From: Basidiobolus meristosporus CBS 931.73
Taxonomy: Eukaryota; Fungi; Basidiobolomycota
Direction: 5' to 3'
DNA length: 64,000 nucleotides
Assembly (NCBI GenBank): GCA_002104905.1
Contig: MCFE01000320.1
Span: 1 to 64,000, forward strand
Of this stretch, positions 1 to 64,000 are shown piece after piece; within the stretch, counting starts at the first letter, position 1; each line of letters starts with the position of its first letter. The notes below the pieces were generated by a model. The model was not told the origin of the DNA. It ran no database searches and saw only the letters and a list, made by a program, of their open reading frames with translations. The position numbers were made by a program, and so were the translations under genes.

Positions 1-171
1 CTATCAAAGAATGACCCTGAATGCTAAGATACTCTCTGTGGTTAATGCTTCAGTTGTTTTGCTCCAACTAGTTATAAACTCTGGGCTTCTTTATGAGTAA
101 GTAATAGTCCAGCTGTTATCACTATTTCTTGACAAGTTCTATGTATCCCTAATTCTAACTAAATTTCAGCA
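1..171 (+). repeat. 3' part of a copia family-1 LTR (runs off window start)
   Basis: Ends ...AAATTTCAGCA, immediately followed by a PBS-like GGTTGTTAGCC; visibly homologous but diverged from the LTR at 2200-2569. Confidence 0.75.
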
Positions 172-2199
172 GGTTGTTAGCCACAAGTGTGTTAATCTAA
201 TCAAAAGATGACATCTACCAGCAAATAGAGCAATTAAACATCTTCCTTACAACACAAAGGGTTAGTGGAGAGAACTACCAACTTTGGAGATTCAAGATGC
301 ACATACACCTTGCAAAAGGTAGGCTTTGGAATGTTTTACCAGGCAAGGAGGTTAAGCCCACAGAAATAGCAGAGGTAGCTCAAAAGCTTCAAGAAAAGGA
401 GAAAAAAGCCATCAATGCCATTTGTATTAATGTGCAAGATTCCTTCATCAGCAAATTCATGCTTTAATACTCCCTATGTAGCATAGGAATCCCTGGAGAA
501 GATCTTCAGAGCAAAGTAAGTCAGAGGCAAGTTTTTTTAAAAAGAATATTCCTTAACAAGACAAAGAGTACATAGGCTAACCAGCTGAAGCTTGTTACCA
601 TAATGTGAACACTTGTAGAGGAACTTCACAGTAGCAATACTGGTGTAAATGATGAAGAAAAGATACTTGTTGTGATTTACAGCTTACCAGACAAGTATAG
701 AACACTCATACTTTCTTTTGAAGGCAGAGAAGATAAGCGGACACTACACTGTGTCAAAATATGACTTCTTCATGAAGAACCTAGATATAATGACCAAGCC
801 AAGAAAATTGAAGACATTACTTAATTCTGCTACTGCTTGATTCAGCTCAGAAAGGCACACTAAAAAGCAGGGAAGGTAACAGAACCAAAGCAAGCCTGGT
901 TACTGTAACTTCTGTAGGAAGTCTTGGCACCATGCAAGAGAAAGCAAGAAGAAACAAGCAGCCAAAAAACAGAAACTAGAGCAAGCACCCCATACAACTA
1001 CAGAAGAACAGTTATTTGTAGCTGTACAGGAGAGCGGACGTGACTAAAGTTATGAAGAGTACATTGAATCTGGAGCATCTCTGCATATTTGATATATAAA
1101 GGAGTGGTGCAGCAACTTACTGGCTATTATCATAAGAAATTTTTATCTGGAAGATAACTCTGCACTGGAAGCTACCACAAGTGCAACTTGGCAGCTAAAT
1201 ATAAGTGATATCTCAGGGGTAATAGCAGCAAAACTGACTGACCTAATCTATATGCCAATAATAGCTGAAAACCTGATCCCAGTCCAAGAAGTAACCACTC
1301 AAGGGCTGAAATCTGCGGTTACTAAGTTGAGCTGCTCAGTATTGGGTGAAAAAAGGCAACTATTACCTTTAGGAATCAGAGTTCACTATATACAAGTTAA
1401 AATGCAAGATCATTGCTGATGAGTATGTCAGCTCTGTTGAAACTTATGCAACTATCTGGGGGATGTAGGTTAGAAGGCTAGGACACATTGGGCACCCAAA
1501 AATGAGCCAATTGGTGAGATGTTAACTTGCCTTGAGCCTAAATTACTCAGTTCCAAAGAATCAAGTATATGCAAGAGATGTTCTTATATCAAAGAAGTCA
1601 GGCAAGATTTCTGGAGCTCAGGAGGCATTAGTACTACCAAAGTATTGACTATTGTGCACTCAGACATATGCAGGCCCATGAGAGCACTGTCCATTGGAGC
1701 CAATACATACTCTATAATATTTATTAATGACAAGACAAGATATACATTGATATATTTGGTGTAACTTGAAGGTACTTTGGAGTGATAATGAGCAGGAATA
1801 CTGCTCAAAGGAGTTTTCAAAATACTGCACAACCAGTGGTATACTCCAACAGACTATTGATGCATATACTCTACAGCAAAATGGAGTAGCAGAACAACGA
1901 GAATAATAGTAGAGATATGAAGATCTATGCCACATGAAAAGGGAATGGACTAAGAATTCTGGGCTGAGTGCGTTGCTACTGAGGTTCACATTAGATATAG
2001 ATGCCCATCAGCAGCACTATGTAGTTTTAAAGCTTTTGAGGCATATGCTGGCAAAGGGACAGACCTCTTGCTCCTCAGGATCCTTGGAGGTATTGACAAC
2101 TAGGGCATCCCAGACAAAAAAAGCTCAATCTCAAAACAAAGAGCAGAAAAGCTATCTTTCTTGGCTATTAGGACTGAGAAACCATTAGGTGTGGGGGAG
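172..2199 (+). mobile_element. Degenerate Ty1/copia family-1 internal region (gag, protease, GAG-pre-integrase, integrase; RT/RNase H deleted)
   Basis: Broken frames give gag zinc knuckle (C..C.KSWH), protease-like YIESGASLHI and integrase-like IVHSDICRPM...IFINDKTRY; integrase tail runs directly into purine tract AGGTGTGGGGGAG and the next LTR. Confidence 0.85.
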
Positions 2200-2569
2200 T
2201 GTTGAAATATTGAGCTATTTGGAATCATTCAGCAGCTAAAGACTTACTTAGCAATTCTGGACTAGTCTTGGTCACTGTGGAACTAATCTTTAGCTCTAAC
2301 TTTGGCACTTTCTTGAGATCTATGATTGTATGATTACTCCCTTATACTGAAGATCAATTTAGCACTATTACTGAACATTATGCACCAACCCTGAAGCTGT
2401 TACCAAATGCTCCTGAATATTGAGAAACCCTCCTAAACTTAGTGTTACTGCTGTAGTACTTCTATGAAAGTATAAATACTGAGCTTCTTAATCAGTAAAC
2501 AACAGTTCAATTATTATCACTATTTCTTGATAAGTTCCTTATATCCAAATCACTTCTTAAATTGCAACA
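2200..2569 (+). repeat. Copia family-1 LTR (370 bp, TG...CA) shared by two tandem internal regions
   Basis: TGTTGAAATAT...TTGCAACA; preceded by PPT and followed by PBS GGTTATGAGCCC; homologous reverse copies at 9871-10237 and 15781-16147. Confidence 0.9.
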
Positions 2570-4962
2570 GGTTATGAGCCCCAATTGCCTTAATCTATTC
2601 TACAGAATGACTTTTACCAGCAAACACAACAACACAAACATCTCCCTGTAAAAGAGAGGTTTGATAGGAACAACTACAGACTTTGGAGAATCAAGTTGCA
2701 GATCCACCTTGAGGAAAGGAAGCTTTGGAATATAGTAACAGGAAAAGAAGTTGAGCCCAAAAGAGCAGCAGAAGAAGTGGTGAAGTTTCCAGAGGAGGAG
2801 AGAAGGCCTTTAATGCCATATTTATTAATGAGCAAGATTCCCTCATTAGACAAATTCATGCTTCAAATGCTGCCAAATCAGCATGGCTTTATATAGAAAA
2901 GATCCTTAGAGCAAAGTTAGTATCAAGCCAGCTTTATTCAGGACAAAAGTTCTTCAACATGAGGAAGAAACCAGATGATGACATGCTACAACTCATTAAC
3001 AGAATAGAGCCACTTGCAGAAGTGTTTTACAGTATTAATACTGGTGTAAATGATGAAGAACAGATACTCTGTCTGCTTTGCACCCTACCAGGCAAGTTTG
3101 ATCCACTCATACTTTTTTTGAAAGTAGTGAAGACAATTTGATGTTAGAATATGTTGAAGGAAGACTTTGCCATGAAGAACTCAGACATGGTGATCAAGCA
3201 GAGAAAATTGAAGACAATGTTTTGTTCATCTCAGAAAGGCACTCAGAAAAGAAGGGGAAGCAACAAAACCAAAGAAAACCTGATTGCTGCAACTATTGTA
3301 AAAAGCCAGGACACAGGGCAAGAGAATGCAAGAAGAAACAAGCACACAAAAAACAGAAACTAGAGCAGGCAAACCACACAACTACTGATGAACAGCTATT
3401 TGTAACTGTACAAGAGAGTTCAAGTAACCAAAGTAATGTATGGTATATTGATTCTTGAGTATCATGGCATATTTGTGTTATAAAGGAGTGGTTCAGTAAC
3501 TTAAACACTTTTCCTGTTGGAAAGGTTTTTCTGAGAGATAACTCTGCTCTGGAAGCTACTGCCAGTGGGTCTATACAACTAAATATGAGTGATAGCTCAG
3601 GGGCAACAACAGCAACACTGACTGACATACTTGATTTACCAGGAATAGCTAAGAACCTACTCTCTGTCAGTAAAGAAAACTGCTCAGGGACTGATATTTG
3701 TTTTTACTAAGATGAGCTGCTCAATATTGAGTGAAAAGGGACAAAAATTGGCTTTGGGAATCAGATATCACAACAGCTACAAGTTGCACTGCAAGATCAT
3801 TGTACCTGAATATGTCAACATTGCTGAAACTGATAAACTAACTGGGAGACATGGCATAGGAGGCTGGGACACATTGGGGAACAGTAAATGAGCCAAATGG
3901 TGAGAAATTCAGCTTGTTTTGGGCCTAAAATACGCAATTCAATGTGACGGGTATTGTGAAAATACTGAATGGTATAGAGTGTATGATGGCAAAATTCAGA
4001 AGCTGATCAAGAGCAGGGACATTGCATTTGGGAGAATTCAGATCACAAAGCCACTGAAATCATTGGCCAGCTGCCTGATGATGCGATCAATACTAATCAA
4101 GAAGATATGTACCAAATTCAGCCTGACACAGAATATACTTCTACCAGTTCCAGATCAGAGCAGATTATCCCAGTTTGGAGATCTACCAGAATAAGAATAG
4201 CCCCTGGATCCTGATGGCAGATATTTAATGATCATGAAGAAGTTTATCTTGCCTTATGTGCCAAACCTCAGAATCTGGAACAGGCAATGCAAAGATCAGA
4301 TGCTACTATGTGGCAACAAGCCATGCCAGAGGAGTACCAATCCTTAATCAAGGCAAAAACATGGGAACTGGTAGATTTACCAAATGGGAGAAAGCCAATA
4401 GGATCTAGATGGGTCTACAAGATCAAGATAACCTCAAACAGTGCTGTTGATAAGTACAAGGTTAGATTGGTGGCTAAAGGCTATTCCCAGATCCAGGGTC
4501 TAAACTTTAAGGAGAAATATGCTCCAGTTGCCAGGTTTAGCTCCATTAGGACAGTTCTAGCACTGGCAGCTGTACATGGTCTAGATGTACACCAAATGGA
4601 CATCAAAACAGCCTCTCTAAATGGGGATTTGCAAGAAACTCTATATATGGAGTGACCAGAAGGCTTTACAGATTCCACAAGACCCCCATAAGGTGTGCAA
4701 ACTTAGAAAATTTTTGTATCAGCTTAGGCAGGCACCTAGAGCATTGTATAACAAGATTGACACAAACCTAGAGGAAATTGGGTTCTCTTGTAGCACTGCA
4801 GATCACAGTATATATGTGAAACAGCTCAAAAAGGGTGTGATTGTCCTGGGATTTTATGTGGACAACGTAATTATAGTTACAGGTGGCCAAGAGGCACTTA
4901 AACAGATGAAATTGGATCTCTTCAGCAAGTTTGAGATGAAGCATCTTGAGAACTTGAGCTAA
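2570..4962 (+). mobile_element. Degenerate copia family-1 internal region (gag, protease, integrase core deleted, truncated RT)
   Basis: ORF fragments: gag CNYCKKPGHRARECKK, protease WYIDS, RT WELVDLPNGRKPIGSRWVYKIK...YKVRLVAKGYSQ...HQMDIKTA...FYVDNVII. Confidence 0.9.
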
Positions 4963-4964
4963 AT

Positions 4965-5310
4965 GGAACCGGAGGAATTATCATTTGTTTCTGACTGAAT
5001 TAGGTATGTATCTTCTGCATTAGTGTGGATTGCATCATCAGGCAGCTGGCCAAAGATTTTAGTGGCATTGTGATCTAAATTCTGCTCATTTACAATAGCC
5101 CTGCTCTTGACCAGCTTCTGAATTTTGCCATATTACATATATGCCTTTTAGTTTCTTCATAATTCCCAAGAATGATCCCTTTCCTACTCTTTGGTTCCAA
5201 CTTTGAGCATTTTTTGTCAGGGATGTGACAATGAACATCACTGCCAAAGATTTTGAGGCGCTGGAGATTTGGTTATTGCCTGTGTATGCTTCACAGGGTG
5301 TGGAATCATG
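4965..5310 (-). mobile_element. Inverted fragment of copia family-1 integrase C-terminus
   Basis: Reverse complement matches 3950-4150 and encodes integrase-tail-like STPCEAYTG; edges approximate. Confidence 0.7.
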
Positions 5311-5909
5311 AAAAGCATATAAGGGAGGCTCTCCCTCAACAATAAATCATCATCCCTTTTATCAATATACCAACTTGTTGATTAGTGTGATCACTGCTAC
5401 CTGCTGCTACCTGAACTTCCAACCCTAGACCACAGGACACTCCCAGGAAACCGCGCTGACAGCCAACTGACCTTGGAGGCACTACTTGTGAGGAATACTC
5501 AGAGTAGGTATCTTTTATTATATTTGATTCTTTCCCAAGTTTGTTCTTGTACAGGCAAAGATACTTTTCTGTCTTTGTAACTATTGACCAAAGCTGCATT
5601 CTTATCAAGTCCCTGCTGGTGGAGTTTACAGTTGTTTTGACTTTGGAAGCTTTAGTACATTGTCATCTCAAAGGACGCTGAACCCAACACATACTTTTGT
5701 TAAGACGCCAACTAAGTTGGGGATTGTAGCTCAATAGTTTTCCCTTGACAAGCTTGTGGCTTTATTCCCCTTCACATTAGATTAGAGACAGAACCCAAGT
5801 ATTCCTAGCAAGCTTTTGCCAGAGGTTATTGCACCCAGTGAACACCCCACACACAAAACACTTGAGAAGTGTTGGACGTATCTCTCCCTTGGACTTATAC
5901 ACCACCACA
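5310..5909 (+). repeat. 5'-truncated LTR of the TGTAGT...ACCACCACA family (subtype b)
   Basis: Near-copy of 6385-6983 (TATATAAG, AATAAA, terminal ACCACCACA); followed by CCGC and the full LTR. Confidence 0.85.
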
Positions 5910-5913
5910 CCGC

Positions 5914-6983
5914 TGTAGTGGGGTGACAGTGACACCCACTGACAGATGTGCTCATTCCCATATTTTCTACTTCCCTATATCTCTACTACACTTATTTTAG
6001 TTTTATCCCATTTGTCTTACCCAATCAGTACTATCCCATAAGCCGGTTGACTATCACACCTGCTTACCTTATTGCATAAGTTACCCCTCACTTTATGTAA
6101 GATTACTAGCTACAAGTACTTCTATATTAGGCAAGTACCTGTGCCAGTACCCATGACACATGATCAACCCGTGTCACCATGCCTACCATTTCCATACCAT
6201 ATATGGTATCCCCATGTTACACAGGTTTCAGAATACTGATTCCTGATTGGTTGGATGTGCTGTGCCTCTTAGAACCTTCCGGCACCTACTTAGAACATTC
6301 TTAGGTCATTCTGATGTCATTAAGATTTCTATTGATATCTGGAACCTTCTGGAACACCATGATTAGTAATCACTTAGCCAGTAAGAAAAGTATATAAGGG
6401 AGGCTATCCCTCAACAATAAATCATCATCCCTTTTATCAATATACCAACTTGTTGATTAGTGTGATCACTGCTACCTACTGCTACCTGAACTTCCAACCC
6501 CAGACCAAAGGACACTCCCAGGAAACCATGCTGACAGCCAACTGACCTTGGAAGCACTACTCGTGAGGAATACTCAGAGTAGGTATCTTTTATTATATTT
6601 GATTCATTCCCAAGTCTGTTCTTGTACAGGCAAAGATACTTTTCTGTCTTTGTAACTATTGATCACAGCTGCATTCTTATCAAGTCCCTGCTGGTGGAGT
6701 TTTCAGTTGCTTTGACTTTGGAAGCTTTAGTACATTGTCATCTCAAAGGACACTGAACCCAGCACATACTTTTGTTAAGACGCCAACTAAGTTGGGGATT
6801 GTAGCTCAATAGTTTCCCTTTACAAGCTTGTGGCTTTATTCCCCTTCACATTAGATTAGAAACAGAACCCAAGTATTCCTAGCAAGCTTTTGCCAGAGGT
6901 TATTGCACCCAGTGAACACCCCACACACAAAACACTTGAGAAGTGTTGGACGTATCTCTCCCTTGGACCTATACACCACCACA
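5914..6983 (+). repeat. Solo LTR (~1070 bp), TGTAGT family subtype b
   Basis: TGTAGTGGGG...ACCACCACA termini, TATA and AATAAA on + strand, flanked by CCGC (5910-5913) and CTGC (6984-6987); reverse copy at 24790-25860. Confidence 0.88.
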
Positions 6984-6987
6984 CTGC

Positions 6988-7339
6988 TTGAATGTTTAAG
7001 TTAGATCAGTTTTTAGTCAAATCAATTAGTATATGTTTAGGTTATCAGTATATCAGTATTATCTATGAAATCAGTAGCATTAGTCAGCAAATGAATTAGC
7101 AGATCCTTATCTGACAAAAATAGATATATTAAGTAAGATCTTATTGGGTGATGATGATGCAATCAAATGAGTCATCAGCCACAACCTACATTAGGAAATA
7201 CAATTAGTCAGCAATTGATATGGCAAAATGTATATAAGGAGCTGCTGGAACCTGAATAAAAATCAGTTTAGGTTTTAGTGAATACAATACTAGCTAAACT
7301 CCCTATTCCTCTACAACTCTTATACCAAGACTTGTAACA
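6988..7339 (+). repeat. Probable 3' part of an LTR of another family
   Basis: Non-coding, contains TATATAAG and AATAAA, ends CTTGTAACA abutting copia integrase sequence; no second copy in window. Confidence 0.5.
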
Positions 7340-10237
7340 CCAGTAGAGGAGCAGTCTTTTGGAAACTCCTTTGAGCAGTATTCTCCTCCATTGCCACTTT
7401 GTAGTACTGTCAATTTACACCCAATTTGTGTTTCTGCCATGTTCGTAAAGTGCTAAAGCATCTCTAAAGCTTCATTCTTTGTTTTGACAAAGTACGCTCA
7501 TGTAAATCTTGTTTTTCATCAATAAATGTCATGAAGTATCTCTTGGCTCCAAAGCACAGTGTTTTCATGGGGCCACATATGTCTGGGTGTACAGTAGCTA
7601 ATATTTTGGTAGAATATATGCCTTCTGAGCTCTTGAAATGTTGCCTAGCTTGTTTGCCAAATGAACATCCATTATAAACTTTCAATCTGATTGGAATTGA
7701 GTATTTTAGGCCCAAAATAAGCTGATTTTCACCCATTGGCTCATTTTCTGTTCCCCAATGTGTCCTAGCCTCCTGTGCCATGTCTCTCAGTTGGTTTCAT
7801 CAGTTTCAGCAATGTTGACATACCCAAGTAGAATGATCTTACATTGTAACTTGTATATATTATGATCTTTGATTCCTAAAGCTAAATTTGTTCATTTTCA
7901 CTCAAAATTGAGCAGCTCATCTTAGCAAAAACAAGTTTCAGTCCCTGAGCAGTTGCTTTACTGACTGAGAGTAGGTTCTAGCAATTACAGGTACATAGAG
8001 TATGTCAGTCAGTCTTGCTGTTGTTGCCCCTGAGCTATCACTCATATTTAGTTGTATATACCCCCTGGCGGTGTGGTGGTGTAGAGGTACTCCTGGGAGA
8101 AGCTAAACAACTCAAGGTGTGTGAGATGTCTGATGGGTGCAATAACCTCTGTGACTAAACTGCTGGTGTCTTTGTCAATATGTCACTATGGTAAAAGCTC
8201 CTGCTTCTCTAGCTTCCTAGGTGCTCCAAGTGTCTCCAAAGGCCTCTGTGTGTCTTGTGCACTACCCTGAAAAGCTCCTTGCTGGCAGGTCTGAGATGTA
8301 CTGTTGAAGGCAGGTGCAGTGATCAACTGCTAATCAATAAGGTAGAAGTTTTACTGATAGAAGGGATGATTTATTGATGAGGGATTGCTTTCCCTTAAAT
8401 ACCTTTCCTGATTGCCAAGTGATTACTAATGACAAGGTTCTAGAAGATTCTAGGTATCAGTGGAATTCTTGATGACATCACTATGAGCTAAAAATATGCC
8501 AAGAATGTCCTGGAAGGTTCTAAAAGGCACAGCACTCTCAACCAATCAGGAATCAGTAGTCTGAAACATGTGCAACATAGAAATACCATATATGGTATTG
8601 AAATGGTAGGGATGGTAACACAGACCCAGGTCTTGTGTCACTGGTACTGACACGGGTACTTGCCTTATATAGATACATCTACTGATCACAAAGCTGAATA
8701 ATATCTGGGATAACTAATGCTAATAACTGATCAGGGTAAACATCATATGGGGATAATACTGATAATATGGGCAAAAGAAGAATGGGATAATACTGATAAG
8801 ATAAAATATGGATAAGTATATCATAATTACTATAGGAATAAACTTGTCTGTGGGAGGTATGTTTACCCTACCACAGAGGTAGCTTCCAGAGCAGAGTTAT
8901 CTCCCGGAAAAACCTTTCTTATGGGAAAAGTCTTTAAGTTACTGAACCACTCCTTTATTGCACAAATATGCTGTGATGCTCCAGAGTCAATATATCATTC
9001 ATTACTTTAGTTACTAGCACTCCCTTGAACAGTTACAAATAACTGTTCATCAGTAGTTATATGGTTTGCCTGATCCAGTTTCTATTTATTGTCTGCTTGC
9101 TGCTTCTTGCATTCTCTTGCCCAGTGTCTGGGCTTCTTACAGTAGTTACAGCAACCAGGTTTCCTTTGGTTTAGTTGCTTACCCTTCTTTTCTTAGTGCC
9201 TCTCTGAGCCAAATAAAGCACTCTCTTCAATTTTCTCTGCTAGATCATTACATCTGAGTTCTTCACGGAGAAGTCATCCTTCAATATAGTGTAAAGTCAA
9301 ATTGTCTTCTCTGCTTTCAAAAGAAAGTATATGTAGCTCATACTAATCTGGTAGGCTGCCAAGCAGGCTGAGTATCATTTCTTCATCATCTACACCAGCA
9401 TTAATACTGTAAATTTGTTCTGCAGGTGTCTTCATTCTGGTAATGAGCTGTAGCATGTCATCATCTGGCTTCTTCCTCATGTTAAAGAACTTTTGTTTTA
9501 AATAAAGCTTGCTTGATACTGACTTTGCTCTAAAGATCTTCTCTAAGGATTCCCATGCTGCTCTGGCAGTATTGGGGGCATGGATTTGTCCAATGAAGGA
9601 ATCTTGCACATTGATACATATGGCATTAAAGGCCTTTCTCTCCTTCTCTTGAAACTTCTCCACTTCTTATGCTGTTGCTTTGGGCTTAACTTCTTTTCCT
9701 GTTACTATATTTCAAAGCTTCCTTTCCTTAAGGTGGATCTGCATCTTAATTCTCCAAAGTCTGTAGTTCATCCCATCAAACCTCTCCTTTACAGGGAAGA
9801 TATTTGCATTTTTCTGTTTGCTGGTAGAAGTCATCTTTAGAATAGATCAAGGCAATTGGGGCTCATAATCTGTTGCAATTTAAGAAGTGATTTGGATATA
9901 AGGAACTTATCAAGAAATAGTGATAATAGTTGAACTGCTGTTTATTAATAAAGAAGCTCAATTTTAATACTTTTGTAGAAGTAATACAGCTGTAACACTA
10001 AGTAAGGAGGGTTTCTCAATATTCAGGAGCATTCTGTAACATTTCAGGGTTGTATATAATACTTGGTGATAGTGCTAATCTAATCCTGACTATAAGGGAA
10101 TAATCATAAGAGCATAGATCTGAAGAAAGTGGCAATGTTAGAGCTGTAAATTAGTCCCACAGTGACCAAGACTAGTCCAGAATTGTTAAGTAAATTTTCA
10201 GCTGCTGAATGATGCCAAATAGCCCAATATTTTAACA
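7340..10237 (-). mobile_element. Degenerate copia family-1 element (5' LTR 9871-10237, PBS, gag, protease, integrase), 3'-truncated
   Basis: Reverse complement of the 2200-3900 type sequence; ORFs ...AFNAICINVQDSF... and ...VHPDICGPMKTLCFGAKRYFMTFIDE; interrupted by solo LTR 8072-8875. Confidence 0.9.
8072..8875 (-). repeat. Solo LTR (~804 bp), TGTGGT family subtype a
   Basis: TGTGGTGG...CTACCACA on + strand; splits the copia protease region; flanks GCGG / GAGG; homologous copies at 20780-21583 and 37411-38222. Confidence 0.88.
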
Positions 10238-10520
10238 GGGTACCTAGTGTAAAATGGCAAAACCTGGGAGCTCACCAAGAGCACAGATGTTATTATTGAG
10301 GAAAACTCAGATCAGTAAGCTACTGAGAGCATTGCCCAAATACCTGATGATAAAATCACCACTAATGAGGAAGATATGTACCTAATCCAGCCAGCTATGT
10401 AAAAAAATACACAGTTCTAGATCAAAACAGATTATACCAGTTAGGGGATGTACCATAATTAGATATGCCCCTGGGCATTGGTTGTAGATGTCTAACAACC
10501 ATGAAGAAATTTATCTTGCA
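10238..10520 (+). mobile_element. Copia family-1 integrase-RT linker fragment
   Basis: Aligns by eye to 4030-4260; edges approximate. Confidence 0.6.
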
Positions 10521-13500
10521 GAACTGCAGTTTCTTTTGTATGATTCCCTGTCTAAGGCTGGGGTAGACTTTTTTCACTTTACCTTTTTGTTTGTCACTTC
10601 CAGGTCTTTCACTCCTACTTTTTATGAGTGTTTCTTGTGATGAGATATGTTTTCTCCTTGATAAATTCTGCTTGGACACATCTGTTTTGGCCTGCTTGTC
10701 CCTTGCTGGCACTCACTTGGTAACTTGAAATTGGTATGCTGCTTGTTTCAAGCTCTCAGCTGAAGTTGTGATTGGCTCCTGAGAAGGCCACTTGTTTTAT
10801 TCACTGCCATGACCTTCACTGCTACTTTGACTGAGTGCATCTTGAGTGGTACTACGCTATTTTCTTGATAGATGTTGTGCTGGTGCATCTGTGTCTACCT
10901 GCTTGTCCCTTACTGGCACTCTTCCAGCTACCTGTATGGAGCTTTTGGCCTTGCTTGTAATGTGCACTTGAGGAAGCCACTGGCTTTTAGCCATTGCACC
11001 CTTGCTTCTCTGCCTCTCATAGTTTTGACTATTCTTAAGATACTTTCCTTGCATACCAATGCTGGCCCAAAATCTGTTTGCCTGTATGAATCCAGGACAA
11101 TGCTCATGGAACAAGTCATGTGCATTCTGCTTGGCCTTTAGTTTCTGATGGTCCCATGGTATGCCGGCCTCAAGGTGATGGCATGCTAGACTCTTAACAG
11201 CCACTTGAATATTGACTCACACTTCATTTTGTACTCAATGGCTTCACAGATCTTCAATGTCTTTTGATTTTTAGTCTTTGGTATATACACCACATTGTCC
11301 CCCTCCCATGCTGTAAGAGGCTTTTCTGTGGGCTTTATCTTTGGCACTGTTGTTGTGCTTCAAGGACTTTACAGTGTTCCTCTACTGTTACATTGGGAAA
11401 TGGCTCAATTGTTGGCTGTGACATTTAGCTAATTAAGTTCCTTTTTCTTGATAAATGTTGTGCTAGTGCATCCATGTCTGCCTGTTTGTCATTAATTGGC
11501 CCTCTTCCAGCTACCTAATTTCTCTTTGACGCTTGACTGGAGCTTTTGGCCCTGCTTGTAATTGGCACTTGAGGAAGCCGCTGGCTTTTAGCCATGGCAC
11601 CCTTGTTCTTTTGCCTTTGATAGTTTCTGCTATTCTTAAGATACTTTTTTAGCATACCAATGCTGGCGCAAAATATGTTTGCCCATTTGACTCCAGGATA
11701 ATGCTCATGGAACAAATCAAGCACAATCTGCTTGGCCTTGAGTTCCTGATGGCTCTAGGGTATGCTGACCTTAAGGTGATGGCATGCTAGCCTTCTGACA
11801 GCCTCTTCAATGTTAGCCCACTCTGCATCATTGCATTTGGCTTCATGAATTTTCAATGTCTTTTGATTTTTAGGCCTTGGTATAAAGACCATGCTTTCTC
11901 CCTCCCATGCTGTGACTGGTTTTTGTGTGGGCTTTATTGTTGGGCACTATTATTGTGCGTCAAAGACTGTACAATGTTTCACTGTTGATATGTCAGGAGA
12001 TTGCTTGGTTCTTGGCTGTGAGATTGAGCTGAATGAGTTCCTTCTTTGCAGCAAAGATACTGTGTTCTCTACCTGGGATATTGATTGCTCTACACTTATT
12101 ATCTGCTCATCCTGTTTCTGGACTATTTCCTGAATTTTTCTAGGCCATTGCTTCAATACTATCAGCCACTGCACCTAATTGCTCCATTAAGGCTTTGATA
12201 TCAGCTGTCAACATGCTTGTAAATATGGATGGTGGTGATGTTATGTTGGCCACTTGCTGGTCTTCAACTGAAGGTACTGCATTTGCTGCACTATCATCTG
12301 CATGAGCCTAGCAGTCAGCTTGCAGCACTGCAGTGGTTCTCAATTGCCTACCTGACTGAGAGCCAGCAGGATCCACATTATTACCTTCAGTGGGCTCACT
12401 TTCAACATGGTCTTTTTTGGATGTAGCCTTGCTTGTTGCACTGAATCTCAAAGCAAGCTGTTGTCCAACTGTTCTTCTGCTGCTGTCAGCGGTGGGCTTT
12501 GGTTGAGAAGCAGACAACTTTGCTTTGTTTTTGTCAGCATATATGTGGAAGGAAGTCAAGCCAATGGTGAAATAGTGTTTCATGTATGAGGGTATGTGGT
12601 GCCACCACTTTGTTTAAAATGCTTACTATGGCAGGTCTTCATTTAATCTTACATTCATGTAGGTGCAATATGTCAAATACAAAACTGTCTTAAATTCAAA
12701 TGAATATTGACCAAAAATTGATATAATAGTGCTAATATGTTGAAGGTCAAATTGTTTGCCCCACAGACAGTACTAATTTGATTCACCACTGTGAGAAAAG
12801 AAAAAAGACCATGTTTTTATTGTAGCAAGCTGCTCATCCATGAAACATACAGACAGTATAGGAGGTAATACAAGGATCATGGCCAATGTTTTGCCACACA
12901 TGTTATACGTGACCATTCATCAGTCACTACTATACCAATATTATATAGCCAGCCAGTTGATACTACAATATTGGCACCTGACCATCTTTGTAACTTTGCC
13001 TAAACTGAGTCAGGTGAGTTTGTGATACCTTTAGGCTCACCGCAGACTTCTAAATATGGCACACAGTGTCATAGCTCTGACAAATAAGGCTCACTGATGC
13101 ATTGTGAGCCTATCACTCCTAATAACAATACTACACATGAGCCCAGTCAAATCCCAATATGCAATGAGACAGCACCTGTTGAAACAAATGCCAAGGATAC
13201 TCTACAGAACCAAGTGAGCCCAGTAATCCATCTACTGCAAAATGATGTAATTTTGTGGCTGGAAAAGTGGCATGTTCCCACTAATATCAGTAATGGTGGC
13301 TTTGAGGATTTACTACCACTTCTTGCCAAAATTATTCTAGGATGTAACTTACCATGTGCATGGTACAAGTGGATGACCATCACGCAGCTGGCAACATATG
13401 ACCCTGACACTCTCCAGATTCCAGCATGTGCTAACAGTTGCATGGCACTCACATCCAAAAATGCCACCATTGCAACGTGTCCAAATTGTCAGGAATCTAC

Positions 13501-13757
13501 CACCATAGAGGGAAAACATTGTTCATACCCCAGATATATTCCAGTTATAAACCATTTAAAGAAGCCCTTGCAGTCCAACAAATATTGGGAAGCTATAAAG
13601 TAATGCACTCAGTATCAACCAAGCGTAAACAGTCAGACCCCATCAAGTTTTTTAACTTTATTTGGCAGTAAAATCAGCCAAATGCTGTTGTGATCCTATC
13701 ATAAAATGGTTAAGAGGGCCATTAATTCCAAGCTGCTGATATTATGATTGTCTCCAG
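10520..13757. mobile_element. CMC/EnSpm (CACTA-like) DNA transposon copy 1, truncated: accessory ORF (-) and transposase N-terminus (+)
   Basis: 13097-13603 encodes CACTA-type N-terminus (CANSC...CPNCQE...YIPV); collinear with 18770-20770; jumps to right subterminal sequence at ~13620; ~580-bp internal tandem duplication (10860-11430 vs 11440-12000). Confidence 0.8.
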
Positions 13758-16700
13758 ACAATGGCTGAGAGGTTTGCTATGATAGCAATGTGGTATCTTC
13801 TCTTGTCTTGCAGTTCTGAATCAAAGTAGCCTTGTCCATGGGACAAACAGTTTGTAACTCAACAACATAATTCCAATACATCACTTTTTTGTGAATACTC
13901 ATGTGAATTTAAAACAGTTTTGTATTTGAAACATTGCATTTACTTGAATAGAAGATTCAACAATGACCTGCTCTAGTAAGCATTATAAATAAATTTGCAG
14001 CACCACATACATACAAACATGTAACATTTTTTCCCCATTGGTTTGACTCAATTCTCAATATATGCTGCCATGAAATAAAGCAAGTTTGTCAGGTTCCAAC
14101 CAAACCTCACCACTGGCAGCAGCAGAGGAATTGTTGGACAACAGCTTACTTTGACATACGGTGCAATAAGTAGGGCTACAACCAGAGAAGGCCCTGTGGA
14201 CAGTGTGCCCACTGAAGGTATTAATGTGGACTCCTCAGGCTCTCAGTCAAGTAGGCAATTGGGAATCTCTGTGGGGCTGCAAGCTGATAATAACGCTGAG
14301 GCAGATTAGATTGTAGCAACAGCAGTACATGATTGCTGAAGACCAGCAAGTGACAGTCATAACATCACCATCACCTGCCTTAGCAAGTATGTTGTTAGCT
14401 CATACCAAAGCACTAATGTGGCTGTTAGGAGCTGTGTTTGATTGGATAGATGCAATGGCCCAGAGAAATCAGGAAATAGTCCAGAAACAGGATGAGCAGA
14501 TAAAAGATGTAAAGCAGTAAATATTTCAAATAGAGAAAGCAGTATCATTGCTGCAAAGTAGTAATTCAAGTAGTGCAATAACACAGCCAGGAGTTGAGCC
14601 ATTTACCAATGTAACAGTAGAGGAATATCATACAGTCCTTAAAGCACAACAATAGTGCCTAAAAATAATGTGCATAGAAGAACCTATCACTGCATTGGAG
14701 TGAGAAAAGGAAGTGCTTATACTAAAGCCTAAAAATCAAAAGATACTGAAGTTCTGTGAAGCCATTGAGTACAAAATGAAGTGTGAGTCAATATTCAAGA
14801 GGCTGTTAAGAGTCTAGCCTGCAAACAGCTTAAGGCGGCATACCATTGGACTATCAGGAGCTCTAGGCAAAGCAGAATGTGTTGGAATTGCTCCATGAAC
14901 ATCAATCTGGATTCAAGCAAGCAAACAGATCTTGGGCCAGCTTTGGAATGCTGCAAAGTATCTCAAGAATAGCAGAAACTTTCAAAGACAGAAGAACAAG
15001 GGTGAAATGACCTAAAAGCAGCGGCTTCCTCAAGAGCCAGTTACAAGCAGGGCCAAAAGCTCTAAACAAGCATCAAAGAGACATGAGGCATTTACAAGAG
15101 TGCCAATGAGGGAAAAGCAGGCAGACACTGATGGACCAGCATAACATTTACCAAGGAAGAAGTCTATTTCTACACAAGAGGCACTAACGCAAAGAAGTTG
15201 TGAGTGAGCTGGTAGTGATGAAAACAAGCAGCTAGCTCACAAGCCTGTCACAGCACAGGCTGAGAGCTCAATACATGTAGAAAAGAAGTGTCAGGTTGCC
15301 CACACAGTACCAGCAAGGGACAAGCAGGCCAAAGCAGATGCATCATGGAAACATTCACCAAGGAGAAAATGTAGTTTAATACATGAAGCACTTGGACAGG
15401 GTAGCAGTGAAAGACCTGGCAGTGACAAAGGAAACAGTAAAGGGAAAGTGTTGTAATATGAGAAGTGACTTGGATATAAGGAACTTATCAAGATATAGTG
15501 ATAATAGTAGAACTGTTGTTTATTCATAAGCAGGATCAGTATCTTTACCTTTGTAGAAGTAATATAGCTGTAACACTAAGTAAGGAGGGTTTCTTATCAT
15601 TCAGGAGCATTCTGTAATGGTTTCAGGGCTAGTATATAATGTTTGGTAAAAAGTGTTAATTTAATCTTCACTATAGGAGAATAAATCCAACCACTCCTTT
15701 GCAGGGAATATGTTGGTATTGTTCTGGTTGCTGGTAGATATCCTCTCTAGAATAGATTAAGGCAATGACAGGTCATAACCTGTTGCAATTTAAGAAGTGA
15801 TCTGGATATAAAGAAGATATCAAGTAGTAGGACAAGAGCTGAACTATTGCTTATTCATAAGGAAGCTCAGTATTTATACCTTTGTAGAAGTAATACAGCT
15901 GTAATACTAAGTAAGGAGGGCTTCTTAACATTCAGGAGCATTCTGTAACAGTTTCAGGGTTAGTACATAATGTTTGGTAAAAGTGTTATTTGGTCTTGAC
16001 AATAGCGGAATATTCAAAGGATTATAGACGTGAATAAACTGGCAAAGTTGGGGCTGCAAATAAGTCCTACAGCAACCAGGACTAGTCTAGAGTTGCTAAG
16101 TAAATTTTTAGCTGCTGAATGATAGCAAATAGTCCAATAGCTCAATAGGAAGTAGCTTACACAAGCCAGAGACAGAGAAGTGTGAGAAAAAAGCTGCAGT
16201 TCTTGCAAATCAATGCTGTCTGCCCAGTGCAGATTGAATCTTGTCATGGCTAAGAATATTTACCGACAAAAAAACAGCTGTTTTCACAAGAGTTGGAAGC
16301 GCAGGCAGTTGAGCTACACTCCAGCAAGGGAGATGAGCTTGCAGAGAGAGGCAATTTGTCTACCACAGCCTTCATGTCCTCTATTGTAGAAAGAGTGGAG
16401 ATCCCACTGACAGACAAATAACAACATTAAGAACTCAAAAGGTTATCACAATACCATCAGTGAAACTTTGGAACATGAATAGGAACACCAAGAGGTTGCA
16501 GCACCTCTTCAAGAGCAATGCTCAAGAAGATGAAGCTGATTATTGCAAGGATATATTGGAAAGACTGGCAGATGAGGTGCTTGACCTTGCAGTACCAGCT
16601 GAAGACCAGGACATGTGGGATCCAGTGAATGAACAGTGGCATAAAGCAATAGAGTTCTTGCCAAAGTCATGAAAGCATAGTGTTACAGCTGAAATACTTA

Positions 16701-17159
16701 TTCAGTGGGGAATTTTAATGGAGTTACTTGTTGACTGCAGGATTGGGCTTAGTGTTAGTATTGAGTGTAGGGACTGATATGGGTCAGTACAAGTGGTAAT
16801 TGAGGTATACCTGAAGATTGAATGGATGTAATTTGATCTGTATGCATGAAAGTAAGAGAAATGGTAGAGTCAGGAAGTAAAGAGTGTTTAAATGAGGCAA
16901 TAGCCAATCAATGCACACAAGTGTAGGAGGAGACAGAGTGTCTAGGATCTAACAGTGAGAAAATTTGCACAGAGCCAATCAAAGGTCATTTTGTATTGTT
17001 GTGATAAAAATTCTGACTAGGTTTTGTGTGAAATCCAGGGTGCAATTATTTGATGATTGCCTTTGCATGGTGTCCTGATGGGATCAATACCTCTTAGTCA
17101 TGGGACTTACAAGTTGCTACAGCCTTTGAACAGGATCATCAAAATAATTTCTCATAGGG
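13757..17159. mobile_element. CMC/EnSpm copy 2, inverted, left half including terminal repeat
   Basis: Accessory ORF remnants on + strand (14329-15450, 16215-16672); ends TTTCTCATAGGG at 17159 (reverse complement CCCTATGAGAAA). Confidence 0.8.
15449..16147 (-). mobile_element. Miniature deletion derivative of copia family 1 (LTR-PBS-~90 bp-truncated LTR)
   Basis: Full LTR 15781-16147, PBS reverse complement GGTCATAACC, partial LTR 15449-~15688; flanks GAAAG / GGAAG; the host accessory ORF resumes on both sides. Confidence 0.75.
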
Positions 17160-17315
17160 AGTCAGGATACCTGAATCCTGTAATGGGCCTTCTGCCTCCT
17201 AACCTTGACCCAATCAGCAACAATAAATATCAGCAGTTCCTGTTAGGTATCTAGGAATCTGCATAACTACTGCAATATGATCAGGTCCATAGTTCTGATC
17301 ACATTGGCTTACAAC

Positions 17316-17663
17316 TGTTGTAAGAGTCTTAGAGATATTGGAAGTGATTTTGAGGACAAGTAGATTATGTGGTTTTCACCTAATGATTAACTGAATGTAA
17401 AAGTAATATTTATACTTTTACATGGTCTTGGCATTAGAAGCATGTAAAATAGGCTAAGGAAGGTCCCATGAACATGTGTGCAAAGCTTGGGGCTGTTTGG
17501 ACAACCTCTCTAATTTTCATATTCTGGGTACCTGATAATTTGGTTAAAATGTTCTAAGTAAATCCTGACTAGGGACTTGGTCAGTATTCTCTAGGATTTG
17601 AAGGTAATGATCTCAGTGACTAAGTTAGGCAATTATCTTGTTGGAATTACAAATCTTACAACA
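17316..17663 (-). repeat. Copia family-2 LTR (reverse), no TSD seen
   Basis: TGTTGTAAGAGTC...CTTACAACA, homologous to 39011-39360; preceded by a degenerate copia RT/RNase H fragment (17160-17315). Confidence 0.8.
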
Positions 17664-18259
17664 GTTCTATCACATAAACAGCTAACTCTGAAATCATGAC
17701 ACATGATCAAGCCATGTCACCATCCCAACCATTTTCAATCTATATATGGTATCCCTACTTAATACAGGTCTCAAAACACTGATCTCTGATGGGTTGGATG
17801 TGCTCTGGCTCCTAGCCCTATGAAAAATTATTGAGATGATCCCGTCAAAAGGCAGTCACAAAGTTAATGTCCCATGACTGAGAGGTACTGATCTTGTCAG
17901 GACTCTGTCCAGAGACCATTGAAAAATAATTGCACCCCAGATTTTACAAAAAACTTTGTCAAAATGTTTCATCACAACAATGTACAAGTGGCTTTTGATT
18001 GGTTCCCTGCCAATTTGCTCACTTTCTGATCCTGGACACTCTATTGCCTCCTGTGTTTGTGTGAATTGATTGGCTATTGCCTCTTTTTCACACTCCTTAC
18101 TTCCTGACTCAACCATTTCTCTTACTTTTCATACATACAAATTGATTTATTTCCGTTGAAACTTCAGTTGTACCTCAGTTGCCAATTGTATTGACCTATA
18201 CAAGTCTCTATACCCTACACTAACATTAAGCCCAACCCCACACTCAACAAGTAACTCCA

Positions 18260-20300
18260 TTAAAATCCACCACTCAATAAGTATTTCTGCTGTAACGCTC
18301 TGGTTCCACAACTTTGGCAGGAATCCACGGCTTTATGCCACAGCTCATTCACTGGTTCCCACATGTCCTGGTCTTCAGCCAGCACTGTAAGGTTTAGCTC
18401 CTCATCTGCTAGTCTTTGCAATAAATTCTTGTAATATTCCAGTGCGTTTTCTTGAGCACTGCTCTTAAAAAAGTGCTGCAACCTCTTGGTGTGCCTATTA
18501 ATGTTGCAAAACTCCACTGAAGGCATTGTGTTAGTCTTTCAAGCTCTTGACATTCTAGCCTTGTCTGTCAGTGCAATCTCCATTCTGTCAACAATGGAGG
18601 CTGTGGTAAACAAATTGCCTTTTTCAGCAAACTCATTTACCTTGCTGGAGTGTAGCTCAACTAGCTGTGCTTCCAACTCTTGTGAAAACAGCTGTTTCTC
18701 TTGTTGGTAATTCTTCTTGGCTATGATGGGATTCAGTCTGTTCCTGGCTTGTGGTGTTAATTGGCAAGAGCTGCAGTTTTATTTTGCATGCCTCCCTGTC
18801 TCAGGCTTGGGTAGACATTTTTCCCTTTACCTTTTCCTTTATCACTGCCAGATCTTTCACTGCTACTTTGTCTGAGTGCTTCTTGTAAAGAACTACATTT
18901 TCTCCTGGATAAGTTCTGCTCTGACGCATCTGTTTTGGCCTGCTTGTCCCTTGCTGGCACTCTTCTGGCATCCTGATGTTTCTTTTCAGCTTGTTTTGAA
19001 TTCTCAACCATAGTTGTGATAGGCTCCTGTAAAAGCGGCTGGTTTTTATCACTGCCAGGTCCTTCACTGCTACTTTGACTGGGTGCTTCTTGAGTGGTAC
19101 TACGCTTTTTTCTTGATAAATGTTGTGCTGGTGCATCCATGTCTGCCTGCTTGTCCTTAATTGGCACTCTTCCAGCTGCCTGATGTCTCTTTGACGCTTG
19201 TCTGGAGCTTTTGGCCCTGCTTGTAACAGGCTCTTGAGGAAGCTGCTGGTTTTTAGCCGTGGCACCCTTGTTCTTCTGCCTTTGATAGTTTCTGCTATTC
19301 TTGAAATACTTTTGCAGCATTGCAAAGCTGGCCCAGAATTTGTTTGCCCATTTGAATCCAGGATAATGCTCATGGAGCAAGTCAAGTGCATTCTGCTTGG
19401 CCTTGAGTTCCTGAAGGTCCCATGGTATGCTGGCCTCATGGTGATGGCATGCTGGAATTCTGATGGCCTCTTGTATATTAGCCCACTCTTCATTATTGCA
19501 CGCAACAGCTTCATGGATCTTCATGTCTTTTGATTTTTAGGCTTTGGTATAAACACCACATTGTCTCCCTCCCATGCTGTGATAGGTTTTTCTGTGGGCT
19601 TTATCTTTGGGCACTGTTGTTGTGCTTCAAAGACTGTACGGTGTTCCTCAGCTGTTACATTGGGAAATGGCTCAATTCTTGGCTGTAACATTGAGCTACT
19701 TGAGTTCCTTTGTTGCAGCAAAGTTACTGCTTTCTCTACCTGGGATATTGATTGCTCTACACATATTATCCGCTCGTCCTGTTTCTGGACTACTTCCTGA
19801 TATCTCTGGGCCATTGCATTTATCCTATCAGCCACTGCACCTAATTGCTTCATTAATGCTTTGGTATGAGCTGACAACATACTTGCTAATATGGGTGGTG
19901 GTGATATTATCATGGTCACTTGCTGATCTTCAACAGAGGGTACTGCATTTGCCACATTCTCATCTGCCTGAGCATAACGGTCAGCTTGTGGCTCCACAGA
20001 GGTTCTCAATTTCTACTTGACTGAGAGCCTGAGGAGTCCGTATTATTACCTTCAATGGGCACACTGTCCACATGGCCTTTTTTGGATGTAGCCCTGGTTG
20101 TTGCACTGAATGTGAAAGCAAGCTGTTGTCCAACTGTTCTTCTGTTGCTGTCAGTAGTGGGGTCTGGTTAAGAACCAGACAACTTTGCTTTATTTTTTGG
20201 CGGCATATATATGGAAGTGAGTCAAACCAAAGGGGAAATAGTGTTACATATATGTGTGTATGTGGTGCCACAACTTTATTTATAATGCTTACTATGGCAG
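18260..20300 (-). pseudogene. Transposon accessory gene (unknown function; coiled coil, W-rich domain, internal repeat)
   Basis: ORFs 19981-20271, 19521-20009, 18757-19524 and 18260-18526 are collinear pieces; the KT-LKIHE junction is in frame in copies 1 and 2, showing a 1-bp deletion here. Confidence 0.7.
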
Positions 20301-20428
20301 GTCATCATTGAATCTTACATTCATGTAGGTGTGATGTCTCAAATACAAGACTGTCTTAAGTTCACATGAGTATTGACCAAAAAGTGATATAATAGCATTA
20401 CATTGTTGAAGGTCAAACTGTTTGCCCC

Positions 20429-22806
20429 ATGGACAAGACTACTTTGACTCAACGCCATAAGAGAAGAGAAAAAAGACCATGTGGCTATTGTGGCAAGCCT
20501 CTCAGCCATGAAGCACGCAGACAGCATAGGAAGTATTACAAAGACCACAGCCAGTGTTTTGCCACAGTACCATGTATGAGCCCAGTCAAATCCCTATATG
20601 CAATGAGACAACACCCGTTGAGACAAATGCCAAGGATACTTTATGGAGCCCAGTGAGCCTAGTAATCCATCTACTGGTGAATGATGTGATGTTGTGGCTA
20701 GAGAAGTGGCGTGTTTCCACTAATATCAATAATAGGGGCTTTGAGGATTTATTACTACTTGTTGCCAAAATCAAACCGTTGTGGTGGTGTAGAGGTACTC
20801 CTGGGAGAAGCTACACAACTCAAGGTGTGTGAGGTGTCTGATGGGTGCAATAACCTCAGTGTCTAAACTGCTGGAGTCTTTGTCAATATGTCTCTATGGT
20901 GAAAGCTCCTGCTTCTCTAGCTTCCTAGGTGCTCCAAGTGTCTCCAAAGGCCTCTGTGTGTCTTGTGCACTACCCTGAAAAGCTCCTTGATAGCAGGTCT
21001 GAGATGTACTGTTGAAGGCAAGTGCAGTGATCAACTGCTAATCAATAAGGTAGAAGTGTTACTGATAGAAGGGATGATTTATTGATAAGGGATTGCTTTC
21101 CCTTAAATACCTTTCCTGATTGCCAAGTGATTACTAATGACAAGGTTCTAGAAGATTCTAGGCATCAGTGGAATTCTTGATGACATCACTATGAGCTAAG
21201 AATATGCCAAGAATGTCCTGGAAGGTTCTAAAAGGCACAGCACTCTCAACCAATCAGGAATCAGTAGTCTGAAACCTGTGCAACATAGAAATACCGTATA
21301 TGGTATTGAAATGGTAGGGATGGTAACACAGACCTAGGTCATGTGTCATGGGTACTGACGCGGGTACTTGCCTTATATAGATACATCTACTGATTACAAA
21401 GCTGAATAACATCTGGGATAACTAATGCTAATAACTAATCAGGGTAAACATCATATGGGGATAATACTGATAATATGGGCAAAAGAAGAATGGGATAATA
21501 CTGACAAGGTAAAATATGGATAAGTATATCATAATGACTATATGAGTAAACTTGTCTGTGGGAGGTATGTTTACCCTACCACAATGTACAGAAGTAAGCA
21601 TGCAATTGCAGCAAAGTAGGCAAGCTATAAGCCATTGGCCGGAATATGGAATCAATTGGAAACTGGAGATAATTAAGATAGAAGGTATCTGTTGGAGCAA
21701 AAGCTTTCCACTGGGACCAATGCATTTGCTTTTCAACAATATCCCTATACTAATGACCAAGTTGTACATGGGGCATTTCAAGCTAAATGAGCCCTATGAG
21801 ATACCGGAGAAATTTGAAAAAATTGGCAAGATATTACAGAGTATCCGCTACCCTAAGTACTTCTCACGGCCTCCAATAAATATTCATACGCATACGCAAC
21901 AATACAAATGCAAAGACTGGATGAACTGGATATGTATTTATTCAAGTGGTGTTCTGAAGCCATTCCTACCAAGAGTACATTGGAAGCATTGGGAGTCATA
22001 TGTGGACATTGCAGGAATATTCATCCAGAAGCGGATTACCAATGCCAACTTGGCACATCTACATCTGTTGTGTGAGGAGTTTGTGACGGGATTTGAGCCG
22101 CTATACTACAAATATAAAGCTGAACGTGTAGATCTTTGCCACTACTGTATCCATTCTCTACACCATCTTGCACGGTGTGTGGAGAATATTGGGCCTTGCT
22201 TCACCTTTTGGGAGTTTCCTATGGAGCGGATGTGTGGGAAGATAGGAAGACAAGTCAAGTTACAGGTACTACCATATCCCAATCTCATCAAGAATATTAC
22301 CTTTAAGTCCGTCATGGATGTGATGAGTTGGCACATAGAGGACAGCCAGAAAGAGTTAGAAAATACTGAGGACAAATGTACACATGGAGACACCTATGCC
22401 TATGGCATTAAGAAGCTAAGCAGCCCCAATGCATGGGTAATCAGTTAAGTAATGCAAAGTTGGATTGGGTGCAACAAGCAACTAATTCTTATCAGGAAAA
22501 CTCCACCAAGATATGCTGCATCTCTTGTGGTCACAAGCCAACTTCTACACCATACAATATGGAATTCACACAAACAAAAGCCAGAGCACTCCTATAAGGG
22601 GGACTAGAATCCAGCAGGGAGAAGGAATATATTGGCTAAATACCAAGAAGTTCTTTGCCAATATTCAGGAGGTATTCATGGCAGAAGTGACAACAACCAA
22701 GCGCATGTTTGCAAGATGTATATGCTACCAGCAACACAAGGTATGCAGCAACTTTGCAAGTATCACACTAAAAAGCCATAAAGTTGAGGTGATAGATGTA
22801 TGTTAA
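20429..22806 (+). pseudogene. CACTA/EnSpm-type transposase, disrupted
   Basis: N-terminal CGYCGKPLSHEARRQH (transposase-associated Zn motif); core PMHLLFNNI...KCKDWMNWICIYS...IHSLHHL...GPCFTFWEFPMERMCGKI (DUF4218-like); split by LTR 20780-21583 with loss of the Tnp2 region. Confidence 0.85.
20780..21583 (-). repeat. Solo LTR, TGTGGT family subtype a
   Basis: Same termini and body as 8072-8875; flanks CCGT / ATGT. Confidence 0.88.
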
Positions 22807-23383
22807 TTGCGGCAGGTGTGCGTGTTTGTAGAGGTTAGTAAGCAGGAGGCCATAGTTTTTTTTGATTCAATCTATATGTGGAATACCCAAGGTAGTAGTG
22901 GGTAAGCAAATAAAGAAAGGTGCTTCTACAGTGGAATATATGAATTGCACAAGGGAAGGTAGAAAAAGGAAATACCATTTGGTAAATTGGTATGGTAGCA
23001 TTATACAGAACCAGCGGCAGGCCATCATGCTGCCAAGAAAAAGCAATCAGAGTCTTGCTGTGAGGCCGTCAAAATACTGTCAAGTTTCTTGCCATATAAG
23101 GCAATTGGAAGTCCTGGCCAACTGAATCCACTTAAAATAGTAATAGAGCGCTGAAAGACCGCAACAATGACATGCAAATATTGTCACAGCACCAATCAGA
23201 AGTTGTCAAGTTTTATCCCTTTATTTGGCTCTAAAATTTGCAAAACACTGTCATGATCTTGTTATAAGATTGTCAGCAGGGTCACTAATTCCAAGCTGCT
23301 GTTATTATGACAGTCTCTGAATGGGATCTTGATGGATGATCCGGATTGGATCCACCTGCCGGACCAAATTATTTTTCATAGGG

Positions 23384-25891
23384 GAAAGGGACCTTTGTGA
23401 TACTATTTTGGGTGAATAATGCCCCCTAAAAATGTGGGAGAGGTAGCCTTAAAGTACCAGAAGAAGGATCAAAGTGTCTTTTACTGTATTTGCCTTAATG
23501 TCAAAGACAAATTGCTAATTCAATGCTCACTACCAAAAACAGCAAAGAATGCCTGGATGGCATTAGAAGACATATATCAGTTTTGTTCAGCTGCCAAGAA
23601 ATTGTATCTTAGACAAAAATTCATTGATACAAAGATGCCACCAGGCAAAGAAATGAAAAATCTAACAAACAGAATGATGCTGCTGGTGGATGAGATGGAA
23701 TATGTGGGCATACCAACTACTGATGAGGAGGTGATAGCAACTATCTTGCATAGCCTGAAAGACAACTTCCAGGGCCTTGTATCAGCCATAGATTCCAGAA
23801 CCAAAGATTTGATCATAAATTACGTATATGATAGTTACCATCCTGAATTGCCTGACAGACAAGTCTCAGGGCCTTGTAAAAGCCCTAGAGTCTAGAGCTG
23901 AAGATTTGATTTGAAATACAAATATAGATGGCTTCTGCAATAAGAATTAAGAAAATATAATGCCCATAAGAAGTAAGTGGAAAATGCTTTAGTAATTAAA
24001 GATAGCTAACAGAGGAGGTTCCCAGGACTCATCATAGACAATAGCAACCTGTTTTGCAACTACTGCAAAAGGAAAAGTCACTATCGGACTGGTGCCTCAA
24101 AAAGGGCAATAGTTAGCAGAAAAGCCTGAATATGGAAATCCTGCAACAACTGAAGATAAATACTCTTGTCTGTACTAAGTATGACCTGAGACAAGGACTC
24201 CCATACATGTCTTATTGACTATGGAGCATCTCAACACCTTACACACCAAAAAGAACTTTTGCCCAATATCAAGTAATACCAATTACAAAGGTTTGATGGC
24301 TGAGAATTGAGCACTGTGGCAGTTGGAGACAGGACCATCTCAGTGAGCCTTAGAAATAGTAATAGAAGCTACACACTGATCCTCAAAGAGGCACCTTGCA
24401 TACCAGAAATAGCCAAGAAACTAATATCAGTAACCAAGCCCTCTGCAGGAGGACTTTTATTGATGATTATACAAGGTACACATGGGTCTACTTCATGGAG
24501 AGAAAGGAAAGAGCTCTGTCTAAGTTCAGGGAGCTCAAAGCCATGGTGGAGAGAGAAACTTGTAAAAAAATGAAGAAAATACGCTCTGACAATGGTGGAG
24601 AATATACCGCAAAACTCTTCATCCACCTCTGCAAACTACATGTGATAAGTCAAGAAACTACTGTACCATACTCCCCACAGCAAAATGGAGTAGCAGAACC
24701 TGCTAACAGATCAATAATGATATGGCAAGATCTATGATCCATGATTAAAAATTATCCTATGATTTTTTGACGGAATCAGTTGCCCCCTCTGTGGTGGGGT
24801 ATAAGTCCAAGGGAGAGAAGCATCCAACACTTCTCAAGTGTTTTGTGTGTGGGGTGTTCACTGGGTGCATTAATCTCTGGCAAAAGCTTGCTAGGAATAC
24901 CTGGGTTCTGTCTCTAATCTAATGTGATGGGGAATAAAGCCACAAGCTTGTCAAGGGAGAACTATTGAGCTACAATACCCAACTTAGTTCATGTCCTAAC
25001 AAAAGTATGTGCTGGGTTCAGCATCCTTTGAGATGACAATGTACTAAAGCTTCCAAAGTCAAAATAACTGTAAACTCCACCAGCAGGGACTTGATAAGAA
25101 TGCAGCTGTGGTCAATAGTTACAAAGACATAAAAGTATCATTGCCTGTAAAACAACAAACTTGGGAAAGAATCAAATGTAGTAAAAGATACTTACTCTGA
25201 GTATTCATCACAAGTAGTGCCTCCAAGGTCAGTTGGCTGTCAGTGTGGATTCCTGGGAGTGTCCTGTAGTCTGGGGTTGGAAGTTCAGGTAGCAGCAGGT
25301 AGCAGTGATCGCACTAATCAACAAGTTGGTATATTGATAAAAGGGATGATGATTTATTGTTGAGGGATAGCCTCCCTTATATGCTTTTCTCCCTGGCTAA
25401 ATGATTACTAATCATGGTGTTTCCGCAGGTTCTGGAGATCAATAGAAATCTTAATGACATCAGAATGAGCTAAGAGTATTCTAAGTAGGTGCCGGAAGGT
25501 TCTAAGAGGCACAGCACATCCAATCAATTAGGAATTAGTATTATGAAACCTGTGTAACATAGGGATACCATATATGGTATGAAAATGGTAGGGATGGTGA
25601 CAAGGGCTGATAATGTGTCATGGGTACTGGCAAGGGTACTTGCCTAATATAGAAGCACTCACAGCTAGTAATCTTATATAATGTGAGGGATAACTTATGC
25701 AATACAGTAAGCAGGTGTGATAGTCAACCGGCTTATGGGATAGTACTGACCAGGTAAGAAAAATGGGATAAAACTAAAATTAGTGGAGTAGAGATATAGG
25801 GAAGTAGAAAATATGGGAATGAGCACATCTGTCAGCGGGTGTCACTGTCACCCCACTACACCGCTGAATACCTTAATAATAGGAGTTATAA
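23384..25891 (+). mobile_element. Degenerate copia family-2-like gag-protease-integrase fragment
   Basis: MPPKNVGEVALKYQKK..., FIDDYTRYTWVYFME...IRSDNGGEY...PQQNGVAE; internal deletion fuses protease to integrase; split by LTR 24790-25860. Confidence 0.85.
24790..25860 (-). repeat. Solo LTR, TGTAGT family subtype b
   Basis: Reverse complement of 5914-6983; flanks CCTC / CCGC; integrase frame (ESVATAVYL) resumes after it. Confidence 0.88.
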
Positions 25892-26114
25892 CTATATGAA
25901 AAGTAACTTGGTCTTGCAGGTGGATCCAATCCAGATCAGCCATTAGGGTCCCACTTAGAGACCATCATAACACCAGCAGCTTGGAATTATTGACCCTCTT
26001 AACAATCTCATAATGGGATCGCAAGAGTATTTTGCTAATTGTACCATCAAGTAAAGTGATAAAACTTGACAAGATTTGATTGATACTGTGACAATAATTG
26101 CAAGGCATTGATGT

Positions 26115-26462
26115 TGTTGTAAGAGTCTTGGAGATATTGGAAGTGATTGGGAGGACAAGTAGATTATGTGGCTTTCACTGAATGATTTATTGAATGTAAA
26201 AGTAGTATTTATACTTTTACCTGGTCTGGCATTACAAACATGTAGAATTGGCTAAGGAAGGTCCCAAGAACATGTGTGCAAAGTTTGGGGCTGTTTGGAC
26301 CACTTTGAGAATTTTCATGTTCTGGGTACTTGGTATTTTGGTGAAAATATATTAAATAAATCCCAGCAAGGAATTTGGTCAGTATTCTCTAGAGTTTGAG
26401 GGTAGTGACTTAAGTGACTAAGTTAGGTGAATATTTAGGTGGAATTACAAATTTTTACAACA
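26115..26462 (-). repeat. Copia family-2 solo LTR with perfect 5-bp TSD GATGT
   Basis: GATGT|TGTTGTAAGAG...TTTTTACAACA|GATGT. Confidence 0.92.
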
Positions 26463-26786
26463 GATGTGGTCTTATTGTGCAATACAACTATATTAAATGG
26501 ACTCAACTGGCCCAAACATCCAATTGCCTTATATGGCAAGAAACTTGGCAGTATTTCAGCAGCCTCACAGCAAGACTCTGATGGCACTATATCAGCAGTA
26601 TGGCTGCCTGTAGCCAGTTCTGTTTAATGCTATTGTACAATTATACCAAATGGGATTTCCTTTTTCTACCTCCCATTGTGCAATTCATTTATTCCACTGT
26701 AGAATCACCCCTCTTTATTTACTTACCCACTAATACCTTGGGTGATCCACATATAGTTTGAATCAAAAAAAACTATGGCCTCCTGC

Positions 26787-27286
26787 TGTTATGAATAGAC
26801 ACAAGGCAGGAGAGTACAACTAGGAAAGGCAGGACCAGGAAAGGACTTAGGTGTGCATCAACAAGGCAAGGCAGGTTTTTAGGGCAAGGCTGTTTATTCA
26901 AGACCTGTGTTTATCAGACTGAGGAATACATAAGGGGGGATAGGACTATATATATTTTTGGCATTATGGATGCCAAGAGATATTGGCTAATACTGATGGG
27001 GTTCTGGGGTGAGGCACAGTAAGTGTGCCAAGATAGAATATACTAAAGAACAGGCTGGAATATCACATGGAGATAAATCTGGGGTCAGCATAATTACCAT
27101 ATATGGCATGGGACTACATTAACTCTAATGGGAAGATTCCATAGAATGTTCCATTGTGTAACATTGACTTGGAGCTTTTAAGAAGTTGATAGAATGTAGT
27201 AGAAATTTCTAGATGGAACTGAGATTTCTTCACTGACTTGATTTGGCTAGATTATTGGAGACCAGGGATGTCATGTGTTCGTGACA
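26787..27286. repeat. Solo LTR (500 bp) of a further family with perfect 5-bp TSD CCTGC
   Basis: CCTGC|TGTTATGA...TCGTGACA|CCTGC; removing it restores the sequence seen (reverse complement) at 22825-22870. Confidence 0.88.
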
Positions 27287-30200
27287 CCTGCTTACTAACC
27301 TCTACAAATGCGCACACTTGCCACAATTGACATACTTCTATCACCTCAACCTTACAGGTTTTTAGTGTTGTACTTTCAAAGTTGCCATATACCTTGTACT
27401 GCTTGTACCATATACATCTTGCAAGCATATGCTTGGTTTTTGCCACTTCCACCATTAATACCTCCTGAATATCCCCAAAGTGCTTCTTGGCATTTAGCCA
27501 ATATATTCCTTCACCCTGCTAGATTCTAGTCCCCCTTATAAGTGCGCTCTGGCTTGTGTTTGTGTGAATTCCATATTGGATGGTTTAGAAGTTGGCTTGT
27601 GACCATGGGAAATGTGGCATATCTTGGTGGAGTTTTCCTGCTAAAAATTAGTTGCTTGTTGCACCCAACCCAACTCTGCATTATGTAACTTATTACCCAC
27701 ATATTGGTGCTGCTTAGCTTCTCAATGCCATAGGCATAGGTGTCTCTGTGTGCACATTTGTCCTCTGTATTTTCCAACTCTTCCTGGCTATCAGTGGTAA
27801 TGGAAAGTATTCCATTACTACAATATCTCAAAGCCAATATTGCACTCATTTCTTTACTTTGCTTTTTGCTATTGTAACACACAAGTGAAAGATTAAGAAA
27901 TTTCAACTTTGAAGGACAAATACTCCTGACCATGACAAGCAATCCACCCAAGAATATTATGTCATACAGAACACACAGTAGTCCACACATGTTTCAAATT
28001 ATAGTTTCAGCTTAGACAATTCTGGATGCAGGATCACAGATCAAAATGTTGCTGATATTGCTTTGGGCATCAGAGATCAGAATCTGCATAAGTTGACTTA
28101 TATTACATTATATCTGGAAGCCAATATAGGTAACTTGGATGAAGATAAACTAATGCTTTGGCACAGGAGATTTTGACACATCAATCTTGATTATTTGTGT
28201 AAAATGCTCAAAGATCAGCAAATTTCTGGTGTGAAGATTGATCCCCCAGCTAATTTAGAGCATGGTGAAGCCTGCATATATGGGAAACAAGCCAGAAAAT
28301 TGTTCAAGAGCTCTGTGATTATCAAAACTAAGAAAAAATTAGACCTAATTTGCTCAGATCTGTGTGGGCATAAGCAACAATTATCCCTAGGCTGGATGTA
28401 GTATTTAATCATGTTTATTGGCAATTATACTAGGTATGCCTAGGTCTACTTCCTGGAGAGATAGGAAGAAGCTCTGTCTAAGCTCAAGGAGCTTAGAGCC
28501 ATGGTGGAGAGAGAAAGTGGTAAAAAAATCAAGAAAATACACTCTGAAATGGTGGAGAATAAACCTCAAAACTCTTCATGTACTTCTGCAAAATTCATGG
28601 GATAAAGCAAGAGACTACTGTACCATACTCCCCCCCCAGCCAAATGGAGTGGTAGAATGTGCAAACAGAACAATAGTGGATGTGGCAAGATCTATGCTCC
28701 ATGATCATAGATTATCCTATGATTTTTGGGTGGAATCAGTTGCAACAGCTGTATACCTCAAAAATAGGAGTTATAACAGAGTACTTTGCAATTCTACCTC
28801 CTTTGCAGCATGGTATGGGTACAGACCAAGTGCCAAACATTTCAGAATATTTGGGTGTACAGCATATGCCAAGAAACTGCCTGGAAATCAGTGAATATTT
28901 GAGCCAAAAAGTGTAAAATGCATATTTTTGGGCTACTGCAATGAGGGAAAAGAATGCAGACTCTACAATGCCAAAGCCAAGAAGCTAATCAAGGCCAGGG
29001 ATATGCTATTTGATGAAAATTTAAAATACTTACAAGATATGACACTAGATGATGACAAAAATCTGAGCTCAAGTCCACTAATTGTCAGAGGCAAATCACA
29101 GCAAAACAATGAAAATCTTTTCACTCCAGAGTACTCTACAGCCATGTTTCAGTCTGAATTAGTGCCCAGGAATATCCCAGAAGTGATCATTCCAGTATCA
29201 AATGCCTGGAGATCCAACAGGACAAGAAATAGCCCAAATTACTATATCAATAGGGTACAAACTCAGTCTATGCCTATTGAGTCCATATTGATGAGCCCCA
29301 GACTATAAAAGAGGCTCTAAATAGCCCTCAGACAAAGGTTTTGAGATCTGCAATTACTGAGGAATATCAGGCCCTGATGGAAAATCAAATTTGGGGCTTA
29401 GCCAAATTACCAATCAACCAAAAATCAATTGGACGCATATGGGTATTCAAAACAAAATACAAGGCTGATGGTAATATTGAAAGATACAAAGCAAGATTTG
29501 TGGTCAAAGGATACTCTCAGACAAAAGGACTTGACTATACTGAGACCTTTGCACTGGTAGCCAAGTTTAATTCCATCAAATTAATATTGGCTATTACAGC
29601 CAAATATAAGTTTTTTATTCATCATATGGATGCAAAAACTGCTTTTTTGAATGGAGAACTTGATGAGGACATGTATATGAACCAGCCTGATGGGTTTGTT
29701 GACCATGATAACCCCCATTTGGTCTGCAAGCTTAAAAAGTCTCTATATGGTCACAAACAATCACCAAGAGCCTGGAATTGCAAAATAGATTTTTACTTGA
29801 AATCTTTGAGTTTCAACAGGAGTGATGCTGACTAAAACATATACTATAAGCCAGATAGAGCCATTCCAGTTCTATTAGCTCTATATGTGGATGATCTTAT
29901 TATAGCCACCAGTAACCAAGCAACATTGGAAGAGACTAAATCCAGCCTATCAGAGGAGTTCAAGATGTCCAATCTAGGAGTACTCAGTTACTATGTAGAG
30001 ATTAAATTCTCCATAGACAGAAGTACCCAGACTATCACCATAAGCCAGTCCAAATATATTCAAGGTATACTAAAGAAGTACCAAATGGAAGACTGTAACC
30101 AGCAGATACCCCAATGGAGACAAACCTTAACTTGGTCAAAACTCTACCAAAGCAACAGAGCTTGGTGCCATCTGAGAGCCCTGACTTTCCTTATCAATCT

Positions 30201-30926
30201 ATGGCTAGCAGACTAATGTATATCATGTATATCATGCTTGGAACACAACCAGAACTCTCATATTCAGTGGGAGTTGTCAGCCAGCATAATCTGAATTATA
30301 GATTTGCTCATTTTGCAGCAGTTAAGCAAATTTTTAGATACCTAAAAGGATCTGCTGATATCTGCTTAAGATACACTTATAGGGATTCTGAACAGGATTT
30401 TTTGGGATACGCTGATGCTAAATGGTAACAAAATTTGGAAGACAGAAGATCCACCACAGGATACACCTTTCTTTACCGTAAAGGAGCAGTTTCATGGAAT
30501 TCAAGAAAGCAACCAAACGTAGCACTTTCTACCACAGAGGCAGAGTATATGGCAGCCTGTGAAACTACAAAACAAGCAATGAGGTTAAGGAATCTTTTTT
30601 CAGATTTAGGCCAATATCAAAAAACACCTATTAGTTTATTTCAAGAAAATCAAGGATGTATACAATTAGGAAAAGATCCAACTTTTCATGCTAGAGCTAA
30701 GCACATAGATATTAGTCACTGTTTCATACATAAAGCTGTAGAGAACAGCTTGTTTAACTTAGCTTACTGTCCTACACAAGAAATGATTATAGACATATTC
30801 ACCAAGCCATTAGCTAGAGAGAAGCTTAAATATCTTAGGTCAAAATTAGGACTAGTCAGTATGAGCATTTAATTGAGCAGAAGTGTTTTAGAGCTTGTAA
30901 TTCCACCTGAATATTCACCTAACTTA

Positions 30927-33900
30927 TGTTGTAAAAATTTGTATTTCCACCTAAATATTCACCTAACTTAGTCACTTAGATCATTACCTTCAAATCCTAG
31001 AAAATACTGACCAAATTCCTTGTTGGGATTTACTTAGAATATTTTCACCAAAATACCAGGTACCCCTAACATGAAAATTCTCAAAGTTGTCCAAACAGCC
31101 CCAAACTTTGCACACATGTTCTTGGACCTTCCTTAGCCTATTCTACGTGTTTGTAATGCCAAGACCAGGTAAAAGTATAAATACTACTTTTACATTCAAT
31201 AAATCATTAAGTGAAAACCACATAATCTACTTGTTCTCCCAATCACCTCCAATATCTCCAAGACTCTTACAACAGGTTATGAGCCTCAAGCTGTCACTCT
31301 CTGCAATGTCTACTACTGCTATTACTGGAATTTTTCCCTCTGCTGAAAAGTTGGATGGATCTAACTACCAAGTGTGGAAGGTGAAGATGAAGATGCTGCT
31401 ACAAGAAAGAGGCCTTTGGGATATTGTCATGGGAGAAGAATGCCCTCCTAAAAACGTGGGAGAGGAAGCCTTGAAGTACCAGAAGAAAGAACAAAGTGCC
31501 TTTAACTGCATTTGCCTTAATATCAAGGACAAATTGCTAATTCAATGCTCAAGAGCAAAAACGGCAAAGAATGCCTGGAAGGCATTCAAAGACACCTACC
31601 AGTCATGTTCAGCTGCCAAGAAAATGTATCTGAGAAGAAAATTCTTTACTACAAAGATGCTGCCAGGAGAAGAAATGAAAAATCTAATTAACAGAATTAC
31701 CCTGCTGGTAGATGAGATGGAATCTGTGGGCGTACCAACTACTGATGAGGATGTGATAGTTACCATCCTGAATAGCCTGACAGACAAGTTTCAGGGCCTT
31801 GTATCAGCCCTAGAGTCCAGAACTGAAGATTTGACCTTAAATTACGTATATGGAAGGCTCCTGGATGAGGAATTAAGAAAATCAAGCGCCAATAAGAAGG
31901 AAGAAGAAAATGCTTTAATAAGCAATGATAACCAACAAAGGAGGAACCCAAGACCCTACAAAGGCAACAGCAATCTATTTTGCAACTACTGCAAAAGGAA
32001 AGGACACACATCAGACCGGTGTTTCAAAAAGAGAGATTATCAGCAAAAGAAGCCTGAATATGGAAATGCTGCAACAACTGAAGATAGACTATTCATATCT
32101 GCACTAAATATGACCACAAACAAGGATTCTCAGACGTGGTATATTGACTCTGGAGCTTCTTAACACTTTACACACCAAAAAGAACTTTTTACCCAATATG
32201 AAGAAATTCCAATTAAGAAGGTTTTCATGGGTGACAATAGAACACTTGATGCAGTGGGAGTAGGAACTATCCAAGTAAACCTTAGAAGCAGTGAAGGAAG
32301 CCATACACTGACCTTTAAAGAAGTACTCTATGTACCAGAAATAGCCAAGAACCTACTCTCTGTAAGCAAGGCCACAGCAGAAGGACTCAGTTTCAATTTT
32401 GACAATTCTGGATGCAGGATCACTGATCAAAATGGTGCTCATATTGCTTCGGGCATCAGAGATCAGAATCTATACAAGTTGACTTATATTCCATCATATC
32501 TGGAAGCCAATATAAGTAACTTAAATGAAGAAACACCAATGCTTTGGCACAGGAGATTTGGGCACATCAATTTTGATTATTTGCGCAAAATGATCAAAGA
32601 TCAGCTAATTTCTGGAGTAAAAATTGATCCCCCAGCTAATTTGGAGCACTGTGAAGCCTGCATATATGGGAAACAAGCCAGACAACCGTTCAAGAGCTCT
32701 GGGTTAATCAAAACTAAGAAAAAATTAGATCTAATTCACTCAGATCTGTGTGGACCTATGCAAAATTTATCCTTAGGCGGGATGAAGTATTTAATCACTT
32801 TTATTGATGATTATACAAGATACACATGGGTCTACTTCATGGAGAGAAAGGAAGAAGCTCTGTCTAAGTTCAGGGAGTTTACAGCCATGGTGGAGAGAGA
32901 AACTGGTGAAAAAATCAAGAAAATACGCTCTGACAATGGTGGAGAATATACCTCAAAACTCTTCATCCACTTCTGCAAAATTCATGGGATAATGCAAGAG
33001 ACTACTGTACCATACTCCCCACAGCAAAATGGAGTGGCAGAACAAGCTAACAGATCAATAATTGATATGGCAAGATCTATGATCCATGATCAAAAATTAT
33101 CCTATGATTTTTGGGCGGAATCAGTTGCCACTGCTGTATATCTTAAAAATAGGAGTTATAACAGAATACTTTGTGATTCTACTCCATTTGCAGCATGGTA
33201 TGGGTACAGACTAAGTGCAGAACATCTAAGAATATTTGGGTGTACAGCATATGCCAAAAAACTGGCCGGAAATCAGTCAAAATTTGAGCCAAAAAGTGTA
33301 AAATGCATATTTTTGGGCTACTGCAATGAGAGTAAGGCATACAGACTCTACAATACCAAAGCAAAGAAGCTGATCAAGTCCAGGGATGTGTTGTTTAATG
33401 AAAATTCAAAATTTTCACAAAAAATGACATCAGATGATGACAAAAATTTGATCTCATGTCCACCAATTGTCAGGATTGAATCAGAGCAAAACAATGAAAA
33501 TTTTTTCACTCCAGAGGACTCTACAACCGTGGTTCAGCCAGAATCAGTGCCCAGGAATATCCCAGAAGTGATCATTCCAGTATCAAATGCCTGGAGATCA
33601 AATCGGACAAGAAATAGCCCAAATTACTATATTAATGAGGGTACAAACTTAGCCTATGCCTATTCAGTCCATATTGATGAACCTCAGACTGTAAAAGAGG
33701 CCCTAAATAGCCCTCAGACAAAGTTTTGGAGATCTGCAATGACTGAGGAATATCAGGCCCTGATGGAAAATCAAACTTGGGACTTAGTCAAATTACCAAT
33801 CAACTGAAAATCAATTGGATGCAGATGGGTCTTCAAGACAAAGTACAAGGCTGAAGGTACAATTGAAAGATACAAAGCAAGACTTGTAGCCAAAGGATAC

Positions 33901-35610
33901 TCTCAAACAAAAGGACTTGACTATACTGAGACCTTTGCACCGGTAGCCAAGTTTAATTCCATCAGATTAATATTGGCTATTGCAGCCAAATATAAGTTTT
34001 TTATTCATCAAATGGATGTAAAAACTGCATTTTTGAATGGAGAACTTGATGAGGACGTGTATATGGACCAGCCTGATGGGTTTGCTGACCAAGATAACCC
34101 CCATTTGGTCTGCAAGCTTAAAAAGTCACTATATGGTCTCAAACAATCACCAAGAGCCTGGAATTGCAAGATAGATTCTTATTTGGAATCTTTGAGTTTC
34201 AAAAGGAGTAATGCTGACTATAGTATATACTATAAGCCAGATAGAGCAAATCCAGTTCTATTAGCTCTATATGTGGATGATCTTATTATAGCCACCAATA
34301 ACCTAGAAACATTAGAAGAGACTAAATCCAGCCTATCTAAGGAGTTCAAGATGTCCAATCTAGGAGAACTCAGTTACTACTTAGGGATTAAGTTCTCCAT
34401 AGACAGAAGTACCCAGACTATTACCCTAAGCCAATCCAAGTATATTCAAGATATACTAAAGAAGTACAAAATGGAAGACTGTAAACCGGCAGCTACCCCA
34501 ATGGAGACAAACCTTAACTTGGTCAAAACTCAACCAAATCAAGAGAGCTTGGTGCCATCTGAAAGCCCTGACTTTCCTTATCAATCTATGGTTGGCAGTC
34601 TGATGTATATCATGCTTGGAACACGTCCAGATATCTCATATTCAGTGGGAGTTGTCAGCCAACATTATCAGAATTATGGATCTGATCATATTGCAGCAGT
34701 TAAGCGGATTTTTAGATACCTAAAAGGAACTGCTGATATCTGTTTAAGATACACTTATAAGGATTCAGAACAGGATCTTGTGGGATACTCTGATGCTGAT
34801 TGGGGACAAAATTTAGAAGACAGAAGATCCACCACAGGATACACCTTTCTTTACTGTCAAGGAGCAATTTCATGGAATTCAAGAAAGCAACCAACCGTAG
34901 CACTTTCTACTACAGAGGCAGAGTATATGGCAGCCTGTGAAGCTACAAAAGAAGCAATGTGGTTAAGAAAGCTCTTTACAGATTTAGGCTTATGTCAAAA
35001 AACGCCTATTACTTTATTTCAAGATAATCAAGGATGTATACAATTAGGTAGAAATCCAACTTTTCATGCTAGAACCAAGCACATAGATATTAGACATCAT
35101 TTCATACATGAAGCTATAGAGAGTAACTTAGTTAGCTTAGTTTACTGTCCTACAGATGAAATGATTGCAGACATATTTACCAAACCATTAGCTAGAGACA
35201 AGTTTGAATATCATAGGTCAAAATTAGGACTAGTCAGTATGAGCATTTAGCTAAGTGGGAGTGTTGTAAGAATTTGTATTTCCAGCTAAATATTCACCTA
35301 ACTTAGTCACTTAGATCATTACCTTCAAATCTCAGAAAATACTGACCAAATTCCTTGTCGGGATTTACTTAGAATATTTTCACCAAAATACCAGGTACCC
35401 AGAACATGAAAATTCTCAAAGTTGTCCAAACAGCCCCAAACTTTGCACACATGTTCTTGGGACCTTCCTTAACCTATTCTATGTGTTTGTAATGCCATGT
35501 CCATGTAAAAGTATAAATACTACTTTTACATTCAATAAATCATTAAGTGAAAACCACATAATCTACTTGTTCTCCCAATCACTTCCAATATCTCCAAGAC
35601 TCTTACAACA
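30927..35610 (+). mobile_element. Ty1/copia family-2 full-length element A (LTRs 30927-31274 and 35262-35610)
   Basis: TG...CA LTRs differing at roughly a dozen positions, PBS GGTTATGAGCC, PPT, TSD ACTTA/GCTTA, inserted in the LTR of copy D. Confidence 0.95.
31306..35250 (+). pseudogene. gag-pol of element A with two nonsense codons
   Basis: Single frame gag-PR-IN-RT-RH interrupted by TAA (32161-32163; CAA in element C) and TGA (33805-33807; CGA in C). Confidence 0.92.
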
Positions 35611-37410
35611 GCTTAGTCACTTAGATCATTACCTTCAAATCCTAGAGAATACTGACCAAAATCCTTGTTGGGATTTACTTAGAAGATTTCTGCAAAAATA
35701 TCAGGTACCCAGAACATAAAGATTTGATAAGTTGTCCAAACAGTCCCAAACTTTGCACACATACTGTTAGGACCTTCCTAAACATATTCTATGTGCTTGT
35801 TATGCCAAGACCATGTAAAAGTATAAATACTACTTTTACATTCAATAAATCATGAAGTGAAAACCACATACTATACTTGTTATGCCAAACACTTCCAGTA
35901 TCTCCAAGACTCTTACAACATATCTTGTCAAGTCCATGTGAAAGTATAAATACTACTTTTACATTCAATAAAGCACTTAGTGAAAGTCACATGATCTATT
36001 CGTTCTCTCAATCATTTCCAATATCTCCCAATCTCCCACAACCAGACTACCAGCTGTTGTAAAAGTTTGTAATTCGACCTACATATTCACCTAACTTAGT
36101 CACTTAGGTCATTATATTCAAATCCTAGAGAATACTGACCTAATTTTTTTATTGGGATTTACTTAGAATATTTTCACCAAAATACCAGGTACCAAAAACA
36201 AGAAAATTCTCAAAGTTGTCCAAACAGCCCCAAACTTGCACACATGTTCTTGGGACCTTCCTTAACCTATTCTATGTGTTTGTAATGCCATGTCCATGTA
36301 AAAGTATAAATACTACTTTTACATTCAATAAATCATTAAGTGAAAACCACATAATCTACTTGTTCTCCCAATCACTTCCAATATCTCCAAAACTCTTACA
36401 AAAGGTTATGAGCCCCAAGCTGTCACTCTATGCAATATCTACTACTGCTATAACTGGAATTTTTCCCTCTGCTGAAAAGTTGGATGGATTTAACTACCAA
36501 GTGTGGAAGGTGAAGATGAAGATGCTGCTACAAGAAAGAGGCCTTTGGGATCTTGTCATGGGAGAAGAATGCCATCCTAAAAATGTGGGAGAGGAAGCCT
36601 TAAAGTACCAGAAGAAAGAACAATCTACCTTTAACTGCATTTGCCTTGATGTTGAGGACAAATTGCTAATTCAATGCTTAAGAGCAAAAATGGCAAAGAA
36701 TGCCTGGAAGGCATTAGAAGACACCTACCAGTCATGTTCAGCTGCTAAGAAAATGTATCTGAGATAAAAATTCTTTACTACAAGGATGCTGCCAGGAGTA
36801 GAAATGAAAAATCTAATTAGCAGAATTACCCTGCTGGCAGATGAAATGGAATCTGTGGGCATACCAACTTCTGATGAGGATGTGATAGTTACCAACCTCA
36901 GTAGCCTGACCAACAAGTTTTTGGGCCTTGTATCAGCCCAAGAGTCCAGAACTGAAGATTGGACCTTAAATTACGTATATGGAAGGCTCCTGGATGAAGA
37001 TTTAAGAAAATCAAGCACCAATAAAAAGGAAGAAGAAAATGCTTTAATAAGTAATGATAACCAACAAAGGAGGTACCCTACAAAGGCAACAGAACCTGTT
37101 TTGTAACTACTGCAGAAGGGAAGGACACACATGCAACCAATGCTTCAAAAAGAAAGACAGTCCGCAGAAATAGCCTCAATATGGAAATGCTGCAACAACT
37201 GAAGATAGACTATACATATCTGCACTGAATATGACCACAAACAAGGATTCTCACACATGGTATATTGACTCTGGAGCATCTCAACACTTTACACACCAAA
37301 AAGAACTTTTTACCCAATATCAAGAAATTCCAATTAAGAAGGTTTTCATGGGTGACAATAGAACACTTGATGCAGTGAGAGAAGGAACTCTTCAAGTAAA
37401 CCTAAGATGC

Positions 37411-38222
37411 TGTGGTGGTGTAGAGGTACTCCTGGGAGAAGCTACACAACTCAAGGTGTGTGAGGTGTCTGATGGGTGCAATAACCTCTGTGTCTAAACT
37501 GCTGGTGTCTTTGTCAATATGTCACTATGTCACTATGGTAAAAGCTCCTGCTTCTCTAGCTTCCTAGGTGCGCCAAGTGTCTCCAAAGGCCTCTGTGTGT
37601 CTTGTGCACTACCATGAAAAGCTCCTTGATGGCAGGTCTGAGATGTACTGTTGAAGGCAGGCGCAGTGATCAACTGCTAATCAATAAGGTAGAAGTGTTA
37701 CTGATAGAAGGGATGATTTATTGATGAGGGATTGCTTTCCCTTAAATACTTTTCCTGATTTCCAAGTGATTACTAATGACAAGGTTCTAGAAGATTCTAG
37801 GCATCAGTGGAATTCTTGATGACATCACTATGAGCTAAAAGTATGCCAAGAATGTCCTGGAAGGTTCTAAAGGGCGCAGCACATCCAACCAATCAGGAAT
37901 CAGTAGGCTGAAACCTGTGCAACATAAAAATACCATATATGGTATTGAAATGGTAGGGATGGTAACACAGACCTAGGTTATGTGTCACGGGTACTGATGC
38001 GGGTACTTGCCTTATGTAGATACATATAATGATCACAAAGCTGAATAACATCTGGGATAACTAATGCTAATAACTAATCAGTGTAAACATCATATAGGGA
38101 TAATACTGATAATATGGGCAAAAGAAGAATGGGATAATACTGATAAGATAAAATATGGATAAGTATATCATAATGACTATATGAATAAACTTGTCTGTGC
38201 GAGGTATGTTTACCCTACCTCA
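37411..38222 (-). repeat. Solo LTR, TGTGGT family subtype a
   Basis: Inserted in the protease of B; flanks ATGC / ACAC, both one CpG transition from ACGC. Confidence 0.88.
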
Positions 38223-39360
38223 ACACACTGAAGGAGGCCATACACTGACCTTTAAAGAAGTACTCTATGTACCAGAAATAGCCAAGAACCTACTATCTGT
38301 AAGCAAGGCCACAGCAGAAGGACTCAGTGTCAGCTTTGACAATTCTGGATGCAAGATCACTGATCAAAATGGTGCCCATATTGCTTTGGGTATCAGAGAT
38401 CAGAATCTATACAAGTGGACTTATATTCAATCATATTTGGACGCCAATATAAGTAACTTAAATGAAGAAACACCAATGCTTTGGCACAGGAGATCTTGAC
38501 ACATCAATTTTGATTATTTGTGCAAAATGATCAAAGATCAGCTAATATCTGGAGTAAAAATGGATCCTCCAGCTAATTTGGAGCACTGTGTAGCCTGCAT
38601 ATATGGGAAACAAGCCAGACAATTGTTCAAGAGCACTGGGATAATCAAAACTAAGAAAAAATTAGATCTAATTTGCTCAGATCTGTGTGGACATCCGCAA
38701 CATTTATCCCTAGGCTGGATGAAGTTTTAATCACCTTTATTGACAATTATACTGGATATTCCTAGGTCTGCTTCCTGGAGAGATAGGAAGAAGCTCTGTC
38801 TAAGTTCAAGGAGCTTAGAGCCATGGTGGAGAGAGAAAGTGGTAAAAGAATCAAGAAAATACACTCTGAAATGGTGGAGAATAAACCTCAAACTCTTCAT
38901 CTACTTCTGCAAAATTCATGGGATAAAGCAAGAGACTACTGCACCATACTCCCCCCCCAGCCAAATGGAGTGGTAGAATGTGCAAACAGAACAATAGTGG
39001 ATGTGGCAAGTGTTGTAAAAATTCGTATTTTCCACCTAAATATTCACCTAACTTAGTCACTTAGATCATCACCTTCAAATCCTAGAGAATACTGACCAAA
39101 TTCCTTGTCGGGATTTACTTAGAATATTTTCACCAAAATACCAGGTACCCAGAACATGAAAATTCTCAAAGTTGTCCAAACAGCCCCAAACTTTGCACAC
39201 ATGTTCTTGGGACCTTCCTTAACCTATTCTACGTGTTTGTAATGCCAAGACCATGTAAAAGTATAAATACTACTTTTACATTCAATAAATCATTAAGTGA
39301 AAACCACATAATCTACTTGTTCTCCAAATCACTTCCAATATCTCCAAGACTCTTACAACA

Positions 39361-39372
39361 GGTTATGAGCCC
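39361..39372 (+). promoter_or_regulatory. Primer-binding site for half initiator tRNA-Met
   Basis: GGTTATGAGCCC abuts the LTR and is complementary to the fungal tRNAi-Met anticodon arm GGGCUCAUAACC (Ty5/copia-type priming). Confidence 0.85.
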
Positions 39373-39391
39373 CGAGCTGTCACTCTCTGCA

Positions 39392-42300
39392 ATGTCTACT
39401 ACTGCTATTACTGGAATTTTTCCCTCTGCTGAAAAGTTGGATGGATCTAACTACCAAGTGTGGAAGGTGAAGATGAAGATGCTGCTACAAGAAAGAGGCC
39501 TTTGGGATATTGTCATGGGAGAAGAATGCCCTCCTAAAAACGTGGGAGAGGAAGCCTTAAAGTACCAGAAGAAAGAACAAAGTGCCTTTAACTGCATTTG
39601 CCTTAATGTCAAGGACAAATTGCTAATTCAATGCTCAAGAGCAAAAACGGCAAAGAATGCCTGGAAGGCATTAGAAGACACCTACCAGTCATGTTCAGCT
39701 GCCAAGAAAATGTATCTGAGAAGAAAATTCTTTACTACAAAGATGCTGCCAGGAGAAGAAATGAAAAATCTAATTAACAGAATTACCCTGCTGGTAGATG
39801 AGATGGAATCTGTGGGCGTACCAACTACTGATGAGGATGTGATAGTTACCATCCTGAATAGCCTGACAGACAAGTTTCAGGGCCTTGTATCAGCCCTAGA
39901 GTCCAGAACTGAAGATTTGACCTTAAATTACGTATATGGAAGGCTCCTGGATGAAGAATTAAGAAAATCAAGCGCCAATAAGAAGGAAGAAGAAAATGCT
40001 TTAATAAGCAATGATAACCAACAAAGGAGGTACCCAAGACCCTACAAAGGCAACAGCAACCTATTTTGCAACTACTGCAAAAGGAAAGGACACACATCAG
40101 ACCGGTGTTTCAAAAAGAGAGATTATCAGCAAAAGAAGCCTGAATATGGAAATGCTGCAACAACTGAAGATAGACTATTCATATCTGCACTAAATATGAC
40201 CACAAACAAGGATTCTTAGACGTGGTATATTGACTCTGGAGCTTCTCAACACTTTACACACCAAAAAGAACTTTTTACCCAATATCAAGAAATTCCAATT
40301 AAGAAGGTTTTCATGGGTGACGATAGAACACTTGATGCAGTGGGAGAAGGAACTATCCAAGTAAACCTTAGAAGCAGTGAAGGAAGCCATACACTGACCT
40401 TTAAAGAAGTACTCTATGTACCAGAAATAGCCAAGAACCTACTCTCTGTAAGCAAGGCCCCAGCAGAAGGACTCAGTTTCAGCTTTAACAATTCTGGATG
40501 CAGGATCACTGATCAAAATGGTGCTCATATTGCTTCGGGCATCAGAGATCAGAACCTATACAAGTTGACTTATATTCCATCATATCTGGAAGCCAATATA
40601 AGTAACTTAAATGAAGAAACACCAATGCTTTGGCACAGGAGATTTGGACACATCAATTTTGATTATTTGCGCAAAATGATCAAAGATCAGCTAATTTCTG
40701 GAGTAAAAATTGATCCCCCAGCTAATTTGGAGCACTGTGAAGCCTGCATATATGGGAAACAAGCCAGACAACCGTTCAAGAGCTCTGGGTTAATCAAAAC
40801 TAAGAAAAAATTAGATCTAATTCACTCAGATCTGTGTGGACCTATGCAAAATTTATCCTTAGGCGGGATGAAGTATTTAATCACTTTTATTGATGATTAT
40901 ACAAGATACACATGGGTCTACTTCATGGAGAGAAAGGAAGAAGCTCTGTCTAAGCTCAGGGAGTTTAAAGCTATGGTGGAGAGAGAAACTGGTGAAAAAA
41001 TCAAGAAAATACGCTCTGACAATGGTGGAGAATATACCTCAAAACTCTTCATCCACTTCTGCAAAATTCATGGGATAAAGCAAGAGACTACTGTACCATA
41101 CTCCCCACAGCAAAATGGAGTAGCAGAACGAGCTAACAGATCAATAATTGATATGGCAAGATCTATGATCCATGATCAAAAATTATCCTATGATTTTTGG
41201 GCGGAATCAGTTGCCACTGCTGTATACCTTAAAAATAGGAGTTATAACAGAATACTTCGTGATTCTACTCCATTTGAAGCATGGTATGGATACAGACCAA
41301 GTGCAGAACATCTAAGAATATTTGGGTGCACAGCATATGCCAAAAAACTGGCCGGAAATCAGTCAAAATTTGAGCCAAAAAGTGTAAAATGCATATTTTT
41401 GGGCTACTGCAATGAGAGTAAGGCATACAGACTCTACAATACCAAAGCAAAGAAGCTTATCAAGTCCAGGGATGTGTTGTTTGATGAAAATTCAAAATTT
41501 TCACAAAAAATGACATCAGATGATAACGAAAATTTGATCTCAAGTCCACCAATTGTCAGGATTGAATCAGAGCAAAACAATGAAAATTTTTTCACTCCAG
41601 AGGACTCTACAACCGTGGTTCAGCCAGAATCAGTGCCCAGGAATATCCCAGAAGTGATCATTCCAGTATCAAATGCCCGGAGATCCAATCGGACAAGAAA
41701 TAGCCCAAATTACTATATCAATGAGGGTACAAACTTAGCCTATGCCTATTCAGTCCATGTTGATGAACCCCAGACTGTAAAAGAGGCCCTAAATAGCCCT
41801 CAGACAAAGTTTTGGAGATCTGCAATGACTGAGGAATATCAGGCACTGATGGAAAATCAAACTTGGGACTTGGTCAAATTACCAATCAACCGAAAATCAA
41901 TTGGATGCAGATGGGTCTTCAAGACAAAATACAAGGCTGATGGTACAATTGAAAGATACAAAGCAAGACTTGTAGCCAAAGGATACTCTCAAACAAAAGG
42001 ACTTGACTATACTGAGACCTTTGCACCGGTAGCCAAGTTTAATTCCATCAGATTAATATTGGCTATTGCAGCCAAATATAAGTTTTTTATTCATCAAATG
42101 GATGTAAAAACTGCATTTTTGAATGGAGAACTTGATGAGGACGTGTATATGGACCAGCCTGATGGGTTTGTTGACCAAGATAACCCCCATTTGGTCTGCA
42201 AGCTTAAAAAGTCACTATATGGTCTCAAACAATCACCAAGAGCCTGGAATTGCAAGATAGATTCTTATTTGGAATCTTTGAGTTTCAAAAGGAGTAATGC

Positions 42301-43336
42301 TGACTATAGTATATACTATAAGCCAGATAGAGCAAATCCAGTTCTATTAGCTCTATATGTGGATGATCTTATTATAGCCGCCAATAACCTAGAAACATTG
42401 GAAGAGACTAAATCCAGCCTATCTAAGGAGTTCAAGATGTCCGATCTAGGAGAACTTAGTTACTACTTAGGGATTAAGTTCTCCATAGACAGAAGTACCC
42501 AGACTATTACCCTAAGCCAATCCAAGTATATTCAAGATATACTAAAGAAGTACAAAATGGAAGACTGTAAACCGGCAGCTACCCCAATGGAGACAAACCT
42601 TAACTTGGTCAAAACTCAACCAAATCAAGAGAGCTTGGTGCCATCTGAAAGCCCTGACTTTCCTTATCAATCTATGGTCGGCAGTCTGATGTATATCATG
42701 CTTGGAACACGTCCAGATATCTCATATTCAGTGGGAGTTGTCAGCCAACATAATCAGAGCTATGGATCTGATCATATTGCAGCAGTTAAGCGGATTTTTA
42801 GATACCTAAAAGGAACTGCTGATATCTGCCTAAGATACACTTATAAGGACTCAGAACAAGATCTTGTGGGATACTCTGATGCAGATTGGGGACGAAATTT
42901 AGAAGACAGAAGATCCACCACAGGATACACCTTTCTTTACTGTCAAGGAGCAATTTCATGGAATTCAAGAAAGCAACCAACCGTAGCACTTTCTACTACA
43001 GAGGCAGAGTATATGGCAGCCTGTGAAGCTACAAAAGAAGCAATGTGGTTAAGAAAGCTCTTTACAGATTTAGGCTTATGTCAAAAAACGCCTATTACTT
43101 TATTTCAAGATAATCAAGGATGTATACAATTAGGTAGAAATCCAACTTTTCATGCTAGAACCAAGCACATAGATATTAGACATCATTTCATACGTGAAGC
43201 TATAGAGAACAACTTAGTTAGCTTAGTTTACTGTCCTACAGATGAAATGATTGCAGACATATTTACCAAACCATTAGTTAGAGACAAGTTTGAATATCTT
43301 AGGTCAAAATTGGGACTAGTTAGTATGAACATTTAG
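39392..43336 (+). CDS. gag-pol polyprotein of element C (one in-frame TAG at 40217-40219)
   Basis: Zn knuckle CNYCKRKGHTSDRC, protease WYIDSGAS, integrase HHCC plus SDNGGEY/QNGVAER, RT YVDD, RNase H YSDADW...IDIRHHFIRE; copia domain order. Confidence 0.93.
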
Positions 43337-43347
43337 CTGAGTGGGAG
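43337..43347 (+). promoter_or_regulatory. Polypurine tract of element C
   Basis: CTGAGTGGGAG between pol stop and 3' LTR; equivalent CTAAGTGGGAG in A. Confidence 0.75.
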
Positions 43348-46300
43348 TGTTGTAAAAATTCGTATTTTCCACCTAAATATTCACCTAACTTAGTCACTTA
43401 GATCATCACCTTCAAATCCTAGAGAATACTGACCAAATTCCTTGTCGGGATTTACTTAGAATATTTTCACCAAAATACCAGGTACCCAGAACATGAAAAT
43501 TCTCAAAGTTGTCCAAACAGCCCCAAACTTTGCACACATGTTCTTGGGACCTTCCTTAACCTATTCTACGTGTTTTTAATGCCAAGACCATGTAAAAGTA
43601 TAAATACTACTTTTACATTCAATAAATCATTAAGTGAAAACCACATAATCTACTTGTTCTCCAAATCACTTCCAATATCTCCAAGACTCTTACAACAGCA
43701 AGATCTATGCTCCATGATCATAAATTATCCTATGATTTTTGGGTGGAATCAGTTGCCACAGCTGTATACCTCAAAAATAGGAGTTATAACAGAGTACTTT
43801 GCAATTCTACTCCATTTGCAGCATGGTATGGGTACAGACCAAGTGCCAAACATTTCAGAATATTTGGGTGTACAGCATATGCCAAGAAACTGCCTGGAAA
43901 TCAGTGAATATTTGAGCCAAAAAGTGTAAAATGCATATTTTTGGGCTACTGCAATGAGGGTAAAGCATGCAGACTCTACAATGCCAAAGCAAAGAAGCTA
44001 ATCAAGGCCAGGGATATGCTATTTGATGAAAATTCAAAATACTTACAAATTATGGCACTAGATAATGACAAAAATCAGAGCTCAAGTCCACTAATTGTCA
44101 GAATTGAATCACAACAAAACAATGAGAGTTTTTTCACTCCAGAGTACTCTATAGCCATTTTCAGCCTGAATTAGTGCCAAGGAATATCCCAGAAGTGATC
44201 ATTCCAGTATCAAATGCATGGAGATCCAACAGGACAAGAAATAGCCCAAATTATTATATCCATGAGGGTACAAACTTAGCCTATGCCTATTGAGTCCATA
44301 TTGATGAGCCAAAGACTGTAAAAGAGGCCCTAAATAGCCCTCAAACAAAGTTTTGGAGATCTGCAATGACTGAGAAATATCAGGCCCTGATGGAAAATCA
44401 AATTTGGGGCTTAGTCAAATAACCAATCAACCAAAATCTATTGGATGCAGATGGGTATTCAAAACAAAATACAAGGCTGATAGTAATATTGAAAGATAAA
44501 AAGCAAGACTTGTGACCAAAGGATACTTTCAAACAAAAGGACTTAACTATACTAAGACCTTTGCACTGGTAGCCAGGTTTAATTCCATCAGATTAATATT
44601 GGTTATTGCAGCCAAATATAAGTTTTTTATTCATCAAATGGATGCAAAAACTGCTTTTTTGAATGGAAAACCTGATGAGGACATGTATATGAGCCAGCCT
44701 GATGGGTTTGCTGACCAAGATAACCCCATTTGGTCTGCAAGCTTAAAAGTCTTTATATGGTCTCAAACAATCACCAAGATCCTGGAATTGCAAAATAGAT
44801 TCTTATTTGAAATCTCTGAGTTTCAAAAGGACTAATGCTGACTATGGTATATACTATAAGCCAGATAGAGCAAGTCTGGTTCTATTAGCTCTATATGTGG
44901 ATGATCTTATTATAGCCATCAGTAACCAAGCAACATTGGAAGAGACTAAATCCAGCCTATCAAAGGAGTTCAAGATGTCCAATCTAGGAGAACTCAGTTA
45001 CTATGTAGAGATTAAGTTCTCCATAGACAGAAGTACCCAGACTATCACCCTAAGCCAATCCAGATATATTCAAGATATACTAAAGAAGTACCAAATGGAA
45101 GACTGTAAACCAGCAGCTACCCCAATGGAGACAAACCTTAGCTTGGTCAAAACTCAACCAAAGCAAGAGAGCTTGGTGCCATCTGAAAGCCCTGACTTTC
45201 CTTATCAGTCTATGGTTAGCAGACCAATGTATATCATGTATATCATGCTTTGAACACAACCAAAATTCTCATATTCAGTGGGAGTTGTCAGCCAGCATAA
45301 TCTGAACTATGGATTTGCTAATTTTGCAGCAGTTAAGCAAATTTTTAGATACCTAAAAGGATCTGCTGACATCTGCTTAAGATACACTTATAGGGATTCT
45401 GAACAGGATTTTTTGGGATACTCTGATGCTAAATGCGGTCAAAATTTGGAAGACAGAAGATCCACCACAGGATACACATTTCTTTACTGTAAAGGAGCAA
45501 TGTCATGGAATTCAAGAAAGCAACCAACTGTAGCACTTTCTACCACAGAGGCAGAGTATATGGCAGCCTGTGAAGCTACAAAAGAAGCAATTAGGCTCAG
45601 GAAGCTTTATAAAGATTTAGGCTTATGTCAAAAAACACCTATTACTTTTTTTCAAGATAATTAAGGATGTATAAAATTAGGTAGAGATCCAACTTTTCAT
45701 GCTAGAGCTAAGCACATACATATTAGACACCATTTCATATGTAAAGCCATAGAGAATAGCTTGGTTAACTTAGCTTACTGTCCTACAGAAGAAATGATTA
45801 TAGACACATTCACCAAGCCATTAGCTAGAAAGATGCTTAAATATCTTAGGTCAAAATTAGGACTAGTCAGTGTGAGCATTTAATTGTGCAGAAGTGTTGT
45901 AGAGTTTGTAATTCCACCTGAGTATTCACCTAACTTAGTCACTTAGATCATTACCTTCAAATCCTAGAGAATACTGACCAAAATCCTTGTTGGGATTAGA
46001 AGATTTCTGCAATAATATCAGGTACCCAGAACATAAAGATTTGATAAGCTTTCCAAACAGTCCCAAACTTTTCACACATGCTCTTAGGACCTTCCTAAAC
46101 ATATTCTATGTGTTTGTTATGCCAAGACCATGTAAAAGTATTTATACTACTTTTACATTCAATAAATCATCAAGTGAAAACCACATAATCTACTTGTTTG
46201 GCCAATCACTTCCAGTATCACCAAAACTCTTGCAACATATCTTGCCAAGTCCATGTGAAAGTATAAATACTACTTTTACATTTGATAAATCATTTAGTGA

Positions 46301-46436
46301 AAGTCACATGATCTACTTGTTCTCCCAATCACTTCCAATATCTCCAAATCTCCCATAACCAAACTACCAGCCAACCAAAAATCCATTGGATGCATATTGG
46401 TCTTCAAGACAAAATATAAGGCTGATGGGGAATATT

Positions 46437-46687
46437 ACTTTTGAATGGTCCTGGCAAAGGAAACCCATAAAATATGTTAAGGAAGGTTTGAAAAACGTGT
46501 GTGCAAAGTTGGGTGCTATTTGGATAGCTTACAACATTTTCACCAAAACATTAGGTACCCAGAACATGAAGAATTGTAAAGTAAATCCCAACCAGGAATT
46601 TGGCCAGAATTCTCAGAGATTTGTAGGTAATGATCTAAGTGACTAAGTTAGGGGAATATTTAGGTGGAATTCCGAATTTTTACAACA
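46437..46687 (-). repeat. Degenerate copia family-2 LTR fragment, last repeat before the gene island
   Basis: Ends TTTTTACAACA; followed by a short +-strand LTR-end fragment to ~46726. Confidence 0.75.
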
Positions 46688-46873
46688 CTTCCGATCACTC
46701 CCAATATCTCCAATACTCCCACAACATTTATAAGACTACTGATAAGGTGTAGCAGGGGCGAGGTGGTGGAGAAGGGAAAGAGCAAGGGATAGGGATAGCT
46801 GACGGGAATGCGGGAGGAAGGGAAGGGAAAGGGATGAAGGATTGAAGATGTTGGCTGAAATACCATGTGTGCC

Positions 46874-47804
46874 TTACATGTAAGAGCTGGTGGCCAGGCC
46901 CAGTGCAAAAGTGTAGAGCCTAGAATCGATCACCAGACTCGGATCGTCAGCTTGAATACCTATCGAAGAAGTTACATCAAGTGAATCACCCAACCAAGTG
47001 GAAGCTTCATACCAGTCAAGATATTCAAGAGGGTGTGGTCACACGGCAGAACGATTGTCTTCAGACTCCATTCGTCCGCTTCGAGAGTAGGCTGTGGATT
47101 CTGATTCTCCTTCCGGTGCACGTCAATCTGGGAATGTAAGGAATGAAACGGGCCGAACCCATGGTGAGCACATTACCTACCAACCAACCTTCCACACACA
47201 CTCCCTACACGCACACATTCTTACCTTGACATAAGCTACTCTGCAACAGGAATCAGTCAGCCCTGGTTCGTAGCAGATGACGGGTCCGATATTGACCACC
47301 TCCCCGACGTACCCGGTCTCTTCTTTTAATTCTCTTAAAGCGGCAGACTTCACATCCTCGCCCTCATCGATCAGCCCTAGTGGTATGCAAGTGAGCTCTT
47401 CAACGGTGTTTGGAAGAACGACGTAGAAACTCAAAGGAAACTACCTGAGGGAAACTCAATGGTGTACGCATCCACAGCCGGCCGGTACTGAACCACCAGA
47501 ACAATGCTTCTTTGCTCCAGTAGGTGAAAGGTCGCCACTACATCTACAGCTGGGAGTGGGTCAGGCTGGGAGGCTATTTGAAGTGAGAGAACCGGGGGAC
47601 CACTTTACCATTAATTACTCTCTTCTCCGACTCGATTTTCTTGTTAACGGTAGTTCTACGACACACCTCCCATTGTCGGGTTTCTCCTGTGTGTGCTGGA
47701 GTGTAATAGATCCTTTCCAAGTTCAACCACTGCCCGTTCCCAAGCCTCTCGGAAGGCTTGGAGTCTCGAATAACTTGAGTAAGGTTGAAGGTGTTGTTGG
47801 TCAT
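46874..47804 (-). CDS. YSA1: ADP-ribose pyrophosphatase, Nudix family (NUDT5/YSA1-like), about 5 exons
   Basis: GQWLNLERIYYT...RQWEVCRRTT; LVVQYRPAV..YTIEFPSG|LIDEGEDVKSAALRELKEETGY Nudix box; C-terminal IDSRLYTFALG; GT-AG introns give a continuous frame. Confidence 0.88.
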
Positions 47805-48533
47805 TTTGCCGGTGAAGTGAGAACACCAGCAAGGGATGGGAGGAGAACAGTATAATATGTAAGATGCAAGCCACTGAACTCTGGAATGATCAATACCCCA
47901 ATCCGATATTCCAGAGCGGATGGATGTGGCATCAATCGAGATGCGATCTGAAGTCACAAACCGCAAATGCCGGTGAAATCCAGGAGCCAACATGCATGCA
48001 TGAAAGTCTCGGCTTGTCTGGAAATCGGGTGGTGAGGGCCAATTTGGAAGCGAGTGTGACAATCCCAGCTCCGATATGGTTAGAGAGCATCCAAACAATG
48101 CAATAGAATGGGCTCAGCACGTAACATCTGTTCATCCATGCTCTCCCTATAATGAGCCATTCCATTCAATGCATGTATAAATCGAGGGGGGGGGGCCGCA
48201 TAAAAAAAGATCAAGAAAAAATTTCTTTTTTTTCCTACGGGATCTGGGGTCGATTGGAAACACTGTTCAACAAGTATATCTCTATGAATCGAGTAATCCA
48301 AACCCCTACCACTTCTCTGGGCGGGCCCGAGGTATATAAGCGATCCTCTAGGTTGATGGGATTTTTTTTGACACGCGTGTATACAAGATTTCCTTGATCA
48401 CCTCGCTTGTTTCTAGTTTTCGAAGTTGAAGTTACTTTTTCAGTTGCAACAACAGCCCAACTGGAGATCTACCTCATCTCCCTTCCTCCGACCGAACCAA
48501 CTGTCCACTCTTGGAGTTTAGCGTGCCAACAGT

Positions 48534-50836
48534 ATGCCGAGTGCTCTCGAGTTCGTTTCTTGTACGTGTTGTTTGACCGGTCGAACCTAAGCGTGTTACT
48601 TCCCGACTAACCCCTCACTCTCCATGTTTAGCTGGAGGCCAACACTTTGGCAAAGATACTGGTTTGGAATTCGTGAACAAGATCGGCCAGATAATTTTGA
48701 AGGCGAGGGTCGGTCAGTCTACGGCCACCCAGCAGGTGGAGGATACTTCGGCCTCCCTGAAACCCAAGGTTCGTGTGCTCGGGAGTGGTGTCGCTGGAAC
48801 AGACCTGAACTAACCAGAGTTTTCTATGTAGCGTGCCACGAGATCTCTTGCGAAGGCGCTTCACGCTTGGAATTCCGGTGTACCCATTCACATCCATGTG
48901 TTCAAGAAGAGCGATCATGCGTTGCTGGAGTGTTGGACGATCAATTTTGAGAGTTGGTAGGTGGCCTCGTCACGTCGACGCGATATCGTCCGGGCCCAAA
49001 ACTAACCTATCCGCACCTATTTTCAGGGACAGCAAACCGAACGAGCGCAGCAAGTTGGATTCGACGCAGCTCGTGTTGCTTCTACAGTCGATCTATTCGC
49101 AGATCCGATATTTGCCATTGCACTCACTGATCACTCGAGGTATCTTCCCCAAGGAGGAGATCGAATACTCTATCGCGTCGTACAGCAGCGTCTGCTCCAC
49201 TGACTGCTTTCCGTCGGGAGTGGATCTCACCAATCATCAGTTCAAAAGCGCCGCGACGTCCTTTGGGACCTTGAAGGTTGGGGTGATATACGAGAAAAAT
49301 CTAGAGGTGATGAAATTGGCCGAGGGCAAGGATAGCTTCGAATCATCTCCTGAGCAACCAACTCACCAGCAATTGGAGGGGCATCAACACCCACAACTCA
49401 AACGCAGATTCTCTGCACTGAATCGTCCAAGCAAATGCATCACCAAAAGTATCCATCTGTCATCTATGAAGATGCTGGCAACTCTGGAAGAAGAGGAGAG
49501 AGAAGATGCTGCGGAATTGAATGGGGTGGACATCGAGTCTGAGAAGAGACATGATGCGGCCAGCGAAGATAAATCGCCAACCTGGCTTTCTCGACCGGTC
49601 AGTATACCTGCGGCCTCACCGATTGCCAATACTCCCTGTCAATCTCTCAGCCATTTGTTTGCGGCGAGACATCATTACCCTCACAAGCCCGACGCTGTTG
49701 GTTCCGGGCTTGGTGGTTCGGCCGACATTAGACCCACCCACTTCCCTCGCAAGTCCTACAACTGCCAGCTCAATGTGACCCCTCCCCATTCGCCCCTTTC
49801 GCCCTTCAAGAATCACCATCAGCACAGCGGCTTCAGTGGAATGCATCTCCCCAAGTTCGGAGGTCGTCGATCCAGCATCTCTAGTCTAAATCCATCAGAG
49901 CTATTTGGATCACTGGTGGGAAGCTACGAGGAGTCCATTTTGAGCGGAAGAATGTCGGCCGTCCCGTCAAAACCCATTCACTTTACGGCACAGATCGGGG
50001 TGCTTGGTAAAGGGAAATGCAAACCGTCGCTCAAGTGCCCACCGCACCTCAACATGGATTTCCCCGCCTACTTCTATCAGCACGGGAATACGGAGTCGCC
50101 GTCGCCCTACGTGGGGACGGTCGACCTGGATCACCAAGACACGATAGACAAGCGATTCCCACACGGCTATAGGATTCCACCCAAGGGGCAGCTCCAGGTG
50201 ATCATCAAGAATCCGAACAAGACCGCGGTCAAGTTCTTCCTGATCCCGTACGATTTCTCGGACATGCCGGAGAACTCGAAGACCTTCCTGAGGCAAAAGT
50301 CGTACTCGGTCCCGGGGGCATGCAAGGAGAACCCAACGCTGCGATACGCGATCCACCTGCAATTCTGCTCCCCCTCGAGGAAGCGGATCTATCTGTACAA
50401 AAACATCCGACTCGTGTTCTCCCATCGGGTCCCGGACGGCAGTGAACGGCTAAAGGTTGTGTGCGAAGGGCCGGGGGAGCCCAAATACATCCCCGCCCTG
50501 AACCTACCCTCGAAACCAAGCCTCGCCCCCAAAGCCCCTGCGGTGGCGGACGATCCACCACCCATGGATGTGAATGGGAACCCCATACCACCTTTCTCGG
50601 CCGCCGACGCGTTCGCTAGACGCGAACTCCGCAAGCCCTCGATTACGTCCACCATCTCCGAAAGCTTGCTGAAGATGAAGCTAAGTGGAGAGGACCTACG
50701 GGTCGACCACGACCACGGCCACGGCCACCGTCACTATGAAAACCATGTGGAAATATCGGCGCCTTCCGAGAACGGGAGGCGGTCAGAGGGCCGGGAGTTT
50801 GCGGTGGTAGAGCCGGGCAAGGTATTGCCTAAATGA
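48534..50836 (+). CDS. FAM214: FAM214/ATOS-family protein (DUF4210 + Chromosome_seg), proposed 4 exons: 48534-48561, 48632-48768, 48832-48956, 49027-50836 (699 aa)
   Basis: SLVGSYEESILSGRMS...SPYVG...GYRIPPKGQLQVIIKNPNKTAVKFFLIPYD..DMP..SKTFLRQK...LRYAIHL...IYLYKNIRLVFS; three GT-AG introns with CTAAC branch points keep the frame. Confidence 0.85.
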
Positions 50837-51450
50837 GAGGGGCAAGATTCCGAACATGTAAATAGCATATTAGATATTGTATTCTTAGTCACATAAATAC
50901 GAAACTTATATAAAATAGAGGGTTTGCCCAACCCAATCCAATCCGATCCAACCTAACATACACCCGAGTGTGAATCTCGAGGTCAGATTCGTGTCTTACG
51001 GGGTCCAAATGGGATCCCGCTTCCAACCCGAAAGGGTTCTATCGCTCTCATCACTGGCGAGAAAGCCGGTGCCTGGATTTCGTGCTCTGCATGCAACACA
51101 GCGTACTGCGCTCCAAGATGGCCCGGATTATTTGATTGGAGCCAGTAAAATCCCAACCCAAGCACCGGTCGTCTTGGCGACAGGAGCATATTAGTGGCGT
51201 TCTAGGAGCAGAAGTGGGGGCGGGCTGCGGGGAGATTCAAGAGTAAGTAGCGGGTCGTTTATTTGGATGGAACATGGGATATCAAGGAAAACAGTGCAAC
51301 AAACATCTAATGGGCCTGGGGAGGGGAAAATCCCATCTAACAAAAATTCTAGGAAATCTCGGCGGGAGGGAAAAGCCTTCATTCGCGGGGATGGTGAGAG
51401 GAATGGGGGGGAGGGGGAGGCGGAGGCGGAGGCGGTGGCGGTGGCGGACA

Positions 51451-52899
51451 TTAAAGCAGGATCTCGGTGGAATCTGAGTTGGTATCCGAGTTCGAGTCGG
51501 TGCTGGGAGTGCCGTTCAGTTGGTCGTTGAGCTGTTTGATGAACAGGGCGTTTTCAACCTCCAAAGTGCGTACCTTGCGCGCGTCGAAACCATACATTTT
51601 GATGTACTCCAGGTCAATGGCGCTGGGAACGTTCATCCCCTTCTGGTTTCGCTCCAAGGGGCCGGGTACTCCCAGGAGGGCGGCGTAATCTGGCTGGTTG
51701 ACTTGGATCACCTGATCTATGAGTTGATTGATGTCGATCTTCTCGTTGACGGAGTTGACAATGTTCTTCATGTCGACCAGGTCCCGTTTCTCGATTTCGG
51801 TGGATCGTCTGCTTCTACCTCCGTTGTACCGGTAACACAGGGAGGTGGTGCTTAGGATCTCTTCGACCCGATAGCCAAATGGTTCCAGAGTGTCGCTTAG
51901 CGCCACTGCACCCCCGTTCATGTGATTGACTCCGCTATAGTCATTGGCCACGGTGGGATTTGCGTCTTGCCAATCGGCCCAGATCTTGTCTACAAAGGCA
52001 TGGTGCATCCAGAATAGTGGGCTAGCGATGAGCAGGATAGAGAATGTGAGTCTCAGGCGGGAGAAGGGGAGGGGTAGACAAAGATGAAGGGCAACGATGG
52101 AAACCGCGACTTACTCGTTGGGACTTGACATCACTCTGAAGTCACCACCTACGCCAAAGTGGACAGTGGCATGGGGGCCAGGTTCAATATACTCTCGTAG
52201 TTCGTTATAGTTACGGGAGCGACGGATTATATTGTTGACCGACTGACGAGACCAGAAGGACGGGATGGTGCGACCGCCATCCCATCGTCGTGATAAGCAG
52301 TGGCGTCTTGGGAATCGCGCTTCCCAGCCACCAAATGGTCCCTCGGTCAAGCAGCTGTCGCCAACACCGTTTCCATTCCCTCCAAACCACCTCCATATCT
52401 CGCTGTTCTCCGGGCTTCCTGCCTCGATTGTCCAATCCTACATACAGAGCAAAGGTGAAACCTGGTCAGTCACTGCAGTGGAAAGGGGGTTGTGACATGC
52501 TTGACTGCACGGATCGCCGCATTAACCAACTGCTCAGCTAGTAGGTGGGAATGATGATTGGTGGACAACATAGATACATACCCAGTATGGCAGTGTGAGG
52601 CTGGGATTGACCGCGCGCAAGGCATTCTCGAACTGGTGAATAAAGGCCCGATGCCAGGTGAAGAATGGTGCGGTGGAGTGGGCGTGTGGGACATAGGTTA
52701 GATGAACATTCACCAAGCGATCATAAACACCGCTTTGCTTCAGAGTGTTGATCGCCTCGATGAAAGCGGTCTTTTCACCGTTGGAGAGTTGTCGGAACTC
52801 TCTTCTTACCCGGGTCCCACCGCAGCCCTGTCCAGTGACAAGAGTGAGGGAGCTGGAGGCGAGGAGAAGGGCGACGGCGAGTTTTTTGGCTAGTTGCAT
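51451..52899 (-). CDS. Secreted tyrosinase / di-copper centre protein 1 (3 exons)
   Basis: Signal-like N-terminus; CuA HLTY..HAH..FFTWHR, LPYW|DW; CuB PHATVH...SPNDPLFWMHHAFVDKIW; two GT-AG introns. Confidence 0.92.
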
Positions 52900-53378
52900 A
52901 CTGACAGACACTACAAATCAGGGGTGGGACGGAATGTGGATTCTAAGGTTCTAGCCAAAGGGCGGGTTGGGTAGGAGGAATGCACAATCAAATGTGTAAG
53001 AAAGCCTGTCACCCGCCTAGGGTATTTATAGGCTCGGCTGCAGCCGGTCACATTTGGAGCATCGATTGTTTTTCAAGTGCATTCTCCCCAAGCAATGGTC
53101 ACTTGTTTGGGATGAATGGCCATTATGTTCGTGATGGTACGGCCCTGGAGAGGGATCGATCATGCAGAGATCAGCCTATTCCCTGTACATGTGGGTGCAA
53201 TGGATCTGGTGGCCAAACAATAAAACAATTGTGTTCACTGCGTGCAACATGGCCATGGCTATTGAAACACGGGGCTGGCTCGTTCTTCGCCAGATCGTTT
53301 TACAAACATGGGCCAGTTTCAAGCTTGCATCTGGTTAGAATATGGAAGTTCAATTTTATTGGTAGGGATTGATCAAGT

Positions 53379-55698
53379 CTAGTCCCAATATTTGATGGTG
53401 CCGTCCCAACTGCAGGTCGCTACTTTGGAGGTCTCTTGCGGATGCCATTCGCAGCCGATAAGTACGCTGTCGTGCGCCTTGAATCTCCTGGAGTGATTGT
53501 TAGTGGATTCCGGTCAGCGTCCATGTGGGGCGGTGTACTTACTTGAGAACCTTGGTCGTTTTCCAATCCCAGAACCAGAGCTTTCCTTCCGCATCGCCCG
53601 ACATGATGAACCTTCAAGGTGAAGATTTAGTGTTGGTCATGCCACCCGACAAGTTTGAACTGTCACTCACCTGCCGTCAGCAGAGAAATTCGGTTGGCAC
53701 GCATAGCCGGCAATCACGTGGCCGGTGAACCTCTTCTTCCCGTTCAGTCGGAATCTATCCTTGGCGCCGTACACCACGATCTGGTTGTCCAGGGATTGGC
53801 ACGCAAGCCATTTTTCTAGAAGCAGTTCAAGGTCAGCCGATGGTTCGGGCCAAGTCCAAGTTGGGCGGCCACTTACTGTTAGGATGCAGGGAGACACTGG
53901 GCATACTGTGCATATAAGGTTCGGCGATGTACTTGATCACCACTGGAATATCGAATTCCCAAGCTCTCAGGGTTTTGTCGTCCGAGGTGGTCACGAAGCG
54001 GCGGTTTTCGTCGACAAACGTGATCGAATTGACAGCGCCCAGATGCTGGTCATACTCCTGCGTAATCTCCCCGGTGTTGATGTCGAACTGGACAACAGGC
54101 AGAAAGTTAGCGAGGTCGTTCGGGAGGGTGTCGAGGCTACGCCAAACAAACAAGTACCTGTACGATTTTCTTATCCGAGCACCCGGCCAAGAAGATGTGC
54201 TGTTTGTCCTCGTCTGGGTTGAACTTGACGCAGTATGGAATCTTCTTGGTGGTGAAGGATCTGATGCATTGGCCGGTTTCCGTGTCCCAGAGCTTAACAA
54301 ATCGGTCGTAACTGGCAGTAAGGAATCTTCTACCATCGTTGCTGAATGTAATATCGCGGACCGCCTTGCTGTGGCCGATGAATGTTCTCAGGCATTGACG
54401 CTCGTGATAGACATCCCAGATCTAGCGTACCAAAGTCCCGTCAATATATGTGGTAGTAGTGGTGATCGGTGTGCTGTGTATGGTTACCTTAACTTTGGAA
54501 TCCATGCCAGCAGAAAGCAAGAGATGTCCAGATCTTGGGAAGAACCGAATAGCAGAGACACCCTTTGTGTGTCCAGTCCAGGTATGAATATGCTTCTTGG
54601 GCAGGAAGCAGTCTTGCTCGCCAGGTTCTCCGAGCAGGTTGATGTCCAGGTCTTGTGGGATATGAATGTATGTTCTGCCTTGGTAATCATACTCAGATTT
54701 CCCTACACAAACTGTTAGCTGGCTTATCCGTTAGAATACGCTTGCTTAATGAAACTAACCGTGGAAGATGCTGGTCTCTGTTCCAGTGGTGGGCTCGTTG
54801 CTTGTATCCTCTCCGACGGGTGTGGTTTGTACAGGAATCTCCTGAAAGTAAATTGAATCAGTCTCAAGGATAAACAGCGTGGTGGTGTTTTTGTACGTAC
54901 TTCTTCATCGGGTCCAGCCAGTTCCCCAATTCTCTCGCCTTCATATCCGGCCCAAGGCCCCTTGTAAGCGTTCTCACCCTCTAATACTGAAGAGTCTCCG
55001 CGGGTCTTTCTCTTCGCCAGGTTTTTGTTCTGCTTGGCCTTTGAGTCGTATATAGTAGCACCTGACAGTAATTTGAACGTGAATACCGAGCCTGACTAAA
55101 GAGAGTGACAATGGAGGTACCTTCGAATTGGATAGCCTTCGCTGTGTCACCAACAAAGCCGCTACCGTCTAAACCACCACCCACTTGCCCTTGAGCAGAA
55201 TAAGTCAATACAGAAGGATCTCTGGCATATCCAAACGAACGGAATGTTCGCTCCTGTGTACGGAAATCATGCTCAGAAATGGCCTGCTCCTCGACATGGC
55301 CTACATAGTTGAGGGACGCTTTAATAAAAACTCAAGTGGTCTCTCGTGAAGGTCGCGAATTACCGGTCAAGATGTTTTGATTGGGAGCTCTAGTTCGAAA
55401 GGGATTGTTGGGGCCCATCACTGGTTTCACCATGTCATCGTATGGAATGTTCACAGCCACGCTTTTGTCGGTAATGCTCGTAATGATACGCTTGGAAAGG
55501 GAAGGATCCTGTTTGGGAAAGACGAGCGGGTTGGTTGTTGTGAAGGGGATTTCGCTCAACGCCGAGGGAACTTACCTCTAAGCTAACATCGGGGGCTACG
55601 TTGATTTTGATCCGTTTGTGTGATAGATTGACTGGGGCAGTTTCGTGAAATTCCGAATCCGAACCAGAAGCCGAACCGTAACCACCTAGCAGGTCCAT
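53379..55698 (-). CDS. CDC40: Pre-mRNA splicing factor Prp17/Cdc40 (WD40), multi-exon
   Basis: MDLLGGYGS..., [95 protein letters not shown]-stop. Confidence 0.93.
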
Positions 55699-56235
55699 TA
55701 TAAATTCGTGTTCGAGAGGGGAAGTATTACAAAAAGTCCACCCACCACGGAGGATCAATAAAAAGGGGATTTCGTGACAAATCCATTGGAAAATTTCCAG
55801 GATTTTTTCATCCCAAGGGAGGGTCGAGTGATTTGCCAGCGTTCACCCCAAGTGAGGATCGAGTGATTTGCAAGCCTACCGTCCATCGAGCGGATTTTGC
55901 GGGATGCGCTCAAGTGGATTTGACCACAACAGATTGTAAACGAGTCGTCTGCATCGAGTACATTGTGCTCTGCATCGGGCCACGTGTTGAGAGAGAAGGT
56001 TCGTCTCCACGTATTTCTCGCTCGGTGAGAGTGACCGCATTAATTACATGAACATTTCCCTGGCGTGGGGCCCTTGACGCACATATTTCTCTCACGTACA
56101 TGTTGAGTATTCAAACATCCCGCCATTGATCTGCACGTCAATAACACTCATGGCGCTCATATAAATGTGAATTCCTCTGCGGTTCTGGTAGATCCCAAGC
56201 CCAGTCTTTCTTGATCAATCCTCTTTCCTTTAACA

Positions 56236-57635
56236 ATGCAGATGGCCAAAAAACTCGCACTTGCACTTCTCTTCGCCTCCTGCTCCGTCACTCTTGTCAC
56301 TGGACAGGGCTGCGGTGGGACCCGGGTAAGAAGAGAGTTCCGACAGCTCTCCAACGGTGAAAAGACCGCTTTCATCGAAGCGATCAACACTCTGAAGCAA
56401 AGCGGTGTTTATGATCGCTTGGTGAATGTTCATCTAACCTATGTCCCACACGCCCACTCCACCGCACCGTTCTTTACCTGGCATCGTGTTTTTATTCACC
56501 AGTTCGAGAATGCCTTGCGCGCGGTCAATCCCAGCCTCACATTGCCATACTGGGTATGTATCTATGTTGCCCACCAATCATCATTCCCACCTACTAGCTG
56601 AGCAGCTGGTTTATGCGGCGATCCGTGCAGTCAAGCATGTCACAACCCCCTTTCCACTGCAGTGACTGACCAGGTTTCACCCTTGCTCTGTATGTAGGAT
56701 TGGACAATCGAGGCAAGAAGCCCGGAGAACAGCGAGATATGGAGATGGTTTGGAGGGAATGGAAACGGTGTTGGCGACAGCTGCTTGACCGAGGGACCAT
56801 TTGGTGGCTGGGAAGCGCGATTCCCAAGACGCCACTGCTTATCACGACGATGGGATGGTGGTCGTTCTATCTCGTCCTTCTGGTCTCGCCAATCACTCAA
56901 CAACATAATTCGTCGCTCTCGTGATTACGACGAGCTACGCGAATACATCGAACCTGGCCCCCATGCAGCTGTCCACTTTGGCGTAGGTGGTGACTTCAGG
57001 GTGATGTCAAGTCCCAACGAGTAAGTCAGGTTTCCCACCATTCGTCTCCCTTCGGCCATGAGCCTTACACTGCTATCCTGCCCAACTTTAGCCCACTATT
57101 CTGGATGCACCATGCCTTTGTCGACAAGATCTGGGCCGACTGGCAAGAGGCAAATCCCTCCTTGGCTAACGACTACAGCGGGACAAATCAAATGGATGGA
57201 AATCCCGCGACGGCCAACGATCCATTGGATCCATTTGGATACAGTGTTCAAGATATTCTGCACACCAGCGCTCTGTGCTATCGATATGCCGGCGGGCGAA
57301 ACCGGCGCTCGATCGAGCTTGAGAAGCGGGCGGTGGCCGATGAGTCCATCGACGTGCTTCTCACCACGCAGAAGATGAACTTCACGCTTAGCGAGCTGCT
57401 GGAGAAGGTGGTCGCCATGGATCGACCAAACTACAGCAGCATCTTCGGGCTACCAGGTTCCCTTGACCGGGATTCCAAGGAGATGAACGTCCCCGCAGCA
57501 TTGGACCTTGAATACATCAACATGTATGGATTCGACGTGCGTAAAGTACGTACGGTGGAGATCGAGAACGCCCTTTGGATCAAGCAGTTGAATCAGCTGG
57601 CTAGCACAGAGGCAGCACGGAGTCTTTTAGAATAG
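56236..57635 (+). CDS. Secreted tyrosinase / di-copper centre protein 2 (3 exons)
   Basis: Same CuA/CuB motifs and intron positions as the gene at 51451-52899. Confidence 0.92.
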
Positions 57636-57775
57636 AGTTTGCCTAGAGAGATCACATGATACCTTTGATATTGATTGAATAAATGCGTCCGTTTCAGTCC
57701 AGTGGAAGCCAGGTTTAATCCGGGTGTTTATTGATATGAGTTAGAGAGGATTGGGATTGGGATCGGGATCGGGGT

Positions 57776-59985
57776 CTACATATTCCTTGATTGCATCAAG
57801 CTAGACTGTGTGCTGGAAACATCCTTGAGCTGGGCATTCAGCGAGGAGGAGTTCTGATCGATCCACTCCAGTGAAGTCAAGTGGGCATTCAGGATCTGAA
57901 CGATCTGCGCGATCTACAAAGAAGTCACGTTAGGAGCTGCTGAAAGACTGGGTGGGTTAGGGTCATCTACTTACCGGATCCTCATCATCCTGCGCCTCCT
58001 TGGTGCCCGAGAGTACGGCGGATTGGTTGATTTCATCGATCATGGTGGCCAGGTTCTTGGACATGTCGTCGAGCTGCTTGTTCAATCCTTCGGCCAGGTT
58101 GTAGGCCTTTTCTCTTTCCTCGTCGGCCGGCTGGACTCCCTCGCCGCGAGCCAAGCCCCCGTCGAGCAACTCACGGACCTGAGATTCGTACGCGTCGAGG
58201 ATGCTCGAGAGCTCTTGCTGCTGTGAGTCGATGTATTCGAGATTCTGGTCGATGTTGGCCTGGGTGGCCTCGGCCGCCACCGTCTCGGTATAAAGCTTCG
58301 AGATCTTCTCCCCATTCTCCACCAGGACCCGGTCCCATTCCGCCACCTCCACCGCTTGCTCATGGAACTTCTTGGTATACTGGGTGAGCTCGGAGCTCCA
58401 TTTGTTCAGGATCTCGTCCATGGTCTTGTTCTTGAAAGTGGATGTGGTGGGTGTGCTGGCGGCAGCAGTCGAGGCGCTAAGTGTACTGTCAGCCGGTTTC
58501 GAGGTGAGTGTAGGATTGGTACTGGAAAGTGGGGAAATGGCCGGTTGGCTGGTGGTGGTGGTGGTGGAGAGGCTTGTGGCTGGCTTGGATCCTAAAGAGA
58601 ATCCAGTGGTTGAAGCCGCAGTGGTAGCTGGAGCACTACTTTCTGTGGACTTGGCACCAAAGGAAAATCCTGAGGCAGCAGCGGGTTGACTGCTAGTCGT
58701 AAGGCCTGTAGAAGCGGCGGGGGCAGACGCGGCGGCGGAAACGGCTGACTTGGCACCAAAGGAGAATCCTCCAGATGTGGCAGGAGCGGCGGGCTTATCT
58801 CCCAAAGTTAGTGTGCTGGTAGTGTCGGGCTTGGAAGGAGTCGACGTAGGGGTTGTGCTGCCAAAGAGTCCAGTGCTAGGTGTAGCTGAAGGGGTCGATG
58901 GGGCTGGCGTAGATGCACCAAACGAGAATCCGCCTGCAGGTTTAGCAGCGGCTGTAGAAGTGGCTGTAGAGGTAGCTGGAGTTGCTGCGGAGGCACCAAA
59001 GCTAAAGCCGCCAGAAGTTGCCGGAGTGGTGGCTGTTGGCGTGGCAGCAGGAGCTGCTGTGGAAGTACCAAAGCTAAATCCACCGGTGGTTGCTGGAGCA
59101 GCAGTTGTATTGGTGGGGGCTGGGGTCGAAGTGGTAGCACCAAAGCCAAATCCACCAGCAGTGGCGGGTGCAGCGGCCGTAGTAGCAGCTGGTGTTGTGG
59201 TAGACGAGCCAAAGCTAAAACCACCGGGGGCCGCAGGGGTAGTGGTTGTGGTAGCAGCTGGTGTGGAAGTAGAAGAGCCAAAGCCGAACCCGCCAGTGGT
59301 AGCAGGAGTAGCAGTTGTGTTGGAGGCTGCTGAGCCGAAGCTAAAGCCACTAGGTGCGGCGGGAGTAGCAGCAGCAGTAGTGGTAGCTGGGGTAGAGGCA
59401 GCGGCCGAAGAACCAAAGCTGAATCCGCCGGAGGCTGCAGGGGCAGTAGCGGTGGAGCCAAAACTAAAACCACCGGTGGCAGGCTTTACTGAAGATGTGG
59501 TAGTTGAAGCAGGTTGGGTAGTGTTGCCTGTGGTGGAGCCAAAACTAAAGCCTCCAGTGGCGGGCTTCGCGGCAGGAGTGGAACTAGCATTGTTGCTTGC
59601 GAAACCGCCAAATCCTGAGGCTGGCGTTGTGGACGAAGCGCCTGAACCGAACGAAAATCCGGAGGTGCCTGTGGTTTGAGTGTTGGCTGGAGTACTAGAG
59701 CCACCAAAGGAAAATCCTGATGATTGTGTGTTGGATCCTAAGCAACAACACGAAAGTGTTAAACCCTGAACAACGACAGCGGGTGTACGGCGACTTTGCC
59801 CGATATTTGGACCGACTTCCACTCAATCAAATAGCAAATGTCTTACCAGTGGCACTGGAACCGAAGGAGAATCCGGACGCGGGTTTACTCGTATTATTAT
59901 TACCAAAGCTGAATCCGGCTTGGAAAAGGAAGAAGGGCGTTAGAATTGAGCGTAGTATCTTCGTGATGGGGATCTACTTACACAT
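57776..59985 (-). CDS. NSP1: FG-nucleoporin Nsp1/Nup62
   Basis: Many GFSFG/GFGFG repeats with A/T/P spacers; Nsp1_C KTMDEILNKWSSEL...QAVEVAEWDRVLVENGEKI; last exon IAQIVQILNAHLTSLEWID; first exon ATG+T. Confidence 0.93.
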
Positions 59986-60244
59986 TGTCTAGAAAAATAC
60001 TCAAGGAGGAATCGCTGGTAACAACTGGTGTTAATTCAAGCAGATTATTTACAATTCAAGAAAAAAAACTAGCTCCTGATGAAGCAAACACCGTGGACGG
60101 TTGGTGATGTTTAATTTAAGCGGGGAGCAGGCAATCAATGATAAATCAAAGCTGGGTTAGTGTGAAGTTTTCTATATTTAATTAACTTTTAAGCCAAACA
60201 TGATTTGGTAGATAAACCGGAAGTACAAATAAATATGCGGCTGA

Positions 60245-62880
60245 CTAGAAATCCAGATCCAGCAGATTGCCAACGTTCTGCGAGTTGGCGGACATCGCAT
60301 TAATATTATTGCTGTATGGATTGGCCATGGAGACGGTATTGGCATATGGGTTGTTCAACGGGACAGGTGCAGGGTTGGTGGTGTAGGGGTTGTCATTTGT
60401 GTTGTATAAGCTGATGTTGTAGGGATCATTGGCAGCGGAGGTGGCTTGCGGGGTAGAAATGCTAGAGTACGACGGGGATTTCTGGCTCTGGTTGAGCAAT
60501 TTCGAGGCTGGTAGGTGTCGTGGCTTGACTCCCTTTATGAATGTGGTGGGGGGCTTATGGTAGATCGAGGCTAAGCTGGAGATATTCAGCAGAAGCTCGT
60601 CTAATAAGTGAGTATCCATGTTGTCGGACTCGGTGGAGATTTGTGGTTTGTCCGACAAGAGGACAGCCTGAAAGAGCGTGAATACAGCGGCCGGGACAAC
60701 CTACGTAAATAAACGTACCTTGGCGGCGGCAGGGTCGGTGGACAGAAGTCTCCAATAGATATATCCACGGTCTCTGAGGTCTGGATTATCCACCTCCTCG
60801 GTGGCCCATTTCAGAACTCTGGGAACCAACTCCTGGCCAGCACTGGGCCTTTTGATGAAGAGCTTGATGGTCGCCGTGAGCAATGCTAGTTGGACCTGCT
60901 GGCGGTCAATACTCAGCCGATACATGCAGCGCTTCTCTCATAAAGTTACCTCGGTTGTCTCCTCCAAAAAGGTATCCAGGAAGCCCTCAAGGACTTCGTA
61001 GGAGTTTTCGATTCTCTCGGCATACTGTCCAATAATCCAGATCATGGCTACCTTGGCTTCAGGCTCATCCAAGCTGTCCAAGTTCTCACAGAGCTTGTTG
61101 ATGATGCTCTCGTACTGGTTGGGATACTTGCGGAAAATGTCCTAAGTGGAGGGGCTCGTCAGCAGCCGTAGGGTCCAAGGCACCGGGCAAACACTCACCT
61201 TGATGACAACGATGGCTTCTTGGACAACGTAATTCACTTTGGTTTGGATGAGGTCCAGTAGTGTTTCAATGCACCGCTCCGCTGCGGACTCGATCTTGAT
61301 GGCGAGACGGCCTATGCACCGAACAGCCTTTCTTACGAAATCAACATCGACTTCAGTAGCGTATCTGTCAACAGTAAGGTGAGCGAGGTTTCGTAGGGCC
61401 GGGTGGCGTGGCATGCTACTGACTCTTTGAGCTCCATAAGCACCTGGTTCACGTTGGTGACATTGGCCAATCTAAAAATGATCTCAAGTTTGGCCAGCTT
61501 CACGTAGATCGGGTCATCGTATCTGCAGAAGAACACCTTCATTTCATTTTTGAGAACATCGGGCCGCTTCTGGATGATCAACAGGATGTTGCGAAGGGCG
61601 ACGTATTGAACCTCGGGCTCACTAGATAGCAGGGTGACTGAGAAATGGGTCAGAGACTTGCGAGGCTCAGCGGTGAAGAGCACATCCTACCAAGCGGCGG
61701 GGAGAGTTTCTTGCACAGGTTGGTGATATCCTCCTCCTTCGTCATGTAGTTCATCAGGTACATGATTAGTTTGACAGCGGTGAGAACTACACTGGAGTTG
61801 GCGTGCTGAAGGCGAGGAGCAATGCGCTCGACTAGCAGTTCGGTGTCTCCGGGCTCCTGGGGGACCACATACATCAATGCCTCCAAGATGTAGCTTTGGC
61901 CCCACCTACAAGCAAACCAAAAGAGGTCAGAGTGCTGACGCTTGTCTCGTGCTCGCTCGCGAAAACTTACTCGGAGCATTCGTTGAGGGCGGCGATCAGC
62001 TTGGTGGCTATGGTCATGTTCAGATTCATCCCGATGTTATCGGATCTCTCCGAAATCTCCGTCAGCGCGGCTACTGAATTGGCGACAACCTTGGTATCGA
62101 GTGGGTTGGAGTTTGGTTATGAGGCGCTGTAGCGGAGAATCGAGTAAAACCTACCGTGGGGTTAGAATCAGCAAGCATATCGCGAAGCATGTTGACAAAG
62201 CCCTCCTCTTCAACAAGCTCGCTGTCATGCATATAGAGTTTGGCTACACATATCGCTGCGGTCTTACGAACGTACGGGTCTTGATCCCGCAGGCAACGAC
62301 GTAGTGGGTCGCACAAGGAGTCAATGGCTTGCTCAACGTTGATGTAGCTCATGGTACGAATGGCGAGTGCGCGAATCAGGGGGTTCGAGTCTGTGATGTC
62401 CTATAGCGGGAGGGTTTCTTAACACTCGTGATTGCGAACCTAATCCGCTTCTGGTCGAGCCACTTACCTTCAAGAAATAATTGACTGCCATACCCGCCAT
62501 TTCGGGCTTGCTTCTAGCGTAGTTGATCAGGTATAGATAGACCATTTTCTTGACCTCAAGACTGGGGATTTCCATACAGGGCAGGACATCCTGATACAGC
62601 GAAGACATATCATTTCCCATGGTCATGTTGGCGACAATCTTCTTCATGACCACTTTCTTTCTAGCATATTTGACATCTTTTTTGTCGGAATTGAGCTCCG
62701 CCCGAAGCTCCTGGATTTTCCCTGTTCAAATGGCAGTTAGTAGGGGCCTGTTTAGAATGAGTAGCGCCGAACACTGTTAGATGCACGAATGGGATGGAGG
62801 AAACCAGATGGGGAAAGGCTTAATGAAAGCTGAACGAGGCTAGAAAACGAACCTCTTTGGAAGTACTTTGCGTCAGACAT
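60245..62880 (-). CDS. APL1: AP-2 adaptor complex beta subunit, multi-exon
   Basis: [19 protein letters not shown]...[14 protein letters not shown] (fungal AP-2 beta-type start), [45 protein letters not shown]. Beta-2 versus beta-1 assignment is from the N-terminal signature only. Confidence 0.85.
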
Positions 62881-63470
62881 AGTAGGTTTTTGTCAACTGA
62901 AGCGTGTGGAAGGTGCGGACAGGTAGTGAGTTTTGTATGGATGATTAAGAATCCCATCAAATTAACCAGCATCGATCATCAAGCGGGTTCTTAATTACAA
63001 TGACTATTTATTTGAACAATGAATCTAACAGTATCATGTTGAGCTGTCACTACTTCTAGGGTTACTGGTGGTTTACATATGGAGTTGCTGCTTCTTACTG
63101 TGCTCGAATCACTCGACTATATACAAAGACCCAGCCAACTGCATCTATCGCGCTTTGTGCCCAAAAACGATTATCAAGGGGAGTAAGCGAAAGAAAGGCG
63201 GCAGTGGTATCCAGTTAGCATGTAACGTTACGGTGCGAGGTTTGCATGGATTCAACAATATGAAAGGACAAAGACAGGAAAGAGAAGTAGTTGAACAAAG
63301 ATGCTGATAAAAATCACCGTGGCAGATGGTGAGTAGAGGGGGGTGGGTGGTGGATACAATTAGTTGTGGCTAGCATGAGCTCTCAGAGAAGCTCGAATCA
63401 GTTTGTTCTTTTTACGCTTTACCTTCACCACGAAAGGGACGGATTTGAGAGAATTAAATTAATGCTATTA

Positions 63471-64000
63471 TTATTGCTCCACTCTCTTGGGCACGGATTG
63501 CTCCTTGAATTGCTGCAGCATTTCTTTGGCAATCTCCCGCACAAGAACAGCAGTGTCCTCTTGGCTTAGCCTATCAACCAGTGGAAGTAGGCTGTAATCA
63601 CTGACCAGTCCCTTCGGGCTCAGACTATAATCATAGACCGAACGCAAAATGCGAAGCAAGTTCAGGCGGACCGAGGCTTTTGGATGATTCAGCTTCTCCA
63701 GCAGCTTCTCCATGAAGTTTGCCTTCGCAATGCCTCGATTGACCGGCTTAGAAAGCCGCATCAGCTTATGAAGCGGCTCCAGGAGGTTGATGAAGCTGTT
63801 GTTTTTCGCGTAGATGAAAGCCTTGATGATGGTGCGGATGTTATCTGGAAGCAGCAGAACCGCTTCCACAGCCGTGGGTTCGTCTTGGACCCTGGACAAG
63901 AAACGAAAGTAAATCCGATGATCAACAACGACATCTCCACTCCCAACCCTTACCACACGAGTATGGCCTCCATGGCGTTCACCTGCCAATAGGGGTCTAA
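63471..64000 (-). CDS. sepH: 3' end of a SepH/Cdc7/Cdc15-type septation kinase (runs off window)
   Basis: LLEPLHKLMRLS...LNHPKASVRLNLLRILRSV...EDTAVLVREIAKEML matches the ARM-like C-terminus of SepH/Cdc7; kinase domain not in window. Confidence 0.7.
   Translation of the reverse strand, partial: RPLLAGERHGGHTRVVRVGSGDVVVDHRIYFRFLSRVQDEPTAVEAVLLLPDNIRTIIKAFIYAKNNSFINLLEPLHKLMRLSKPVNRGIAKANFMEKLLEKLNHPKASVRLNLLRILRSVYDYSLSPKGLVSDYSLLPLVDRLSQEDTAVLVREIAKEMLQQFKEQSVPKRVEQ

Follow-up and report, generated by a model that had tools for sequence, protein, structure and literature searches.

Probable patchy gene conversion within an inverted tyrosinase gene pair flanking PRP17 in Basidiobolus meristosporus

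The window analyzed here is a 64,000-nt stretch of the genome of Basidiobolus meristosporus CBS 931.73, in which two head-to-head tyrosinase genes of three exons each, here called A and B, flank the splicing-factor gene PRP17/CDC40. Gene A lies on the minus strand at 51451-52899 and encodes the public protein P0271 (ORX91456.1; 403 aa). It consists of exon 1 (52582-52899), intron 1 (52438-52581), exon 2 (52115-52437), intron 2 (52022-52114), and exon 3 with the stop codon included (51451-52021); both introns have GT..AG splice sites. Gene B lies on the plus strand at 56236-57635 and encodes P0122 (394 aa), with exon 1 at 56236-56553, intron 1 at 56554-56697, exon 2 at 56698-57020, intron 2 at 57021-57091, and exon 3, again including the stop codon, at 57092-57635. 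We searched the exons singly and used the public proteins P0271 and P0122 for full-length comparisons; the exon translations of A and B are exact matches in these two proteins, exon by exon.

PRP17/CDC40, a WD40 gene, occupies 53379-55698 on the minus strand (ATG at 55698, stop codon at 53379-53381) and lies entirely within the core between the two tyrosinase genes. An earlier note on this DNA had named the middle gene CDC40, and this assignment holds: the gene matches Prp17 chains of spliceosome structures in the PDB (E 2e-35), and Pfam detects WD40 families in it. The spacer from the start of gene A to the stop codon of PRP17 (52900-53378) contains the gene A promoter and the 3' end of PRP17, and cannot be aligned with the upstream region of gene B. 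PRP17 and tyrosinase B have a divergent promoter region in common (55699-56235), which sits between both gene starts; a 34-nt tandem pair is found inside it at 55807-55875. A scan of the core for bacterial-type promoters and terminators, which is irrelevant for a eukaryote, returned no more sites than were seen in shuffles. The neighbors of the locus are Atos and Nsp1 genes.

Both flanking genes belong to the tyrosinase family. Pfam PF00264 was detected on exons 1 and 2 of both genes, as well as on the full public proteins, with exon 1 scoring 51.3 bits in A and 52.6 bits in B (cut-off 22.6). An alignment of 22 proteins shows no variation at the copper-ligand histidines (H66, H74, H83, H195, H199, and H221), which are the same in A and B; these six ligands are common to A/B, the tyrosinases of Priestia megaterium and Streptomyces, and MelB of Aspergillus oryzae. 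An AlphaFold model of the tyrosinase (pLDDT 86, pTM 0.85) adopts the four-helix-bundle tyrosinase fold, and Foldseek ranked the enzymes of P. megaterium and Streptomyces highest (E about 5e-15 to 1e-13). Over residues 25-280, the predicted fold compares with the bacterial enzymes at a target-normalized TM of 0.77-0.81 and about 30% identity. A Y-x-Y motif closes the tyrosinase core and is followed by a disordered dibasic linker and then by an extra C-terminal domain of about 110 residues, for which no sequence match was found in the PDB. The A. oryzae pro-tyrosinase MelB has a C-terminal shielding domain, and the C-terminal domain of A and B may serve as a lid or pro-domain. Judged from sequence and model, A and B are type-3 copper tyrosinases of the short bacterial type, with this additional domain, and are predicted to be secreted. 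Tyrosinase domains are strongly expanded in Entomophthoromycotina, with an average of about 48 copies (bioRxiv 10.1101/2022.06.24.497490).

A repeat search revealed an inverted repeat between A and B of 807 nt at 93% identity, with 3336 nt between the arms. The left arm (52093-52899, minus strand) starts at the ATG, takes in exons 1 and 2 with intron 1 between them, and ends 22 nt into intron 2; the right arm (56236-57042, plus strand) was placed by the repeat search together with pairwise alignment. Past the arms, weaker inverted similarity (73% and 70%) extends through exon 3. By pairwise alignment, A and B are 94.3% identical in exon 1, 92.0% in exon 2, and 63% in exon 3. Intron 1 is 97.2% identical, with 4 mismatches in 144 nt and zero gaps; intron 2 has 22 gap columns and 66% identity in the remainder. 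The promoters are unalignable, i.e., the upstream regions are about 40-50% identical, which is the level of random alignment. No further copies of the repeat were found across the window.

Within the arms, the divergence between A and B is a mosaic. The main putative conversion tract (52277-52847 on the minus strand and 56288-56858 on the plus strand) spans 571 nt with 14 mismatches (97.5% identity) and no indels, and includes the whole of intron 1. It gives way in exon 2 to a less-converted island (52167-52276, minus, and 56859-56968, plus) with 23 mismatches in 110 nt (79% identity), and then to a second near-identical piece (52108-52166, minus, and 56969-57027, plus) with 1 mismatch in 59 nt, which includes the last part of exon 2 as well as the intron 2 donor site. 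The repeat search and the mismatch list thus reproduce the breakpoints of the inverted near-copies that the earlier note had placed at 52108-52847 and 56288-57027, along with its four mismatches in intron 1 and its divergent patch at about 56860-56970. Its description of the surrounding sequence as clearly diverged is correct for the promoters, most of intron 2, and exon 3; the signal-peptide region is intermediate (80% nucleotide identity, dS about 0.27).

Divergence at silent sites (dS, NG86) changes across the same boundaries. Inside the tract, dS is 0.135 for codons 26-106 of exon 1 and 0.06 for codons 1-54 of exon 2, and intron 1 is 2.8% different; in the 110-nt island dS rises to about 1.0. 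Outside this sharply bounded segment, intron 2 is rich in indels and dS in exon 3 is about 1.9, reaching 3.3 past the first 30 codons, i.e., it is saturated. The best two-breakpoint partition separates 8.2% from 41.5% mismatches (chi-square 225), and A and B share a perfect run of up to 113 nt, whereas permuting the mismatch positions 10,000 times never gave one longer than 68. We also looked for a signature of GC-biased conversion: GC3 in the converted exons was not higher, a result that is neutral and not contrary to conversion.

These values bear on whether conversion is needed at all. The duplication could be recent, with very rapid change in exon 3, intron 2, and the promoters, or the front could have been preserved by nothing but purifying selection, and the catalytic half does hold the conserved copper sites, so constraint at the protein level is genuine. 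However, selection on a protein cannot keep an intron at 97% identity or silent sites at a dS of 0.06-0.13, nor can rapid change in the protein explain why silent sites in exon 3 are saturated (dS >1.9) or why intron 2 has lost its similarity. Furthermore, the C-terminal divergence between A and B is at least as great as that between species. We consider an origin without conversion to be very improbable.

Repeats are the usual site of assembly errors, and it is conceivable that polishing one arm with reads that belong to the other made the two look alike. The CBS 931.73 assembly was, however, generated with PacBio (PMC7466969), and a typical PacBio read is longer than the entire 5.5-kb structure. 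The two arms are on a single contig, where their flanks are unique, and the JGI gene models are intact for both copies. The differences that remain in the tracts are 15 substitutions (13 transitions and 2 transversions) with no indels, and cross-polishing would leave no sharply bounded 110-nt island. We therefore give an artefact of assembly or polishing hardly any weight.

Comparison with relatives calibrated these observations at the protein level. A and B share 98% identity in the front part and 52% in the back part, whereas an orthologous pair, P0272 of B. ranarum and P0273, a third paralog of B. meristosporus, is 72-79% identical in front and 63% behind. The front of A and B is thus too alike for the divergence of the back, which argues for patchy interlocus gene conversion. 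In the island, the A-B protein identity (84.6%) is not above that between B and B. ranarum P0272 (87.2%). Taken with the low silent and intron divergence inside sharp bounds and the saturation outside, the comparisons with B. ranarum and the third paralog bear out the earlier proposal of an old duplication overlaid by recent, patchy conversion.

In a tree of the C-terminal part, A pairs with B. ranarum P0121 (support 74/89), and forcing A and B into one clade costs 7.9 lnL units, although the constrained tree is not rejected (AU p 0.074). Phylogenetic discordance is no more than suggestive here. P0121 is the positional ortholog in B. ranarum; its gene adjoins the Atos ortholog on an 8,332-bp contig, with neighboring locus tags (K7432_011956 and 011957). 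When gene B exon 3 was used in a word search for its own B. ranarum ortholog, P0121 alone was found. The front half of the positional ortholog is absent from its gene model, so the duplication may date from about the time of the species split and not from before it. In a metagenome scan with a piece of PRP17, none of 80 fungal loci was a close relative (identity at most 62% over most of the query), and a tyrosinase neighbor was seen at none of them, which shows that the arrangement is not general, and nothing more.

We suggest, with a probability of roughly 85%, that A and B are old paralogs whose front ~0.75 kb has undergone patchy interlocus gene conversion. Non-reciprocal homologous recombination between the inverted copies would have repeatedly overwritten ~0.75 kb of one copy with the other, a stretch made up of intron 1, the portion of exon 1 for the mature N-terminus, and the greater part of exon 2, so that the catalytic half would undergo concerted evolution. 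Recombination would no longer reach the promoters, the bulk of intron 2, or the part of exon 3 for the C-terminal domain, whose identity has dropped below what it requires, and these would evolve independently. The internal 110-nt island and the graded identity at the edges point to two or more layers of events, or else to a heteroduplex whose mismatches were repaired patchily. The mosaic of divergence, the gene models, and the enzyme family are established directly; we infer recombination as the mechanism behind the likeness of A and B, and no function for their head-to-head arrangement.

Concerted evolution of inverted duplicates is well known from Drosophila Hsp70Aa/Ab and from Y-chromosome palindromes, where whole genes or arms are usually affected. 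As in those systems, conversion between A and B would be intrachromosomal and act over a few kilobases, with sharp tract edges and homogenized non-coding sequence. In contrast to them, the catalytic front half alone is converted here, and the C-terminal domain and the regulatory DNA stay distinct.

A crossover in the repeat would invert the ~3.4-kb core, with PRP17/CDC40 and both promoters, and such an inversion would give each promoter and signal peptide the C-terminal exon of the other gene. The geometry allows for it: the arms are in inverted orientation, both tyrosinase genes are read outward, and inverting the core would break no gene. Conversion between inverted repeats occasionally ends as a crossover during homologous recombination, and inversion of the core would arise in this way as a rare by-product of conversion and not as a regulated switch. 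The orientation of PRP17 might accordingly differ among isolates or species with no regulatory role, a state that would be harmless at this locus and is compatible with gene conversion as the explanation of the mosaic. The closest precedent is the flip/flop region of Saccharomyces chromosome XIV, with the inverted pairs YNL018C/YNL034W and YNL019C/YNL033W (Salzberg et al. 2022, PMC9731477). There too, inverted paralogous coding genes surround unrelated genes, conversion is recurrent, inversion is safe for the genes, and the homogenized paralogs have allowed recurrent re-inversion over evolutionary time. The Saccharomyces repeat, however, is ~4 kb long and almost identical, and both orientations occur in many strains, whereas A and B have a 0.8-kb arm at 93%, homogenization of part of each gene, a one-gene block (3.3 kb), and one known orientation. 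Crossovers between such short, diverged arms should be rare, and the orientation comes from one assembly. A passive inversion polymorphism is rather unlikely.

The earlier note went further and raised the possibility of a promoter-swapping flip cassette, a potential two-state switch. As a functional cassette, the 3.4-kb core would be turned over by homologous recombination in the arms, at a biologically useful rate and perhaps on induction, and this would exchange the promoter and signal peptide that drive each C-terminal isoform. The geometry stands, as the core holds both promoters and the entire PRP17 and its inversion would do no harm, and conversion would itself show that the arms recombine. 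Repeat-mediated inversion also serves as a switch in fungi, in the flip/flop mating-type switching of Ogataea polymorpha, Komagataella phaffii, Pachysolen tannophilus, and Ascoidea rubescens (PMC5720833, PMC6692504), and, as there, recombination between A and B would alter which genes adjoin which flanks. A working two-state switch lacks support, on several counts. First, the repeat is short and 2.5-7% diverged: known cases have long, near-identical repeats of about 2-4 kb (~2 kb or more in flip/flop systems), but the A/B arm is 807 nt at 93%, its best tract is 97.5% identical, and its longest perfect block is 113 nt. Even at the far better 4-kb, almost identical repeat on S. cerevisiae chromosome XIV, about 53,800 mitoses and 950 meioses passed without a flip (PMC9731477). 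Second, no recombinase or nuclease gene was found in the core, which encodes PRP17 only, or in the window, whose large ORFs are copia-type gag, integrase, and reverse transcriptase genes at least 13 kb away. Hin, the FimB/E invertons, and 2-micron FLP/FRT likewise have inverted repeats flanking promoter-bearing DNA, but they combine short specific sites with a nearby dedicated recombinase gene. Third, mating-type flip/flop is induced by nitrogen starvation and depends on position-dependent silencing near a centromere or telomere, whereas the region examined showed no centromere, telomere, or other landmark of silencing through which orientation could have an effect. Lastly, the mature enzymes would be nearly unchanged, the swap being limited to the pairing of promoter and C-terminal domain, and the single orientation known is that of one assembly.

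A functional flip cassette is thus extremely unlikely, and scarcely more credible is the narrower idea that the core with PRP17 and both promoters inverts through the converted tract in some nuclei or isolates. If it did, the inversion would yield promoter-swapped secreted pro-tyrosinases that differ in the C-terminal, probable lid, domain, and would represent a recombination-based flip outside mating-type loci and outside budding yeasts. Nothing shows that the core between A and B is a working genetic switch.

The A/B locus is a clean, ordinary case of gene conversion, and the finding alone alters no concept. Its value lies in how well it is bounded: under the conversion reading, this is domain-specific concerted evolution, in which the catalytic half is kept alike as the regulatory DNA and the C-terminal domain diverge. 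Since the whole-protein identity of 77% between A and B masks an old split, conversion among copies matters for trees and for the dating of duplications in the tyrosinase family.

Gene A (51451-52899, minus strand; public protein P0271, 403 aa) and gene B (56236-57635, plus strand; P0122, 394 aa) encode tyrosinases. Gene A comprises exon 1 (52582-52899), intron 1 (52438-52581), exon 2 (52115-52437), intron 2 (52022-52114), and exon 3 (51451-52021); the corresponding parts of gene B are 56236-56553, 56554-56697, 56698-57020, 57021-57091, and 57092-57635, and all four introns run from GT to AG. Between the two genes lies PRP17/CDC40 (minus strand, ATG at 55698, stop codon 53379-53381), whose top PDB matches are Prp17 chains in spliceosome structures (E 2e-35). 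The 537-bp divergent promoter region common to PRP17 and tyrosinase B contains a tandem pair of 34-nt units (55807-55875; 88% alike, start-to-start spacing 35 nt) that could be a duplicated regulatory site. The outer left neighbor is an Atos/DUF4210 gene matching the Atos-like protein P0001 of the same strain. The outer right neighbor is an Nsp1-type FG-nucleoporin gene (57963-59822, minus strand). Its coding sequence carries degenerate repeats of 69-72 nt (GGFSFG units), and its Nsp1_C domain is conserved. Further away, a copia-type LTR retroelement occurs twice in the window: in the copy at 39233-43336 the integrase and reverse transcriptase ORF (1007 aa) is unbroken, and in the copy at 31087-35250 this region is broken into separate ORFs.

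A repeat search of the window returned inverted arms at 52093-52899 and 56236-57042 (807 nt, 93% identical, 3336 nt apart). By pairwise alignment, genes A and B are 94.3% identical in exon 1, 97.2% in intron 1 (4 of 144 positions mismatched, as the earlier note had counted by eye, and zero gaps), and 92.0% in exon 2, versus 66% in intron 2, with 22 gap columns, and 63% in exon 3. The upstream regions align at the level of random sequence. Within the arms the pattern is a mosaic: the signal-peptide region (the first 52 nt) is 80% identical, followed by a tract with 14 mismatches in 571 nt (52277-52847/56288-56858), an island with 23 in 110 nt (52167-52276/56859-56968), and a last piece with 1 in 59 nt (52108-52166/56969-57027). 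These segments reproduce the near-copies previously placed at 52108-52847 and 56288-57027, including the divergent patch at ~56860-56970. Perfect identity extends over at most 113 nt in a row; when the mismatch positions were permuted 10,000 times, no run was longer than 68.

Silent divergence, estimated segment by segment by the Nei-Gojobori method, follows the same mosaic. dS is 0.135 in exon 1 (codons 26-106), 0.06 in exon 2 (codons 1-54), about 1.0 in the island, 0.5 over the first 30 codons of exon 3, 1.9 over the whole of exon 3, and 3.3, i.e., saturated, past those 30 codons. The likeness of the front part is more than protein-level selection can maintain, because it extends to an intron and to silent sites (97-98% identity). 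Nor does fast protein evolution account for the divergent rear, as it can produce neither saturated silent sites in exon 3 nor an erased intron 2. With both explanations failing, the pair must be old and its front part overwritten much later. We consider it probable (about 0.85), judging from sequence, that the front part reflects gene conversion between old paralogs. The old duplication with recent, patchy conversion proposed in the earlier note is supported by the mosaic of dS, by intron 1 versus intron 2, and by the protein comparisons below. Graded edges, together with the island, show either more than one conversion event or a heteroduplex that was repaired patchily. The sequencing of this strain used PacBio (PMC7466969). 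All differences inside the tracts are substitutions (13 transitions, 2 transversions) and none is an indel, which looks like real mutation and unlike long-read errors or cross-polishing.

Relatives were compared as proteins, using a profile search with exon 3 of gene A and a word search with P0122; searches took each exon separately, and full-length comparisons relied on the public proteins. A third B. meristosporus paralog, P0273, lies on another contig (71,870 bp) and is 64% identical to B. In B. ranarum, we found P0272 (K7432_013817; partial, N-terminus absent; 6,036-bp contig) and P0121 (K7432_011956; a model of exon 3 only; 8,332-bp contig); a word search with exon 3 of gene B found no separate B-type ortholog in this species. 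The truncated models and short contigs could stem from breaks in the assembly where sequence recurs among the tyrosinase copies of that species too. Since P0121 shares its contig with the adjoining Atos ortholog of B. ranarum (K7432_011957), it is gene A's positional ortholog. The C-terminal tree groups P0272 with P0273 (support 93/94) and A with P0121 (74/89); constraining A and B together is 7.9 lnL units worse, an arrangement that is not rejected (AU p 0.074). P0272 is the ortholog of P0273, and the pair is a useful unconverted yardstick for the subfamily, being 72-79% identical in the front half and 63% in the C-terminal part, whereas A and B are 98% and 52% identical, respectively. This calibration indicates that the A/B split dates back to about the B. 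meristosporus/B. ranarum divergence or earlier and that the front halves were homogenized long afterward. Protein identity in the island is no higher between A and B (84.6%) than between B and P0272 (87.2%), so the island serves as an internal control. A metagenome scan with a piece of PRP17 returned distant PRP17 loci only, none beside a tyrosinase.

The inverted repeat had been proposed as a potential two-state switch. Its geometry is as described: were the arms to cross over, the core would be inverted together with both promoters, the genes and PRP17 would stay intact, and promoters and leaders would be re-paired with the other C-terminal exons. We found nothing beyond this geometry in favor of a switch, which is thus unsupported. 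PRP17 is the only coding content of the core, and no recombinase gene was found in the window, where the large ORFs are those of the copia-type retroelements, at least 13 kb away. In the flip/flop systems known from fungi, the repeats are near-identical and about 2 kb long or longer, and switching relies on recombination being induced and on silencing that is position-dependent (PMC5720833, PMC6692504). The closest analog is a region of Saccharomyces chromosome XIV, in which flanking inverted paralogs are held alike by conversion; its 4-kb, almost identical repeats gave 0 orientation changes in ~53,800 mitoses and 950 meioses (PMC9731477). The tyrosinase arm, in contrast, is 0.8 kb long and 93% identical and nowhere matches perfectly over more than 113 nt, so flips should be much rarer still. 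A working two-state switch is very improbable; it is plausible, if unlikely, that a rare inversion has become fixed in an isolate or species.

Both proteins begin with a hydrophobic leader, a putative signal peptide, and retain all six copper-ligand histidines. The predicted core fold (pLDDT 86) superposes on the Priestia megaterium and Streptomyces tyrosinases (TM 0.77-0.81), and a C-Y-R-Y motif closes the core in both. A linker with conserved dibasic sites, predicted to be disordered at residues 283-295, then leads to a C-terminal domain of ~110 residues that is confidently folded and has zero PDB sequence matches; linker and domain span residues about 280-385 (51451-51650 and 57092-57635). 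If fungal pro-tyrosinases are a guide, the domain is probably a pro-domain or lid that a Kex2-type protease cuts off. On this reading of the locus, conversion keeps the catalytic domain uniform, and the two genes differ in their regulatory DNA and in their probable lid domain.
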